Source: Nostoc sp. DedSLP01
GTDB taxonomy: Bacteria > Cyanobacteriota > Cyanobacteriia > Cyanobacteriales > Nostocaceae
DNA: 64,000 nucleotides
Assembly (NCBI GenBank): GCA_034530875.2
Contig: JAVRCJ020000003.1
Span: forward strand, 288,001-352,000
Reading direction: 5' to 3'
This document shows positions 1 through 64,000 of this stretch, in pieces. A model generated the notes under the pieces. It saw only the letters and a program-made list of their open reading frames with translations. It did not search any database and was not told where the DNA came from. Every line of letters starts with the position of its first letter. Position 1 is the stretch's first letter. Both the position numbers and the translations under genes were made by a program.

Positions 1-504
1 GGCTCTTAAATTTGCAGTTAACTTAGCAAACTGAGCAATTTGAGCTTCTACTCCTAGACTGTCAAATTCTATCGGAGTCTGTGCTAAATCTTTTAAATCT
101 TCCCAACGACTTTTTAACCAGTCGAGTATAGGACGAGGACTAGCAATTTCTTTTAAATCTTTAAGCAAACGGCGGGTACAGGCGAGGAGAATATCTGTAT
201 ATTGGGCATCTTCAGAATCGATATCTTCTTCATCAGCCGCAAAATATACAACATAAAATTTGCGATTTTCTAAATATTTCTTTAACCTAAGTAATTCTGT
301 AGACTTACCTGCACCCCGATGACCAGAATACAATTGACAAGTATTTGTATTTGACAATTGCATCCGATTTCCCAACTCTTGCAAAATATCTGCATCTCCC
401 CGCACATCCTGACAATCTACATATTTTGGATCGCCTGCGGGTAAAGGTTCAAAGGGGTTAAAAGCGTTGTAGAGTTTTGCGAGTAAGTCATGATTATTAA
501 TCAT
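1..504 (-). CDS. P-loop (AAA-like) ATPase, N-terminal part; gene runs off the window's left edge
   Basis: Manual translation from ATG at 504: MINNHDLLAKLYNAFNPFEPLPAGDPKYVDC...QLYSGHRGAGKSTELLRL (Walker A GxxxxGKS); frame open to position 1; not in ORF track. Confidence 0.85.
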   Translation of the reverse strand, partial: MINNHDLLAKLYNAFNPFEPLPAGDPKYVDCQDVRGDADILQELGNRMQLSNTNTCQLYSGHRGAGKSTELLRLKKYLENRKFYVVYFAADEEDIDSEDAQYTDILLACTRRLLKDLKEIASPRPILDWLKSRWEDLKDLAQTPIEFDSLGVEAQIAQFAKLTANLRA

Positions 505-587
505 AGGTAAAAAATATTTCAACCTGGCTCATAATAATCGAGATTATATAGCAATCGTACTTAAGCTGTGAAAGAAAATACTTATTA

Positions 588-722
588 CAAATGATGCGTT
601 AGGCTTTTTCCAATTTACCGACACTTCTAACTAATTCTTGCGCTTTTACTTGTTCTGTTTGTGCCACAAAACTGTTGCGTTTCTTGTTGGCAGTGGCGAT
701 CGCGACATCTTCTTGAGCTAGC
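588..722 (-). pseudogene. Degenerate fragment of flotillin-family gene (copy A)
   Basis: Aligns by eye to ~2950-3085, e.g. cttgttctgtttgtgccacaaaactgttgcgtttcttgttggcagtggcgatcgcgacatcttcttgagctag vs cttgttctgcttgtgcgacaaagctttcgcgttttttattggcaatggcgatcgctacatcttcttgagctag. Confidence 0.8.
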
Positions 723-747
723 CCGCGGAAAAATACTTTCATAAAAC

Positions 748-780
748 CAAAGCGAAGGATTGTGGAAATCCTTCGCTTTG
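748..780 (-). terminator. Stem-loop downstream of PEP-CTERM gene
   Basis: caaagcgaaggatt-N5-aatccttcgctttg, 14-bp perfect stem. Confidence 0.65.
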
Positions 781-832
781 TAGGGAATACTTTTACAGAA
801 AATTTGATTAACTTACCAAAGCAAACTTTCGT

Positions 833-1585
833 TTAAGCAGATTGCTTTGCAGTTTGCAATTTTTGGTTTTTACGTTTGCGTAGGAAGAATCCACCTACAG
901 CTAGCATACCTAAAGTAACACTGGGTTCAGGCACAGTTTCAACACGAAATGTATGGTTGTCACTTTCAAAACCGCCACCTTCTGTCTGAGAAATTACAAT
1001 TTTATTAAAGGTATCATTTCCACCTTCTGAGAAAAACTCAAAGAAGCCATTCTTTTGACCGCCATGTTGCGAGGCTCCAACAGTAGCTGTATTATTTAAT
1101 ATGTCATAAGTTAATTCTTTGATTAAAGTAGTTCCGTTGAAGAACTTCAAAGTGTTACCTACACTCAGAGCACCTGCATCAAAACCGAAATAACTAAAAG
1201 TATTATTACCTTGAGCTTCAATGATGGTATCGCTATCAGAGAAAACTGCTAAATAATTGGTTTGATTGACTTCTGCATGAGCGCCAGAAGGTGCCCAAAC
1301 ATCCGAGTAAATACCAGTTTGACCAGAATAAGCTGTTGTTGAATAACTACCTTTAGAAAAAGAATATTTCACTAAGTCATTGCCTGGTACTTTATTATCA
1401 TTAAAATCAAAAGTTGTATAACCTGGGCTATTAACATTCGCAGAAAAAACACCTTCATTTACTTTTGTAGCATCTCGGTAAGATCCAGATTGATATGTAA
1501 ATCCTAAAGCATGTGCTGAACCCGCATAACTAATAGAAGCAATTATAGAGAGAACAGCAATGCTAGCAATTTTCTTAAAAGACAT
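833..1585 (-). CDS. PEP-CTERM (exosortase-dependent) surface protein, Npun_F0296-like
   Basis: Signal peptide from MSFKKIASIA (ATG 1585); C-terminal FESDNH then VPEPS, TM segment and RKRK tail. Confidence 0.9.
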   Translation of the reverse strand: MSFKKIASIAVLSIIASISYAGSAHALGFTYQSGSYRDATKVNEGVFSANVNSPGYTTFDFNDNKVPGNDLVKYSFSKGSYSTTAYSGQTGIYSDVWAPSGAHAEVNQTNYLAVFSDSDTIIEAQGNNTFSYFGFDAGALSVGNTLKFFNGTTLIKELTYDILNNTATVGASQHGGQKNGFFEFFSEGGNDTFNKIVISQTEGGGFESDNHTFRVETVPEPSVTLGMLAVGGFFLRKRKNQKLQTAKQSA

Positions 1586-1920
1586 GATTTTTTCCTGTTT
1601 TTCCTTTGTTCTAAATGAATTATGTAATTTGGTAACTACGAAATAACAGGGCAAAATCACTAGATTTATTTTTTCTACTTCAGTTAATATCTGAGTAGCA
1701 TTTTCAGGAATTTCAAACTTGAAAATGTTATTTATACTGGCAAAAAAATGAAGTTAGTATATTTATTTCAAAAGGATTATCAAATATCCGTAAGAGAACA
1801 TCTAATATATAAAGAAACTGTATTTTTTTATTTGCTATTTTGAAGATAAGATGAAGACTAGAGATAAATCGTATCTGTAGCAAAATGCAAATATGAATCG
1901 TTCACAACAGTAATATCTTC

Positions 1921-2118
1921 AGCTTGTGCGTTCTAATTTTGCAGCTTCTTAAGCAATTTCTCGTTAGTGACGGCGTTAGAAAGCATCAATTTGTATACCT
2001 TGCGATCGCTAAGACTCTCTTTTTAGGTTTGTAGTTCCCCAGCAATCATCGTTTGGCGTTTGTTGCATTCACTTTTCCAACTTCATCGGCTGTTTTAACA
2101 GATTCTTCAGGTTTCGCG
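1921..2118 (-). pseudogene. Degenerate fragment of flotillin-family gene (copy B)
   Basis: Aligns by eye to ~2815-3012 (gcagcttcttaagcaatttct...gaaagcatcaattt...ggcgtttgttgc...gattcttcag) with stops and indels. Confidence 0.8.
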
Positions 2119-2196
2119 TTTTTGATGCGAATTATATTTCACCAGGCTTGGGTTAAAGATTATTTCTGGAGATACACAAGATTGCAACTGGGTGAG

Positions 2197-2222
2197 GGTG
2201 GGTACAGCTAGCTGTACCCACC
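2197..2222. repeat. Perfect 26-bp palindrome (REP-like small dispersed repeat or terminator)
   Basis: ggtgggtacagctagctgtacccacc. Confidence 0.7.
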
Positions 2223-2367
2223 TACCGTATAATTCATTTACTTTAGAAATGCAATTTGATTTATCGCCTCTCTACATGAGGAATTAGGTTTATCTGAACT
2301 GTATTGAATTCTATTCATTGCTTACTCTTTGTAAATCACCCTTATAAAACTGAGTGACAAATTATTT

Positions 2368-4311
2368 TCATTCAATTTCTGTCTTGTTTTCGATGACCGT
2401 TGGTGTTGGAAGTGTTTCTAAAACCTGGCTTGGTGTACTAGTTATTACGGGATTATTCCCACGCACTAGCTGATTGATTTGAGCGATTAATTCTCCTAGT
2501 TTACCTTCATCAAGTAAGGTGTTTATTAGGGAAAGTCCACTAGTAGATAGTAGTAATTTGTTAATATCTTGGCTGCCGCTACTGCCATTTGCACCAGGGA
2601 ATGAGTAAATGCGAGTATCTCCTAGAACTCCCGGTTGCGGTGCTAAAGCAGTAACAATTTCTGGTAGCTTGTCGGCTAATTCTGGCCAAATAGTTGTAAT
2701 AATTTTGGCGGTGAGATTGGCATTACTAATGGAATTTTCAGCGGCGATTTTAGCGCGAATCCCTTCGGCTTCTGCTAAAATTTGGTCGCGGTTAGCTGCT
2801 GCTAAGGTGCGAATTGCTTCTGCTTCTAACTCTGCTGCTTCTTGGGCAATTTCTGCTTGACGGCGGCGGCGGAAAGCATCAATTTCTACAACGTTACGAT
2901 CGCCAATACTCTTTTCTTGCGCTTCTCGTTCCGCAGCAATAGTTGACAGGCGTTTGTTGCGTTCGGCTTTTTCCACTTCACTAGCTGTCTTCACTGATTC
3001 CTCGGCTTTGGCTTGTTCTGCTTGTGCGACAAAGCTTTCGCGTTTTTTATTGGCAATGGCGATCGCTACATCTTCTTGAGCTAGTTTTGCTAGTCGTTCT
3101 GACTCAACTATCTGGACTTGTGCTTGTAGTTTTCCTGATTCTACAGTTTGTTGGCGTGTAATCTCTGCTAGTTCTGATTCTTGTTTTTGCAGTGCTTGTA
3201 CTACCTTTAGCTGTTTATTGCGTTCTTCAAGTGCGATATCAGCTTCAATTTGACTTTGTTGCACCGATAAATTTTTGCGGATTTCTTCTTCTTCAACTGA
3301 TTTTTCCTGCAAGATTTTAGTTCGGCGGACTGCTGCTGCTTCCCTATCTTTGGATTCTTGGATTTCCCGTTCTCGCTGTGCTTTTAGGGCTTCTACTTGT
3401 AATTTTTGCTCTAGTTTCGCACTTTCTTGTTCTTGGGCAATTTGTAGCGATCGCTTTTGAGCATCCAGTTCTTTTTGCTCAATTGTCACCTGTGCTGCTA
3501 ACTCAACTTCTCGTTTTTGTTGAATCGAACGCTGAATAATTTCGGTTCGCAAGCGCACGCCTTGGGCATCAAAAAAGTTATCTGGATCGTAGGTAACACT
3601 TTCTAATATTTCGGAAATGGCAATATTATTTAAAGTTAAGCCGACTTTTTTCAAATCTGTCCCAACTAAGTTTAGTACTTCTTGAGCAAACCCCAATTTA
3701 TCAGAATCAATTTCTGCTAAATCCTTAGTTTTAGCTGCCGCCCTAATCGCGTCATCTGCTCTTTTCTCTAAAGCATTTTTGATATCTTCCGGAGTAATTT
3801 TAGTACCATTTTGGGATAATCTAGCCGCTGCTGTCAAAACATCTTCTTCCGAGGCATTAATACAAACATAAAAAGTCACGCGAATATCTGCTCGTAAGTA
3901 ATCTTTAGTCCGGACTGCAAGTTTACCAGTTCGTTCCACATCAATAGAAATTTCTCGCAGAGGTACGCGTGTCAGCTGATGGAATCCAGGTAAAACAATA
4001 CAACCACCATAAAGAATTACTGCTTTCTTTTTAATAAAAAGACCCCCAGTTCTCACGAAAGCTTCGTTGTTAGGTGTCACTACATAAACCCGTGTATAAG
4101 CAAACAAGCTGAGTAATAGTAATAAAACTAACCCAGCAATGATTGCTGGAAATACTAATCCACCATTGAGTTGAGCAAAATTAGGCATAATTTTTACTGG
4201 AAGTGTTTGGTCAATTAATGTTATTTGTTTTTGTTGTTGTAACTTAATCTGTGGAACTTCAGCTATTTTGACACTCGGTAAAGACTGGATAAAAGTCAAC
4301 CAAAAAAGCAT
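2368..4311 (-). CDS. Flotillin/SPFH-domain membrane protein (YqiK/FloT-like)
   Basis: N-terminal TM, SPFH-like region (NEAFVRTGG...VRTKDYLRADIRVTFYV), long A/E/Q-rich coiled coil. Confidence 0.9.
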   Translation of the reverse strand: MLFWLTFIQSLPSVKIAEVPQIKLQQQKQITLIDQTLPVKIMPNFAQLNGGLVFPAIIAGLVLLLLLSLFAYTRVYVVTPNNEAFVRTGGLFIKKKAVILYGGCIVLPGFHQLTRVPLREISIDVERTGKLAVRTKDYLRADIRVTFYVCINASEEDVLTAAARLSQNGTKITPEDIKNALEKRADDAIRAAAKTKDLAEIDSDKLGFAQEVLNLVGTDLKKVGLTLNNIAISEILESVTYDPDNFFDAQGVRLRTEIIQRSIQQKREVELAAQVTIEQKELDAQKRSLQIAQEQESAKLEQKLQVEALKAQREREIQESKDREAAAVRRTKILQEKSVEEEEIRKNLSVQQSQIEADIALEERNKQLKVVQALQKQESELAEITRQQTVESGKLQAQVQIVESERLAKLAQEDVAIAIANKKRESFVAQAEQAKAEESVKTASEVEKAERNKRLSTIAAEREAQEKSIGDRNVVEIDAFRRRRQAEIAQEAAELEAEAIRTLAAANRDQILAEAEGIRAKIAAENSISNANLTAKIITTIWPELADKLPEIVTALAPQPGVLGDTRIYSFPGANGSSGSQDINKLLLSTSGLSLINTLLDEGKLGELIAQINQLVRGNNPVITSTPSQVLETLPTPTVIENKTEIE

Positions 4312-4323
4312 GTTATTTTCCTC

Positions 4324-5019
4324 TTAAGAATTTGAATCTCTTCGAGATGAATTATTTAACCAGCGTTCTTCGTCAGGGCTGTCTTTAGCAATAACTACAT
4401 AAATTTGTGCTTTGTGTTCGATAATTAAAACTCTTTCTGTGCGCTGCGGTGCAATAGTTGCCCAGTCTGCTAAAACAGCACTAACTGTCAAAAGATTCCG
4501 TTTTCCATCCAGCACATCTACTTGTCCAATCTTGCTTTGGTTTTCGATGGGAATATAAGCAGATGTCACAATTCCAACGCAACCGATTAAGCGATCGCTA
4601 CTTACATCCTCGCCAAACTCGGCAAATATTTTGCCAATTGGTCGCGCTATCAATCCTCCTAATATTAAGCTAATAATTAGCGAACCAAATAATATAATGC
4701 TTGCAATCAAACCATCAATATTATTATTGCCACCACCAAACCAAACATTTAACATCCAGCCGATAATGCCCCACAAACTCAAATCTGTAGCGAGTAACAA
4801 TATCAATGGAGCTTTGCCAATCCCAGCCCATCCCAGGAATTGCCCAAAACTCAATTCGTGATTGCTATCTGCGTCTACATCTGCATCTACGTCCACATCC
4901 ACGTCTGCATCAATATCGACATCTTCCCCTCCTCCACCAGAAACGATCGTAAAAAAGAACAGCAAGACTCCCATCCCTAGAAAAATCCAATAGGGCAAGT
5001 TGTTGAAGCTAAACAGCAT
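4324..5019 (-). CDS. NfeD/YqiJ-like membrane protein, flotillin partner
   Basis: TM helices, D-x-D repeat loop, GIGKAP motif, C-terminal OB-fold-like region; 12 bp upstream of flotillin gene. Confidence 0.8.
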   Translation of the reverse strand: MLFSFNNLPYWIFLGMGVLLFFFTIVSGGGGEDVDIDADVDVDVDADVDADSNHELSFGQFLGWAGIGKAPLILLLATDLSLWGIIGWMLNVWFGGGNNNIDGLIASIILFGSLIISLILGGLIARPIGKIFAEFGEDVSSDRLIGCVGIVTSAYIPIENQSKIGQVDVLDGKRNLLTVSAVLADWATIAPQRTERVLIIEHKAQIYVVIAKDSPDEERWLNNSSRRDSNS

Positions 5020-5446
5020 AATATTTCGTAAAAGATATGTGCTGGTAGTTTGGAAAATTTAATACTCTTAAAACTCGCTAGTAAAAGTCTCTACGTGAGA
5101 GCAAAACTGATAAAAGCCTATGAATAGGTGGCTTTAATACCCCTACTTTATAAATTGCTGAATTCTAGATTTTGGCTCACGATTTCATTATACTACATAA
5201 ATAATACATAACAATCTATATCCATTTTGTGAGTAGTTACTTATAAATAAAGAAATAGAATTATTTATCTGATAAAATAATCAAAAACTTAAATTAATTC
5301 AAGAATTAGCAACTTAAATTTAGTAAATATAAAGATACTTTACATCAGATTCTAAAGCTAGCCCGAGAGCCTATGCTAATTCAGAATTCTGACTAATGAA
5401 TTCTGCTATAATCCGCCAAAAACATCTATTTCGCAATAGATCTGCT

Positions 5447-6298
5447 ATGTCTGCTCAAGTTAAATATTCTAAATACCACGCTCTCGGAAACGATTATCTA
5501 GTTATTTCTCCTCAAGAATTAGCATTTGAATTAACCCCAGAAAAAATTGAGCGAATTTGTCATCGCAACTTTGGAATTGGCTCAGACGGCATTTTGTTTG
5601 GGCCGTTACCATCCAACGATGCCAAATTTGGATTGCGGATTTTTAACCCAGATGGCAGCGAGGCAGAAAAGAGTGGCAACGGGTTGAGAATCTTTTCTCG
5701 CTATTTGTGGGATAACCAGCTTGTTGGAGAAGAAGAGTTTGATATTAAGACCCTTGGCGGACGAGTCAAAGCGCGGGTTACTCAGTCGGGTAAAAGTGTT
5801 CGAGTAGACATGGGTCGTGTCAGTTTCCAAAGTGAAAAGATTCCGGTTACAGGACACTCCAGAGAAGTTCTCGCAGAAAGTATTACGATTGCCGACCGAA
5901 CCTTTAGCTTTTGTGCAGCCACAATTGGCAATCCACACTGCGTTATTCAGTTACCGGAAGTTACGCCCGAAATCGCCAAGCAGTATGGTTCTTTGTTAGA
6001 AGTTCATCCTTACTTTCCCAACCGTACCAACGTTCAGTTTATGAAAGTTCTCGATCGCCAAAATATTCAAATTGAGATTTGGGAAAGAGGAGCAGGTTAC
6101 ACTTTAGCATCTGGCAGTAGCAGCAGTGCAGCCGCAGCTGTTGCCCACAAATTGAACCTGTGCGATTCAGAGATTGCAGTTCATGCACCAGGAGGACAAA
6201 TTGCGATCGCCATTAGTGACGATTTTATGGTTGCCATGACAGGTACCGTCACCAAAGTAGCTGACGGCTTAATGTCAATGGAAGTATTTGAGTATTGA
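5447..6298 (+). CDS. dapF: Diaminopimelate epimerase family protein, Ser/Ser active-site variant
   Basis: KYHALGNDY, GIGSDG, NPDGS, GNPH, NVQF and WERG motifs; the two catalytic positions read EKSGNG and LASGSS. Confidence 0.85.
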   Translation: MSAQVKYSKYHALGNDYLVISPQELAFELTPEKIERICHRNFGIGSDGILFGPLPSNDAKFGLRIFNPDGSEAEKSGNGLRIFSRYLWDNQLVGEEEFDIKTLGGRVKARVTQSGKSVRVDMGRVSFQSEKIPVTGHSREVLAESITIADRTFSFCAATIGNPHCVIQLPEVTPEIAKQYGSLLEVHPYFPNRTNVQFMKVLDRQNIQIEIWERGAGYTLASGSSSSAAAAVAHKLNLCDSEIAVHAPGGQIAIAISDDFMVAMTGTVTKVADGLMSMEVFEY

Positions 6299-6299
6299 A

Positions 6300-6455
6300 T
6301 ATTGGGCATGGGGCATTGGAAAGCAGGAGGTGTGGGAGGAGAGAGAGGTGTGGGAGGTGTGGGAGGATGGGGAAGAAATCTTTCCCCCCACACTCCCCAC
6401 ACTCCCCACACTCCCCAGACTCCCCACACTCCCCACACTCCCCTGCTCCCTGCCC
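6300..6455. repeat. STRR block between convergent genes (G-rich ggaggtgtg units then C-rich ccccacact units)
   Basis: Tandem 7-9 nt units in mutually complementary orientation. Confidence 0.9.
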
Positions 6456-6458
6456 ATC

Positions 6459-8651
6459 TCACTGCGTCGGCAGTTTTGGATGTGCGGTCGAGTACTTGCC
6501 CACGATGCTAGAAATCTCAGGGTTATAAAGTCTGAGATAATTCCAGTAATTGCCAAATACTTGACGCACATAATTTTTGGTTTCGTCAAAGGGGATGTCT
6601 TCGACAAACTCATCTGGATCTTGTGTAGTCAGAGTTTGCAGCCATTTGGAGACATTGCCAGGCCCAGCATTGTAACTAGCGATCGCCAGTAAGGAATTAT
6701 TGTTATATTGCTGATGCGTATGATCCAGGTACCATGTACCCAGCATGATGTTGTCATTGGGATTTTCTAGATTTATTGTTTTGCTATCCACCTTGATTTG
6801 TGGGGCAATCCATTGAGCCGTACTCGGCAATAATTGCATTAAGCCAGTAGCATTGGCCACAGATTTAATTTTTGGTTGAAATCTGGATTCTTGACGAATT
6901 AAAGCAGTGACTAACAGAGGATTTAGCTGACGTTCGGCAGACCATTTTTCAATTTCTCGCAGATAAGGAAATGGATAACGAGCTTGCCAATAAGTGATTT
7001 GTTTGCTTAGAGTTTGATATTCCGCTTGTTCTGCTGGTATTTCCCGGTCTTCCAATTTAGAAATTTTGTCAATGCCGATGAGATTTTCTCCCCTTGCCAG
7101 TTGCATCAATCCTTCAGTAAATTGTTCTGCTACCGTTGGCTGAAGTTTGTTCTGAAATTCTGTTTGCCACTGTAACCAAGCATCGCGGTCTTGACCCAAC
7201 AGATACAATTCTTTGAAAGTCTCAGAACCCGCAGGAGGTAACGAACGCTGGGATGCGACTACTTCGGGTTTCATCGAACGCACGGTGTCAAAGTTGCCGA
7301 CATTCAACCCTAACATCGTAGCCGATCGCCATGCATAGTAAGAGTAGGGAAACTGGCTGACTACATATTCATAAGCAGTTTGAGATTCCTGCTGTTTTCC
7401 TAGTAAACCTGCCCATTTACCTACCCAAAAACCTGCTCTCGGAGCCAAAATACTGTTGGGGTTGTTGGTAACAATTGGTTCTGCCCATTGCCACGCATCG
7501 AGGTAATCTTTGGCGTTAGCTTTATCTTGGGCAATTTTCCAGCGATATTCTGCCGCTTCGTCAGAATTCCCGTACTTGCCTAAAAGTAACTGCCACGCCG
7601 AACTCGCTGACTTTTGATCCTTGAGTGCTTGCAGAGTTTTGGCTTTTTGTACCAGTGCAGTACTAGCCCGGTCGGGAAACTTACTAATTACCTGGTCAAG
7701 ATAAGGTAAGCCTTCTTTGGGAGTTTTTGCCATTTCTGCCAATCGCAGCAGTGCAGTTCCAGTTTCTTTGGCATTTGGAAATTGTTGCACCAATTGTTTA
7801 TAGGTGGCGATGGCTTTTTCTTTATCTTTACCTCCTACCTGTAACCCCCGTGCAGTGCGGTAAAGGTTCTGGGCTGTTTTCGGTGCTTTGGCATAAGCAT
7901 TGCCGGCTTTGAGAAATTGACTATTTTCCCAATAGGCTGTACCTATGAGTTCCCAGTCTTCAAGTTTGAGAGTAGTCTGTTTGACTAACGCATCCAAAAC
8001 GCCTACTATACCTGGTTGGTCGTAAGCGTATTTCGCCAAAATCAACTGTAATTTTGGCTGATTGGGATTCTGTTGCAAACGTTGGCGGATAATTTCCCAA
8101 GTCAAAGGATTAGAAGGAAATTCAGCGATCGCGATTTCCTGTTGCTTTGGTTGGGCAATTAGATATAAGGCTTTGGCTGCGGCTGCTTCTTTGGGATAGA
8201 CTTTTAGGACTTTCTGCCTGAGATCCGAGGCTTTGCCATCCTCGCCCAACATATCCTGTGCTTGGGCTTGTTTTAGCAAAATGTAAGGCGCGAGAATGGG
8301 ATAGTCATTCTCTAGTCCTTCCAATAAAGCTAGGGCTTTTTTCCCTTGGGTTCTTTCAATATAATCGCTAGCCAAAAGATAACGAGCGCGATTTCTATCT
8401 GGCGATCGCGACCCTTGAGCAATGGCTGCTAGTTTTGCCGCCCGTTCTGGCAGAGATTGTGATATCAGTGGAAATACAGCTGATTGGCCAACGCGATCCG
8501 ATGTTTGTTCTACACGAGCGTTACCCAATTTCAGCCATTGTCCCAAAGATTTGCCAATTTCAGGCGCTGATACCATTGCCCCAGCCGAAAAGGCAAACAG
8601 TGCCGCAGCCGCGATGATTGAAATTTGCTTTTTCTGTAGTTTCTTCAGCAT
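6459..8651 (-). CDS. slt: Soluble lytic murein transglycosylase with TPR-like N-terminus
   Basis: IRQESRF, ATGLMQL, ASYNAGPG and ETKNYV SLT motifs. Confidence 0.93.
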   Translation of the reverse strand: MLKKLQKKQISIIAAAALFAFSAGAMVSAPEIGKSLGQWLKLGNARVEQTSDRVGQSAVFPLISQSLPERAAKLAAIAQGSRSPDRNRARYLLASDYIERTQGKKALALLEGLENDYPILAPYILLKQAQAQDMLGEDGKASDLRQKVLKVYPKEAAAAKALYLIAQPKQQEIAIAEFPSNPLTWEIIRQRLQQNPNQPKLQLILAKYAYDQPGIVGVLDALVKQTTLKLEDWELIGTAYWENSQFLKAGNAYAKAPKTAQNLYRTARGLQVGGKDKEKAIATYKQLVQQFPNAKETGTALLRLAEMAKTPKEGLPYLDQVISKFPDRASTALVQKAKTLQALKDQKSASSAWQLLLGKYGNSDEAAEYRWKIAQDKANAKDYLDAWQWAEPIVTNNPNSILAPRAGFWVGKWAGLLGKQQESQTAYEYVVSQFPYSYYAWRSATMLGLNVGNFDTVRSMKPEVVASQRSLPPAGSETFKELYLLGQDRDAWLQWQTEFQNKLQPTVAEQFTEGLMQLARGENLIGIDKISKLEDREIPAEQAEYQTLSKQITYWQARYPFPYLREIEKWSAERQLNPLLVTALIRQESRFQPKIKSVANATGLMQLLPSTAQWIAPQIKVDSKTINLENPNDNIMLGTWYLDHTHQQYNNNSLLAIASYNAGPGNVSKWLQTLTTQDPDEFVEDIPFDETKNYVRQVFGNYWNYLRLYNPEISSIVGKYSTAHPKLPTQ

Positions 8652-9274
8652 GAATACTCGCTGAAAATTTCCGATGAATTTCTTGAAACTTTAACACTCT
8701 TAACCATCAGTGTTACCAAATTTTTAATTTTCGATTTTTAATTTTATGTACAAAAATAGTAATTTTCAATCTTACGGTTGACAGTATCGATTACTTAGCA
8801 TAACATTAAACACTATTACATCTGTCCCTGAGTTCAAAGTAACATTTTTTACATAATTAAATATTAATTGAATAAAGTTGATGAAATAGATTGCGTATTT
8901 GCTGCTTGGACAACTAATTTCATCTTATTTGCTGAATAAGGGGACTTGATAAGGGTTTTATTAGGGTTTGATTGCGAATCTTTTTAATAGTTTTCTTCAT
9001 GTCGCCTATTAGAATTTGTTGATAAATAACTCAATTTTTACTTTATAAATAGCATTTAAAGATGGCTATAAAGTAATAAAAAGGCTCAATTAGAAATTTA
9101 AAAAAAGTAATAGCATTTTTGATTTGAGATTTAGAGCGGTCGCAATTCACGAGAGACGTAATAAGTGCGATCGCCTTTTGATTAAAAGTAGTGAGTTGTT
9201 CTGAGACTAAAAAAGCTGTCGGCATTCCTTTACATTAGAGATAATATTTCTATTATCAGTAATTCTGCACATCT

Positions 9275-9895
9275 ATGACTCAAGCCATACCCAAGCAAGT
9301 AACCTTTGAGGAATTTGTCGATTGGCTGCCCGAAAATTCAGGGGTACGCTACGAACTACATAATGGAGACATTGTTGAGATGGCGCAACCAGTAGGGGAA
9401 CACGAAGGAGTAAAGGGTTTTTTAGCAAGAAAAGTAACAGTTGAATTTGACCGATTAGACCTCCCCTATTTCATGCCCAACCAAGTTATCGTTAGACCGC
9501 CTGAAAAAGATTCTGGTTACTTACCAGATGTATTGGTCTTAAACCGTGCAAATCTGGCAAACGAAAAATTATGGGAAAAACAATCTATCGTTAGCCTTGG
9601 TGCATCGATACCTTTGGTAATTGAGATTGTATCAACCAACTGGCGGGACGATTACTATTTAAAATATGCCGATTATGAAGAGATGGGTATCCCCGAATAC
9701 TGGATTGTTGATTATGCTGCCTTGGGTGGACGTAATTTTATCGGTAATCCCAAGCAACCAACAATCTCCATCTGTAACTTAGTTGATGGAGAATATCAAA
9801 TAAGTAAGTTTCGAGAAAGCGATCGCATTGTTTCCCAAACTTTCCCCGAATTGAACCTTACCCCAAACCAGATTTTTCAAGCTGGTCTGGTTTAG
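9275..9895 (+). CDS. Uma2 family (DUF820) endonuclease-like protein
   Basis: YELHNG, PDV, LVIEIVS, K..Y...GIPEYWIVD. Confidence 0.93.
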   Translation: MTQAIPKQVTFEEFVDWLPENSGVRYELHNGDIVEMAQPVGEHEGVKGFLARKVTVEFDRLDLPYFMPNQVIVRPPEKDSGYLPDVLVLNRANLANEKLWEKQSIVSLGASIPLVIEIVSTNWRDDYYLKYADYEEMGIPEYWIVDYAALGGRNFIGNPKQPTISICNLVDGEYQISKFRESDRIVSQTFPELNLTPNQIFQAGLV

Positions 9896-9898
9896 GGT

Positions 9899-11158
9899 TT
9901 AGCGTTTTGCCAATTCTGGAGTCCGTCCCTTCAAACCGATCATCAGCTTGAGCATAAATACCTTTAACATCGGTACTCGTTGCAATAACCATAAACCCAA
10001 GCGACGAAGGAAAACTACAGGTAAGAAATTATTAGAAAACATCCGATCTAACAAATCGGTGAAACCTAAAATCGTTAGGTTTTCCAACTTGCGCCAACGT
10101 TCGTAACGTTTAAGAATCTGAATCTCTCCAATATCTTTACCTGCTTTGTGGGCTGCTTGGATTACTTGCGCCAAAGCCGCTGCATCGCGAATACCCAAGT
10201 TTAAACCTTGTCCGCCGACGGGATGACAGTTGTGTGCAGCATCGCCAATTAATGCTAGTCGAGGAAGAACATAGCGATCGCTTTGCATGAGTTGTACCTG
10301 AAAAATAAAGCGATCGCCTAGTAGTTCCAATTTACCCATCCCATCGCCATAGCGACGGGTTAATTCTCCTAAAAATTGCTCATCATCTAAAGCACACAAA
10401 GCTTTTGCTTCTTCGTGGGGGGCTGTCCAGACAATCCGGCAACGATTTCCTGGCAAAGGTAAAATCGCAAACGGGCCGCTAGACCAAAATCTTTCGTAAG
10501 CAGTGTTATTGTGGGGTTTCTCTGGTTTGACAAATGCAACGATGCAAGACTGCCAATATTTCCAGCCAGAGGTTTTAATACCAGCAGCTTGACGAATCGG
10601 CGATCGCGATCCATCTGCGGCTACGAGTAATTTACTCTTAACTGTTCGTACTTCGCCAGCAACTTTAATATCTATCGCTACAAAATCACGTTGGTATTGC
10701 GTGTTTACCACCTCAGCCGGACACAGATAAGTCACATTTGGGCATTCTCGAACAAACTCCTGCAACGGTTCCAACAGTGCTTGGTGTTCCGCCACATAAC
10801 CCAACTCTGGCGTACCTATATCATCTGTGACAAATTCCACCACATCAGGATGATCGGCATCAGAAAGGCGAACCCGGCAATATTTGGCAATTTGAGGCAA
10901 CATTTTGTCCCAAACTCCAATTCCTTGGTAAATTAGCGACGAAAGCATGTGAACTGCATAAGCTTGACCCTTGGCTACAGCTGCCGATGCGACTTTTGCC
11001 TCAATTAGCAGCACACTCAAGCCAGAATCTTTTAAGGCGGAGGCTAAAGTTAACCCAACAATTCCACCGCCTACAATTACCAAATCGTATTCGTATCCCC
11101 GTTTGTCTGATGGTGTTTGGGGAGAGTAAAGAGTTTGATTAAGCTCTGCTAACGCCAT
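9899..11158 (-). CDS. FAD-dependent hydroxylase, UbiH/UbiF/VisC family
   Basis: GGGIVG, VAADG, GDAAHNCHPVGGQGLNLG. Confidence 0.92.
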   Translation of the reverse strand: MALAELNQTLYSPQTPSDKRGYEYDLVIVGGGIVGLTLASALKDSGLSVLLIEAKVASAAVAKGQAYAVHMLSSLIYQGIGVWDKMLPQIAKYCRVRLSDADHPDVVEFVTDDIGTPELGYVAEHQALLEPLQEFVRECPNVTYLCPAEVVNTQYQRDFVAIDIKVAGEVRTVKSKLLVAADGSRSPIRQAAGIKTSGWKYWQSCIVAFVKPEKPHNNTAYERFWSSGPFAILPLPGNRCRIVWTAPHEEAKALCALDDEQFLGELTRRYGDGMGKLELLGDRFIFQVQLMQSDRYVLPRLALIGDAAHNCHPVGGQGLNLGIRDAAALAQVIQAAHKAGKDIGEIQILKRYERWRKLENLTILGFTDLLDRMFSNNFLPVVFLRRLGLWLLQRVPMLKVFMLKLMIGLKGRTPELAKR

Positions 11159-11277
11159 TGTGAAGATAAATTACAGCATCTTAACTCTTATTTTGACGCG
11201 ATCGCGCCTTTTTGAGCAAGTCGGCCAAAATTCGGGTGTAGGGGGTAAACTATCCCAGATGCATAACCAAACCATTT

Positions 11278-11301
11278 GTAGAGACGCGATTCATCGCGTC
11301 T
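11278..11301. repeat. Small dispersed palindromic repeat (gtagagacgcgat-NN-atcgcgtct family)
   Basis: Related copies at ~44383-44407, 45300-45327 and 56471-56498; partial copies near 45370-45395 and 2261-2276. Confidence 0.85.
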
Positions 11302-11565
11302 TCATCCAAAGATGTGTTTTTAGCAAACCTCTGCGTGACGGCAGTCGCTACAACGGGGGGAACCCCCGCAAAGCGCTGCCTCACCTTTGCGTTAAAAAAG
11401 TTAGGATTTGGTGCAGCTTCACATAGAAGTGGTGTGACTGCTTTGTAATCTGCTCTATTTTGAAAATGTCACCAGAGACTTAGAGTAATTCTTCAGTTAG
11501 ATATACACCAATTGATGGCTTCATTAGTTAGCTTGAAATAAGCAAGTTTCAAAGGTCAAATAAAG

Positions 11566-11742
11566 ATGAATAGGACACTACTATCGATTTTAATGTTTGC
11601 ATTCTTACTTTTATTTATCATCTCTCCCTTTGCTGCCCTTGCTAGCTTAATGCTAGTGTTGTTAGTTGGAGCATTTTTATTTCTAGCAGGAAATATATTT
11701 CAAGTAATTATTGGTGGCAATCCCGATACTAAGAAATTATAA
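11566..11742 (+). CDS. Small 58-aa hydrophobic membrane protein (not in ORF track)
   Basis: MNRTLLSILMFAFLLLFIISPFAALASLMLVLLVGAFLFLAGNIFQVIIGGNPDTKKL; two hydrophobic segments; hairpin downstream. Confidence 0.65.
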   Translation: MNRTLLSILMFAFLLLFIISPFAALASLMLVLLVGAFLFLAGNIFQVIIGGNPDTKKL

Positions 11743-11786
11743 AATTAAAGCACAATTCAAAATTTATAATTAATAAACATTGAAAA

Positions 11787-11818
11787 GACCCGCTGATTGC
11801 TAGAGATGACAGCGGGCT
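11787..11818. terminator. Hairpin between convergent small genes
   Basis: cccgctg...cagcggg. Confidence 0.5.
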
Positions 11819-11903
11819 TAGATAAATAATTCAATCCTGATTGGAGCAAAACGAAGACAAAATTAATTACAGACCTACTACAGATTTTTGCAGTTAATAC
11901 TAA

Positions 11904-12080
11904 CTATTTATGAGCTTTGTTGGCTAGATGATGCTTGTGGTGTTTGTAATGTTTGTGATGAAGTTTAGTAGTTTTTGTCTTCGGATGACTAATAGTTTCA
12001 GCTTGAACAGCAGGTACAGAAATGGCTACAGGTGCAGCAAATATTAAAGCCAAAATGAAAGCTTTAGTCAAGTTATTCAC
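11904..12080 (-). CDS. Small secreted His/Lys-rich peptide
   Basis: GTG at 12080 preceded by GAGGAA; signal peptide ending VQA; mature ETISHPKTKTTKLHHKHYKHHKHHLANKAHK. Confidence 0.75.
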   Translation of the reverse strand: MNNLTKAFILALIFAAPVAISVPAVQAETISHPKTKTTKLHHKHYKHHKHHLANKAHK

Positions 12081-12127
12081 TTGAAATTCCTCATCAATTA
12101 TTGAACAGTACAACTATCTAATAGGTG

Positions 12128-12244
12128 TATGTCAGTCGGTTGTAATTGATGTGAATCTTTCATGTCTGTTTTGAAGAGTTTTTGTTATGTCAATTGGTTG
12201 TAATTGATGTGAACTTTTTATGTCTATTTTGAGGGATTCTTGTT
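12128..12244. repeat. Imperfect ~58-bp tandem duplication upstream of the His-rich peptide gene
   Basis: tatgtcagtcggttgtaattgatgtgaatctttcatgtctgttttga vs tatgtcaattggttgtaattgatgtgaactttttatgtctattttga. Confidence 0.85.
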
Positions 12245-13001
12245 AAGAAATGCTGAGAGTCATCAACTCTTCTGCAACTTCAAAGTTAGATGTAACATTT
12301 TGCACATCATCTAAGCCTTCTAAAGTATCAATTAATTTGAAAAGCGATCGCGCCTGTTCGGAATCGGTAACTTCTACACTATTACTAGGAACCCAGCGCA
12401 ATTCAACATCAGTGACTTTAAAGCCTTTATCCTTAAGTGTTTGACTGAGGGTTTCTAAATTTTCGATCGCGCTAAATACCTCAGCCATCTCGTCTTCAGT
12501 CATTTCATAAGACTCGGCACCACCTTCTAGAGATGCTTCTAAAAGCTGTTCCTCATCAACTACACCCTGAACAACACAAACGCCTTTTTGATCAAACATC
12601 CAACTAACGCAACCTGTTTCCCCTAAATTCCCGCCGTTTTTACTAAAAGCTGCACGCAAATCAGCAGCTGTGCGATTGCGATTATCTGTGAGGGCTTCAA
12701 TCAAGATTGCCACACCACCGGGGCCGTAACCTTCATAGCGAATAGCTTCAAAATTGGCACTATCTGCACCAAAAGTACCTGCACCTTTAGCGATCGCCCG
12801 TTCGATATTATCATTAGGGATACTTGCTGCTTTTGCCTTGTCGATCGCTGTACGAAGTTGAAAATTCAGCGCCGGATCTGGTACGCCACTTCTGGCCGCA
12901 ACAATAATTGCTCTCGATAACTGAGTGAAGGTTTTTCCCTTTTTTGCATCTACTACCGCCTTCTGACGCTTAATATTTGCCCATTTACTATGTCCTGCCA
13001 T
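12243..13001 (-). CDS. yebC: YebC/PmpR family protein
   Basis: MAGHSKWANIK, YEGYGPGG, TDNRNRT. Confidence 0.97.
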   Translation of the reverse strand: MAGHSKWANIKRQKAVVDAKKGKTFTQLSRAIIVAARSGVPDPALNFQLRTAIDKAKAASIPNDNIERAIAKGAGTFGADSANFEAIRYEGYGPGGVAILIEALTDNRNRTAADLRAAFSKNGGNLGETGCVSWMFDQKGVCVVQGVVDEEQLLEASLEGGAESYEMTEDEMAEVFSAIENLETLSQTLKDKGFKVTDVELRWVPSNSVEVTDSEQARSLFKLIDTLEGLDDVQNVTSNFEVAEELMTLSIS

Positions 13002-13172
13002 AACCTGAAATTATCAAAACTCTACTCAAAGATTAGGATATACCCAGCTTTCACTCACATGCAAAGGTGCATTTGCTAAAAGTGATTAGTAAAGATGCAC
13101 CAACAAGGGAAAATAAAGGAATAAGAGAGAATAATCAATAACTAATGACCAATGACTAATGACTAATAACTA

Positions 13173-14510
13173 ATGACCAATAATAAACGCCGTACCAAGC
13201 GAAAAAGAAAGAAACTGTCACAGCAGTTGAGGAACTTGCTGCTGATATTATTGGCGGGGATAGCAGTCTTAGCTGGATGTCAAGGTATTTTACCTCGTAT
13301 TAGAGGAGATAATGTAATTCATTTAACTTTGTGGCACGGGGTAAATCCGCCACCAAATCGCGATGTGCTGCAAAAGCTGGTAGACAAATTCAATCAATCT
13401 CACCCGCATATTCAGGTAGAGTCGCTTTATGTCGGACAACAGGATCAGCAAACGCCTAAGATTTTAGCAGCGGTTGTCGGAAATGCACCTCCGGATTTGT
13501 TATGGTACAATCCGACGATCGCAGGTCAATTGGTAGAACTGGGGGCGCTTTTACCTTTGGATGAAATGCTGGAAAAATCTCCAATTAAAGCTGAAATTGA
13601 CCCCACTTTGTATGACTCAATGAAATACAACGGTAAGATTTGGTCTGTGCCGTTTGCTACGAATAATGTGGGTATTTTTTATCGCCCAAGTTTGTTTAAA
13701 GCAGCGGGAATTACAGAATTACCCCGCACTTGGCAGGAGTTTGCACAAGTTGCCAAGAAATTGACTCGCGATACCAATGGCGATGGGCGAACGGATCGAT
13801 ATGGTATGTCTCTGCCTTTGGGGAAAGGAGAATTTACCGTGTTTACTTGGCTACCGTTTATGTGGAGTAGCGGCGGCGAATTGGTGAATGGTAATTCACA
13901 AAATGCGGCAGCCGTCGATTTGCAAGATAATCGAGGAGCGATCGCAGCTTTGCAATTCTGGCGTAATTTAATTACTGAAGGTTCTGCTATTTTATCTGGC
14001 CCCGAACGCGGTTATGAGACAGATGACTTACTTAACGGTAAAGTTGCAATGCAATTAAACGGGCCGTGGAATCTCGGGCAATTTCAAACCACTGGCATCG
14101 ATTTTGATGTTTTTCCGATTCCCGTTGCACAGAAGCCTGCTACTGTTATTGGTGGTGAAAATTTGTTCTTTTTCAAAACAAAACCAGAGCGAGAAAAAGC
14201 AGCTTTTAAGTTTGTCGAGTATGCTCTAAGTGAAGAATTTCAGACAGAATTAGCACTGGGAACTGGCTATTTACCAGTGAATTTAAAGTCTCGTCAAAAT
14301 CCGAAATATCAAGAATTTATCAAGAAAACTCCCCAAGTTCAAGTATTTTTAGACCAAGCAAAATACGGGCGATCGCGTCCAATATTTCCTGGTTACAATC
14401 GAATTTCTGACAGCTTAGGACGGGCAATTGAATCTGTGCTACTGGGTAAAGATTCGCCAACCAAAGCGCTCGAAGAAACACAGCAGCGTTTAGATTTAAT
14501 TTTTGAATAA
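13173..14510 (+). CDS. ABC transporter substrate-binding lipoprotein (sugar-type); start uncertain, overlaps a gactaat STRR
   Basis: Lipobox LAGC, PPDL, GKVAM..GPW; extracellular solute-binding family 1 pattern. Confidence 0.9.
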   Translation: MTNNKRRTKRKRKKLSQQLRNLLLILLAGIAVLAGCQGILPRIRGDNVIHLTLWHGVNPPPNRDVLQKLVDKFNQSHPHIQVESLYVGQQDQQTPKILAAVVGNAPPDLLWYNPTIAGQLVELGALLPLDEMLEKSPIKAEIDPTLYDSMKYNGKIWSVPFATNNVGIFYRPSLFKAAGITELPRTWQEFAQVAKKLTRDTNGDGRTDRYGMSLPLGKGEFTVFTWLPFMWSSGGELVNGNSQNAAAVDLQDNRGAIAALQFWRNLITEGSAILSGPERGYETDDLLNGKVAMQLNGPWNLGQFQTTGIDFDVFPIPVAQKPATVIGGENLFFFKTKPEREKAAFKFVEYALSEEFQTELALGTGYLPVNLKSRQNPKYQEFIKKTPQVQVFLDQAKYGRSRPIFPGYNRISDSLGRAIESVLLGKDSPTKALEETQQRLDLIFE

Positions 14511-14800
14511 CCAAGACGCTGGAAAAAACACAGTTGCTAATATAGAATTCATATTTGATTTATAAAAAAATTTTTTAACTGGTCGCTGTTCGTTGTTAAG
14601 AGTTATACAAATTTGCAAAAATAATGCGACAGATACATACTTCCAAACCCTTGTTATGTCTGGTTTTATTAATCCGTGAATGCATGAATTTTGAGTTTGT
14701 ATAGCTTTAATCAAATACAACAGGTTGCGACTAAATGAGGTACACAACTGGAGAATTAAATATAGAAATTCTTCTACCTCCTGCCTCCTGCCCTCTGCCG

Positions 14801-14896
14801 ACGCTCGCGGACTTGCTCTAAGCGTTCGCGTAGCGTCTCGTAGAGAAGCCATGCCGTTGGCAAAGCCTCTCGTAGAGAAGGCTTTACGCTGCGCTA
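14801..14896. repeat. Composite small dispersed repeat inside a cctgcct STRR array
   Basis: 14827-14896 is identical to 50899-50968 (70 bp). Confidence 0.9.
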
Positions 14897-14920
14897 TCCT
14901 GCCTCCTGCCTCCTCCTATA

Positions 14921-17900
14921 TTACATTTTCTCGTTATCGATTCCTGGGGAATTGTAATTTCTGAATTGGTATTTTTCGAGTAATTCCTTAACTTGAGTAG
15001 CTACCAGGGGATGCGGATCGTTTTGTAGTTGGGGTAGGATTTGGAAGAGGACGCGTTGTGAAACGATATTCAAATATGCGATCGCTGCTTCTCGAACAAA
15101 ACCAGTTGGATGGCGCAAACTAGCTAAAATCTCAGCACTTGTCAGTCGAATCCGAGCAATTTGAGCAAAATGAAAACAGCAAGCCAGACACCAGTCAGAA
15201 AGTAAATTACCCAACATCAGCAATCTGTGGAGGCGATCGCTAACTAACATATTTTCATATTCCACGAGCTTTGCTTCTACTAAATGTTGTAATTTTTCTT
15301 GCTCGGTTCGTTTATCTAAAATATTCAGCAATAGAGATTTAGAAGACAAAGTTATGGTATGTTCTAAGATTTCTAAGCCCCGCGCTAAATTTACCAATGA
15401 GAGCGATCGCAAATTAAAAGCTGCTGCTTGCATCTTTTCTGGGGAGTAAAGCAGCCTCAGTAGAAGTAACAATCGTTCCTTGATATCTAATTCTAATTCT
15501 TCGAGCGAGCGTAGCAATAGTTGCGAGACAATCAAAATCCTCTCATTTGCTTGATAATCTTCTTGTTTGTCTAAATTTTGAAAGTCTATATAAGCAGCGT
15601 AAATTTCACCTAAAAAATGTAATTCCTGATAAATTAAATTTTCTACCCGACTTTCATAAAATCTATCTCCGAAACATGTAATTCCTGGTTTTTTGTGTAT
15701 TTTAAGCAAACTGTGAAGAATATGATCCCTTGTAGTACCCCAAGAGATTTCTAAATTTTCCCATAAAGCTTCTATTGCTTCATGAGTGCTAATTTGAGCA
15801 ATAGTACGCCAAGCATACATCCGCACAACTTCTGGTTTGTAAATATTTTTAGCCAACTGCAAAAGCATCTCTAGGGCTTCGTTTTCCAACCGCACAAGGG
15901 CTAACATTGCTGTGCTACGGGTTGATTTGTAGTAAAGTGCGGCAATCAGGGCTGAATAGTAATCTTCTAAATGGGTTGCTGCAATCATTTCCAATACGGC
16001 ACAGCGTACCCGTAACGATTCATCTTGCAACAAATTGGGAATGTGAATTCGCAAAGCCTGTAAATAAACCGCTTCTCGAAGGGCTTTGACTCCATTTATT
16101 CGTTCTCGTTCTTGCTTATGAGTCAACATCCGGCGCATGGTTTTGGTGGCTGCTACCTTTTGTATGGGGGTTCCTTGGCGTAAAACTAAAGCAGCGGCGG
16201 TGGCGCGGATGAGTGAATTGTGCCGGGAGTGTAAGTATTCTTCGAGGAGGCTTAGATTGGGATTTGGTTCAGCAAGCCAAATGTAGCGCAGGGCTAGAGC
16301 AAAAACTTCAGGGTTAGTTTCTTGGGGATTTTCTAACAAAGGACGGATAGCGGATACATAAGCGGGATTTGCACCTCCCATCAGCATCACTTCCAAACTT
16401 TGACACTGCAAATCTGGGGTTAACTTGACTAATAAAGGTGCTAATACTTCCGATGCTCCTTGGGAATCAATTTGCGCTAAAAGTTCGATACACGAGCGTT
16501 TATCTGCGTTGTTGCCTTTTTCAGCCAAAGCTTTGACTACACCCTGCTTGAAGAATTTTAGACCTACGTTCGCCGCACTCAGTTGACCCCGTGCCACACT
16601 TAAAACTAACAAATCAACATAACGCGATCGCAATTCCCAAACTACTTTTAAACAAGTACCAGCTATCAGCATTGTTTCTGCTACTAACACCCATTTTTGC
16701 AGAGGCCCAGGTACATATCGTCCGCAGAATAATAAACTGACAAAAATTACTATTCCTGTCAACCCTGTGGCGATCGCTTCGGCAGTTCCGCCAGATAAAG
16801 TTTGCATCCGGCTGCGAATTCCCTCGGGAATCGGTTGATATAATATCGGCCCGCTACTCATTACAAAGGTGTAGCGCAGCAGTTCATCAAAAAATTTGAC
16901 AATTACTAGACCCCAGAAAAAGCTTTGCGATTGGATGCCGGGAAATAAGTGCAAAAATAGCAGTACGCCTGGTAGCATAAAGCCGACGACGATTGGTAAA
17001 AGTGTGGCAGTGAAAAATACTCCCATCCGTTCAATCAGTCGGCTAGAAATAAACCACTGAATTAATAACTCACACAATCCCAACATGCCACCAAATAAAC
17101 CCAAGAAACTAGCGAGTTCTCGGTCGTCTAAAGTCGATTGTAGTTCCCGCAGATATTGAAAATCTACTAACAATCCAATAACCTGCAACAAGCCCACAAA
17201 AGCAAATAACTGCCAAACATATCGCTTCAAAGGACTGATGAGAAAACGCTGTCGGGAAGTTTGTTCTTCAGGAATTATGATTTGTGGAGTTTCAGGAAAA
17301 GCTGCTCGATACTGATGAGTTAAATAAAATAAAATTACCGATCCCAATAAAATCACCGCACAAGCGATGAGGATCACCTTATTTAATCTCGCGTACTGCA
17401 CTAACCAAGGCAAACTAAAACCACTGATGACATCTGCCACCAACAGACCGCTACTGACTAATGGATAAGTGCGCTTAATTTCTCGAATGTTAAATATTTG
17501 GTTGGCAACAATGGAACTAGTGAGGTCATTAACGACATAAAGTGCATCTACCCACAGCCGTAGCAGAAATACCAGAATAACTCCCACGTAGGAAATATTG
17601 ATTCCCCAACGTAATAAAACTAACAAAATTAATGGCGTCACCATACAAGGTGCGATCGCCACAATCACCTGGCGTAAAGGAAAAATCTTTTGTAGCCAAG
17701 AATATAAAAAAACCAGCCCTGTACTCGTTACAGCACTGGCAATATACATCCAAGGTAGTAGATTAGTCTCATATTCGCCCAAAAACAGCGCCACTGTACT
17801 GTCTTCGGCCCACCGCAATCCTACAGATACAATGGTGTAAAATACGAACATCATTTGAGTGCGTTCGCTTTCCTCCGGTCGGAGATTCACCCACTGTAGC

Positions 17901-17953
17901 AATCGTGGAAAAGCAACTCTATTTACAGCCAACCAGTGATTTTTCAGTTCCAT
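14921..17953 (-). CDS. MFS-like (NTT/TLC-type) transporter domain fused to HEAT repeats
   Basis: Many TM segments in first ~440 aa; HEAT-like repeats (LLQDESLRVRCA, LRHPTGFVREAA, LQNDPHPLV). Confidence 0.8.
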   Translation of the reverse strand: MELKNHWLAVNRVAFPRLLQWVNLRPEESERTQMMFVFYTIVSVGLRWAEDSTVALFLGEYETNLLPWMYIASAVTSTGLVFLYSWLQKIFPLRQVIVAIAPCMVTPLILLVLLRWGINISYVGVILVFLLRLWVDALYVVNDLTSSIVANQIFNIREIKRTYPLVSSGLLVADVISGFSLPWLVQYARLNKVILIACAVILLGSVILFYLTHQYRAAFPETPQIIIPEEQTSRQRFLISPLKRYVWQLFAFVGLLQVIGLLVDFQYLRELQSTLDDRELASFLGLFGGMLGLCELLIQWFISSRLIERMGVFFTATLLPIVVGFMLPGVLLFLHLFPGIQSQSFFWGLVIVKFFDELLRYTFVMSSGPILYQPIPEGIRSRMQTLSGGTAEAIATGLTGIVIFVSLLFCGRYVPGPLQKWVLVAETMLIAGTCLKVVWELRSRYVDLLVLSVARGQLSAANVGLKFFKQGVVKALAEKGNNADKRSCIELLAQIDSQGASEVLAPLLVKLTPDLQCQSLEVMLMGGANPAYVSAIRPLLENPQETNPEVFALALRYIWLAEPNPNLSLLEEYLHSRHNSLIRATAAALVLRQGTPIQKVAATKTMRRMLTHKQERERINGVKALREAVYLQALRIHIPNLLQDESLRVRCAVLEMIAATHLEDYYSALIAALYYKSTRSTAMLALVRLENEALEMLLQLAKNIYKPEVVRMYAWRTIAQISTHEAIEALWENLEISWGTTRDHILHSLLKIHKKPGITCFGDRFYESRVENLIYQELHFLGEIYAAYIDFQNLDKQEDYQANERILIVSQLLLRSLEELELDIKERLLLLLRLLYSPEKMQAAAFNLRSLSLVNLARGLEILEHTITLSSKSLLLNILDKRTEQEKLQHLVEAKLVEYENMLVSDRLHRLLMLGNLLSDWCLACCFHFAQIARIRLTSAEILASLRHPTGFVREAAIAYLNIVSQRVLFQILPQLQNDPHPLVATQVKELLEKYQFRNYNSPGIDNEKM

Positions 17954-18329
17954 GCAATTTTAGTTTCTGGTAGTATCACCGCGTAATGGGCATTGGGCAT
18001 GGGAGGTATAGGAGGATGTGGAAGAAATCTTTCCCTTTTCTCTTCCCACACTCCCCATCTCCCCATCCCCTAGACATCACAAAAGTCCTGAGCGACTGAG
18101 TATTATCTTTCCCACTCAGCCTTCAGGACTATCGATTTGAGATAAATTTATACAACCTGATACTATCGGTCAAAATATTTGCAAGATATAAATCAATACA
18201 CTTGGGTTAAGAAAGTCTCTGGTGAAGAAAAGGGAGCAAAGGAAGCAGGGGAGAAAGGAGGAAAGATTTCTTCCCCATCCTCCCATGCCCATGCCCATAC
18301 CCAATGCCCCATGCCCCATGCCCCACAAT

Positions 18330-18367
18330 AAAAAAATCCCCTGGCTTCTAACCAAGGGATTTTTTTG
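18330..18367 (-). terminator. Rho-independent terminator of infC
   Basis: aaaaaaatccc...gggattttttt hairpin with T-tracts on both strands. Confidence 0.75.
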
Positions 18368-18387
18368 TCTATTGAAAAGTTAGAGGA

Positions 18388-18921
18388 TTATTTTTTGGGT
18401 GAGATGAGCATCATCATATTTCGCCCTTCTTTTTTAGGCGCTTGCTGAACCTCACCAAATGGCTCTAAATCCGTAGCCATTCGTTTGAGCAAATCTTCAG
18501 CGAGGTCACTGTGTTGAATTTCTCGACCCCGAAACATCACAGTAGCTTTGACTTTATCACCATCTTTCAAAAAGCGCTCTGCTTGCTTGACACGCACGTT
18601 GTAGTCGTGTTCTTCTATCTTGTAGCGCATCTTTACTTCTTTGACATCAGCCGTGTGCTGCTTTTTCCGGGCTTCCCGCGCCTTTTTTTCCTGTTCAAAC
18701 TTGTATTTCCCGTAGTCCATAATTCGACAAACTGGCGGGTCAGCTTTGTCACTGAGTAGCACTAAATCTAGTTCTTTCTCCTCTGCTAGTTGTAGTGCTT
18801 CTTGGGGGGGCATGATTCCCAATTGGCCGCCGTCAGTGTCAATGACCCGAATTTTCGGGAAGCGAATTCGTTCGTTAATTTGGGGCAGATCGCGAGTTCT
18901 TTTTTTCTCAATCACAGGCAT
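18388..18921 (-). CDS. infC: Translation initiation factor IF-3
   Basis: [32 protein letters not shown]. Confidence 0.98.
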
Positions 18922-19422
18922 TATGATTAGTGGGAGCTCTTAATGAAGGATTTGGTGTGGTTTTGACTAGTATGCCTCTGAGGCAAAATACTGAAATAAG
19001 TCAGGACTGAAAACATAAAGTCTACAGTTCTAGGGTAACTAATTCATGAAATAGTTGCGTCGTTGTATTTGCCATTCTACTCATTGTGAGAGAATTTCTG
19101 TGCATTAGTGAATCTAAATTACACATCTTTGTCAAATATGAAGTATTGTGAAAAATATTTCTCAATACTCTTAAAATGTCAGATTTAGCAGATAATCTCC
19201 ACAATAGCAAGATTATAGATGCAAACCATCCAACAAATGATAATGTAACACATCATCTTACATAAAGTAATGTAAGTAATATTTGTTATCAATAAATATT
19301 GTAAATTTACTTAGATAAATGGAATAGCTATATTTGAGAAGGTACAACAATTCTAGATGCAGCAGTAGGTGCATAGTATTGCTCGCTAGTGCCTATTTCC
19401 GCGTTAGCGATATTTTTAGTGG

Positions 19423-21231
19423 GTGGGTAAGATTGCCCATGCTCTAACTGGCAGGATAATTTTGCTTTTACAAGAACGTTATCGTTTAATTAAGCGAATT
19501 GGTCAAGGGGGATTCTGCAAAACCTTCCTCGCTATAGATGAAGGTCAGTTTCCTGAAATTCCTTGTGTGGTTCAAGAATTATCGTCAGAAGTTGAAACAT
19601 TTAAAAGTTTTGAGCAAAAGGCACAAAGACTACAGAAATTAGGAAAGCATCCTCAAATTCCGGCATTATTGAGGTATTTTCAGCAGGGACAGTACTTTTA
19701 TTTAGTTCAGGAATTTATTGCAGGTAGAAATTTAGCTCAGGTGGTTGAAGAGGAAGGGGCTTTTAATGAAACTCAGGTTTGGCAACTTTTAGAGGATTTG
19801 TTACCAGTTTTGCAGTTTATTAGCGATCGCCACATCATCCACCGCGATATTAAGCCCGAAAATATTATCTGTAGAACTCCCCTTAACCCCAAAGGTGAAG
19901 CAAATTTATTCATAGTTGATTTTAGTGCGGTCAAAATTGTTACAGAAACCGATCGCCTCACAGATGAAAACAACATCGGTAGTCCAGAATATACTGCACC
20001 AGAGCAAATTAGAGGCAAAGCAGTTTTTGCTAGCGACCTTTATAGTCTCGGCGTCACTTGCATTTATCTACTTACTCAAATTTCACCCTTTGATTTATTT
20101 GATGTTGCGAGTAATTCCTGGGTTTGGCGAGACTATCTAACTGCTAAAGGCCATATCTGTCAACAAAACACAAAACATTTTAATTTGCCTAAAATACTCA
20201 ATAAATTACTAGAAAATGATGTAAATCAGCGCTTCCAATCAGCTGATGAAGTCATGCAAGCAATGGGTATAGAATCTAAGATTCAGCATCTTAAATTAGC
20301 AAATTATCCGTGGCAATGTTTGCATACTTTAAGCGAATATTCTGCTGTATTAACTAACGTAAATGCCCTTGCATTTTCCCCTGAAGTTAAGATTTTAGCT
20401 AGTACTTATGATGACAAAAATATTAAATTGTGGGATTTAAATTTTAAAAAAGTTTTCGCTATCTTATCCGGACATTCACAAGCCATCAAATCAGTTGCTT
20501 TTAGCCCTGATGGTAAAATTTTGGCAAGTGCTAGCGACGATAAAACTATTAAATTGTGGCAAATTGAGACATTAACAGAAATTTGTACTTTGATGGGACA
20601 CTCCCACGCTGTGAAATCAGTTGCTTTCAGCTCTGATGGCGAGATTCTTGCTAGTGGTAGCTGGGATAAGACAATCAAACTCTGGAATGTAAATACTGGC
20701 GTCGAAATTTGCACTCTCACTGGACATCAACTACAGGTAAATTCAGTCGCTTTTAGTCCCCAAGGACAAATTCTAGCCAGCGCTAGTTATGACAGAACAA
20801 TTCGCTTGTGGCAGATAAATTCCCAAACAGAATTTAAAAACTGCCCATGCTATACCTTGGTAGGTATCCTTTCGGGTCATGCATGGGCAGTTTTGACAGT
20901 CGCTTTTAGCCCTGATGGAAAAATTCTGGCGACGGGTAGCGATGATAACACTATTAAATTATGGGACGCGAACACTGGTCAGCTAATTAGCACACTTGCA
21001 GGCCATTCCTGGTCTGTTGTAGGTGTGGCTTTCACTGCCGATGGCGAAACCCTAATTAGTGCAAGTTGGGACAAGACAGTTAAACTCTGGAGAGTCAGTA
21101 CAGCTCAAGAGATTTTGACTCTTTGCGGCCATACAGACTCAGTATCTGCCATTGCCGTAAGCCAAGTTACACAACTGATTGCAAGTGGCAGCAAGGACAA
21201 GACTATTAAACTCTGGCAGCTTGTAGAATAG
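19423..21231 (+). CDS. Ser/Thr kinase-like domain plus WD40 repeats (possible pseudokinase)
   Basis: GQGGF, HRDIKPEN and APE present; CVVQ and DFS at the VxxK and DFG positions; about seven GH...W repeats. Confidence 0.9.
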   Translation: MGKIAHALTGRIILLLQERYRLIKRIGQGGFCKTFLAIDEGQFPEIPCVVQELSSEVETFKSFEQKAQRLQKLGKHPQIPALLRYFQQGQYFYLVQEFIAGRNLAQVVEEEGAFNETQVWQLLEDLLPVLQFISDRHIIHRDIKPENIICRTPLNPKGEANLFIVDFSAVKIVTETDRLTDENNIGSPEYTAPEQIRGKAVFASDLYSLGVTCIYLLTQISPFDLFDVASNSWVWRDYLTAKGHICQQNTKHFNLPKILNKLLENDVNQRFQSADEVMQAMGIESKIQHLKLANYPWQCLHTLSEYSAVLTNVNALAFSPEVKILASTYDDKNIKLWDLNFKKVFAILSGHSQAIKSVAFSPDGKILASASDDKTIKLWQIETLTEICTLMGHSHAVKSVAFSSDGEILASGSWDKTIKLWNVNTGVEICTLTGHQLQVNSVAFSPQGQILASASYDRTIRLWQINSQTEFKNCPCYTLVGILSGHAWAVLTVAFSPDGKILATGSDDNTIKLWDANTGQLISTLAGHSWSVVGVAFTADGETLISASWDKTVKLWRVSTAQEILTLCGHTDSVSAIAVSQVTQLIASGSKDKTIKLWQLVE

Positions 21232-21253
21232 CACGAGAGTTAATTTTGTAATA

Positions 21254-21553
21254 TCAAGCGCTACCCGTAAAGGCAACTTCCGGAAATTTTAACTGAGCTT
21301 CTGCCATTGGGCGGTTTCTGCCTTCTTCCTGCCAGTAGTTAATCACTTCAGTTGCTTTATTAAGCAACTCGACGCGATCGAGGTCAGTAATCCAGTGTTT
21401 GGATTCGAGTTCCTTCTTTAACTCTTCCCAGGCGTCATTTCTCGGCCAGAAAAAGTACTTGGTCAAAGGACTTGTGCCTTTGCCGACGACTTGATCGACT
21501 GCTAGAGCAACGTTTTCGTCTAACCACAGAATTTTCAAAATAAACTTGGTCAA
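21254..21553 (-). CDS. ycf65: 30S ribosomal protein PSRP-3/Ycf65
   Basis: FILKILWL...[20 protein letters not shown] start with GGAGGT RBS. Confidence 0.93.
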
Positions 21554-21766
21554 TCACACCTCCGGGAATTTCCGGGCATTACTTAACTAGGATAGCGATC
21601 GCTTATTTTAACGCAATACTCTATCAATGAACAAATGATAAATGGGCATACGCTAAACAGGGCATTGGAAAATGAGAGTGATAAAAAATGTCGATGACCA
21701 GAATTTATTACCCAATTTAATGATTGAAAATGGGTTAACATCAGGTGCAGTCAGCGCTAACTACAG

Positions 21767-22243
21767 ATGCTTATGAGTGCTCAACTACCTCAATCTTCAA
21801 TAACATCTGGTTCAGATTTGTATGAGCAAGACTTTTACTTGTGGATTCAAACGACAGCAGAACTACTCAAGCAAAAGAATTTTACACAACTGGACTTAGA
21901 GAATTTAATTGAAGAAATTGAAACAATGGGTAGGAGTGAAAAGAAAGCACTCAGAAGCAATTTGGAAGTGGTACTAATGCATCTATTAAAGTATCAGTAT
22001 CAACCAGAAAAGCGGCCTGGGAGTTGGCAAGCAACGATTCGAGAGCATCGCAAACGCCTCAGAGAAGCTCTAGAAGAAAGTCCTAGCCTGAAACCTTATT
22101 TTGATGAGGTTCTTGGGCAGTGTTATGACCATGCTAGACTATTGGCTGCCGATGAAACTGAATTAGTTGTAGCTACGTTCCCTGAACAATCTCCCTTCAC
22201 CTCAGAGCAAGTCCTTGAACCCAATTTTTTACCTGAGTCGTAA
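21767..22243 (+). CDS. DUF29 domain protein
   Basis: LYEQDFYLW, LDLENLIEEI, HLLKYQYQ, SPSLK. Confidence 0.93.
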   Translation: MLMSAQLPQSSITSGSDLYEQDFYLWIQTTAELLKQKNFTQLDLENLIEEIETMGRSEKKALRSNLEVVLMHLLKYQYQPEKRPGSWQATIREHRKRLREALEESPSLKPYFDEVLGQCYDHARLLAADETELVVATFPEQSPFTSEQVLEPNFLPES

Positions 22244-22287
22244 TCACAAGCTCTATGATGATGTAAAACTGTTTTGCTTCCTACTCC

Positions 22288-23094
22288 ATGACTCAAGAAA
22301 CTTCTATAAAAGCAGCCGTTGTTTTTGATATTGATGGTGTTGTGCGTGATGTCAGTGGTTCCTATCGCCGAGCGATCGCCGATACTGTAGAATACTTCAC
22401 AAATTCTGCATATCGTCCCACACCCATAGATATCGACCAACTCAAATCTGAAGGTGTATGGAATAACGATTGGGAAGCATCCCAGGAATTAATTTATCGC
22501 TACTTTACGGCTGGTGGACAGACCCGCGACCAATTGCAACTAGATTACAATGCGATCGTTGCTTTTTTCCAATCGCGTTACCGAGGTCCAGACCCCAATA
22601 ATTTGACGGGGTATATCTGTGATGAACCTTTATTATTACAACCTACTTATTTAGAGCAACTTACCCAAGCTGGGATTGCTTGGGGATTTTTCAGCGGTGC
22701 AACGCGTGTTTCGGCTAACTATATTTTAGAAAAACGCCTGGGTTTGCAATCTCCGGTATTAATTGCGATGGAAGATGCACCGGGTAAACCCGACCCTACT
22801 GGACTTTTTGCTACAGTTGCTCAACTAGAAAATGGAACTGAGCAAAAATCAGCGATCGTGTATGTGGGGGATACGGTAGCAGATATGTATACTATTGAGA
22901 AAGCAAGGAATTTAGATTCTACTCGCACTTGGATTGGTGTCGGGGTTCTACCGCCCCACGTGCAAGAAACAGCAGCGCGGGGTGATGCATATAGTGAAAC
23001 ACTGCTAAGAGCTGGAGCTGCTATAGTTTTGCCTAATGTGGAAGAATTGACCCCAAATCAGATTCACAAATTAACGAGCAGAATCTGTGGTTAA
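22288..23094 (+). CDS. HAD-superfamily hydrolase (TIGR01548-like)
   Basis: FDIDGV, KPDP, YVGDTVAD. Confidence 0.9.
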   Translation: MTQETSIKAAVVFDIDGVVRDVSGSYRRAIADTVEYFTNSAYRPTPIDIDQLKSEGVWNNDWEASQELIYRYFTAGGQTRDQLQLDYNAIVAFFQSRYRGPDPNNLTGYICDEPLLLQPTYLEQLTQAGIAWGFFSGATRVSANYILEKRLGLQSPVLIAMEDAPGKPDPTGLFATVAQLENGTEQKSAIVYVGDTVADMYTIEKARNLDSTRTWIGVGVLPPHVQETAARGDAYSETLLRAGAAIVLPNVEELTPNQIHKLTSRICG

Positions 23095-23188
23095 AAATAA
23101 GTTAATTTAGATATAGATATTATTTCTCAATTAACCTCAAAAAGCATTGACACTTAAGCTGCAAAGCGGCAGTAATTATTAATCCCCC

Positions 23189-24016
23189 ATGAACATTTTC
23201 AGTAACTTACTTCCTCAACCAACTCAGCCTGCACCTGCAAAAAAACAACGTCGAGGAATTGAAATTAAATCCCCGCGTGAAATTGAAATCATGCGGCAAT
23301 CAGCGACAATTGTAGCAACTGTGCTAAAAGAAATTTCTGAATTAGTAAAGCCAGGAATGACGACAGCTGATTTGGATGCTTATGCGGAAAAACGCATCCG
23401 TGAAATGGGTGCCACACCAAGTTTTAAAGGATATCATGGGTTTCCAGGTTCTATTTGCTCCAGTATTAATAATGAAGTAGTACATGGTATTCCTAGCCCC
23501 AAGAAAGTAATCCGTCCTGGGGATGTATTAAAAGTCGATACAGGCGCTTATTACCAAGGGTTTCATGGTGATTCTTGCATTACAATTGCCGTTGGAGAAG
23601 TGACCCCACTAGCTGCTAAACTAATTCGCGTTGCAGAAGAAGCTTTATATAAAGGTATCGAACAAGTTAAAGCTGGTGCTTACTTGCTCGATTTAGCCGG
23701 GCCGATTGAAGACCATGTGAAAGCTAACGGCTTTAGTATTGTTGAAGAGTTTACCGGACATGGTGTCGGTCGCAACTTGCATGAAGAACCTTCAGTATTC
23801 AACTTCCGTACCCGCGAACTGCCAAATGTTAAACTTCGTGCGGGGATGACGTTGGCAATTGAACCAATTGTAAATGCGGGTTCTAGACATACGCGGACAT
23901 TATCTGACCGTTGGACAGCTGTGACTGTGGATAATGCTTTGTCGGCGCAGTTTGAACATACGGTATTAGTGACGGAAACTGGTTATGAGATTTTAACTGA
24001 CCGTTCTAAGGTTTAA
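23189..24016 (+). CDS. map: Type I methionine aminopeptidase
   Basis: VVHGIP, HGDS, GHGVG...HEEP, AIEP, AQFEHT. Confidence 0.97.
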
Positions 24017-24044
24017 TTGCTAGTTAAACTTAGATGGTGTTGAG

Positions 24045-24089
24045 AGAGGCGAAGCATTAAAATAAGGCGATTTGCCTCTTCATTTTTTT
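24045..24089 (+). terminator. Probable map terminator
   Basis: agaggc...gcctct followed by a T-tract. Confidence 0.5.
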
Positions 24090-24347
24090 ATCCTTGAGTA
24101 TATTGATTTTTGAAATCAATTTTAGATTTTTAACAAAAATCGACCTACAACAAAGAGAATCAAGAATCAATAGCAGATTGGCTTAAAGAAAATTGTATTA
24201 AGATAAGCCATTAATTTGTCACAAAATTTATTTGATGTGCTGTTTGTAGCGATCGCTAATTTTTGACTTTCATTTTATTGCTTCAGTATCTTGACATGGA
24301 TAAAGTCAAGCTCAGATTTTCTGCAAAATCTAAACTCTCAAATGCGG

Positions 24348-24605
24348 TTATGAGCCAAATTTCCCTTTAATTAAACGGTGAAACAAGCGGCAAGGCCAGA
24401 AGAAAGCTCCACAAATACTCACTGAAGCTATAACAGCGACAATTCGCCAATTCAAATTAGGCGAATTGTCAGGCTGTAAGGACTGAGCTTGTGTGCTTTT
24501 AATCAGTTCTGGCGCAGAATCAGAGAGCTGGCTGGCTGTACTCACCCCTTCAATCGCTGCTCCAATTAGATAAGCTACCAGGGCAATTATTAGCCAGTAG
24601 TTCAT
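24348..24605 (-). CDS. Small hypothetical membrane protein
   Basis: 85 aa with two hydrophobic segments. Confidence 0.65.
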   Translation of the reverse strand: MNYWLIIALVAYLIGAAIEGVSTASQLSDSAPELIKSTQAQSLQPDNSPNLNWRIVAVIASVSICGAFFWPCRLFHRLIKGKFGS

Positions 24606-24668
24606 TCTGTTACACTATTTGAACTGTAAACGTATGCTTGGCAGCGAACAATCATTTGGTTTGTTGTC

Positions 24669-24908
24669 CTAATGATTGCCACCTTGTCCTAACGATAATC
24701 GACCCTCAGCCGTATCGCGAATTAGAGGCAGTTTAGATTTTATATAACTATTGAGGCTACTATCTACCTGAGCATCAATTCCCTGCTTCGCTTTTAATTG
24801 CTGAAGGAGCAATTGTACTAAAGCGGCATCGTCAAAGTTGAGTAGGGTGTTGACCTGGGTAGATTCGATTACAGCCCAGAGCTGTTGCATCATTTTGGGA
24901 GCGATCAT
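24669..24908 (-). CDS. Hypothetical protein
   Basis: 79-aa ORF with protein-like composition (LWAVIESTQ...KLPLIRD). Confidence 0.75.
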   Translation of the reverse strand: MIAPKMMQQLWAVIESTQVNTLLNFDDAALVQLLLQQLKAKQGIDAQVDSSLNSYIKSKLPLIRDTAEGRLSLGQGGNH

Positions 24909-25253
24909 GAGCGTGTAACTTTTTTAATATTTTCTTTATATTTGCACGAATTCCTCATTTGCGACTGCTTTTTATTTGAATATTTGTAAAGATACAGCTT
25001 AAAAGTGCCTCATTCAGTGAATACGCTTGGATTAAGGCTGAAATCCTTGGGTAGTCTGGAGTAGGAAGCACAGAGATAACAACAGAGGAAACAAATCGCA
25101 ACGAGTCTTTGCTGGCAAGTTTTGATGCCTAGCTTAAAAAATAGCTTTGGACGGAGGGGCGGAACTGCGCAGGGGAGCAGAGGAGAGCACTTCCTCTGTG
25201 TTCCCTCTGCTCCCTCTACTTCCATCCTTTTTTCTAAGGTCAATAGCCAAATT

Positions 25254-25829
25254 TTATTGCGATTTCCTCACACAAGAGGGTTGCTCGCCAGAAGGAGGAT
25301 CAGGGTAAATTGCTAGAGTGTGATAGTCTGGAGCCTCGTTACCATATATCACTCGAAAAGTATAGAGTTTGTTCGTACCTTGAGCTTCGGTAACAACTGT
25401 TAAAAGTGTATTCTCAGTTTTAGGAAGGCCGGGAATCTTCAGTTTGGGGATTCGCCTGAGTTGAATTACATTTGCTGCTGAGTTTTTACAATCTCCAGTA
25501 CTAGTGTTCGGTTCGCTACCAAACTGCATACATACCGGGCCATCAAAATCTATAGTGACTTGCGATGGATCGTTTAACCAAACTTTTTTAATTACTTCTC
25601 CCGCAGGAATAAAACTTAAGTTTGTTCCTTGCTGATAGGAAATATCGATGGTGGGTATTACTCCACTTAAACCCTGTGCTTGACAAGAAAATAAGGAACG
25701 CAGAACAGCATTATTAGCTACAGCACGACCTACCAATAACAACATAGTAACCGAAAAAATTAAGGAAGCTATAGGTAGGAAATAAGAGTTATTTAGAGCA
25801 TTTCCTGGTAACTTAATACTATTTTTCAT
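25254..25829 (-). CDS. Exported protein, candidate VirB9/TraK-like core component
   Basis: Signal or TM N-terminus; beta-rich (GEVIKKVWLNDPS, TLLTVVT, YTFRV); last gene of T4SS-like cluster. VirB9 label is positional inference. Confidence 0.6.
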   Translation of the reverse strand: MKNSIKLPGNALNNSYFLPIASLIFSVTMLLLVGRAVANNAVLRSLFSCQAQGLSGVIPTIDISYQQGTNLSFIPAGEVIKKVWLNDPSQVTIDFDGPVCMQFGSEPNTSTGDCKNSAANVIQLRRIPKLKIPGLPKTENTLLTVVTEAQGTNKLYTFRVIYGNEAPDYHTLAIYPDPPSGEQPSCVRKSQ

Positions 25830-25960
25830 GGTTAAGAATGGGGATATTGGTAGATAGAACAGAGGGAGAAAAGGCTTAGAGACTCAAGGTAATAAAATAT
25901 CCCAATATCTATTGTCGGATAGGTGTCTCAACCCTCCTCTTAACTGGGCGGACTAAAAGC

Positions 25961-26152
25961 CATTGGTGTCAACTTAAGTTCAAACACTCAATTTACCGTG
26001 GTTTTAGATCCCTCAACCCCCTTAAAAAAGGGCAAAAGATTCTAGTTCCCCCTTTTTCAAGGGGGTTAGGGGGGATCGAAAATCTAGGTAGTACATCAAA
26101 AAATTTTGAAATGCTTATCAGACTTCGCTTTCATGTGAAGTTGACACTAATG
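25961..26152. mobile_element. MITE-like element (192 bp)
   Basis: TIRs cattggtgtcaactt / aagttgacactaatg (14/15); flanks actaaaagc / actaatagc resemble a 9-bp target duplication; internal GC-rich hairpin. Confidence 0.75.
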
Positions 26153-26343
26153 ACTAATAGCCCACCCCACAAGTAATAGTAATTTATTTGTTGGGGTTCC
26201 GTTATTCCAAAGATATTGAAAATATACGGTAAAAAAACTATTTACAAAAAACTAATACTTAATCAAAGCCTGCAAATTCCTGTACGTAAAAAGTCAGGAT
26301 TGAGCCTCAGCTGAAAGTTGCAAATTGAGATAAACTCTATCTT

Positions 26344-27939
26344 CTAAAATTGCATTACTTGGTTGACATATATTTCAATATTTGTGCCTGCTGGGACGAA
26401 CCAAATATTAGTTTGTTGTGACATTTGGGCGATCGCCTGTTGGTTGCGTTGGGCAATTTGCGGTACTACAGAGTTCATACCACCTTCAACAATGCCTGCT
26501 GCAATATTTTCCCCACTGTTAGTGTTACTAACAACTGTGCTGCCACCATTGATTGTGACAACTTGACCGTCAGTGCGATTCATTAACTCTGCTGCTTTCC
26601 CAATACCTCCCAATACAAATAGTCCTAGATCCATTGATGCTATGGATGAGCTTTGATTGGGGAATTTATTGGCTATTAATGGTCTACCTTTAGCACCGCG
26701 AATAATAATTGCATTATCGGGTAAGTTTTGTTCTATCAGGTTGCCATCAACTTTAGAGATAAATTTGACTACCTTCATCTGCAAAAGACCTTGTTCTGAA
26801 AGAGAACTAATTTCAGTGAGAAATTCGGTATTTGCAGGTAGAGCTACCTCACCATTGGTAGATTTTAGTGGTTCTTTCAATCGCACCACAAATGTATTTT
26901 TATTTGCTGTTCCTTCCTCATTGCCTCCTCTAGTAGTTTCGCCAAATATTGCTGTTGCGAATACGGCTTTGGCACTAGTGCCGATCGCCACAGATTTTTC
27001 TCCCTGTGGTTGCCCTTGGGCGACTACAGCATTTCCTTGTTCTGGGGTTACCTGGGAATTGGGGTTTTCATTGGGATTGGGGTTTGGCGTCTGTTGAGGC
27101 GACTGCACTTCGTTTTGAGGTTGGGAAGCTGCTGCAACATTATTAGGTTGCTCGATCGCATTTACTTGGCCGTAGCTACCTAACTTTGCCAGTTTTGTCC
27201 ACTCATCAAATGGGTTTGGTGGGGGTGGCGGAGTGATGCTGACTACGGGTTGAGTGGTTGATTGGAGAACAGGTAGTTGGGGTCTTGGTGAAGCTTGAGG
27301 AGCAGGTACTCTGACAATGCGCTCAACTGTAACTGGTCGAGGGACGTAAACTGTTGGTGCTGGTGTTGGTATCACTTGCTGTCTCCTTATTCCAGAAGAT
27401 GATGGTTCTAGCTGTGAGACTGCTGTAGGCGTCGATCTTGCCATTCTCAGCTGTTCTTGGGCGGCCTTTACTGTCTGCGTTTGTTGCGTCAGGGCTAATT
27501 TCGTTTTCAGAATTTCGATTTCGCCTTTTAGCTGCTCGGGAGTCGATTGATTTGTTGGCTGCGGCTGCACTTGTTGGGTAACAATATTTCTGGGCTTTTG
27601 ATTGCTGCTACTCATCAATTGCGACAAAAATACACCAGCTACCAAAACTACTGCCAAAGTAGCAGCACCTACTAGACTTAATTTGGCAAAGGGGTTCGAT
27701 GAGAGGGGTTGCTCTGTCTTAACTTCCTCTGGTTCCAGAGATGGTTGTGAGATTTCAGAGTCTTCTGATATTTGCCGCAGGCTTTGCCCGCCGTGGGCAT
27801 CGCTAGAAAATTCTTCTTCAAAGCCAACCAACCGTGCTATCCGCGATTCCCAATCTAGAGATTCTACTGGGCGATGGTCGGTGTCTAGATTTAATAAATT
27901 TGGTGGATGGGTTTCTGTCGAAACTGAATATTTAGTCAT
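26344..27939 (-). CDS. TrbI/VirB10-like protein
   Basis: Single TM, coiled coil, Pro/Gln-rich linker, C-terminal beta domain (LPANTEF...WFVPAGTNIEIYVN). Confidence 0.8.
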   Translation of the reverse strand: MTKYSVSTETHPPNLLNLDTDHRPVESLDWESRIARLVGFEEEFSSDAHGGQSLRQISEDSEISQPSLEPEEVKTEQPLSSNPFAKLSLVGAATLAVVLVAGVFLSQLMSSSNQKPRNIVTQQVQPQPTNQSTPEQLKGEIEILKTKLALTQQTQTVKAAQEQLRMARSTPTAVSQLEPSSSGIRRQQVIPTPAPTVYVPRPVTVERIVRVPAPQASPRPQLPVLQSTTQPVVSITPPPPPNPFDEWTKLAKLGSYGQVNAIEQPNNVAAASQPQNEVQSPQQTPNPNPNENPNSQVTPEQGNAVVAQGQPQGEKSVAIGTSAKAVFATAIFGETTRGGNEEGTANKNTFVVRLKEPLKSTNGEVALPANTEFLTEISSLSEQGLLQMKVVKFISKVDGNLIEQNLPDNAIIIRGAKGRPLIANKFPNQSSSIASMDLGLFVLGGIGKAAELMNRTDGQVVTINGGSTVVSNTNSGENIAAGIVEGGMNSVVPQIAQRNQQAIAQMSQQTNIWFVPAGTNIEIYVNQVMQF

Positions 27940-28640
27940 GGTAAAGCTTTATTTAGATTTCCAGAACAATTGTTATCTTGGATTTCACAGACATTATAAA
28001 TTTCTAGTCTGGCTTCACCAAGACGGTAAACAGCAAATTGCGAGGGAAGCGGTGCATTTGGGAGTGAAGTTGCTGGTTCATTTATTGCTCTAACTAAAAT
28101 TTGTTTATTAAATGCAATGGATTTTCCCAATTTATCATAACTACTAAAAGTTAATTGATTGGCAAGCATCTCTACTTTCCATCTGCCTTCGCCTATTTTT
28201 GTTGGTTGAGAAATTTTTTGAATTACTAATACATTTTCGGCTCCTCTATTCACATTTTCAAATTGGCGATCGGGATTTAAGTCAGTCAGTTGTGACTTGA
28301 GTTTTTCTTGAAATTCATCAGCTACTAATTGAGAGCTAATTTCCCAAACTGTTTTTGGCGGCTGTTGTGGTGACCAGTTCAGCATTAAACTCATAGTTTC
28401 ACCAACAAAGCGCCGAATAGTTTCTGGTTGTCGCTCTAAATTTGGTTGGGGGTCTACTGTAATCGCACGACCATCAATAAGTTGTACTAAACTTTGAGGC
28501 GTGAGTTGACGACCTAACTGTTGTAACATAGACCAGTGAAATATTAGTAACAGTAAGGTTAATACATTTAAACCAAACGTTGCTACTGCCAACAATGGTA
28601 AAGCGTTACTTTTTTTATTTTCTGATTTAAATATTTGCAT
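27936..28640 (-). CDS. Bitopic membrane protein, VirB8-like candidate
   Basis: N-terminal TM; paralogous to 28868-29692; 4-bp overlap with virB10-like gene. Confidence 0.65.
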   Translation of the reverse strand: MQIFKSENKKSNALPLLAVATFGLNVLTLLLLIFHWSMLQQLGRQLTPQSLVQLIDGRAITVDPQPNLERQPETIRRFVGETMSLMLNWSPQQPPKTVWEISSQLVADEFQEKLKSQLTDLNPDRQFENVNRGAENVLVIQKISQPTKIGEGRWKVEMLANQLTFSSYDKLGKSIAFNKQILVRAINEPATSLPNAPLPSQFAVYRLGEARLEIYNVCEIQDNNCSGNLNKALP

Positions 28641-28867
28641 GAAGAATTTATTTTATATTTAATTGCACTATCTTGTCAGGAGTCAGAAGCCAGGATAAGA
28701 TTTGAGAAATGAATGTACATTATAGGTTTAAGAAACTTAATGTACGTCATTGAGGTCTAATAGCTAGGCAGGGTCTCTATTCTGATTCTTACTTTCAAGT
28801 ACTAAATTCTTAATTCTTCTGTATTCATCATAACTAAAATTTTTATCAATTCTCACTTCTTAAGTTT

Positions 28868-29692
28868 TTACCTAATAAAGTTATCAGTTCTTTGCTGAGT
28901 TTTGCATTCTCTTAATTGAGTTTCATTGAGATTATTGTAGTTATCTAACAAACATAATTCTCGGATTTCATAAATCTCGAGTCTATCAGACCGGACAATA
29001 TAAATAGCTTTTTGTAGGTCAGTGCCAGTCTCGATTTGGGAATTAGCGAAATAATCTGTTGCCCGTACAAGAAAGTCTTTGTTAAAAGGAGTTACGACTT
29101 GTCTGTTATCACCTCGATTCTTTTGAATTAAGTCGGCTACCATACCCACTCGCCACTGACCCGCTGCAATTTCTTTTGGGGGATAAATTCGTTTAATTAC
29201 TAAGCGTGATGTCATCCCTTGGTTGGGATTTTCACTAAAAACTTCTGGTGGCGTGAGTTCAGCAATTGTGCTTAAGAAACCTTTGCGAAAGTCTTCTGAT
29301 AAAGCAAAACTAGCTATCCAGCTAGTGGTACTAATTTTCTGGCTACCGCCTTGGGGTGTTTTAATGGGTATTCCCAAATCTGGTTTGGGGTTTGCGGCTT
29401 CTTCAATCCTTTGTGGGGGTAGGGTTCCCGACCAGTTAAACATTGCGGTCATCGTTTTGCTGATGAATTGGCGAATTGCTTCTGGTTCTCTTTTTAAATC
29501 ATCAATTTCCCCTACTGGTTTCCCATCTATTAATTGCACAAAGTTAGGAGGTTTTCTCAGACTCAATTGGCGAATGGTTAAGCCTTGAAATAAAAATAAA
29601 AGTAACACTAATATGTGCAAACCAAAAGTAGCGATCGCAAAAAGTGTTAAAACACTTGCCGTTCTTTGTTTTTTCTCTAACAAACGTACCAT
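28868..29692 (-). CDS. Bitopic membrane protein, VirB8-like candidate
   Basis: N-terminal TM; VQLIDG, FNK..LVRA and RLEIY shared with neighbour. Confidence 0.65.
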   Translation of the reverse strand: MVRLLEKKQRTASVLTLFAIATFGLHILVLLLFLFQGLTIRQLSLRKPPNFVQLIDGKPVGEIDDLKREPEAIRQFISKTMTAMFNWSGTLPPQRIEEAANPKPDLGIPIKTPQGGSQKISTTSWIASFALSEDFRKGFLSTIAELTPPEVFSENPNQGMTSRLVIKRIYPPKEIAAGQWRVGMVADLIQKNRGDNRQVVTPFNKDFLVRATDYFANSQIETGTDLQKAIYIVRSDRLEIYEIRELCLLDNYNNLNETQLRECKTQQRTDNFIR

Positions 29693-29825
29693 TTAATCAC
29701 CTCCTGCACTCAAAAACTTCCTTTGTTATCGTAGGCAATAAATTTTGATTTTTATCTCATGATTCTTTCATAATTCTGAATTCTGGGTTCTTAATTCTGG
29801 ATTCTGAGTTCTGAATTATTTTTAC

Positions 29826-30875
29826 TTATATTCTCTCCCTCACTAAAGAAGCCGCATTATTGATAGCACTGAAGACTGCAAAACCACCAGCAGCAGCCAC
29901 AAATAAAGATAAAATCGGTGCTAAAACTCCTAGAAAAATCATGAACCACATTAAGTCTGGATCGACATTAGCATCTTGACCGGGGCCATTGACAATTACT
30001 GCCGCAGTCAAGACAGCGATAATATTAAATGAAATCTTGGCAATACCAATAGATAAAAATCCGGTTAGCCATGCAAAAATTGGTTTACCAGCTACAGGTA
30101 GTAAAGAGGCACCAAGAGCAATTGGCCCTAAAGCTGCTATCAGTAACATCGTAGCTTCTATTAAATTTTGGAACGCATATTGTAAGGAAACTAAAAAGTT
30201 TTTGATGCTTGTTTGTACTGTAGAACCTAATAACGAATTAAATGAGGCTTCCGATACAACACCTGTACCATATCTAACGTTGTCTACCTTAGTTTGAAGC
30301 CTAGCTATCCAGCTTCTATTTCCGTATGTATCTCGATATTTCTGCCAGAGAATATTTACTTTTTCGGTGGCTTTAGCAAAGCATTGAGTTTGTTGTTCGC
30401 CAGTGAGTGACTGACAAGGACGCAAGAAAGAACCTGCTACTTCTTCCGCAACACTCATATTGAGTGCTTGCTGGTAAACTTTCTCTGCATCTGCTGTCAC
30501 CAATACTTGCTGATTTGCACCGTCTATAAAATTCCGCACTCCCAGTGTCAGATTAGAAAGGATACTGCCATTGCCGGAATTATTTAAGAGTATCACTACT
30601 ACAAAAGGCCAAATTAATCCTGATATGGGACGGGTGTATTCGTAAGATAATAAGTCTCGCAGGAATTGTACCATAAAAAACAACAACGTTCCTACAGCAA
30701 AAAAGATACCTACATTTGTCAGCGCTCCATACAAGTTATCGTTAGCATTAGGTTGTAGTAAATTGAGCCATTGTTTGTCCCAACCTTCAGCAATACTTTG
30801 GGAAGTTGCGACACCATTATCGAGAATTTCATCAATTCCAGCTTGGGCAAAAAATAGTTGAATAGCCAGTTGCAT
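29826..30875 (-). CDS. Polytopic membrane protein, VirB6/TrbL-like candidate
   Basis: About five TM segments, Cys pair in loop, LGPIALGASLLP...FAWL. Confidence 0.65.
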   Translation of the reverse strand: MQLAIQLFFAQAGIDEILDNGVATSQSIAEGWDKQWLNLLQPNANDNLYGALTNVGIFFAVGTLLFFMVQFLRDLLSYEYTRPISGLIWPFVVVILLNNSGNGSILSNLTLGVRNFIDGANQQVLVTADAEKVYQQALNMSVAEEVAGSFLRPCQSLTGEQQTQCFAKATEKVNILWQKYRDTYGNRSWIARLQTKVDNVRYGTGVVSEASFNSLLGSTVQTSIKNFLVSLQYAFQNLIEATMLLIAALGPIALGASLLPVAGKPIFAWLTGFLSIGIAKISFNIIAVLTAAVIVNGPGQDANVDPDLMWFMIFLGVLAPILSLFVAAAGGFAVFSAINNAASLVRERI

Positions 30876-31039
30876 TATTTTGGTTTGATGGACTCTATTT
30901 TGAGGATTGCTATATAAAACAGCACGCTAAATTTTTAATTTGATGGTGCTTCGTGGCAGATGAAAACTAGGTATTAATACCTCGCTCGTGCATTGTTTGT
31001 AGAAATATTAATTCTGTATTCTTGTTGAATCATCAAATC

Positions 31040-31846
31040 CTATTTAACAATTGTTCTGCCAAACAAATCCATTTGAGAAGTTGCTCGTAAAAGTCGTGCT
31101 GCTTCGGTGGATGTTTCAACTCTGCGAGCGCGATTTGCTTCTTCCGTCTGTTGAGCTATATTTGCTAGATTTAAATTTGAGTATTGCAAATACTGATTAG
31201 TTTGTATTGTCTGAGCAAATGTTTCACCAACAATTCTTGATTGTTCTTGTTGAATTTTGATGCTTTGTGATTGATTGGCATTGAGCAATTGTGCTAGGAT
31301 TGCTGTAGCTGGATCGAGTTTAGTAACATCGAAAGAAGGAATCGGAATTTTACTTAATAAATCTTGGCTTTGTTTTTCGGCTGCTTCAGCAAATCCAGCA
31401 ATATCTTTCAGACTTCTTTCTGTATTTATTAACTTCGCCCTTGACCGAGCTTGTCCATTTTCACCGAGAACACCTTCAGCTGCTCCACGAGTAATTAAAC
31501 GATTGAGTTCATTACTCACTAAATTTCCCCGCACAGCGGCATTATTTTCAAAGCGATCCGATCTAGAGTAGAGAATTAAGTCATCGCGAACTTTTTTACC
31601 TGCACCAACAGGGTTGGGTAAATTCAATTCTCCTTTTGCACCACTCAGAGCATTTCGGCTTTGGTAGTCTACAGTCTTTAAGTTGTCGTTGAGATTATAT
31701 TGGAAGTAGTCTTGCAAATCTTTAGAATATAATTGAAAATCAGTCCAAACCTGACCCAATCCTGATTTGTTAGTGCTCAGTTGGGCTGCTACAGGGAGAA
31801 TTCCCAGAGATACTAAAGTCAAAGTGAAAATGGTAGTTTTTCGCAT
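31040..31846 (-). CDS. Exported helical protein, VirB5/TrbJ-like candidate
   Basis: Signal peptide from MRKTTIF (GAGGT RBS); Gln/Asn-rich helical C-terminus; lies between virB4- and virB6-like genes. Confidence 0.55.
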   Translation of the reverse strand: MRKTTIFTLTLVSLGILPVAAQLSTNKSGLGQVWTDFQLYSKDLQDYFQYNLNDNLKTVDYQSRNALSGAKGELNLPNPVGAGKKVRDDLILYSRSDRFENNAAVRGNLVSNELNRLITRGAAEGVLGENGQARSRAKLINTERSLKDIAGFAEAAEKQSQDLLSKIPIPSFDVTKLDPATAILAQLLNANQSQSIKIQQEQSRIVGETFAQTIQTNQYLQYSNLNLANIAQQTEEANRARRVETSTEAARLLRATSQMDLFGRTIVK

Positions 31847-32049
31847 ACATCTGTACCTCAAAAAGGTAGACGGAGTTATCTAGTAAGTAATTTTCCAGAA
31901 ATAATTTATTAGTGTTTGTGGGGTAAAATTGTTTGCTTTTGGTTTTGGGTGGGCGAGACGCCCACCCCACAATCATTTTTTAAAGATTTTTGGATTTGTT
32001 AGTTCCTGATTTTGAATTCCTGTTAACTACTCACAGATATCCTCCCTGA

Positions 32050-34797
32050 TTAATTACTGCGTAGCGTAGCCACTAACTGACGTGCAAATGCGGAAATCGC
32101 TTCATACTTATCGCTGTGAATTTGCATCATTTGGCTGCGTGCAGTTTGTTCGTAAGGGTTGTTAGCCACTGCTGCTAATTGTTCGTAACCTGGATAGTAA
32201 CGACAGAATGTGTAAACGCCGTTATCATCTAGCAGCCATTGACTATAAATGCCTTCTTTGCGTGGGAAAAAGCTTTCGGAGGCATTACGAGCAATAATTT
32301 TACGGGGATATTTTAAGATATCTGCAAAACTATCTACTGCAACTGGTTGAATGCGTCCAATTAATCGGGTTGTTAAGTTTTGCAGAATTTTGGATGCGGC
32401 TTTGGATTTGGCTATGGTATCAGGATCCTGTGCTGATAAGATCACTCTGATACCAGCTTTGGCGCCGTTGGCACAAATTCGACCAACTAAGTCAGAAATT
32501 TGCTCGAATTCAAATAAAATCGGGGCTTCATCGATGAAGAATATGGAAGCTGGACTGCTTAAGGCACGCCTGAGTGCGGCGGAATAAGCACTTAAGGATA
32601 GTACGGCTGCATCTTCACTATCTGAAAGGTTTCTCAGAGCAAAAACCAAAAGTTGGGCGTCGGTAGGAAAGCTGGATGGTGCAGAAATGGCTTGTCCAAC
32701 GCGGCTAGAAAGCCAAAATCGCAAGCGCAGCTGAATTTGACTGAGGGCATCTTCTACTCTGCCACTGAGGGAGCTAAGCTGTAAATGTTCTGGAGAACAG
32801 AAAAATAGAAAATCTTTTAAGGTAGGGGTTTTTTGCCAAGCTGGAGAACCAAAGCCTCCGGCCATTGCTTTGCGATATCTTTCTTGGATACCTTCATCAG
32901 CAAAGAAGACTTCTAGGGCTAGGTTGAGAATCGATCGCACTGTTTGCGATAAAATTTGACTTTCCGTTGACGAGCCTAAAACCATTGTCATTAAAGCTGA
33001 TTCTAGGAAGGCGCTATAATCTACAAAGCGATCGCGTTGTTGTTCTGGATCTAGCGCTCTTAAATCTGGCTGTTCAAATAAGTTATTCGATTGTTTGGAG
33101 ATATCAAAATAAGCTCCATTCCCCTCCATAAATTGGGTGTAGTCGGTAAATGTAGACGTCCCATCAGGTTTGGGGAAATCTAGAGCCACTACGGGAATGC
33201 CATAAGCTAAAGCCTGAGTTAAAATTCCCGACACCAATACTGATTTACCAGCACGAGTTGTCGCAAATAAAGCTAAATTTTTGTGTTGGTTAAACAAATC
33301 TAAATGTACTGGCGTTCCACCTTCTTCAGCAATTAATTCAAAGCCTTGCCTGTCGCCTCTTTTGGTTAAAACTAAAGGCATTAATCCCGGAACTTCACTT
33401 GTTAAATACAGCTGACGACGATTAAAAGGTGTGGCTAATAAACCTTCCCAAACTATCGGCAGAGTTTGCAACCAAATTTTCCAGGCATACTCGGTTTCTC
33501 GAATTACCCTTGCTGGACGTTGAAAACAGTTTTCAATATATCTTGTGGCCTCATCTAATTTCTCGACAGTTGGCCGATGTACTAAAATGGCAACACTTGT
33601 ATAAATCGGCACTGCACCTTCATACAATTGTTCTTGCGCTGCTACCGATTTTTTAATCTTTAGTTGGGCGTTGACATCAATAGTTTTACTTTTTTCTTGA
33701 GCCAAAATTGTCGTCATGTTTGACTGCTTCAGCACTCGTTGTAGAGTAGTTTTCACTAATGCTGGATTTGCCGCAGTCAATTCACAAAAAATTTCTGTAT
33801 CTACTACCGTTTCTCTAGCTAATAATTCCCATAAATACCGCAGCTGAGACGATTTATTCGGCCAACCACCGGGTTTTTCTAGAAATGACAGCGTGCCAGT
33901 ATAACGATTGTTAACATGTACCCAACGGCGATCGGCACGAGGTACGCTGGACTCCATCAGCAAAGTTGTACCGTGGATATTTTCTATCAACAATTTACTA
34001 CTAGCTAAATCGGAATTAACTTCTTCGTGGAGTCCTTGTTCATCTAAAGTGATTAATTGCGGAATGTCTATTGCTTGGGTATCATTAAATCTTCTCCAGA
34101 TGTCTTCCCAGAGTTCTCTCGCGCTCAAAGCTTTGACATCCAATCCCATTTTATTAGATAAAATTTGCTCCCAGCGCGAAAAACCCTGTTTGTAAGCATT
34201 CGTAATTACAGTTTCCAAGCGCTGGTTTTCGGCTTCTGAAAGTTCACCTTTAAATTTCAACCACCATGCTTCAACTTTGACTAACATTTTCTCTATCCAA
34301 TCATCAGCATTGGTAGAGGTTGTTTCGACTGTGTAGGTGACATAAATCCGTAAAAATTTCGGCTTACGCACGCCAGCTTTAGTTAGTTCTTTGATTCTGG
34401 CTCTTTCTGCCATCAACAAATATTTAATATCTCGGGATGGCGCATTTCTAATTAATGATGCTAACTCTTTTTGTCGTTCTGTGTCTGAACTAAAAGATCC
34501 CAAATGCAGCGTCATTCTTTCACCGCTAGGAATATCTTTTAAGCCAGCTTCAATATTATTAAAAATGGTATCGATTTGTTCTGCTCTTAAAGTGGTATGA
34601 ATTCCCTTACAATCAAAACCAAAAACAAAGCAGAACCGGTCTTTTTGACCACCTTTTGTCAATAGATAAGCTCCAATATCGCGTCCATTCATAGAGACGC
34701 GCAACATTGTCGCCAGATGTAAGGCATCTTCAAATGGCGTTAATCTAGTTTCATTTCCGGCGCCGCCGACGCTTTGTTTTCCGATTTTTTGCTTCAT
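32050..34797 (-). CDS. virB4: VirB4-like ATPase (cyanobacterial conjugation type)
   Basis: 915 aa from MKQKIGK; Walker A-like ATTRAGKS, Walker B FFIDEAP, GAKAG.RVILSAQ; overlaps a small upstream membrane gene. Confidence 0.8.
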   Translation of the reverse strand: MKQKIGKQSVGGAGNETRLTPFEDALHLATMLRVSMNGRDIGAYLLTKGGQKDRFCFVFGFDCKGIHTTLRAEQIDTIFNNIEAGLKDIPSGERMTLHLGSFSSDTERQKELASLIRNAPSRDIKYLLMAERARIKELTKAGVRKPKFLRIYVTYTVETTSTNADDWIEKMLVKVEAWWLKFKGELSEAENQRLETVITNAYKQGFSRWEQILSNKMGLDVKALSARELWEDIWRRFNDTQAIDIPQLITLDEQGLHEEVNSDLASSKLLIENIHGTTLLMESSVPRADRRWVHVNNRYTGTLSFLEKPGGWPNKSSQLRYLWELLARETVVDTEIFCELTAANPALVKTTLQRVLKQSNMTTILAQEKSKTIDVNAQLKIKKSVAAQEQLYEGAVPIYTSVAILVHRPTVEKLDEATRYIENCFQRPARVIRETEYAWKIWLQTLPIVWEGLLATPFNRRQLYLTSEVPGLMPLVLTKRGDRQGFELIAEEGGTPVHLDLFNQHKNLALFATTRAGKSVLVSGILTQALAYGIPVVALDFPKPDGTSTFTDYTQFMEGNGAYFDISKQSNNLFEQPDLRALDPEQQRDRFVDYSAFLESALMTMVLGSSTESQILSQTVRSILNLALEVFFADEGIQERYRKAMAGGFGSPAWQKTPTLKDFLFFCSPEHLQLSSLSGRVEDALSQIQLRLRFWLSSRVGQAISAPSSFPTDAQLLVFALRNLSDSEDAAVLSLSAYSAALRRALSSPASIFFIDEAPILFEFEQISDLVGRICANGAKAGIRVILSAQDPDTIAKSKAASKILQNLTTRLIGRIQPVAVDSFADILKYPRKIIARNASESFFPRKEGIYSQWLLDDNGVYTFCRYYPGYEQLAAVANNPYEQTARSQMMQIHSDKYEAISAFARQLVATLRSN

Positions 34798-35122
34798 GGT
34801 TAACTTCCAGTAAGCTTTGATAACGAGCAAAGCCTCTTGTCCAAGCGGGAACGCCAATAAATTTACTTAAAAAACTCCAACTTCTCCCACCGGTTAATAT
34901 CCACCAGGTTGCAATTCCCCAACCGGTCATTAGTACCGTCCACAGCCATTTTTGAAATTCTTCTTGGAAAAGCCCACCAAAAATTCCATTAATAATTATG
35001 TAGGATGATAAGGCTATTACTGTCCAAGGAAGAATTTGATCTGCTGGAATTGGCCCTAATGAAGGTTGGCTTCCTAAAACTTGGTTGACTGGACGAAATT
35101 CTTGTTCCCGCTCTTCAGACAT
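34751..35122 (-). CDS. Small two-TM protein, VirB3-like candidate
   Basis: 123 aa, two TM, basic tail; 47-bp overlap with virB4-like gene. Confidence 0.65.
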   Translation of the reverse strand: MSEEREQEFRPVNQVLGSQPSLGPIPADQILPWTVIALSSYIIINGIFGGLFQEEFQKWLWTVLMTGWGIATWWILTGGRSWSFLSKFIGVPAWTRGFARYQSLLEVNHEAKNRKTKRRRRRK

Positions 35123-35142
35123 TGGTCAAATCTTAAAATTAT

Positions 35143-35763
35143 TTACTTGCTCTCGCCAATTACAAAGCGTGTGAGTACATCAGCAATGGTAACAGCTACA
35201 ACAACTAATAGTGGGGTTCTGGCGATACTTTGCCAATCTTCATCTTTGCGGACTGCGTTGATTACACCAACTAAAGAAATTGCAATATAAAGTAAGAAAA
35301 GCGCCCGCAATATATTAAATATTAGGCTGACTGCCGTTTCGCTACCAGCACTATCACTTCCTTGTCCGCCAGCTTTCAAAGTTTGTTTGAAAAACTCTTC
35401 TGCTTTGCCAAAAAACTGCGCGTGTGCGGGAGCAGCGAACTGATCTATCCAAAAGAAACTCAAAACGATCGCTGCTATTAAAATTTGTATTATTATCAGC
35501 CATCGCCTCGGCAAATTCATTTGCTGGCCGATTTTATGCGTAATTACTGCAATTAAACTACCTACTAATAAACAAAATAGCAGGATAGGACTTTTGAGAC
35601 TGATAACGCTTACAAATACAGCGCAAGCAATCAAAAAAGGTACAGATTCAACCAAAATAACTAGACTGGATTTTAATGCCAGTCCTAACTTATGAGACCC
35701 CGTGGATGCACTACCAGTTAAAGCTTTGAAAAAGTTTCTCTGGTGAGAACTTTGTCTAAACAT
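35143..35763 (-). CDS. VirB2/TrbC pilin-like candidate
   Basis: Internal APAHA-Q signal-peptidase-like site followed by a two-hydrophobic-helix domain; first gene of cluster. Confidence 0.6.
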   Translation of the reverse strand: MFRQSSHQRNFFKALTGSASTGSHKLGLALKSSLVILVESVPFLIACAVFVSVISLKSPILLFCLLVGSLIAVITHKIGQQMNLPRRWLIIIQILIAAIVLSFFWIDQFAAPAHAQFFGKAEEFFKQTLKAGGQGSDSAGSETAVSLIFNILRALFLLYIAISLVGVINAVRKDEDWQSIARTPLLVVVAVTIADVLTRFVIGESK

Positions 35764-35951
35764 TTGCTAATTTTCCTATGGTTTACTATGGACACTGGTG
35801 GTTTTAAATTTTACAGACTAAGATAATCTTACATGATTGAAGATTTATTTTTCCTCAAATTATAAAGTTCAGCAAAGTTATACATCATAATACAAGTTTT
35901 TATTAATTTAAGTTAACAAAAGATTATTGTTCATTTAATTGAGTGTGTGTA

Positions 35952-36035
35952 GATAGCAGGTAACAGGCTTGAAAGTCTGTTGCTGTCGTTGTTTTACCAA
36001 CAGTTTATGTCCTAAATTATGCTGCAACTGCTATA
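35952..36035. mobile_element. Short MITE-like remnant (tatagc...gctata family)
   Basis: Ends atagcag / ctgctat; ttatgtcctaa at the same distance from the right end as in 39354-39419. Confidence 0.5.
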
Positions 36036-37137
36036 TCTTGATAAATGAGGCTGTTAGCTCTTAACCATAACTGCTACAGTTTTCCTAAAGTTTTCTATAC
36101 CAGCGATTTTGGTTTAATTATCAGTTTGAGCAATCCAGTAGTAATACTAGACAATCCTTGGTAGCATAGCGCTCTTTAATCGCGATCGCCACTAAATTCG
36201 CATCCCTTGCCCAGAAGTAGTTTTGCTCGTTAGCTTTCAGTACTTAAGTACTACATCACCTCACCTGGTACAACTTGGGGAAACACGCCGAGTAAATAGC
36301 TGCTGTATCCCATTTGCCAAGACTTTTGGGAACACTTTTAGAGATTATACTAGCACTACAATTGACAACCATGTTAATCAGTCTACCGTTAATAACAGTA
36401 AATAGGCCAACTTGTCAATATGTAATTTATATTTCCTGAGATAAAAAAACTCTCTTCAATTCCAGCAGCCTAATTCCCTATTTCTGTACAGACAAGGGGT
36501 CATTACGTCTCTATCGACTCCCTTACTACGTAGATAATTTGAAAAATTAAAGCCGATTACTATATTCAGAATATTTAAAAATTGGTTAATTTTTGATAAA
36601 ACATACTCAAACTTATCCAATTAACAAAAAATACTAAATTTAGCTTTTATAAAATACTCAAAAAGCTTATTCTGCTAATGCGTATAATTATTAATTTGTC
36701 AAGAGTAAAGTAAGGTTATCAATTTATTGCAACTTTAAAATTCCAGGTTAAAGATTAACATCATCTAGTTAACTGTTTTAATCTTTTCATAATGCAACCA
36801 TGATGAGAATTTTACCTTAACACTCTACTGTTAAGTTCGTTGGAACATTATGAACTGCTATTAATTATAGCAGCCGTAGAAAAATCGTAAAATCATTATT
36901 TTCTCTTTTTTGTGCGTCTGCTATAGCCGATGGTAGGTGCTATGAGCATAAATCAAAGAAAGTAATGTTCATATTATTTGCTCGAATTGTTTGCGGTTTT
37001 GTGCAAATTCGTAATCGAACGATAATTTTTTTAGGCCAATTTTTTCGCTAAAAAAGTTGATTATTAATTGCGAGTTTGGCAATTGTTCGTGCTTTTTTTT
37101 GGGTATTGAAACCTAAATTAACTTCAAGGAGCTTGAC

Positions 37138-38421
37138 ATGGCTTTTAATTGCGATCGCCAATCGAATCGTTTGGCAAGTTCAATCTCTGTACTTGCTATA
37201 ACAATTGGTCTAGTAGCAGCTCAATCTGCTAGCGAGAAATCTCTAGCTCAAACCTCCACCTCCATCAATGGAGCAGGTGCAAGCACTGTCAATACTTTGT
37301 TTGTAGGTACGGGAACTACAGCTCCTTTTAGCCCACAAGGTTCATGGCTGAACGTTTACGGTGTTGGAAATCCTCCATCTCTCAACAATCCTGCTGGTGC
37401 CGTAAATGGCCCGGTTAATTCTGGTGTCACATTCAAATATGCTCCTGTTGGTAGTGGCGCAGGCATCACAGCTTTTTTCACTCAAACCCCACCAGCAGGA
37501 TCGCCTACCATCCCCAGCCCAGTCTCTTTTGCAGCTACTGACGATCCTTTAACAGGAGCAAATGTAGAACGAGTAGCTACTGGCAGTCCCAATGGTGGAA
37601 AGGCCGTTCAAGTGCCTGTAGTAGGTGTTGGAATCGCCTTAGCTTTCAACGCTGGTATTAACGAACCAGCAAGCGGACTTAAGCTTTCGCGAATTACTTA
37701 CTGTGGTATTCTTAACGGCAACATCACAAATTGGAGCGATGCCAGAATTAAAGCAGATAACGGAGGAAAAGTAGTTTCAACTTTACCCATCAAAGTTGTA
37801 GTTCGTCAGGACTCGAGTGGTAGCACTTTTGTTTTAAGCAATCATCTCGATGCTATTTGTAAGCCTTCTGCAACTCCAGGTATTCCACCCGCTTATATAT
37901 GGAATAGAGGAGTGGGTACAACTGTTAAGTGGCCAACCACTTTCATCAAGGAAACCGGTGGAGGAGCTGTAGCTACTAGGATCGCAAGTACTGCCGGTAC
38001 AATTGGTTATGTAGATAGTGCTACGCGCTTAGCTAAAAACCTACCTGCCGCACTCTTACAGAACAAATCAGGTTCATACGTTGGTCCCACAACAGCCGGA
38101 ATTCAAAACGCTTTGAGTAGCGGAAAGATTGTTAAATATGGGGCTGCTCCTGCTGGCAGGCTGATTAGAATTGATAATTTGGCCGATCCAACTCGTGCAA
38201 GTGCCTATCCTATTTCCACAGTAACTTACGTGTTGTTCTATGATAAATACGCAAGCAGCACCATAGCAGCTGGTGTTAGGGGCTTCGTCAACTGGGCTTT
38301 AGGAGGTACGCCAACCTCAAATCCCACCGCAGACAATATAGCTACAGCTCGTGGTTACGCTCCTCTTCCCAGTGCTATCAAAGATGCATCAAGAACAGTT
38401 GTGAATACTTTCATTCCTTAG
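37138..38421 (+). CDS. pstS: PstS-family phosphate-binding protein, orphan, no lipobox
   Basis: GAGAS, GSGAG, FAATD, ITNWSD, RQDSSGST, IGYV, YPI; AAGGAG RBS. Confidence 0.85.
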   Translation: MAFNCDRQSNRLASSISVLAITIGLVAAQSASEKSLAQTSTSINGAGASTVNTLFVGTGTTAPFSPQGSWLNVYGVGNPPSLNNPAGAVNGPVNSGVTFKYAPVGSGAGITAFFTQTPPAGSPTIPSPVSFAATDDPLTGANVERVATGSPNGGKAVQVPVVGVGIALAFNAGINEPASGLKLSRITYCGILNGNITNWSDARIKADNGGKVVSTLPIKVVVRQDSSGSTFVLSNHLDAICKPSATPGIPPAYIWNRGVGTTVKWPTTFIKETGGGAVATRIASTAGTIGYVDSATRLAKNLPAALLQNKSGSYVGPTTAGIQNALSSGKIVKYGAAPAGRLIRIDNLADPTRASAYPISTVTYVLFYDKYASSTIAAGVRGFVNWALGGTPTSNPTADNIATARGYAPLPSAIKDASRTVVNTFIP

Positions 38422-38435
38422 GTTCCTAAATTGAC

Positions 38436-38561
38436 CTAGTAGTTTGCCAACTTAAAATTTTTGGGTAAAAGATGGGAAAAAGATAAACAAAAAGGGATTA
38501 AAAACCTTTCCTCTTTTTCCCTTACCCTTTACTCTGCCAAGTTATGTTGGCGAACCACTAG
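38436..38561. mobile_element. MITE-like element (126 bp) with CTAG ends
   Basis: ctagtagtttgccaac ... gttggcgaaccactag (14/16 inverted match); internal purine/pyrimidine hairpin. Confidence 0.65.
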
Positions 38562-39094
38562 TAAAATATCCAGGACTGGAGGAAATAAAAAGCAGTGCCA
38601 CCTTAGTTGATAAGATGATGCGATCGCCAAAAGTATTTAACCTTTAATTAAGAATTTATCTGGTAAAAAATATAACTTATTTGCTATTATATCGAATTAC
38701 CCAAAACTTGCTATTAAATACAAATCTACTATTCTTAGTAACCAAATATATATCGGTCATCATAGTTAAGAAAAGTTCAAACGTTAGCTATGTTATGATT
38801 AGGTAAGTTGAGAAATATTTTCGGTCATGTTAGTGACTATATAGACGCCTCTCCGAATCTAAATCTCTACATGCTTGGGTTCTAGAGGTATTGTGTGTCA
38901 GTAACGGGCCTGAAAAATTTACTTTCGAGCTTTCGGAAAATTAAAAATTTTTAGCTAAAAAAACTGTACTCGAATACCTCTAAGAGCTGACATATATTAC
39001 TGTCACAAATTACCATAACGGACAGTAAAGTGTGTCAAAAAATCTAGATAGCATACGGATGCTACTTTAACTTAATATCGGCAGTGAGTTTTTT

Positions 39095-39328
39095 ATGGCT
39101 ACAAGTCCTTTACGTGAAGAACCTCGCAATCAGCGAGCGCCTGTGATTCGTACAAGTAATGAATTTATTCTTTTGGAATGGTTAAAGTCAAGCGGTCGTC
39201 TTATAGAGCGCGAACATCTAGAATCTGACTATTTAGGTGAAATAGAAGAAATTGCAGAAATGATAGATCTTGACGATATTCCTTACGATCATGATGATGA
39301 CGATGTAGATCTAGATTTAGAAGCTTAG
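39095..39328 (+). CDS. DUF3134-like small acidic protein
   Basis: LREEPRNQRAPVI...LLEWLKSSGRLI and acidic tail. Confidence 0.75.
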   Translation: MATSPLREEPRNQRAPVIRTSNEFILLEWLKSSGRLIEREHLESDYLGEIEEIAEMIDLDDIPYDHDDDDVDLDLEA

Positions 39329-39353
39329 TAATGATTGGGAAGTTTGTAATTTG

Positions 39354-39419
39354 TATAGCAGTGCTATTTCTAGCATTCACGCTTGTCATTATGTCCTAAC
39401 ATATTTGACTACGGCTATA
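39354..39419. mobile_element. Short MITE-like remnant (tatagc...gctata family)
   Basis: tatagcagt ... ttatgtcctaac ... acggctata. Confidence 0.5.
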
Positions 39420-39487
39420 CTTACTATACCCAAAGGTTTGATTGATTTAAAATCAATCGTTTATTTTACCTAAATTAGAGATAATTC

Positions 39488-39515
39488 GTAGGGTAGCAAA
39501 ACTTTGCTACCCTAC
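39488..39515. repeat. REP-like palindrome or bidirectional terminator
   Basis: gtagggtagcaaa-ac-tttgctaccctac. Confidence 0.75.
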
Positions 39516-39622
39516 TTTGTGAATAAGGGTTTTTTCTTATCCCTTTCCCCTTTCCCCTTTCCCCCTTACCCTTTTCCCGACTTCTGCAAAAGGTCTATTT
39601 TAGAACTACTATCAGAAATAGC

Positions 39623-39991
39623 TTAAATTGTTGCTTTTCTTACAGTATCGGAACTTTTGTTTGCAGATAGTTCCTTCGTACCCAACAAATGATGTATCTC
39701 GTCTAAAGAATTTGGTGCAGTAGATTCTTCTGGACACTCACTCACAAATTCAATCAACTCTTCTACTTGACAATTCAAAGCTTTGCAAAACCGAATAATT
39801 ATCTCAATACGATCTGTTCCAGTTCTACCACTTTCCCAGTTTTGAATAGTGCTTTCAGTCACACCAACAAGACGCGATAACTCAAGCTGTGTTAGCCCTG
39901 CCTTTTCTCGAAGCAAAGCAATCCTTGGTTTTGGCTTTTGTTTCACAGGTACAGCACTTTTATTACGATCTATAGTGGTAAATCCTAGCAT
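39623..39991 (-). CDS. XRE-family HTH transcriptional regulator
   Basis: LREKAGLTQLELSRLVGVTESTIQNWESG. Confidence 0.9.
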   Translation of the reverse strand: MLGFTTIDRNKSAVPVKQKPKPRIALLREKAGLTQLELSRLVGVTESTIQNWESGRTGTDRIEIIIRFCKALNCQVEELIEFVSECPEESTAPNSLDEIHHLLGTKELSANKSSDTVRKATI

Positions 39992-40261
39992 TAAAAATCT
40001 ATCATTTATAAAATTACTAAAAAATTTTAGTCTTAAGTATAGAATTCAGGATTCAGGATTCAGAATTGAGGAGTAAAATAAGGTTTACACTAGCTAGGAT
40101 TTGATACGGAAATTGCGTACTTTGTTTTCTTGAAAATTCTGTGTATTTGGTAAAAATAATTAATGTATAAATTTTATTACTATTAGTAATAGTAACTAAA
40201 TAAAAAATAAAGTCAAAACATGATTCTTCAATTCTGAATTCTGAATTCTGACTCCTGAATT

Positions 40262-41524
40262 CTATTTAAGTAATAGATAAAATAGTTGCCCATTACTAAC
40301 TGTGACACCAGCACGATCGCCTGCTATTTTACCAGTACCTAAAAAATAATCGACTCTACCTGCACCTTTAATTGCGCCTCCGGTATCTTGGTCGAGAACA
40401 TAACGGCTAATAATCCGTTCTTCCATATTTCCCGTAGAATTAACGAAGGGAATAGAAGCCCGAATTAATGCTAAAGCACCAGGAGGCATGAGAGATTTAT
40501 CTGTAGCAATAGAACGCTCTGCTGTTAGTGGTACATTAATAGAACCTTGGGCTGGTTCGCCGTGGTTTTCTTGAAAAAAAACAAAGCTGCGATCGCGAGG
40601 AATATAAATATTCAATTCTTGGGGATATCTTTGGAAATAATCGAAAATAACAGGCATAGTCATACCTTCTAAAGGTAGCTTGCCATCATCCGCTAATTCT
40701 CGCCCAATACTTTTGTAATTATAAGCAGTATTACCCGCATAACCTATGCTGGTTTGAGTGCCGTCAGTGAGTTGCAGTTTCGCCGAACCTTGAATTTGAA
40801 CTAAATATGGTTCGAGGCGATCGCGGAACCAAAATAATTCTAAACCTCGCAATTTACCTTTTGCGCCTTGTAAACCGTCTGCTCCTTCTAATTCTAAGCG
40901 TGTAGGATGAGGTTTAGGCCAAGAATTGAAATCAGGAGGTAATCGATAAACAGGATAGCGATATTCTTTTGTAGGGACGCGACTAGCGGTGTAAAGCGGT
41001 TCGTAATAGGCAGTGAATAAGACAGCACCTTTGTTATCTTTACCGATTGATTGGTAATAAACAAATTCTTTTTCTATAGCTTGATGTAACTCTGTTGGGG
41101 AATTAGTTGTTAATATGATTTCCCGGAATCTGTTCAAGCTTTTGAATACGCGATCGCGGTTAATTCCAGCCACCTGATAATTTTGGTAAGCAGCCGCAGC
41201 TGCTTGAGTTTGCAGGTATTGTAAACTGCGATCGATAGCTGTCAATAATGCCTTTTTATCTGTTATTTCTCCATCAATAACATCATCAAAACAAGAAGCA
41301 TCGCCCTGACAACAAGTAACAGGTTTCCTTTTGATTAATACTGCTTTTTGCTTTTTATCCGCTAATGACGCTGGTATATCCCACTTTTTTACCCTACATT
41401 CTGCCGGACTCAGTTCCCGACTTGCCAAGGATTGTATTCTCAACAAAGAAATTGACAACACTACAAGTACGCTGATAGCGATAAAGTTATGAAACTTTCC
41501 TAACTCAGCAAGTATCTTTTTCAT
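40262..41524 (-). CDS. mltA: Murein transglycosylase A
   Basis: FTAYYEP, QIQGS, SFVFF, DQDTGGAIKG..RVDYF.G; start uncertain (41524 or 41575). Confidence 0.93.
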   Translation of the reverse strand: MKKILAELGKFHNFIAISVLVVLSISLLRIQSLASRELSPAECRVKKWDIPASLADKKQKAVLIKRKPVTCCQGDASCFDDVIDGEITDKKALLTAIDRSLQYLQTQAAAAAYQNYQVAGINRDRVFKSLNRFREIILTTNSPTELHQAIEKEFVYYQSIGKDNKGAVLFTAYYEPLYTASRVPTKEYRYPVYRLPPDFNSWPKPHPTRLELEGADGLQGAKGKLRGLELFWFRDRLEPYLVQIQGSAKLQLTDGTQTSIGYAGNTAYNYKSIGRELADDGKLPLEGMTMPVIFDYFQRYPQELNIYIPRDRSFVFFQENHGEPAQGSINVPLTAERSIATDKSLMPPGALALIRASIPFVNSTGNMEERIISRYVLDQDTGGAIKGAGRVDYFLGTGKIAGDRAGVTVSNGQLFYLLLK

Positions 41525-41600
41525 TAAATTTAGAGTACAAAAATTTCCCCGCTTCTCACTCCCTACCTCACCCAAAAGTTTGGGTTACTCACTAGTCTTT

Positions 41601-42926
41601 TTATTCATTCATATTTCGGTAAGTAGCTACTGCTGAAGGCGATATTCGGTTCAAATATCGGAATATCCAATATTTGAAAATGGTATCTAAAATTACTGGG
41701 AATGTGGCAATGAATAAGAAAATAAAATCTCGATTTGCTGGTAATCCCCAGTGGCGAGATACACCTTCTAAAAGTACTTCCCAACCATGAGGAGAGTGGA
41801 ATCCGACGAATATATCGGTAAACAAGATAATAATGAATGCTTTGGCACTGTCGCTAAGTCCATAAACTACATGATCGAAGAAATCTTTTACTACAGCAAT
41901 AGAAGACTTGCTAGTAAGTAAAAGCCAGATAAAAGCGACCACAGAAAACATATCTGCGAAGACATTTTTAATCGAATTAGAGCTTTCTTTGCGAAATTCT
42001 TCAGCAATCTCTGCCGCCTTCTCTTTTAGCTCCGTTTCCAGATATTCAGGAGACAATGGAGGAGCATTAGTAATCATATTTTCAAACTTGATTCTTTCTT
42101 CAAACCTTTGTAATTCTTCTAATGCTTCCTCTTCCATCTCCGAATTCAAGAATACCTGCATTTGCTCGCTAGTTCTGAATCGCTCAACAGCCGGGCCAAC
42201 TATAAAAGCTTTTGCTATTTGATGCGTCAAAAGTGGTACGATAATTAGGAGTAAAATAAATCTGATAGATATTATTGTCCTTCTTTGAGCTTGACGAAAG
42301 CTCTGAATTACCTCTTCTTCCGAATTAGGATCTAATTCAACTTGCAAACGACTAATAGTACTTAAAATAGAACGGGGTAAAACTCCCATTGTATCGGTTT
42401 TACCCTTCGGTTTTTTATCTAATTTTTTATCCACATCTTGAGTTGCTATTTTCGGCGGTACTGCTGGAATAATTGGTGAGTCAAGTGGTGGAGTCGGAGA
42501 TTTTACGGCTACGACTTGAGAAGTAGTTTGTTCGGGAACTGTTGTGTATTTGGATATAATCCCATCGATAAAATTCAGCCTTTCTAAAACGAAAGTAGGA
42601 CTGAGGTATTCTATGCCTGCTTTATTAGCAGCTTTTTGATTTTCTTCATCTAGAAACCAACGGCTGGCTCTAAATTCTGTCAGCCGCATCCTGGCAATTT
42701 TTAATAGCTTGTTTAAGTCTGCCTCAAAATAATCCATGACTGTGTTACTGTACATGGCTGAATTGATGTCTATTTTATTACCATTAAAATGCTTATCTTC
42801 TATTTCCTTAATCTTTAATGCTGCATCGTAAGCTTCATTTAAAGAACGTTCGGGAGTCTGTAAGTACCGTCGATAAGCAGCAAGTAAGAAAGAATAGATT
42901 TTTTGGCTAAAAACAGAGTTTTTCAT
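41601..42926 (-). CDS. pxcA: Proton extrusion protein PxcA (CemA/CotA)
   Basis: KAFIIILFTDIFVGFHSPHGWE...FPVILDTIFKYWIFRYLNRISPSAVATY. Confidence 0.95.
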   Translation of the reverse strand: MKNSVFSQKIYSFLLAAYRRYLQTPERSLNEAYDAALKIKEIEDKHFNGNKIDINSAMYSNTVMDYFEADLNKLLKIARMRLTEFRASRWFLDEENQKAANKAGIEYLSPTFVLERLNFIDGIISKYTTVPEQTTSQVVAVKSPTPPLDSPIIPAVPPKIATQDVDKKLDKKPKGKTDTMGVLPRSILSTISRLQVELDPNSEEEVIQSFRQAQRRTIISIRFILLLIIVPLLTHQIAKAFIVGPAVERFRTSEQMQVFLNSEMEEEALEELQRFEERIKFENMITNAPPLSPEYLETELKEKAAEIAEEFRKESSNSIKNVFADMFSVVAFIWLLLTSKSSIAVVKDFFDHVVYGLSDSAKAFIIILFTDIFVGFHSPHGWEVLLEGVSRHWGLPANRDFIFLFIATFPVILDTIFKYWIFRYLNRISPSAVATYRNMNE

Positions 42927-43013
42927 TGCAAACAATCATCCAGCATTATTTGGTGATTCTTAACCCTAAGTTAACGCACGAGGTATACTAGCAAATCTAC
43001 AAGGAGAAAGTTT

Positions 43014-45260
43014 GTGGTTTCTCATTCGGTTTGGATTGTTGGCACTAGCCGCAGTGGCAAGACAGCTCGTTTGGTAGAGCAATTTTGTAGTTGGGTAGAA
43101 CCTAAAAATAAGTACATTGAATTATTTTATACTAAAAACAACGGACGTGAAAAAGGTGGCAATGCCTCCAAATTTTTATATCTTAAGCCAACAGAACCAG
43201 GAGTTTTAGTCTTAGCTGCGAATGATGATAATCGTCGAGAACTAGGAGATAGAATTGTTACATTTACTTTAGGGAAATATCCGGTTCGTGCTAAGACACC
43301 GTTAGGTTTTTTTCAGGATGAGGTTATTTTATTTTGGCCTTTGCTAATTAATTCGTTGAACCTCAAAGCCCATTTCCCGGTAAGATTGCGGCCAGAAACC
43401 GAACAAGAGCTAGCAACCAAGCTGTGGCGTTCTCAATTAGACGAAGAAATTTTACGTCTTGCGGGTGTGAATGAGTCTCGTTTAGTACGTCGCATCTTAG
43501 ACTTATTCCAATTAGCAGCCTATAGTGGCGTACCTTGTGAAGATATTGCGCGGATTTTAGCTAGGGGTTTAGGGGAGAATAACACAAATTTAGACCCGGA
43601 ATTTTTAGCGTCTTTGCTGTTAGATTGGCGTAACTGGTGTTTAGAAAGGGGATTGTTAACTTATGGGATTATTACTGAACTTTATAGCCAGCATTTATTA
43701 AGCGATCGCAATTACCAAAAGCACTTAACAAAACGCTATCAAGCAGTACTTGCGGATGATGTCGATGATTATCCAGGGGTAGCGCGTCTGTTGTTTGAGT
43801 TGCTGTTAGACCAAGGCGCAGTTGGGGCGTTTAGTTATAATCCCGATGGTGCAGTGCGATTGGGATTGGGAGCAGACCCGAACTATCTAGAAGGCTTAGC
43901 AGACCGTTGTCGAGTAGAAACGTTGACTGAGCCGCCTCCAGAGTCTTTAGGACAACAACTAGCTACGCAAATGGTGGAATTAGTTACAGAGTCCGTAATG
44001 CCGTTGAGTTTACCAGAAATCGTCCACTCAATTCAAACCACTTCCCGCGCCCAACTATTGCGCCAAACAGCACAAACGATCGCCAATGCGATCCAATCAA
44101 AGCAAGTGGAACCGGAAGAAGTAGCAATTATAGCACCAGGTTTAGATGCGATCGCTCGTTATACCCTAGTAGAAATCCTCGTCAAGCAAAACATCCAGGT
44201 AGAATCGCTCAACGACCAACGCCCTCTAATTAGTTCGCCAGTCATTCGCGCATTGCTCACCATACTGGCACTAGTTTATCCCGGCTTAGGACGCCTTGTA
44301 GATCGGGATGCCGTGGCAGAAATGCTGGTTGTCTTGAGCAGAAAACAACAACCATTAGAAAGCACAGAGGCGATAAATCGTGCAGACGCGATGAATCGCG
44401 TTTCTACGACAGACATTGACCCGGTACGCGCTGGTTTAATAGCAGATTACTGCTTTGTACCCCACCCCGACCGACCCAACTTGCTATCAGTCTCAGCCTT
44501 CGAGCGTTGGGATCGAATTGGGTATGCAGCTACTACAGCTTATAACGAGATATTACAGTGGTTAGAACAGCAGCGATCGCAACAAGAACAGCGTTTAATT
44601 CCCAGCCCCATTTCCCTATTAGATAGGGCAATTGTGCGTTTTTTGTGGAATGGTAGCAATCTCCCTTACGAACAACTAGCAGCATTGCGGGAATTATTAG
44701 AAACCGCCCAACACTATTGGGAAATTGATACAAGACTACGACAAAGCAATTCAAAATTATCCCCCGATCTCCCCATCTCTCCATCTCCCAATCTCCCCAT
44801 CTCCCCATCTCCTTCAACCGCTACTATTATCGAATTCATTCAGCTATTGCGACGCGGTACTATCACCGCCAACCCTTATCCGGTGCGTCCCATTGGTGGA
44901 GCGAGAAAAGCTGTAACTTTAGCAACTATATTTCAATATCGATCTAGTAGGCGATCGCATCGTTGGCATTTTTGGCTAGATGCTGGTTCGCCTCTATGGG
45001 CCAAAGGTGGTGCGGCCACATTGTTCGGTGCGCCATTTTTCCTGCAAAACAGATTAGGCGAATCTTGGACAGCAGAAGATGAAAAATTAGCAGAACAACA
45101 ACGACTGCGTAGGATTTTGGCAGATTTGCTGTCTCGTGTATCCCAGAGAGTTTATTTGTGTCACAGCGATTTAGCCGTGAATGGACAAGAGCAACTAGGG
45201 CCGCTGTTACCCTTAGTGAATGCCTGTGTCACAGTTATTTCTGAAACTAGTGTTAATTAA
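43014..45260 (+). CDS. P-loop protein resembling a degenerate UvrD/SF1 helicase
   Basis: GTSRSGKT Walker A; VLADDVDDY at the Walker B position; VAIIAP; LLSRVSQRVYL resembles motif VI. Confidence 0.7.
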   Translation: MVSHSVWIVGTSRSGKTARLVEQFCSWVEPKNKYIELFYTKNNGREKGGNASKFLYLKPTEPGVLVLAANDDNRRELGDRIVTFTLGKYPVRAKTPLGFFQDEVILFWPLLINSLNLKAHFPVRLRPETEQELATKLWRSQLDEEILRLAGVNESRLVRRILDLFQLAAYSGVPCEDIARILARGLGENNTNLDPEFLASLLLDWRNWCLERGLLTYGIITELYSQHLLSDRNYQKHLTKRYQAVLADDVDDYPGVARLLFELLLDQGAVGAFSYNPDGAVRLGLGADPNYLEGLADRCRVETLTEPPPESLGQQLATQMVELVTESVMPLSLPEIVHSIQTTSRAQLLRQTAQTIANAIQSKQVEPEEVAIIAPGLDAIARYTLVEILVKQNIQVESLNDQRPLISSPVIRALLTILALVYPGLGRLVDRDAVAEMLVVLSRKQQPLESTEAINRADAMNRVSTTDIDPVRAGLIADYCFVPHPDRPNLLSVSAFERWDRIGYAATTAYNEILQWLEQQRSQQEQRLIPSPISLLDRAIVRFLWNGSNLPYEQLAALRELLETAQHYWEIDTRLRQSNSKLSPDLPISPSPNLPISPSPSTATIIEFIQLLRRGTITANPYPVRPIGGARKAVTLATIFQYRSSRRSHRWHFWLDAGSPLWAKGGAATLFGAPFFLQNRLGESWTAEDEKLAEQQRLRRILADLLSRVSQRVYLCHSDLAVNGQEQLGPLLPLVNACVTVISETSVN

Positions 45261-45401
45261 AGCTATACCAATTTGAAATAAAGAATGCCAAAAATTGTTG
45301 TAGAGACGCGATGAATCGCGTCTTTACTATTAACGTATTTTTACTATTAATACGATTCGGTGTAGCTAACAGACGAAATAAATCGCCGTCTCTACAAAAT
45401 G

Positions 45402-45926
45402 TTATTTTATAATAGATTTAAACAATAAAAATATATTCTTATACTGATTAGTAATTACCAAATTTTTAAGATTTATTTTTGGATTCAATATTTGCCGACT
45501 TAGTGGCTGTTGGTGAGGTGGAATAGGAGAACTAGCAGGCACTTTATTACGCCATAGAATCAAAGGAATACAGAAAATTCCTAAAATAATTATTACTACA
45601 GTCATAATCCAAACAATTAATCTATTTGGTTTATAATCTCCGCGTTCAATTTGCCAAAAAACTTGATTGTATCGCCACGCAGCGAACGCAATTGTGAAAA
45701 TTCCAGCAATTACTAAAGCCAGTCCCAAATTTTCTGAATTAGTTAATGGATTTACCTGAGTTTCTTGTTGAGTAATAGCAAGATTAAGCTGCCGCAAAAA
45801 TATACCAAATCGGGCAATAGCAATTCCAAAACTAATTAATGCAATAGAAGTGCGTAGCCAAGCTAAAAAAGTACGTTCGTTCGCTTGATGCTCCCTTTGA
45901 CGGTCAATTTTCGGTATTTTATCCAT
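45402..45926 (-). CDS. YidH/DUF202 membrane protein
   Basis: ANERTFLAWLRT. Confidence 0.9.
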   Translation of the reverse strand: MDKIPKIDRQREHQANERTFLAWLRTSIALISFGIAIARFGIFLRQLNLAITQQETQVNPLTNSENLGLALVIAGIFTIAFAAWRYNQVFWQIERGDYKPNRLIVWIMTVVIIILGIFCIPLILWRNKVPASSPIPPHQQPLSRQILNPKINLKNLVITNQYKNIFLLFKSIIK

Positions 45927-46034
45927 AAGTATCTAAACAAAGTGACACTTATAGCATTACTAAATAAGTTGTGAAATTAGTTATAGAGATAGGCAATAGA
46001 TTTTTTCACTAATGATTTAGGATTGCTATATTTT

Positions 46035-47039
46035 CTACAACCGCTTTACTTCGCCTTGTTTTTGCAAAAACTCTTTGAGTTTATTTTTATGAAACTGCTG
46101 ATATTCATTTAATCTATATTGATGGATAGGAATTCCAAAAATTGCCTGTTCTCCTTCCAGAACTCGTGCTATTTGATTGTTCACATCTGGATGATAGTGA
46201 CTACCATCATAAGTATTATCTGTTCTGATAGTGATCTCTGAAGGATATGAGAAATCATAGGTTAGATCGTAGGTCTTTGAAGCTTCATAAATTGCCTGTA
46301 ATTGGCAGTCTAGTAAACCGCGAGCATAGCTCTCATTGAAAAGCTTCCAAACTGAGATTGGTGGCACATACCCAATAATTTTAGCATTTGGGAATATATT
46401 TCGTATTTGTCGATAATAAGCTATGCGCTGGAAGTTACATTTCTCCTGAGTCTTTTGATTTGAAAGTTTAGGTTTGTATTTAGGAGCATTCTCAAAAATT
46501 TTACCTTGGAAGTCTCCATCGTAAAATCTAATTTCTGTATTTAGCCTAAAAACTGTTTTTAAAGACATCTGTAAAGTGTCTATCGAAAATATATATGGCT
46601 GATAGATGGGTTTTGGTTCTGCTACCTCCACTTTATTTTTAAAAGATGTCTTTTTGTCGAAAGTAAAATTGTAAGCGTCTATCCCCACATATACTTTTTT
46701 GGGATTAATTCCTTTATCTTTAACGTATTGGGCATATTTAGCAATTTCTTCAGATGTGGCAGCACTGAAGGAATAATTGAAACAAAAATTATTTTTGAGA
46801 GCTTTACTACCTAAAAGGGTGACACGAGAACTACCAAAAATCACGCAATCATACTTTTGGCGAGCGCTATGCAAAAATAGATTAGTTTTGGTCAACCTCT
46901 CGTTATATGGAACATTGACTTGATTTAGCTTGTTGCCTTTATTGTACCAAAGTGGGTCAACACCTAAATTAACTGCTCCAATCAATAATAAAAGCGTACT
47001 TACCATCGTGAGGTACGTTTTCAAATAAGCAAGCATCAT
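46035..47039 (-). CDS. SGNH-like exported protein, putative O-acetyltransferase partner
   Basis: N-terminal TM, VDP, FGSSR and C-terminal DGSH (DxxH); 12 bp downstream of MBOAT gene. Confidence 0.65.
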   Translation of the reverse strand: MMLAYLKTYLTMVSTLLLLIGAVNLGVDPLWYNKGNKLNQVNVPYNERLTKTNLFLHSARQKYDCVIFGSSRVTLLGSKALKNNFCFNYSFSAATSEEIAKYAQYVKDKGINPKKVYVGIDAYNFTFDKKTSFKNKVEVAEPKPIYQPYIFSIDTLQMSLKTVFRLNTEIRFYDGDFQGKIFENAPKYKPKLSNQKTQEKCNFQRIAYYRQIRNIFPNAKIIGYVPPISVWKLFNESYARGLLDCQLQAIYEASKTYDLTYDFSYPSEITIRTDNTYDGSHYHPDVNNQIARVLEGEQAIFGIPIHQYRLNEYQQFHKNKLKEFLQKQGEVKRL

Positions 47040-47051
47040 ATTTGATTATCC

Positions 47052-48557
47052 TTAGAACTGAAAATACACAAACTCACTAACTTTGGTAAGATGCAACAAT
47101 GCGATCGCAGTTAAAACTGAAACAATTGCGGCATAGCTTTGATTAGGTTGCCAATAGAATTTAGACCAGAAAAGGCTATTAGATGAAAGTTTTTTGATTT
47201 TTTCATAATTTAAGACTGGCTCATACTTGCTCATCCATTCCTGAACATTAGGTGTAAACCAGACAATTGCCAGTAAAATACAAATATCAATAATTGCTTT
47301 TTTTAATCCAGATGCAATAATTTGAGTACTAAACAATAGGCCATTTAATCCCACCATGCCTTTGACAATTACAAATGCTGTACTCATGTTTTCTGCTCTG
47401 AAGAATACCCACCCGAAGACAACTGCTATAAATGTTATGAGCCAAGCTAGTTTTAGGCTTATCCAGTTATCTGTTTTCAGATTGTATTGTTTTTGTAAAA
47501 CATTCCATTGGTGGTTAATGCTTAGATAAGCTCCATGTAACCCACCCCAGAAGAGAAATTGCCAGCCTTCACCATGCCAAATTCCTCCCAGCAGCATGGT
47601 AATCATCAAATTCAAACTACGTCTGATCTCACCTTTGCGATTACCACCTAAAGGAATGTATAGGTAATCTCGAAGAAAGTTAGAAAGAGTGATATGCCAT
47701 CTACGCCAGAAGTCACTAATACTAATAGCTTTGTAAGGGGAGAAGAAGTTTGTTGGTAACTTAATCCCGAACATCCTAGCTATTCCAATAGCCATATCGG
47801 AATAACCAGAAAAATCAAAGTACAACTGCAAAGCATAGGCTAAAGCACCAATCCAAGATTCTAAAAATGTCGGGAATACACCAGCAGCAGCAGTATTAAA
47901 TACTGGGCTTGCATAAACAGCAATGTTATCTGCAAATACAACTTTCTTAAATAATCCCAGACTAAAAATGGTAATACCGACTGCCATGTTCTCTAAGTTA
48001 AACCGATAGATAGTTTTGTCGGCAAATTGTTGCATTAGCTCTGAATTATGAACAATAGGCCCAGAAATAAGTTTAGGGAAAAAAGCAATAAACAGGCAGT
48101 AGTCTAGAAATTTGGTATCTTTGGTTTCTCCACGATAAGAATCAACCAAGTATGTAATTTGCTGAAAAGTAAAGAACGATATTCCTAATGGCAGGATTAT
48201 CTTTTGGAAATTAAAGTTTATCCCTAATATATCGGCTGCACTTGAAACAAAAAAATTAGCATACTTGAACCAAGCAAGGATGATGATATTAGATGCTATT
48301 CCTAAGCTTAGTAGTGTCTTTTTTTTGCTAGGTGAGTTGTCCTCTTGGTTTAGTATAGAACCTATAGTAAAATTTAAGCCAATTGAAGTTCCAAGCAATA
48401 TTAAATATCTTGGATTCCACCAACCATAAAAAAATAAAGAAGCAATCAATAACCAAGTAATTGCTAATCGGTAATAGCCATATTTACCAATCCAGAAAAA
48501 TATCAAAAGAGTAATTGGCAAAAACAAAAATATAAATTGTAGCGAGCTAAATAACAT
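47052..48557 (-). CDS. MBOAT family O-acyltransferase (AlgI-like)
   Basis: PLGISFFTFQ, YFDFSGYSDMA, FWRRWHITLS, GIWHG. Confidence 0.95.
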   Translation of the reverse strand: MLFSSLQFIFLFLPITLLIFFWIGKYGYYRLAITWLLIASLFFYGWWNPRYLILLGTSIGLNFTIGSILNQEDNSPSKKKTLLSLGIASNIIILAWFKYANFFVSSAADILGINFNFQKIILPLGISFFTFQQITYLVDSYRGETKDTKFLDYCLFIAFFPKLISGPIVHNSELMQQFADKTIYRFNLENMAVGITIFSLGLFKKVVFADNIAVYASPVFNTAAAGVFPTFLESWIGALAYALQLYFDFSGYSDMAIGIARMFGIKLPTNFFSPYKAISISDFWRRWHITLSNFLRDYLYIPLGGNRKGEIRRSLNLMITMLLGGIWHGEGWQFLFWGGLHGAYLSINHQWNVLQKQYNLKTDNWISLKLAWLITFIAVVFGWVFFRAENMSTAFVIVKGMVGLNGLLFSTQIIASGLKKAIIDICILLAIVWFTPNVQEWMSKYEPVLNYEKIKKLSSNSLFWSKFYWQPNQSYAAIVSVLTAIALLHLTKVSEFVYFQF

Positions 48558-48805
48558 ATATTATACTTTTATTATTCCTACAGAAATAAAATTTTGTAGT
48601 TCTATTTTCACAAGCAGATAAATAATATCATGAGTAGATAAATTGTTTCAATTATGTAGATTTATAAAACTTTACGAAAAAGTTACCCATTAATAGTTTG
48701 CTGAAAAGCAATGGCTCTAGTGAGAATTCTGGAAAGACCCCAAGCGATCGCCAAAATCTTTACAATGTTAAATAAGGTAAAGATCTATATTCAGAATCAA
48801 AATCA

Positions 48806-49477
48806 ATGGCACTATTTGGATTTGGCAAAAAGCAAAATATGCCCACACCTGAGGAAGCTTTGCCAGGAAGGGCACAGCCGATGTCGGTACCTGCTCATCA
48901 TTATGTCAACAATAATCCCCTGAAACCTCCTTTCCCCGATGGATTCGAGAAAGCTTTGTTTGGTTTAGGCTGTTTTTGGGGTGCAGAACGTAAATTCTGG
49001 CAACTTCAAGGAGTTTACACCACCGCAGTGGGTTACGCTGCCGGTTTTACGCCCAATCCTACCTATCAAGAGGTATGTACTGGCAGAACCGGACACAATG
49101 AAGTGGTGTTAGTTGTGTTCGATCCGAAAGTAATTAGTTACTCAGAACTGCTGAAAGTCTTTTGGGAAAGTCATAACCCCACCCAAGGTATGCGCCAAGG
49201 TAACGATGTTGGCACTCAATACCGTTCGGGAATTTATGTATACTCTGAAAACCAAAAGCAGCTAGCACAAACATCGCTAGAAGTTTATCAGGAAGCCCTA
49301 AACAACGCAGGCTATGACAAGAAGATTACCACAGAAATCTTAGATGCCCCTGAGTTCTACTACGCAGAAGACTACCATCAACAATACCTAGCGAAAAATC
49401 CCGGCGGCTATTGTGGTTTGGGAGGAACAAACGTTTCTTGTCCCATCGGTTTAGTTGAATCGCAAGTGACTGGTTAA
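48806..49477 (+). CDS. msrA: Peptide-methionine (S)-S-oxide reductase
   Basis: [24 protein letters not shown]. Confidence 0.97.
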
Positions 49478-49566
49478 GTGGGGAATTAGGGAGTAGCGAG
49501 TAGGGAATGGGAAAAAGCAGGATCTTCGCTTCCCTCACTCCCCACTCCCTATTCCCTACTCCCCAC
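49478..49566. repeat. Inverted STRR block between convergent genes
   Basis: gggagta/gggaatg-type units followed by ctcccta/ctcccca-type units. Confidence 0.8.
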
Positions 49567-50759
49567 TAAAATGCAGATTTAAGCAAAGCGATCGCCCATA
49601 CCCATAACATAATACTTATAGGCGCACCAATTAAAATACCAGCGATCGCCCAACCTCTTTGATGGGCTTTGAATTGTTCGATATTGCGCCACTGTCTACT
49701 TTTCCAAGCCCATTCATTGCCTTTGGCACCAAGAGCGATCGCCATTACCCATCCAATATGTGGTATAAAACAGAACAAAGCAAACCATACTTGGTTAGTC
49801 CACATCCAGAACCAAGGCAAGAGAAATGCACCCCAATTCCAACCGAGAATTTCTTCTGGGACTGTCTCTTGGTAATTATTAATACCGCATCCAGAATTGT
49901 TAATAATTTCTTTGGGCGGCAAAAGCTCATATCTGTTTGCAGATTTGACGACTAGACCAGATTTGAGAGCTTTTAGCGCTTGGCGGGCACTAGTAAATCG
50001 TTGTTCTGGTGCTGGTTCTGTCAATTTTTCTAGCCAACTGATAAAACTGCGACTCAGGTTCACTTGGTCTGCAAATTGCAATCGTAAATCCTGCTGGGGT
50101 AAATCAGCTGGGGGAATACCAGTTAGCAAATGAATTAAAGTCGCCCCCAAAGCATAGAGATCTGATGCAGCTACAGCGCGTCCACCAAATTGTTCCATTG
50201 GGGCATAACCATAAGTGCCGACAACAGTAAAAGTAACACCTTCTTTTGCTGCTTTATCCTGAACTGCGCCAAAATCAACTAAATAAATTCGATTATCTTC
50301 ACCCCAGATTAAATTGCTTGGTTTAATATCTCTATGCAATACTCCAGGATTCAATTCATGTAAATATATAAGAATATTTAAGACTTCAACGGCAATTTTT
50401 TTAGCTCGTTTTTCACTAAACCTTTTGCCACTGGCAAGTTTATCCTTGAGTGACTCACCAGGGATATATTCTTGGATTAAGCCAAACCAGAGGGTGCGAT
50501 CGTCAATACAAAAATAATCGATATATTGGGGAATTCGGGGATGATTTAGCTGTTTGAGAATTTGTGCTTCTCTCTCAAAAAGTTTTAAATCATCCCACTG
50601 CACAGTACCGCCAAAAGCCAAAAGTTTGACGACAACGCTGGAATTTTCGCCATTCTCAGCTTTTAAATCCAATGCTTGCCAAGTTTGACGGATTCCGTTG
50701 TTACCGAGTTGGCGTTGAATCTGATAACGGTCTTGTAATATCTGTTCTGCTTGCAGCAT
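49566..50759 (-). CDS. Ser/Thr protein kinase with C-terminal membrane domain
   Basis: VVVK, HRDIKPSN, DFG, GTYGYAPME; C-terminal WNWGAF TM region. Confidence 0.93.
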   Translation of the reverse strand: MLQAEQILQDRYQIQRQLGNNGIRQTWQALDLKAENGENSSVVVKLLAFGGTVQWDDLKLFEREAQILKQLNHPRIPQYIDYFCIDDRTLWFGLIQEYIPGESLKDKLASGKRFSEKRAKKIAVEVLNILIYLHELNPGVLHRDIKPSNLIWGEDNRIYLVDFGAVQDKAAKEGVTFTVVGTYGYAPMEQFGGRAVAASDLYALGATLIHLLTGIPPADLPQQDLRLQFADQVNLSRSFISWLEKLTEPAPEQRFTSARQALKALKSGLVVKSANRYELLPPKEIINNSGCGINNYQETVPEEILGWNWGAFLLPWFWMWTNQVWFALFCFIPHIGWVMAIALGAKGNEWAWKSRQWRNIEQFKAHQRGWAIAGILIGAPISIMLWVWAIALLKSAF

Positions 50760-50860
50760 CTGAACACCTGCTGGCAATTTACGCTAATCTGATTCCCTTA
50801 CTATTTAAGGATAGTAATTATCTAGAGGAACTGTCATACCAATTAAAAATGAGGCTTGTA

Positions 50861-50970
50861 GACTCGCTCTAAGCGTACCCCTACGGGGAAGCAAGCTACG
50901 CGTAGCGTCTCGTAGAGAAGCCATGCCGTTGGCAAAGCCTCTCGTAGAGAAGGCTTTACGCTGCGCTAAC
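50861..50970. repeat. Composite small dispersed repeat (second copy)
   Basis: Matches 14810-14896 with an extra ~20-nt module (acccctacggggaagcaagct). Confidence 0.9.
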
Positions 50971-51187
50971 AAAATTCAAAATTAAGAAAAGTAAATATCA
51001 CAAGGGTTTGAGCTTATTAATTAAACACTTGTTATTTCTAAGTTTATCGTTGGAGTTCTAAAGTCGAAAGTTGGTGTCACGAACCAAAACGATAGCGTTG
51101 TGAACTTGAAAATTCTTCTACGATAAGAACTAACCACAAATAACGCTAAAACTAAAAATTTCCCCGCATCCCCGCGTCTTCTTCACC

Positions 51188-52957
51188 TCACTTCAGCCCT
51201 AATTCTTCCTTCAACTCCTCTGGCACATTAACTGCTGTCTCTAATCCCCGCACACCTTCCCACTGCTGCTTTTGACCCCAAGTAATTTTTTCCATATTGG
51301 CGTCGCTGAGGTCGGCACCGCCGAGAATGGCGCTGCTGAGATTGCTATGACTGAGATTCGCGCCGTTAAGAATAGCACCACTAAGGTTACTGCCGCTGAG
51401 GTTAGCGCTATTCAAGTTGGCATAGCTGAGGTCTGTACCGAAGAGTATGGCGTCGCTGAGGTCTGCACCGCTGAGGTCGGCGTCGTTGAGAATCACGCCA
51501 CTGAGGTCAGCTTCGTTGAGAACTACCCGACTTAAGTCTACACCGCTGAGGTCAGCACCTAAGAACATAGCACCGTTGAGTCTAGCGTTGTTCAGCTTGG
51601 CACCATTGAGTTTGGCATAACTGAGGTCGGCGGCAACGAGGATGGCACTGTTGAGATTGGTACTGAAAAGAATTGTATCGCTAAGGTTCGTACCGTTGAG
51701 GATGGCGTGACTCAAGTCAGCACCGCTAAGGTCGCCACGGCAAAGGTCGGCATGATTAAGGTTAGTGTTGCTGAGGTTGGCGTCACTTAAGTTAGCACCG
51801 AAAAGGATGGCGTTGCTGAGGTCGGCACGATTGAGGTTGGTGCTGCTGAGGTCGGCGCGGTTGAGGTCGGCGCGGCTGAGGTTGGCACAGTTGAGATTTG
51901 CATTGCTAAGGTCGGCGCGGCTGAGGTTGGCGCGGCTGAGGTTGGCACCGCTGAGGTTTGCACCAGTGAGGTTGGCACTGCTGAGGTCGGCACCAGTGAG
52001 GTTGGCACTGCTGAGGTTGGCACCGCTGAGGTTGGCATCACCAAGGTTAGCAGCACTAAGGTTGGCACAACTAAAGTTGACTCCTGTTAAGTTAGCGTCC
52101 CCAAGGTAAGCACGGGTGAGGTTGGCATTGCTAAAGTCTACCCCAGTCAAGTTTGCGTCGCCGAGGTAAGCACTAGTAAAGTTGCCACCTTTAAGAAATT
52201 GCCCGATGATACTGCTAAAGTTACCAACTTCCAGGGCATCGCTATAGTTAACGACCCGCAGTAGTTGGGAGGTGAAAAAACTATCTGTGTCTGGTTTGGC
52301 AGATGGATAGAAGCTGATTTTTTGGCTGAGTTGGTCTTGCTGTTGGGCATAGCGGTGTAACTCTAATAGTAAAATCAGCACGTTTAGCCCTGTATACATA
52401 TCTACCTGCCTCAGCCCGCGCGCCATATTTTTTGCTGCCAGCTGTAACATTTTTTTCTGAGGTAGGTTATCCTCTGGTGTGGCATCGATAAATTCTCCCT
52501 GACACCAACGATGATAAAAGTCTTCTAGCCGCCAGAACAGTAATTCTAGGCGAATCTTTTTACCTGTTACCAGGAATTCCATGAGTTCGTTAACTATTTC
52601 GGGTTTCAGCGCACCGTTACCCAGTAAATCGTAAATCTCTTCATGCATTTGGCGATCGCCTACTGCAAAGTAAAAGGGAGCATGTTGCCTACTTAAGGTT
52701 TTTTCGTCTATCTTAGAATTCCAACCACTGGTAGGTATTGTCCATTTTTCTAAGCTTTTTTGTAGCTTTTCACGCAATAAATATTCCACCAAACGTTCTT
52801 GAGCAAAATTAATGCTTTTGTCTGGTTCTTTAATACTTTTTTCTAGAGGTAAAATTGCTTCTGTTTCAAAAGATGTATTTTTTAACATCTCTTGTAACCT
52901 TCTACCTCTCACATAATTTTTCAGTAGTTTCCAAACTTGAGATAAATATGTTGACAT
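51188..52957 (-). CDS. Pentapeptide repeat protein with non-repeat N-terminal domain
   Basis: About 300 aa of A(N/D)LxG/S repeats. Confidence 0.95.
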   Translation of the reverse strand: MSTYLSQVWKLLKNYVRGRRLQEMLKNTSFETEAILPLEKSIKEPDKSINFAQERLVEYLLREKLQKSLEKWTIPTSGWNSKIDEKTLSRQHAPFYFAVGDRQMHEEIYDLLGNGALKPEIVNELMEFLVTGKKIRLELLFWRLEDFYHRWCQGEFIDATPEDNLPQKKMLQLAAKNMARGLRQVDMYTGLNVLILLLELHRYAQQQDQLSQKISFYPSAKPDTDSFFTSQLLRVVNYSDALEVGNFSSIIGQFLKGGNFTSAYLGDANLTGVDFSNANLTRAYLGDANLTGVNFSCANLSAANLGDANLSGANLSSANLTGADLSSANLTGANLSGANLSRANLSRADLSNANLNCANLSRADLNRADLSSTNLNRADLSNAILFGANLSDANLSNTNLNHADLCRGDLSGADLSHAILNGTNLSDTILFSTNLNSAILVAADLSYAKLNGAKLNNARLNGAMFLGADLSGVDLSRVVLNEADLSGVILNDADLSGADLSDAILFGTDLSYANLNSANLSGSNLSGAILNGANLSHSNLSSAILGGADLSDANMEKITWGQKQQWEGVRGLETAVNVPEELKEELGLK

Positions 52958-52961
52958 TTCC

Positions 52962-52975
52962 GTATCCGTTGATAC
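52962..52975. promoter_or_regulatory. Candidate NtcA binding site
   Basis: GTATC-CGTT-GATAC fits GTA-N8-TAC with extended symmetry; 4 nt upstream of the ATG at 52957. Confidence 0.5.
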
Positions 52976-53445
52976 ATTTAAAGTAATTGTTTTGATAATT
53001 GGGAACTGAAATTTTTTTCTGCTAGTTTGCTGTTTATAAATATATTTTTAGTATAAAATAATACTATTTTTAATGTTTTATTACTAATGTCCTTTGCCAA
53101 AAGCTTTGCTAAAAAGTGGTTTCGGTCTCAAACTTATTCTGGTGATGTAAATAAAGTGCTAACTGAAAAATTATTTCCAAAATGGCATCATTTTAGGACT
53201 TTGGCAAATTCGTTATATTTTTTCCCGCGAAATTTAGTAGTGTGATGTAAAAATAATACTTACTCTTTGTAATAGATGCAATTGTTAGGAAAAATCCTAC
53301 TGTAAAACAGTGTAAAAAAACAGAAAAATGGCAATTAAAATTGTAGTTAAACTTGGCTGCTTGATATAAGGCAAGTAATGAATTGCTAGACGACGGGCTG
53401 CATAGCTTTGCAAAAGTTAAGAATTACTAAGGATAGTTATTAGGG

Positions 53446-56400
53446 ATGAACGTGATGAACAGATTGAGCTTTTATATAATTTTGTTACATGGTTTATTTT
53501 TAGGAATGGCAACGGCTAGCGCCAAGTCAGTGTCCGTTAATGGTGTTAATAAACAGTTGTCTAGCAACCATCAGACAGCCTTAGTCACAGCCACAAGTAA
53601 AGACAAGTCTAATAATCCCTTAATTAGAGAAACTTCTGCCAGTAAAACCTCAGGCTTATCGCTAAAAGATATTCAAACTAGCCCTCAGCAGGGACTAGCA
53701 CCCGGTCAAGTTTGGGTAGTTAATCGCAGTAAAGACGTACATCCTCAAGATTTTCTTTGGGTAGTAAAAGATTTAAAAAAAGCAGTACACCAGCCATTTT
53801 TACAAGTCGCTAAACCGCCGGAAAAACCAAACTCCAAACCGAATGATACTACTAAACCAGAAAAAAAAGATGATTTAGAGGCATTTGATGAAGTAGTGAA
53901 AGATACTGTTAAGCAGGGGGGATTGTTCACTCTTTATCGGCAAAAAGAAAAGAATAAAATTTATTTAGAAATTAAACCAGAACAACTCAATAAAAATTAC
54001 TTAGCTGCGTCAACATTAGAATCAGGCATTGGCGAAAGAGGTATTTACAGCGGTATGCCTCTGCAAGATTTTTTGTTTTATTTCCGCCGGGTGGATAATA
54101 ATTTACAGTTTGTGATTCGCAATGTCAATTTCCGGACTCGTGAGGGAGATCCACAAGCGCGATCGCTGGCTCGTTCTTTTAGCGACTCTGTTCTCTATAA
54201 TATTTCCATTAAAAGCATTCATCCCCAACGCAAAACGATTCTCATCGACTTGGGCGACTTATTACTCACAGACTTAGCAGGATTATCTGTAAATTTAGGA
54301 GTCCCAGGAAGCACAGACCAGTCATATTTCGGTACTGCTAAAGCTTTTCCTCAGAATGTAGAAATTCAGTCAATTTTAAATTTCACAGGTAGCAGCGGTA
54401 AAGAAAATGAAGTGCCAAGCTTTGCTTCCCTAGCAGATAACCGTGGTTTTACCTTACGCGTCCACTACAGTCTTTCCGAACTACCCGATAACAATTATCG
54501 CCCCCGTATTGCCGACGATCGCATCGGCTATTTCATCACCGCCTACCAAGATTTATCCAAAGACGATCGCGGCGATTCTTTTGTCCGTTACATTAACCGT
54601 TGGGATCTAGAAAAACAAGACCCAAAAGCAGCAATTTCTCGTCCCGTAAAACCGATTGTGTTTTGGATTGATAATGCTGTGCCCTTAGAATACCGCGATG
54701 CGATTAAAGATGGCATCCTTATGTGGAACAAAGCTTTTCTCAAAGCTGGATTCAAGGATGCCATTGAAGTCCGCCAAATGCCAGATGATGCTACTTGGGA
54801 TCCAGCAGATATTCGCTACAACACAATTCGCTGGATTAACACAGTAGATGGCTACTTTGCAATGGGGCCATCCCGCGTCAACCCGTTAAATGGAGAAATT
54901 TTGGATGCAGATATTCTCGTAGATGCTAGCTTTATCCGGGCACTCAAGAACGAATATCGGACAATCGTCCAACCCAACCAAGTACAAAATACCACCACAT
55001 TATCGGCATTGATGCAAAATCGTTTACTTTGCGCCAATGGTGAAAATGCTAAAGACAAAAATACACCCCAGCAAACCCAAGGGTTGTTGAATCGTTTATC
55101 TAAAATGGCAGGGCAGTACGATTTGTGCTATGGCATAGAAGCAGCTAATCAGTTTGCCTTGGGTTCTGTGGCAATGTCATTGTTACCAGATAATATGCCC
55201 AGTCAAGAACAGGTAAAAGATTATATCAATCAATATTTACGTTTAATCATCGCCCACGAAGTTGGTCATACACTTGGTTTGCGGCATAACTTCCGCGGTA
55301 GTACGCTGCTACCACCAGAAGAGATGAATAATACAGAAATTACCAAAACTAAAGGTTTGACAAGTTCTGTAATGGACTACATCCCCCCAAACATTGCCCC
55401 TCAAGGTACAAAACAGGGAGATTATTTTCCCAGCATGGTGGGACTTTATGATGAATGGGCGATTCAGTACGGCTACGTGTCAATTCAGACATCAACTCCT
55501 CTAGCAGAAAAGCCGATTTTAGACGAAATTGCCTCACAATCTTACAAACCAGAGTATAGTTATTCCACTGACGAAGATGTGTATGACCTCGATCCCACAG
55601 CAGACGCTTGGGATAACAGCGGTAATGTCCTGCTTTATTCTCAGTGGCAGTTGAATAATTCTCGTCTGATGTGGGAACGGCTTGATAAGCGTTATCCGAT
55701 GGCTGGAGAGAGTTACAGCGATGTTAGCGAACGTTTTAGCACGGTATTAGGTAATTATTTCCAACAAATATATTACGCAACAAAATACATTGGCGGACAG
55801 TCATTCTATCGCATTCATGCTAGCGAAACCCCCTCTCAAAATGCCTCAGAAACCCGCCAACGGCGATTACCATTTGAACCGATACCAGCCGAACAACAAC
55901 GTCAGGCTTTAGAAACGCTACATAAATATCTATTTGCAGAAGATGCCCTCACCTTTTCACCAGAACTGCTGAATAAATTAGCACCTTCTCGTTGGCGGCA
56001 TTGGGGTAGCTATCCGCAAGTTGGTCGTTTGGATTATCCAATTCATGACTTGGTGCTACTGTTGCAGAGTGCTGTGTTGCGGGATTTACTCTCAGGCGAT
56101 CGCCTTTCGCGTCTCAAGGATATCGAACTCAAAACCAAACCAGAAAATGCGCTGACTCTGCCAGAGTTATTTGATACATTACAATCAGGTATCTGGACGG
56201 AAGTCATTAAACCAAAAGGTAAACCAATGAAAATTGCCAGTTTGCGGCGCGGCTTACAACGCGAATATTTGGATATCTTGTCTGGTATGGTGTTGCGAAA
56301 ACAATATGTCCCAGAAGATGCTCGCACTTTGGCATGGTATAAACTCAGACAATTGGATGATAAACTCAAAGATGTTAGTTCCGATGATGAATATACCAAA

Positions 56401-56466
56401 GCCCACTTGCTGGAAACACGCGATCGCATTGAGAAAATCTTGAATGCGCCGTTGCAAGCAAATTAA
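53446..56466 (+). CDS. Exported zinc-dependent metalloprotease (metzincin, EcxA/DUF5117-DUF4953 type)
   Basis: HEVGHTLGLRH, Met-turn SVMDY, R.ADDRIGYF; signal peptide. Confidence 0.92.
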   Translation: MNVMNRLSFYIILLHGLFLGMATASAKSVSVNGVNKQLSSNHQTALVTATSKDKSNNPLIRETSASKTSGLSLKDIQTSPQQGLAPGQVWVVNRSKDVHPQDFLWVVKDLKKAVHQPFLQVAKPPEKPNSKPNDTTKPEKKDDLEAFDEVVKDTVKQGGLFTLYRQKEKNKIYLEIKPEQLNKNYLAASTLESGIGERGIYSGMPLQDFLFYFRRVDNNLQFVIRNVNFRTREGDPQARSLARSFSDSVLYNISIKSIHPQRKTILIDLGDLLLTDLAGLSVNLGVPGSTDQSYFGTAKAFPQNVEIQSILNFTGSSGKENEVPSFASLADNRGFTLRVHYSLSELPDNNYRPRIADDRIGYFITAYQDLSKDDRGDSFVRYINRWDLEKQDPKAAISRPVKPIVFWIDNAVPLEYRDAIKDGILMWNKAFLKAGFKDAIEVRQMPDDATWDPADIRYNTIRWINTVDGYFAMGPSRVNPLNGEILDADILVDASFIRALKNEYRTIVQPNQVQNTTTLSALMQNRLLCANGENAKDKNTPQQTQGLLNRLSKMAGQYDLCYGIEAANQFALGSVAMSLLPDNMPSQEQVKDYINQYLRLIIAHEVGHTLGLRHNFRGSTLLPPEEMNNTEITKTKGLTSSVMDYIPPNIAPQGTKQGDYFPSMVGLYDEWAIQYGYVSIQTSTPLAEKPILDEIASQSYKPEYSYSTDEDVYDLDPTADAWDNSGNVLLYSQWQLNNSRLMWERLDKRYPMAGESYSDVSERFSTVLGNYFQQIYYATKYIGGQSFYRIHASETPSQNASETRQRRLPFEPIPAEQQRQALETLHKYLFAEDALTFSPELLNKLAPSRWRHWGSYPQVGRLDYPIHDLVLLLQSAVLRDLLSGDRLSRLKDIELKTKPENALTLPELFDTLQSGIWTEVIKPKGKPMKIASLRRGLQREYLDILSGMVLRKQYVPEDARTLAWYKLRQLDDKLKDVSSDDEYTKAHLLETRDRIEKILNAPLQAN

Positions 56467-56470
56467 AAAA

Positions 56471-56531
56471 GTACAGACGCGATGAATCGCGTCTGTACAA
56501 GAGTTAGGAATTAGTAAAATTCCTAACTCTT
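56471..56531 (+). terminator. Dispersed palindrome plus second hairpin after the metalloprotease gene
   Basis: gtacagacgcgat-ga-atcgcgtctgtac; aagagttaggaatt...aattcctaactctt. Confidence 0.7.
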
Positions 56532-56595
56532 ATTGTTTGCCCATAATTTTGGCAAAATATTATATAGAATGCCTATACACGCTGAAAAAAAGTTT

Positions 56596-56860
56596 ATGTC
56601 AGCTTGAGATAAATTTCACGATATTGTGAAATTTGCATTACAAAAGGACGGGTGGCGAATTACTCGTGGGACAGTTTATTAATTATCGATATGCATTAGA
56701 AGAAATTAGTTATGAGCTAATTTTGTATTTAGCAGTGCCATTAAACACTTATAACGATTTTTTAAGTAAACCGTTTATTCAAAAAATAATCCAGCGAAGT
56801 CAAATTAATCTGATAGTTGATGATGTGGAAAGGAAGGAAATTATTCGATGGCAGATTTAG
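56596..56860 (+). pseudogene. xisH: xisH-family pseudogene
   Basis: ATG TCA GCT TGA then DKFHDIVKFALQKDGWRIT; frameshifting deletion joins to GQFINYRYALEE...LYLAVP. Confidence 0.85.
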
Positions 56861-57183
56861 ATAAATATCGGGAGTGTATTCGGAAATTAATTACAGAATA
56901 TGCTCAGCTTGCCTTATGTAATAATGAAATCGAAGCTCAAACAATTTTTGACATAGAAAAAGACCATTACCAACTGATATATATTGGTTGGCAAAATAAA
57001 CGTCGGGTTTTTGGTCCTGTGATGCATTTTGATATTAAAAACGGCAAGATTTGGATTCAGTGGAATGGCACGGAAGAGGATGTAGGCGAACAACTGGTGG
57101 CAATGGGAGTGCCAAAACAAGATATTGTGGTTGGATTTCATCCGCCATATATGCGACAGTACACAGATTATGCTGTGAGTTAA
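56848..57183 (+). CDS. xisI: XisI family protein
   Basis: DHYQL..GW, HFDIKNGKIWIQ..GTE, GVPKQDIVVGFHPP. Confidence 0.95.
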   Translation: MADLDKYRECIRKLITEYAQLALCNNEIEAQTIFDIEKDHYQLIYIGWQNKRRVFGPVMHFDIKNGKIWIQWNGTEEDVGEQLVAMGVPKQDIVVGFHPPYMRQYTDYAVS

Positions 57184-57202
57184 TGTCATTTTGCTAAAGT
57201 AT

Positions 57203-57784
57203 CTAGAAAAATATCATTCGCTCTACGTGTGTTGCATCATTGAGGAAGTCTACGCGATAGACATCTGGATTGCTCAATTTTTGCCACTCGGCATAACCAA
57301 TGCGATCGTCAAAATGCTTTAGGATCAGTGCCATTAAATTACCATGCGTGGCGATCGCAATTGTGTCTGCTTTTTGCTGTAATGCTTCATCAATTACGGC
57401 TATTCCACGCGCCATAGCAGTACGACTGGACTCACCGCCATCCAGGCATAGATCGAGATTGGTAAATGATTCAGCCAATCGTTCTTGCCAATCAGCTAGG
57501 GGTGTTCCACACAGAACGCGTTCGGCGAGTCGGTTATCTATTTCGATGGCAAGACACAGATGTTCAGCCAAAGGAGCAATAGATCGATATGCTCTAGTAA
57601 ATGGGCTAGAGATGACTCGCTCGATGCCAAAACCTGATAAAAGATGAGTAAGAGCGATCGCTTGCATTTTGCCTTCTGATGTCAGAGGCGCGTTAGGTTC
57701 CTGTCCAACTGCTTTGCAATGTCGCACAATGTACAGGGTTTTCAAGATTAAGTTTTTGTTGGAGAAAGAAATACGAGCCAACAA
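57203..57784 (-). CDS. Histidine phosphatase (phosphoglycerate mutase-like) family protein
   Basis: VRHC, SSPFTRA, RLAE, GGES, THG. Confidence 0.9.
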   Translation of the reverse strand: MLARISFSNKNLILKTLYIVRHCKAVGQEPNAPLTSEGKMQAIALTHLLSGFGIERVISSPFTRAYRSIAPLAEHLCLAIEIDNRLAERVLCGTPLADWQERLAESFTNLDLCLDGGESSRTAMARGIAVIDEALQQKADTIAIATHGNLMALILKHFDDRIGYAEWQKLSNPDVYRVDFLNDATHVERMIFF

Positions 57785-57843
57785 TCAACTCGTAATTATA
57801 TGCAAATTTTCTGTATTTTAGTTTAAATACGTAAAACTTACTA

Positions 57844-57881
57844 AAAGGTAGCAGGGGGTTAAGTTTACTCCTGCTACCTTT
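57844..57881 (-). terminator. Terminator of DUF1995 gene
   Basis: aaaggtagcagg...cctgctaccttt. Confidence 0.7.
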
Positions 57882-57889
57882 GCTTTCTG

Positions 57890-58624
57890 TTAACTACTCA
57901 ACGCCTTTAAAAACCGTTGCAAACTCTTAAACACATTCGGCTTTCTCCCAGGTACAGCGTTGGTTGTTGTTTGCGGTTGTCCCTTCATAAGGATGAGATC
58001 CAACTCATCACCCGATGGTTTTGTGGGTAAATCGGCAATTTTTTGATAATCACCACCATTTTCCACCCAAATTTCCCACTGTCCTGGATAACAGCGATAT
58101 AAGGCAGTTCGATCGTCTATTGGGCGGAGATAATAGGCGGATTCAATGTTACTGATAAAGCGATCGCGGACTTTTCTGGCTGCATAACCAATGCCCACAG
58201 TTCCAGCATCTTCAAGGCGGGGATTTAAAAATACTAAAGGGCGATCGCCGATTACTTCACATAACTTTTCTAACTGCGGTACTTCTACGGAAGTGGGGGA
58301 GATGAATAAGAAAATTTCATCCTCTGGCTGGATTTTTGTTTGTAACGAAGCAGCCCTTCCCGTCCCGATATCCAAAATTTGAAATGGTGCATCAGCCCAA
58401 TCGCGGCGGGCTAAAGCCGCAGCCCCAGCATCTGCAAAGAAAACTTTCAAGCGAGAATCATATTCCCTAAACAACGGCACAAATTGTTCTGCCACTGGCA
58501 TCAGTTTCAGTTCTGGGAATAAGAACTCAACTTGTAGGCGATTGCAGCCATCTGCAAGGGCAGCTTGGACGGCGGTTTGAGATTGGGCGATCGCATCTTC
58601 AAGACTATTGGGAAGTTCACTCAT
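57890..58624 (-). CDS. DUF1995 family protein
   Basis: RLQVEFLFPEL, FADAGAAALA, LNPRLED, LYRCYPGQW. Confidence 0.85.
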   Translation of the reverse strand: MSELPNSLEDAIAQSQTAVQAALADGCNRLQVEFLFPELKLMPVAEQFVPLFREYDSRLKVFFADAGAAALARRDWADAPFQILDIGTGRAASLQTKIQPEDEIFLFISPTSVEVPQLEKLCEVIGDRPLVFLNPRLEDAGTVGIGYAARKVRDRFISNIESAYYLRPIDDRTALYRCYPGQWEIWVENGGDYQKIADLPTKPSGDELDLILMKGQPQTTTNAVPGRKPNVFKSLQRFLKALSS

Positions 58625-58744
58625 GGTTTATTATGTTGGTTTAGCATTACTTCTATTGTTCCAGCATTGGCTGTGATTTTCGGCAGCAACGACACATAGT
58701 GCTGCGATCGGCTTTACTGAGGAACTTGAACAAGATTAGAAAAT

Positions 58745-58775
58745 ATCCTTTTTTGGGATTATCCGAAAATAGGTT
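58745..58775 (+). promoter_or_regulatory. Tandem operator (C-box-like) upstream of controller gene
   Basis: ATCC-N7-GGAT, 1 nt, ATCC-N7-GGTT. Confidence 0.7.
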
Positions 58776-58813
58776 TATTGTGTTCAATGTTATGGTGCTA
58801 ATGTCAAGGCACA

Positions 58814-59077
58814 ATGAAATCTGTTTTTAGCCATGAGTATGAAGTGTTCCGTCACTGTATGATTGCGGCTCGTAAAGAGGCAAAACTAACTCAACAGACA
58901 CTTGCTAAATCCCTTCAAAAGCCGCAATCTTTCGTAGCTAAATATGAAAACGGTGAACGGCGGTTAGATGTAATTGAGTTCCTGCTAATTTCTCGTGTAA
59001 TCGGTGTAGATCCTTGCGATATTCTCAGAAAAGTTGAGCAAGAAATATCTGGAGCATCTTCTGAGGACGAACTATGA
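58814..59077 (+). CDS. XRE HTH protein, probable restriction-modification controller (C protein)
   Basis: LTQQTLA...PQSFVAKYENGERRLD; ATGA overlap with the next gene. Confidence 0.8.
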   Translation: MKSVFSHEYEVFRHCMIAARKEAKLTQQTLAKSLQKPQSFVAKYENGERRLDVIEFLLISRVIGVDPCDILRKVEQEISGASSEDEL

Positions 59078-59991
59078 ATCCACAAGATGTCATCAGACTT
59101 GCATCTCAATATTTAGATAAGTTATCAAGCCATACTTTTGATGTTTTAGATATATCTAAGCCTGTAACTGTAGACGCAGCAGTAAACTTAACTAAAGTTA
59201 TTTCAAAGCTTTCACCCTTACTCGGAAATTTAATCGAATTTAACACCGTTGAATTTTTGAATAAGCAAAATGAATTTTCTGAATTTGGAAAGTGGCAAAG
59301 GCAAGATCCTGGCTTTCCAGATACTATTTTTGTGGGAAGAGTTCAACCAACACCAGGATTAGAAATTAAAGCATGGTTTCCATTAGCAACGGAAATAACA
59401 GCACGTTTTAAAGATAGCCAAAATCACTTTCAGCACGATCAAACCTATGTTGCTATGTTGGCATGGTTACCCGAAAAAATTATCTATGGTAAGCCTCGTA
59501 TTCTTGATGTATGCCTTGTCTCTGGTTTGTCGGTAGCTTTAGCTAGAGATACTCATTATCATAATCCGCCAGATTACCTTGTTTTAGAACCAGAGGATAC
59601 AACTCAGAGAACAGCAAATTTACAGCAGACAAACACTAGTGGTTATAAATTTCAAGGATCTGTCGAAGAGTTATTAGAAGCTCAAAAAATAGTTGACTCA
59701 TGGGGTGTTGAGGGAAAAGCCTATAAACCAACTAGAGAATATCAGCGTCTGCTACGCGAACTGTTAATAAGATACAAATACAGGCTTGATACTAATTTTG
59801 CAAAGATGGATAGAATCGTACATCCAGGTATTAAAAAATTTAAGCAGCGTGTGTACAATACTCAAGTTTCTGGTATGACAGTGGGGCAGTGGAATAGGCT
59901 TCTGTCAAGCCGTAAAGAAGACAATATCAGAAAATATTTACAAGATTATCTAGATATTAGAGAAGAGAGTATTGACGAACTTCTTGATTAA
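59074..59991 (+). CDS. Putative type II restriction endonuclease
   Basis: GNLIE ... FPD ... GLEIK (PD-(D/E)xK pattern); lies between HTH and MTase genes. Confidence 0.75.
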   Translation: MNPQDVIRLASQYLDKLSSHTFDVLDISKPVTVDAAVNLTKVISKLSPLLGNLIEFNTVEFLNKQNEFSEFGKWQRQDPGFPDTIFVGRVQPTPGLEIKAWFPLATEITARFKDSQNHFQHDQTYVAMLAWLPEKIIYGKPRILDVCLVSGLSVALARDTHYHNPPDYLVLEPEDTTQRTANLQQTNTSGYKFQGSVEELLEAQKIVDSWGVEGKAYKPTREYQRLLRELLIRYKYRLDTNFAKMDRIVHPGIKKFKQRVYNTQVSGMTVGQWNRLLSSRKEDNIRKYLQDYLDIREESIDELLD

Positions 59992-61045
59992 ATCTTTGTA
60001 CTCCATAGTAGAAATAATCTGCATCTATTTCGCAGGAGTAGGCTTTTCTTCTAAGTTTCTGGGCTGCCAAAGATGCAGTGAACATACCTCCAAAAGGTTC
60101 CCATACAACATCATTTTCATCGCTTGACGCTTCGATAATAATACTCATCAAATCAAGGGGTTTTTGATTAAAGTGTACTGCTTTTCCAGAAGAAGTTTTA
60201 ACTCTTTCATCACCTCGTAAAGCTTGACGATCCCAAACATTTGTAAAACCATGAGGGCATCTGAATTTTGAACGCATCTTATTCCATTGTTGCCCTGTTA
60301 AAGATTGCTTACCATCCAAAGAAAAATAAGGTTTTCCTTGTGGCTTCCCATATTCATTTGCATAGTTAACTAGTCTCTCAAACATCTCTGGAGGAGGAAA
60401 ATACCATAAGTGTCCTTGATCGAAATACTTCCTAGTTGCAGCATCAGCCACGCCACAAGCCTCATTTGCCTGCCGTAGCCTTAACCCAGAACGTTTCCAT
60501 TCTTGTAGCAACCATGTTTTTAAGGTGAGTTCATTAACTTTAACTTCTCTTACATATTGAACACAGACTTCTGTAACTACAGGGAATCTACGAATTTTTT
60601 TTGTATTAATATTTCCTGCTATATGGCCTTTTCCTTTGTTCCAAATATTGCAATTTACATAACGCCAACCGTACTTTTCTAAAACTGGATGCACAACAGC
60701 CCAGCCAATTTCTGAATTCCAAAACCATAGTGTTGTAGATGGTATGGCTGCTTTTGACCATGCTTCAATATGAGGTTCATACCAATTAGGTAAATCAATA
60801 TGATCTGAAGTGTCTCCTTCAAAACCAAGAACACCGTAAGCTCCATCTGAAACGATAACTATAGGCTGCTCCCAATTGTTGTAATGTTCAAGGCTATCGC
60901 CTAAATATAGAGCAACACTTTCATCGTTCCACGCAGAAAAATTGAAGTTGGTGTTGAGGTTGAGTACTTTTCCACGACCAACTGTGCTGGTAGCCTTGCG
61001 TTTTAAAGTCTTAGAGGAACTCGGTTCTGCGTTAGATAGACTCAT
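59957..61045 (-). CDS. Site-specific amino-DNA methyltransferase (N6A/N4C, beta-type motif order)
   Basis: LYLGDS, SDGAY (motif IV), H..QKP, VWEPFGG (motif I), CEID. Confidence 0.85.
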   Translation of the reverse strand: MSLSNAEPSSSKTLKRKATSTVGRGKVLNLNTNFNFSAWNDESVALYLGDSLEHYNNWEQPIVIVSDGAYGVLGFEGDTSDHIDLPNWYEPHIEAWSKAAIPSTTLWFWNSEIGWAVVHPVLEKYGWRYVNCNIWNKGKGHIAGNINTKKIRRFPVVTEVCVQYVREVKVNELTLKTWLLQEWKRSGLRLRQANEACGVADAATRKYFDQGHLWYFPPPEMFERLVNYANEYGKPQGKPYFSLDGKQSLTGQQWNKMRSKFRCPHGFTNVWDRQALRGDERVKTSSGKAVHFNQKPLDLMSIIIEASSDENDVVWEPFGGMFTASLAAQKLRRKAYSCEIDADYFYYGVQRFNQEVRQYSLL

Positions 61046-61087
61046 TGATTGGTTTACGTAGGTCTGAAACTTAGATACCTGTTACTT

Positions 61088-61103
61088 TATCCTGTTTTGG
61101 GAT
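61088..61103 (-). promoter_or_regulatory. Single operator upstream of MTase matching the controller operator
   Basis: tatcctgttttgggat vs tatccttttttgggat at 58744-58759 (15/16). Confidence 0.7.
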
Positions 61104-61187
61104 ATCTTAATAGTCATAGACGCTAAAGTTAATGAAAAATACGCTCAATAGGCAATATTTTTTATATAAGTACACGCTCGAAAAAAT

Positions 61188-62357
61188 TTAACGTTTAACT
61201 AAAGATAAATCTGGCGTCAGCCTTTCTAAAACTTGCTTCAATACCATCGCTGTCCAATCTATATCGGCTTCGGTAGTATCGCGCCCCAACGTGATGCGAA
61301 TTCCGCCCAAGGCAGCTTTTTCGGAATAACCCATTGCTAATAATATCGGACTTGGGCTGAGTTTTCCGCTATGACAAGCAGCACCAGCACTAATACCAAT
61401 GCCGGCAAGATTTAGCTGTCTTACTAAGGTTTTACCGCTAAGTTTTTCGCCATCAGCGTATTCTAAACACATACTCACATGATGAGGCAAGCGATCGCAG
61501 CTATCCCCTGTAGGAATTAAACCAGGAATTTCAGCTAATTGGGCAAAGGCGCGATCGCGTAACTGAATCAAGCGTGGTGCTTCTGTTGGCAATTCCTGTG
61601 CTGCTAATTCAGCGGCGACACCAAACCCAGCAATTATCGGTACTGCTTGCGTACCAGAACGCAATCCCATTTCTTGACCGCCGCCACCTAATAAAGGCAT
61701 CAATTCCACACCAGGACGGACATACAGCGCCCCTACTCCTTGGGGGCCATAGATTTTATGACTGGCAAGGCTAAGTAAGTCTACGGAAAGTTCTTGTACG
61801 TCTATTGCTACGCGTCCCGCAGCTTGCACTGCATCTGTATGGAACAAAGCACCATGCGATCGCGCAATTTTTGCTAATTCTGCAATTGGTTGTACAGTCC
61901 CAACTTCACTTTGACCGTAAATTATAGAAACTAAAACTGTATTATGCCGCAACGCCGCCTTTAAATCCAACGGGTTAACTCTGCCTTTATTATCTACATC
62001 TAAGCGCGTAACTTCCCAACCCCATATTTCTAACAACCGCGCTGTCTCAGAAATTGCAGAATGTTCGACGCTGGAGATAATTATATGTCGAGGGACAGTA
62101 TACAACCGAGCCACGCCCATAATTGCCAGATTATTTGCTTCAGTACCGCCGGAGGTAAAAACAATCGATTCTGGAGTCGCAGCGTTAATTAATTCAGCAA
62201 CTTGGACTCTGGCTTGTTCTACAACCGTTGCAGCCCGATTTCCCCATTCATGTAAGCTGGAAGGATTGCCCCATTGTTGAGTGAGGACTGTTTGCATAAC
62301 TGCGATCGCTTCTTTGCGAGTGGGACTAGTCGCGCTGTAATCTAGATAAATTTGCAT
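61188..62357 (-). CDS. iscS: Cysteine desulfurase (IscS/NifS family)
   Basis: YLDYSAT, GNPSS, HTDAVQ, SHKIYGP, SAGAAC. Confidence 0.93.
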   Translation of the reverse strand: MQIYLDYSATSPTRKEAIAVMQTVLTQQWGNPSSLHEWGNRAATVVEQARVQVAELINAATPESIVFTSGGTEANNLAIMGVARLYTVPRHIIISSVEHSAISETARLLEIWGWEVTRLDVDNKGRVNPLDLKAALRHNTVLVSIIYGQSEVGTVQPIAELAKIARSHGALFHTDAVQAAGRVAIDVQELSVDLLSLASHKIYGPQGVGALYVRPGVELMPLLGGGGQEMGLRSGTQAVPIIAGFGVAAELAAQELPTEAPRLIQLRDRAFAQLAEIPGLIPTGDSCDRLPHHVSMCLEYADGEKLSGKTLVRQLNLAGIGISAGAACHSGKLSPSPILLAMGYSEKAALGGIRITLGRDTTEADIDWTAMVLKQVLERLTPDLSLVKR

Positions 62358-62571
62358 ATAACAGATAATGGTGAGAACAAAGGCGGTTAATAGGCTGCTG
62401 ATTTTTTAGTACATACACTTTAAGCGGACAAATCTAACAAAATTGCTGTAATTATGCGTGTATGAGTAGGTTTTTCTTGCCTGGGAAAGCTATTTTTCTA
62501 GTTAATCTGAGAAACCAAAATTTTGGGAATGATAAATATGTCCACTCTCAATCCACTTTTAACAGATTACA

Positions 62572-63996
62572 GTGCAAATTTTATCTAGACAAAGGTTTTT
62601 TTTATATATCTTTTTACTGATTTTTCCCCTCGCTGGTTGTCAACGAGTCCAGTCATCCAATAAGCTTCTATCAGCTTTACCACAAGATCCTTTAGTTCAA
62701 GTTTACTTTAACCATTCTCAAGCTTCGGAATACAAAGAACCATACCGTCAGCAAACTCGCTTGGGGGATGACTTTGAAAAATTGATTGTTGATACTATTT
62801 CTCAAGCTAAATCCACTATAGATGTAGCGGTGCAAGAATTACGTTTACCGAAAGTAGCCCAAGCACTGGTTGATAGACAAAAAGCTGGGGTAAAAGTCAG
62901 GTTAATTTTAGAAAATACTTATAGCCGACCTTGGAGTAGTTTGACACCTCAAGAAGTAAGTAAGTTAGATAAAAGAGAAAAACAACGCTATCAAGAATCT
63001 CGTGAGTTTATCGATATTAACCACGATAATCAACTTACTCCCACAGAAATAAATCAAAGAGATGCTTTAATCATTTTACAAAATGCAAACATTCCCTGGC
63101 TAGACGATAAAGCAGATGGTTCAGCAGGTAGTAGTTTGATGCACCATAAGTTTCTAATTGTAGATAATCGCATTGTAATTATTACTTCGGCCAATTTTAC
63201 CTTGAGCGATACCTTTGGTGATTATACAAATCCTAGCAGTTTAGGTAATGCCAATAACTTATTGCAAATTGATAGTCCAGAATTAGCATCTTTATTTACA
63301 GAAGAGTTTAATATTATGTGGGGTGACGGGCCGGGAGGTAAACCCGATAGCCGATTTGGTCTACAAAAGCCACTGCGTTTGCCTAAACAAATTACATTAA
63401 ATAAAACTAAAATTACTATACATTTTTCACCTACATCTCCAACTCAACCTTGGACTAATACCAGTAATGGTTTAATTGGCAAAACTTTAGATTCAGCAAC
63501 ACAATCTATTGATTTAGCTTTATTTGTATTTTCTGAACAGCGTCTCGCTAATATTTTAGAAAATAGACATCAAGAAAATGTCCAAATTCGGGCTTTAATT
63601 GAACCACAATTCGCCTATCGTCCTTATAGTGAAGCATTAGATATGATGGGAGTTGCTCTCAGCAATAAATGTAAATATGAAGTTGATAACCATCCTTGGC
63701 AAAATCCAATTACGACTGTAGGCGTACCTATATTACCCCAAGGCGATTTATTACACCATAAGTTTTCCGTTATTGATAACAAAACAGTAATTACAGGTTC
63801 TCATAATTGGTCAGATGCAGCTAATAATGGTAATGACGAAACACTTTTAGTAATTGAAAGTCCAATAGTTGCTGCTCATTATGTACGAGAATTTTCTCGA
63901 CTTTATGCCAAAGTTAAACCTGGCTTACCACCCGCAATTCAACAAAAAATTAAAGCCCAGCAAACGCAATGTACTAAGGCAAAAACTTCATCATAG
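62572..63996 (+). CDS. Phospholipase D-family nuclease-like lipoprotein (cyanobacterial ComA-like N-terminal portion)
   Basis: Lipobox LAGC; two HKD motifs (HHKFLIVD, HHKFSVID). Confidence 0.85.
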   Translation: MQILSRQRFFLYIFLLIFPLAGCQRVQSSNKLLSALPQDPLVQVYFNHSQASEYKEPYRQQTRLGDDFEKLIVDTISQAKSTIDVAVQELRLPKVAQALVDRQKAGVKVRLILENTYSRPWSSLTPQEVSKLDKREKQRYQESREFIDINHDNQLTPTEINQRDALIILQNANIPWLDDKADGSAGSSLMHHKFLIVDNRIVIITSANFTLSDTFGDYTNPSSLGNANNLLQIDSPELASLFTEEFNIMWGDGPGGKPDSRFGLQKPLRLPKQITLNKTKITIHFSPTSPTQPWTNTSNGLIGKTLDSATQSIDLALFVFSEQRLANILENRHQENVQIRALIEPQFAYRPYSEALDMMGVALSNKCKYEVDNHPWQNPITTVGVPILPQGDLLHHKFSVIDNKTVITGSHNWSDAANNGNDETLLVIESPIVAAHYVREFSRLYAKVKPGLPPAIQQKIKAQQTQCTKAKTSS

Positions 63997-64000
63997 AGTG

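Follow-up and report, generated by a model that had tools for sequence, protein, structure and literature searches.

A plasmid-derived mating apparatus without DNA-export parts, kept in the chromosomes of most nitrogen-fixing filamentous cyanobacteria, appears to be turned on by phosphate shortage

Why would a cyanobacterium keep a conjugation-type machine in its chromosome when the genes for exporting DNA are missing? The question is raised by a block of nine open reading frames, g1 to g9, all on the minus strand and running from 35763 down to 25254 in a 64-kb stretch of the Nostoc sp. DedSLP01 genome (the window). The initial annotation, made from the sequence alone, had read them as nine co-oriented genes of a relaxase-less, apparently domesticated type IV secretion system (T4SS); their coordinates and order were as claimed. 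The intergenic gaps range from −47 to 514 bp, and GC makes up 39.9% of the block and 40.9% of the whole genome, which is assembled in 113 contigs and 99.8% complete. Family matches were limited to g3 and g8, both below curated cut-offs; the other seven reading frames had no notable match.

Chromosomal copies are expressed in both model strains, as all0471-all0463 in PCC 7120 and Npun_F4255-F4263 in N. punctiforme, and are annotated there as hypothetical proteins. We found no description of the locus in the literature searched, with subscription papers and many supplements mostly beyond its reach. Six of the all04xx tags had no main-text mention in that literature, and the only hit among six further tags was a single entry for all0465 in a list of predicted FurC sites. 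One sentence of PMC3158045 remarks on T4SS without relaxase in cyanobacteria; the main text of PMC7564538 does not mention the block, and the accessible text of a 2025 T4SS review (PMC12857230) contains neither cyanobacteria nor MPFC.

Gene content and class of the block

The closest known relative is the MPF_C operon of plasmid pCC7120alpha of PCC 7120 (PMC4027160, accessible part), which has homologues of eight of the genes in the same order at 22-54% identity. The plasmid tags alr7199, alr7206 and alr7213 are taken from the accessible part of PMC8600333 and the remaining alr numbers were assigned by gene order. Identities to the plasmid genes are given below.

35143..35763, minus strand: g1, alr7204/all0471 type (38%)
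34751..35122, minus strand: g2, alr7205 type, VirB3 position (38%)
32050..34797, minus strand: g3, VirB4 ATPase, 915 aa, ATG at 34797 (54%)
31040..31846, minus strand: g4, alr7207 type, exported, all-helical (22%)
29826..30875, minus strand: g5, alr7208 type, VirB6 position, polytopic with four hydrophobic segments (32%)
28868..29692, minus strand: g6, VirB8-like paralogue A, alr7209 type (29%)
27936..28640, minus strand: g7, VirB8-like paralogue B (27%)
26344..27939, minus strand: g8, VirB10/TrbI, with one membrane helix, a proline-rich linker and a C-terminal TrbI domain (25%)
25254..25829, minus strand: g9, VirB9 N-terminal-domain fold (43%)

The VirB4 and TraC models matched g3 with E-values of 7e-14 and 3e-12, under the curated cut-offs, and its Walker A (ATTRAGKS) and Walker B (FFIDEAP) motifs are intact and the same as those of pCC7120alpha and the sister plasmid clade. 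The TrbI/VirB10 match of g8 (E 1.7e-7) likewise lay under its cut-off. For g9, an AlphaFold model (pLDDT 79) retrieved T4SS outer-membrane-complex chains in nine of nine Foldseek matches at E<=0.001, among them the VirB9 N-terminal domain at 2.9 Å. The two bitopic proteins predicted to be paralogues are indeed so: g6 and g7 share 32% identity, and both match one single plasmid gene. Atlas neighbours of g6 were VirB8 (0.88), DUF2895 (0.86) and DotI/IcmL (0.84), scores that serve as leads.

The pilin and tip assignments are only likely, as the profile matches are weak. The layout of g1 comprises a long three-helix membrane leader, an AxA-Q processing site at residue 116 and a mature part of about 91 residues with two helices. 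Its match to the TrwL profile spans the processing site only (25 columns, probability 8-35%, weak), with an hhalign score of 21.7 where none of 30 shuffled decoys scored above 15.1, and Pfam TrbC matched none of the g1-type proteins (31 plus 60 proteins). On this sequence evidence g1 is probably a VirB2-type pilin. A VirB5-type tip protein is possible for g4, whose hairpin turn carries a variable, clade-specific insertion; it matched the TrwJ profile at E 0.003 and a probability of 10%, a weak match in a test that failed on the VirB10 control, and fold searches returned generic helical bundles only. Profile comparison with VirB families gave no signal for g2 or g5, and here too the VirB10 control failed; one of 28 g5-type proteins matched TrbL (E 0.04). 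Profiles of g1, g4, g5 and g9 had no significant match when searched against the sequences of solved structures, and no VirB7 was recognised in the block.

Judged by its VirB4 clade and the class-specific gene set in its order, the block is an MPF_C-class T4SS, and its predicted proteins include a T4SS core of VirB9/VirB10 outer-membrane parts and a VirB8-like protein. For this class the accessible part of PMC4027160 reports VirB3, VirB6, VirB8, VirB9 and VirB10 homologies and no pilin. The VirB4 tree has two branches deeper than all others, of which MPF_C is one; according to the accessible literature, nothing is known of this class from experiments.

In contrast to the pCC7120alpha system, the block is chromosomal and fixed, its VirB8 is doubled, its VirB5-like gene has a variable insertion, and a Pho array is present. 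Its VirB9 is shortened, lacking the C-terminal helical domain of the plasmid versions and carrying two additional cysteines. Three parts found with the plasmid operon are missing: coupling protein, relaxase and the alr7212-type gene. The last, which on plasmids lies downstream of VirB9 and encodes an exported protein, sometimes with a peptidase M23 domain, is absent from both block and genome. The reported lack of relaxase, VirD4 and integrase holds in the window, where none of these families was found among 48 reading frames and no att boundaries were found at the block. Relaxase and coupling protein are missing genome-wide as well. We found no match to three coupling-protein families (PF02534, PF10412, PF12696) or four relaxase families (PF01076, PF08751, PF03432, PF03389), MOBH, MOBC and novel relaxase types lying outside this search, and tblastn of the genome with two cyanobacterial coupling-protein queries gave no match. 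A MobV-like scrap of 41 residues, without a reading frame, lies on another contig, and there is no second VirB4 in the genome. A HerA-type ATPase is encoded on contig C26, unlinked to the block. The lack of VirB11 noted for the window, by contrast, is a trait of the MPF_C class, since the plasmid operon has none either (none in the 32.7-kb stretch around it).

A chromosomal clade and its inheritance

VirB4 matches occurred in 56 of 401 genomes of the phylum, 25 of them at no less than 74% identity. All 24 loci examined from this latter group had two VirB8-like genes, no coupling protein and no alr7212-type gene. The 18 plasmid-type loci had at most one VirB8-like match each, and a coupling protein was seen in 12 of them within the stretch examined. 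In a further set of 80 loci, plasmid-type extras were seen in none and the complete set of nine genes in 64; g9 was missing from seven with full flanks present (Scytonema, Tolypothrix campylonemoides, Calothrix NIES-3974), and the other nine incomplete loci were short and cut off. In one single-contig carrier g9 was not found. The 38 double-VirB8 rows formed one VirB4 clade (SH-aLRT 100) among coupling-protein-bearing systems; they had been pre-selected by identity, which is partly circular, and the gene-content label is independent of it. By these comparisons the VirB8 duplication is a mark of the chromosomal clade.

Traced through g7, the block is present as a single copy in 248 of 301 genomes of the family, covering 52 of 65 genera and, in the own genus, 74 of 75 other genomes. 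A patchy, plasmid-like distribution was not seen. Several small-genome lineages are without the block. Of 351 genomes sampled across the class, 7 matched, and a single one of these, whose close relatives are named Snowella, lies outside the family. Gloeothece verrucosa has a rearranged copy on a linear replicon of 879 kb. This chromosomal, plasmid-derived mating apparatus, without its DNA-export parts, is kept by most nitrogen-fixing filamentous cyanobacteria.

Purifying selection was evident, with median dN/dS of 0.06-0.34 for the block genes over 36 within-genus pairs, which are not independent; median dS was 0.21-0.41, against 0.29 for rpoB. Polymorphism was highest in stretches that include presumed exposed loops of g1 and g4 (pN/pS 0.62 at g1 residues 121-150 and 0.90 at g4 residues 151-180), and no region exceeded a pN/pS of 1 except the g9 signal peptide. 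Vertical descent, as first proposed, stands in the main. Seven of nine rpoB splits with support >=95 recur in the concatenated block tree, and block and rpoB distances correlate at 0.75, a value reached in 0 of 2000 permutations. Against strict vertical descent are two conflicting splits, losses in lineages (three block-free genomes fall within carrier groups, at two points) and the copies in Snowella and Gloeothece. The trees point to one origin and mostly vertical descent, with several losses and a few transfers.

A coupling protein was found nowhere in the genomes of 15 of 25 carriers, two of these being single-contig genomes; in the other 10 one is present elsewhere in the genome. With single copies, selection and the 15 carriers lacking any coupling protein, the claim of a chromosomal T4SS kept for something other than self-transfer is borne out: the block is, almost certainly, host-kept and not self-transferring. 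The competing reading as an ordinary or decaying integrative conjugative element could draw on the plasmid ancestry, some tree conflicts and the transfers outside the family. It faces the absence of integrase, relaxase and coupling protein, the fixed single copy, purifying selection and a GC content near the genome value, and its probability is negligible; a plain element of this kind is refuted as far as the gene content, distribution, selection and GC tests reach. In the history that we propose, an ancestor of the heterocyst-forming family would have taken a conjugative MPF_C mating-pair operon into its chromosome, where the genes for coupling protein and relaxase and the alr7212-type gene disappeared. 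Its VirB8 would have been duplicated and its VirB9 shortened, and the operon would have been placed under the host's SphS/SphR phosphate regulation.

Phosphate-related sites and expression

Alignment of upstream regions revealed TTAA half-sites with an 11-bp period about 175 bp before g1.

35899..35939, minus strand: predicted Pho-box array of four half-sites with an 11-bp period, 176 bp upstream of g1

Arrays were scored by consensus match using YTTAAYYW, which we take to be the Pho-box consensus, with three or more 8-bp boxes at an 11-bp period as the criterion. The published consensus is CTTAACCT (PMC1906773). As a check, the upstream region of PstS ranked 1 of 4145 in the genome and that of a TPR protein ranked 2; the top 17 of 4145 also held two PhoX, a GDPD/phytase, two PhoD and a NucA-like nuclease, the check not extending to the products behind the other nine. 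The array of the block scored 16.75 of 23, at the 5.9th percentile of the 4145 upstream regions and the 13th among AT-matched regions. This score was reached by 58 of 2000 shuffles, and the array is weaker than the site conserved in relatives.

Among 97 loci, a partly redundant set made up mainly of Nostoc, 65 had a site at an 11-bp period with a score of at least 17.5, against 1, 13, 4 and 4 at periods of 9, 10, 12 and 13 bp, and the best site lay at −165 to −205 in 71 of the 97. For four internal genes the figure was 0 or 1 of 98 loci. Scores in the top 5% of upstream regions were found at 21 of 37 loci of the clade, as opposed to 0 of 16 plasmid-type loci; several deep lineages, with loci of the Scytonema, Tolypothrix and Snowella types, do not have the array. 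We assign it to g1 because what lies upstream changes from locus to locus (a dehydrogenase, murF or secreted proteins) and often points the same way; at one locus with a divergent PhoX its owner is ambiguous. The genome has a response regulator-kinase-phoU locus, and in PCC 7120 all0471-all0468 rank 15 among predicted SphR targets, listed as hypothetical proteins (PMC1906773 supplement). Other regulators gave little signal. A LexA-type box occurred in 1 of 29 upstream regions, at −489, and is not conserved; NtcA boxes occurred in 4 of 29, scattered. PMC10406281 predicts a FurC box upstream of all0465, and the accessible part of that paper does not count the gene as a validated target.

Published RNA-seq of Nodularia (PMC9846622 supplement) covers a set of orthologues, NSP_RS02510 to RS02470 for g1 to g9, which we matched by TrbI annotation, gene count and the murF neighbour, not by sequence. 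From g1 to g9, the log2 ratios of −P to +P were +2.35, 2.00, 1.70, 1.88, 1.92, 0.95, 1.52, 0.95 and 0.82 at day 7, and +2.27, 1.96, 2.04, 1.90, 1.48, 1.30, 1.54, 1.35 and 1.45 at day 14 (PMC9846622). All nine were thus up under phosphorus starvation in this other species and all were significant at day 14; induction was strongest at the promoter end, and murF upstream was flat (PMC9846622). At 2- to 5-fold the response is modest compared with phnD (log2 7.2; PMC9846622). The competence genes comEC, comEA, dprA and comF were flat and a pilus secretin was up at day 14 only (PMC9846622); bacteriocin genes were also induced. The accessible text of PMC9846622 does not mention the operon. The apparatus appears to be turned on by phosphate shortage, and its regulation through the predicted SphR sites, for which motif conservation and this one published transcriptome argue, is likely.

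Transcripts of the operon occur in ordinary medium too, and their levels change after other shifts. In PCC 7120, six block genes had RPKM values of 0.1-4, and all0469 was up 5.9-fold 12 h after nitrogen step-down (PMC3141674 supplement). In N. punctiforme, where the genes were placed by synteny (Npun_F4257, like g3, has 915 aa), all nine were transcribed; they were up 1.5- to 3.6-fold at 1 h, mostly down again in the wild type, and stayed up in sigJ and sigC mutants (PMC6495340 supplement). A hormogonium-specific role is ruled out, the genes standing outside the hormogonium sigma-factor cascade. The Npun_F4257 (VirB4) protein was detected in the cell proteome, and five other N. punctiforme tags of the block were not found in the proteome tables (PMC11424642 supplement).

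Candidate functions and genomic setting

Since it appears to be switched on by phosphate shortage, the block probably helps the cell to gather phosphorus. Nitrogen fixers are typically phosphorus-limited, and a phosphate-controlled envelope machine would, if true, be an unrecognised part of phosphorus acquisition across most of the family. A nutrient-regulated role for a T4SS was not found in the papers searched; we hold it to be new if true, with considerable reserve.

As to how the machine might work, we think it fairly probable that VirB4, working on a platform of g2, g5, g6 and g7, would drive processed g1 subunits out of the inner membrane, giving a short g1 pilus, tipped by g4, that crosses the outer membrane through g8. 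Without a coupling protein, cytoplasmic cargo would not be loaded, so the machine would act at the outer membrane. Coupling-protein-free T4SS described in the accessible part of PMC12857230 do three jobs: Ptl exports from the periplasm, ComB imports DNA and Trw makes adhesive pili. The block retains the presumed genes for pilus construction, an intact ATPase and VirB10. If the phosphate-related reading is true, the block would be a fourth kind.

Our preferred reading, held tentatively and by analogy, is the capture of phosphorus-rich polymers such as DNA into the periplasm. The machine would draw in such polymers, most plausibly extracellular DNA, and Pho-regulon nucleases and phosphatases there would free phosphate for Pst uptake. 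That it is an SphR-controlled feeding organ, which obtains phosphorus by taking DNA from outside the cell or from neighbours through the outer membrane, is possible but doubtful. The model is Helicobacter pylori ComB, which uses VirB2-4 and VirB6-10 to bring DNA into the periplasm and, like the block, is host-kept, with VirB4 as sole ATPase and neither VirD4 nor VirB11; unlike the block it is VirB-type, has VirB7 and a full VirB9, lacks VirB5 and feeds ComEC, whereas the block keeps g4 and comEC is not co-induced (PMC12857230, accessible part). The ComB-like DNA uptake suggested by the initial annotation stays a candidate as periplasmic capture, and its transformation role is weakened, because the four competence genes stayed flat under −P; our guess, by analogy, is a ComB-like movement that would serve feeding, not transformation. 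Polymer capture is itself weakened by several observations: ComB lacks VirB5 while g4 is kept and variable, a better fit to an adhesive pilus; induction is modest, the own array weak and arrays missing in deep lineages; and the block is absent in small-genome lineages and g9 from some carriers.

Adhesion and two-step enzyme export are close rivals of DNA capture. The adhesive reading, which we rate rather unlikely, holds that a fibre fixes phosphorus-starved filaments to mineral particles, cells or plant hosts. Bartonella Trw, plasmid-derived like the block, has no coupling protein, has variable pilin and tip genes and is proposed to form adhesive pili (PMC12857230, accessible part). The VirB2-like and VirB5-like genes are both kept here, their presumed exposed loops are the most variable, and g9 can be lost, in keeping with a machine for which a cargo channel is not required. 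Yet Trw has multiple pilin and tip copies and binds host cells, whereas the block has single copies of g1 and g4 and is probably phosphate-controlled; moreover, pN/pS never exceeds 1 outside the g9 signal peptide, and the block stands outside the hormogonium sigma-factor programme. Export in two steps, on the model of Bordetella Ptl, is unlikely: folded periplasmic PhoX, PhoD, NucA or a PstS-like protein would be carried across the outer membrane. Ptl, like the block, has no coupling protein and acts at the outer membrane, on periplasmic cargo; it lacks VirB5 and has a known linked cargo, whereas the block has no fixed linked cargo gene (PMC12857230, accessible part). The candidate cargoes share the Pho-box array, and secreted proteins, often PstS-like, recur upstream of g1 in Nostoc, although these genes vary between loci and occur next to the block in a single genus. 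A parallel is offered by the type II system Hxc of Pseudomonas, which is phosphate-induced and exports a phosphatase. Ptl has VirB11 as well as lacking VirB5, the reverse of the block's set, and g9 is missing the VirB9 C-terminal domain.

A helper in DNA transfer, borrowing a plasmid coupling protein and relaxase, or importing DNA from kin for recombination as archaeal Ced does, is improbable. Coupling proteins elsewhere in 10 of 25 carriers and the ComEC gene present in the genome would suit it, and Ced is likewise a host-kept conjugation homologue used for import; Ced is, however, DNA-damage-induced in cells without an outer membrane (PMC9905601, PMC11868833, accessible parts), whereas the block has no conserved SOS-type box. 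In carriers with no coupling protein at all the block is under strong selection, the LexA-type box is not conserved, and competence genes are not co-induced under −P. More improbable still is contact-dependent attack, in which neighbours would be lysed to release phosphorus. Phosphate control and the induced bacteriocin genes of Nodularia speak for it, but the killing T4SS known to us so far need VirD4, and no toxin-immunity pairs lie beside the block.

The neighbours of the block vary from genus to genus; in Nostoc it is flanked by DUF3134-mltA-cemA and two small genes. The adjacency to map noted earlier is true in the window and only local, map being present at 9 of 80 related loci. The variable position upstream of g1 is represented here by a candidate partner that is not a fixed part, found at 36 of 123 mapped loci, all Nostoc-type.

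37138..38421, plus strand: divergent stand-alone PstS-like protein

HIP1 sites lie exactly at 26429, 29631 and 33028, as listed before. As a sign of domestication they are ruled out, the block being HIP1-poor, with 3 sites in total in 10.5 kb against 9.3 expected from genome density (Poisson P 0.017); plasmid-type loci have 0.5 to 7.6 per 10 kb. The 'T4SS' discussed with HIP1 in PMC13756078 refers to type IV pili, a system other than the block. Of the repeat-filled spacers described, a short heptamer-repeat spacer at 29767-29814 is real, and not every spacer is so filled. The MITE reported in the block is real and repeated elsewhere in the genome.

25946-26167, no strand: MITE-like insertion in the g8-g9 spacer, with 39-nt imperfect terminal repeats

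It has four other genomic copies of >=150 bp at 89-94% identity and is incidental to the block.

Genes flanking the block and elsewhere in the window

Outside the nine T4SS genes, g1-g9, the following features were noted (window coordinates):

24348-24908, pair of short genes, of 79 and 85 aa, after g9
37138-38421, stand-alone gene for a PstS-like protein, without pstCAB, upstream of g1
43014-45260, 748-aa ORF
59074-61045, convergent pair of a DNA methylase gene and an ORF of 305 aa

The pair following g9 was found at 61 loci, exclusively of Nostoc type, and its expression in N. punctiforme is unlike that of the g1-g9 operon; a paralogue of its 79-aa member lies on contig C9 of the DedSLP01 genome. 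The PstS-like neighbour ranges from 346 to 515 aa in Nostoc, where its gene is doubled in some cases and its site is also occupied by other, varying secreted proteins. An array of predicted Pho half-sites scoring at least 17.5 was present for 11 of 33 stand-alone PstS-like genes. The 748-aa ORF, conserved beside cemA in Nostoc, had no Pfam match, and no family match was obtained for the 305-aa ORF, which together with the methylase gene constitutes a possible restriction-modification pair.

Rearranged, divergent and orphan T4SS genes

Block copies outside the heterocyst-forming family, L054 (genome G218) and L074, lack g9 and are rearranged, with g4-g8 inverted relative to g1-g3 in one and preceding g1-g3 in the other. 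Loci L066, L067, L071 and L072 represent a second, divergent type of MPF_C, the cyanobacterial T4SS class (VirB4 of ~1070 aa, 35% identity), which is common in family f3; no coupling protein was found within the fetched stretches. On contig C18 of the DedSLP01 genome, an orphan, full-length VirB10 paralogue (L001:9495-11087; 46% identity to g8) is flanked by an ankyrin gene on one side and a dehydrogenase gene on the other, with no further T4SS genes at the locus and no Pho array found upstream.

Relaxase-related sequences

Besides its annotated MobV, plasmid pCC7120alpha has another relaxase-type match: the gene following the coupling protein (L073:25890-26381) hits the MobA/VirD2 domain (E = 4e-9). 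Contig C7 of DedSLP01 carries a MobV-like scrap of 41 residues adjoining a 234-aa ORF that resembles a plasmid partition or stability ATPase; together, these (L208:646-1492) are likely a plasmid relic.
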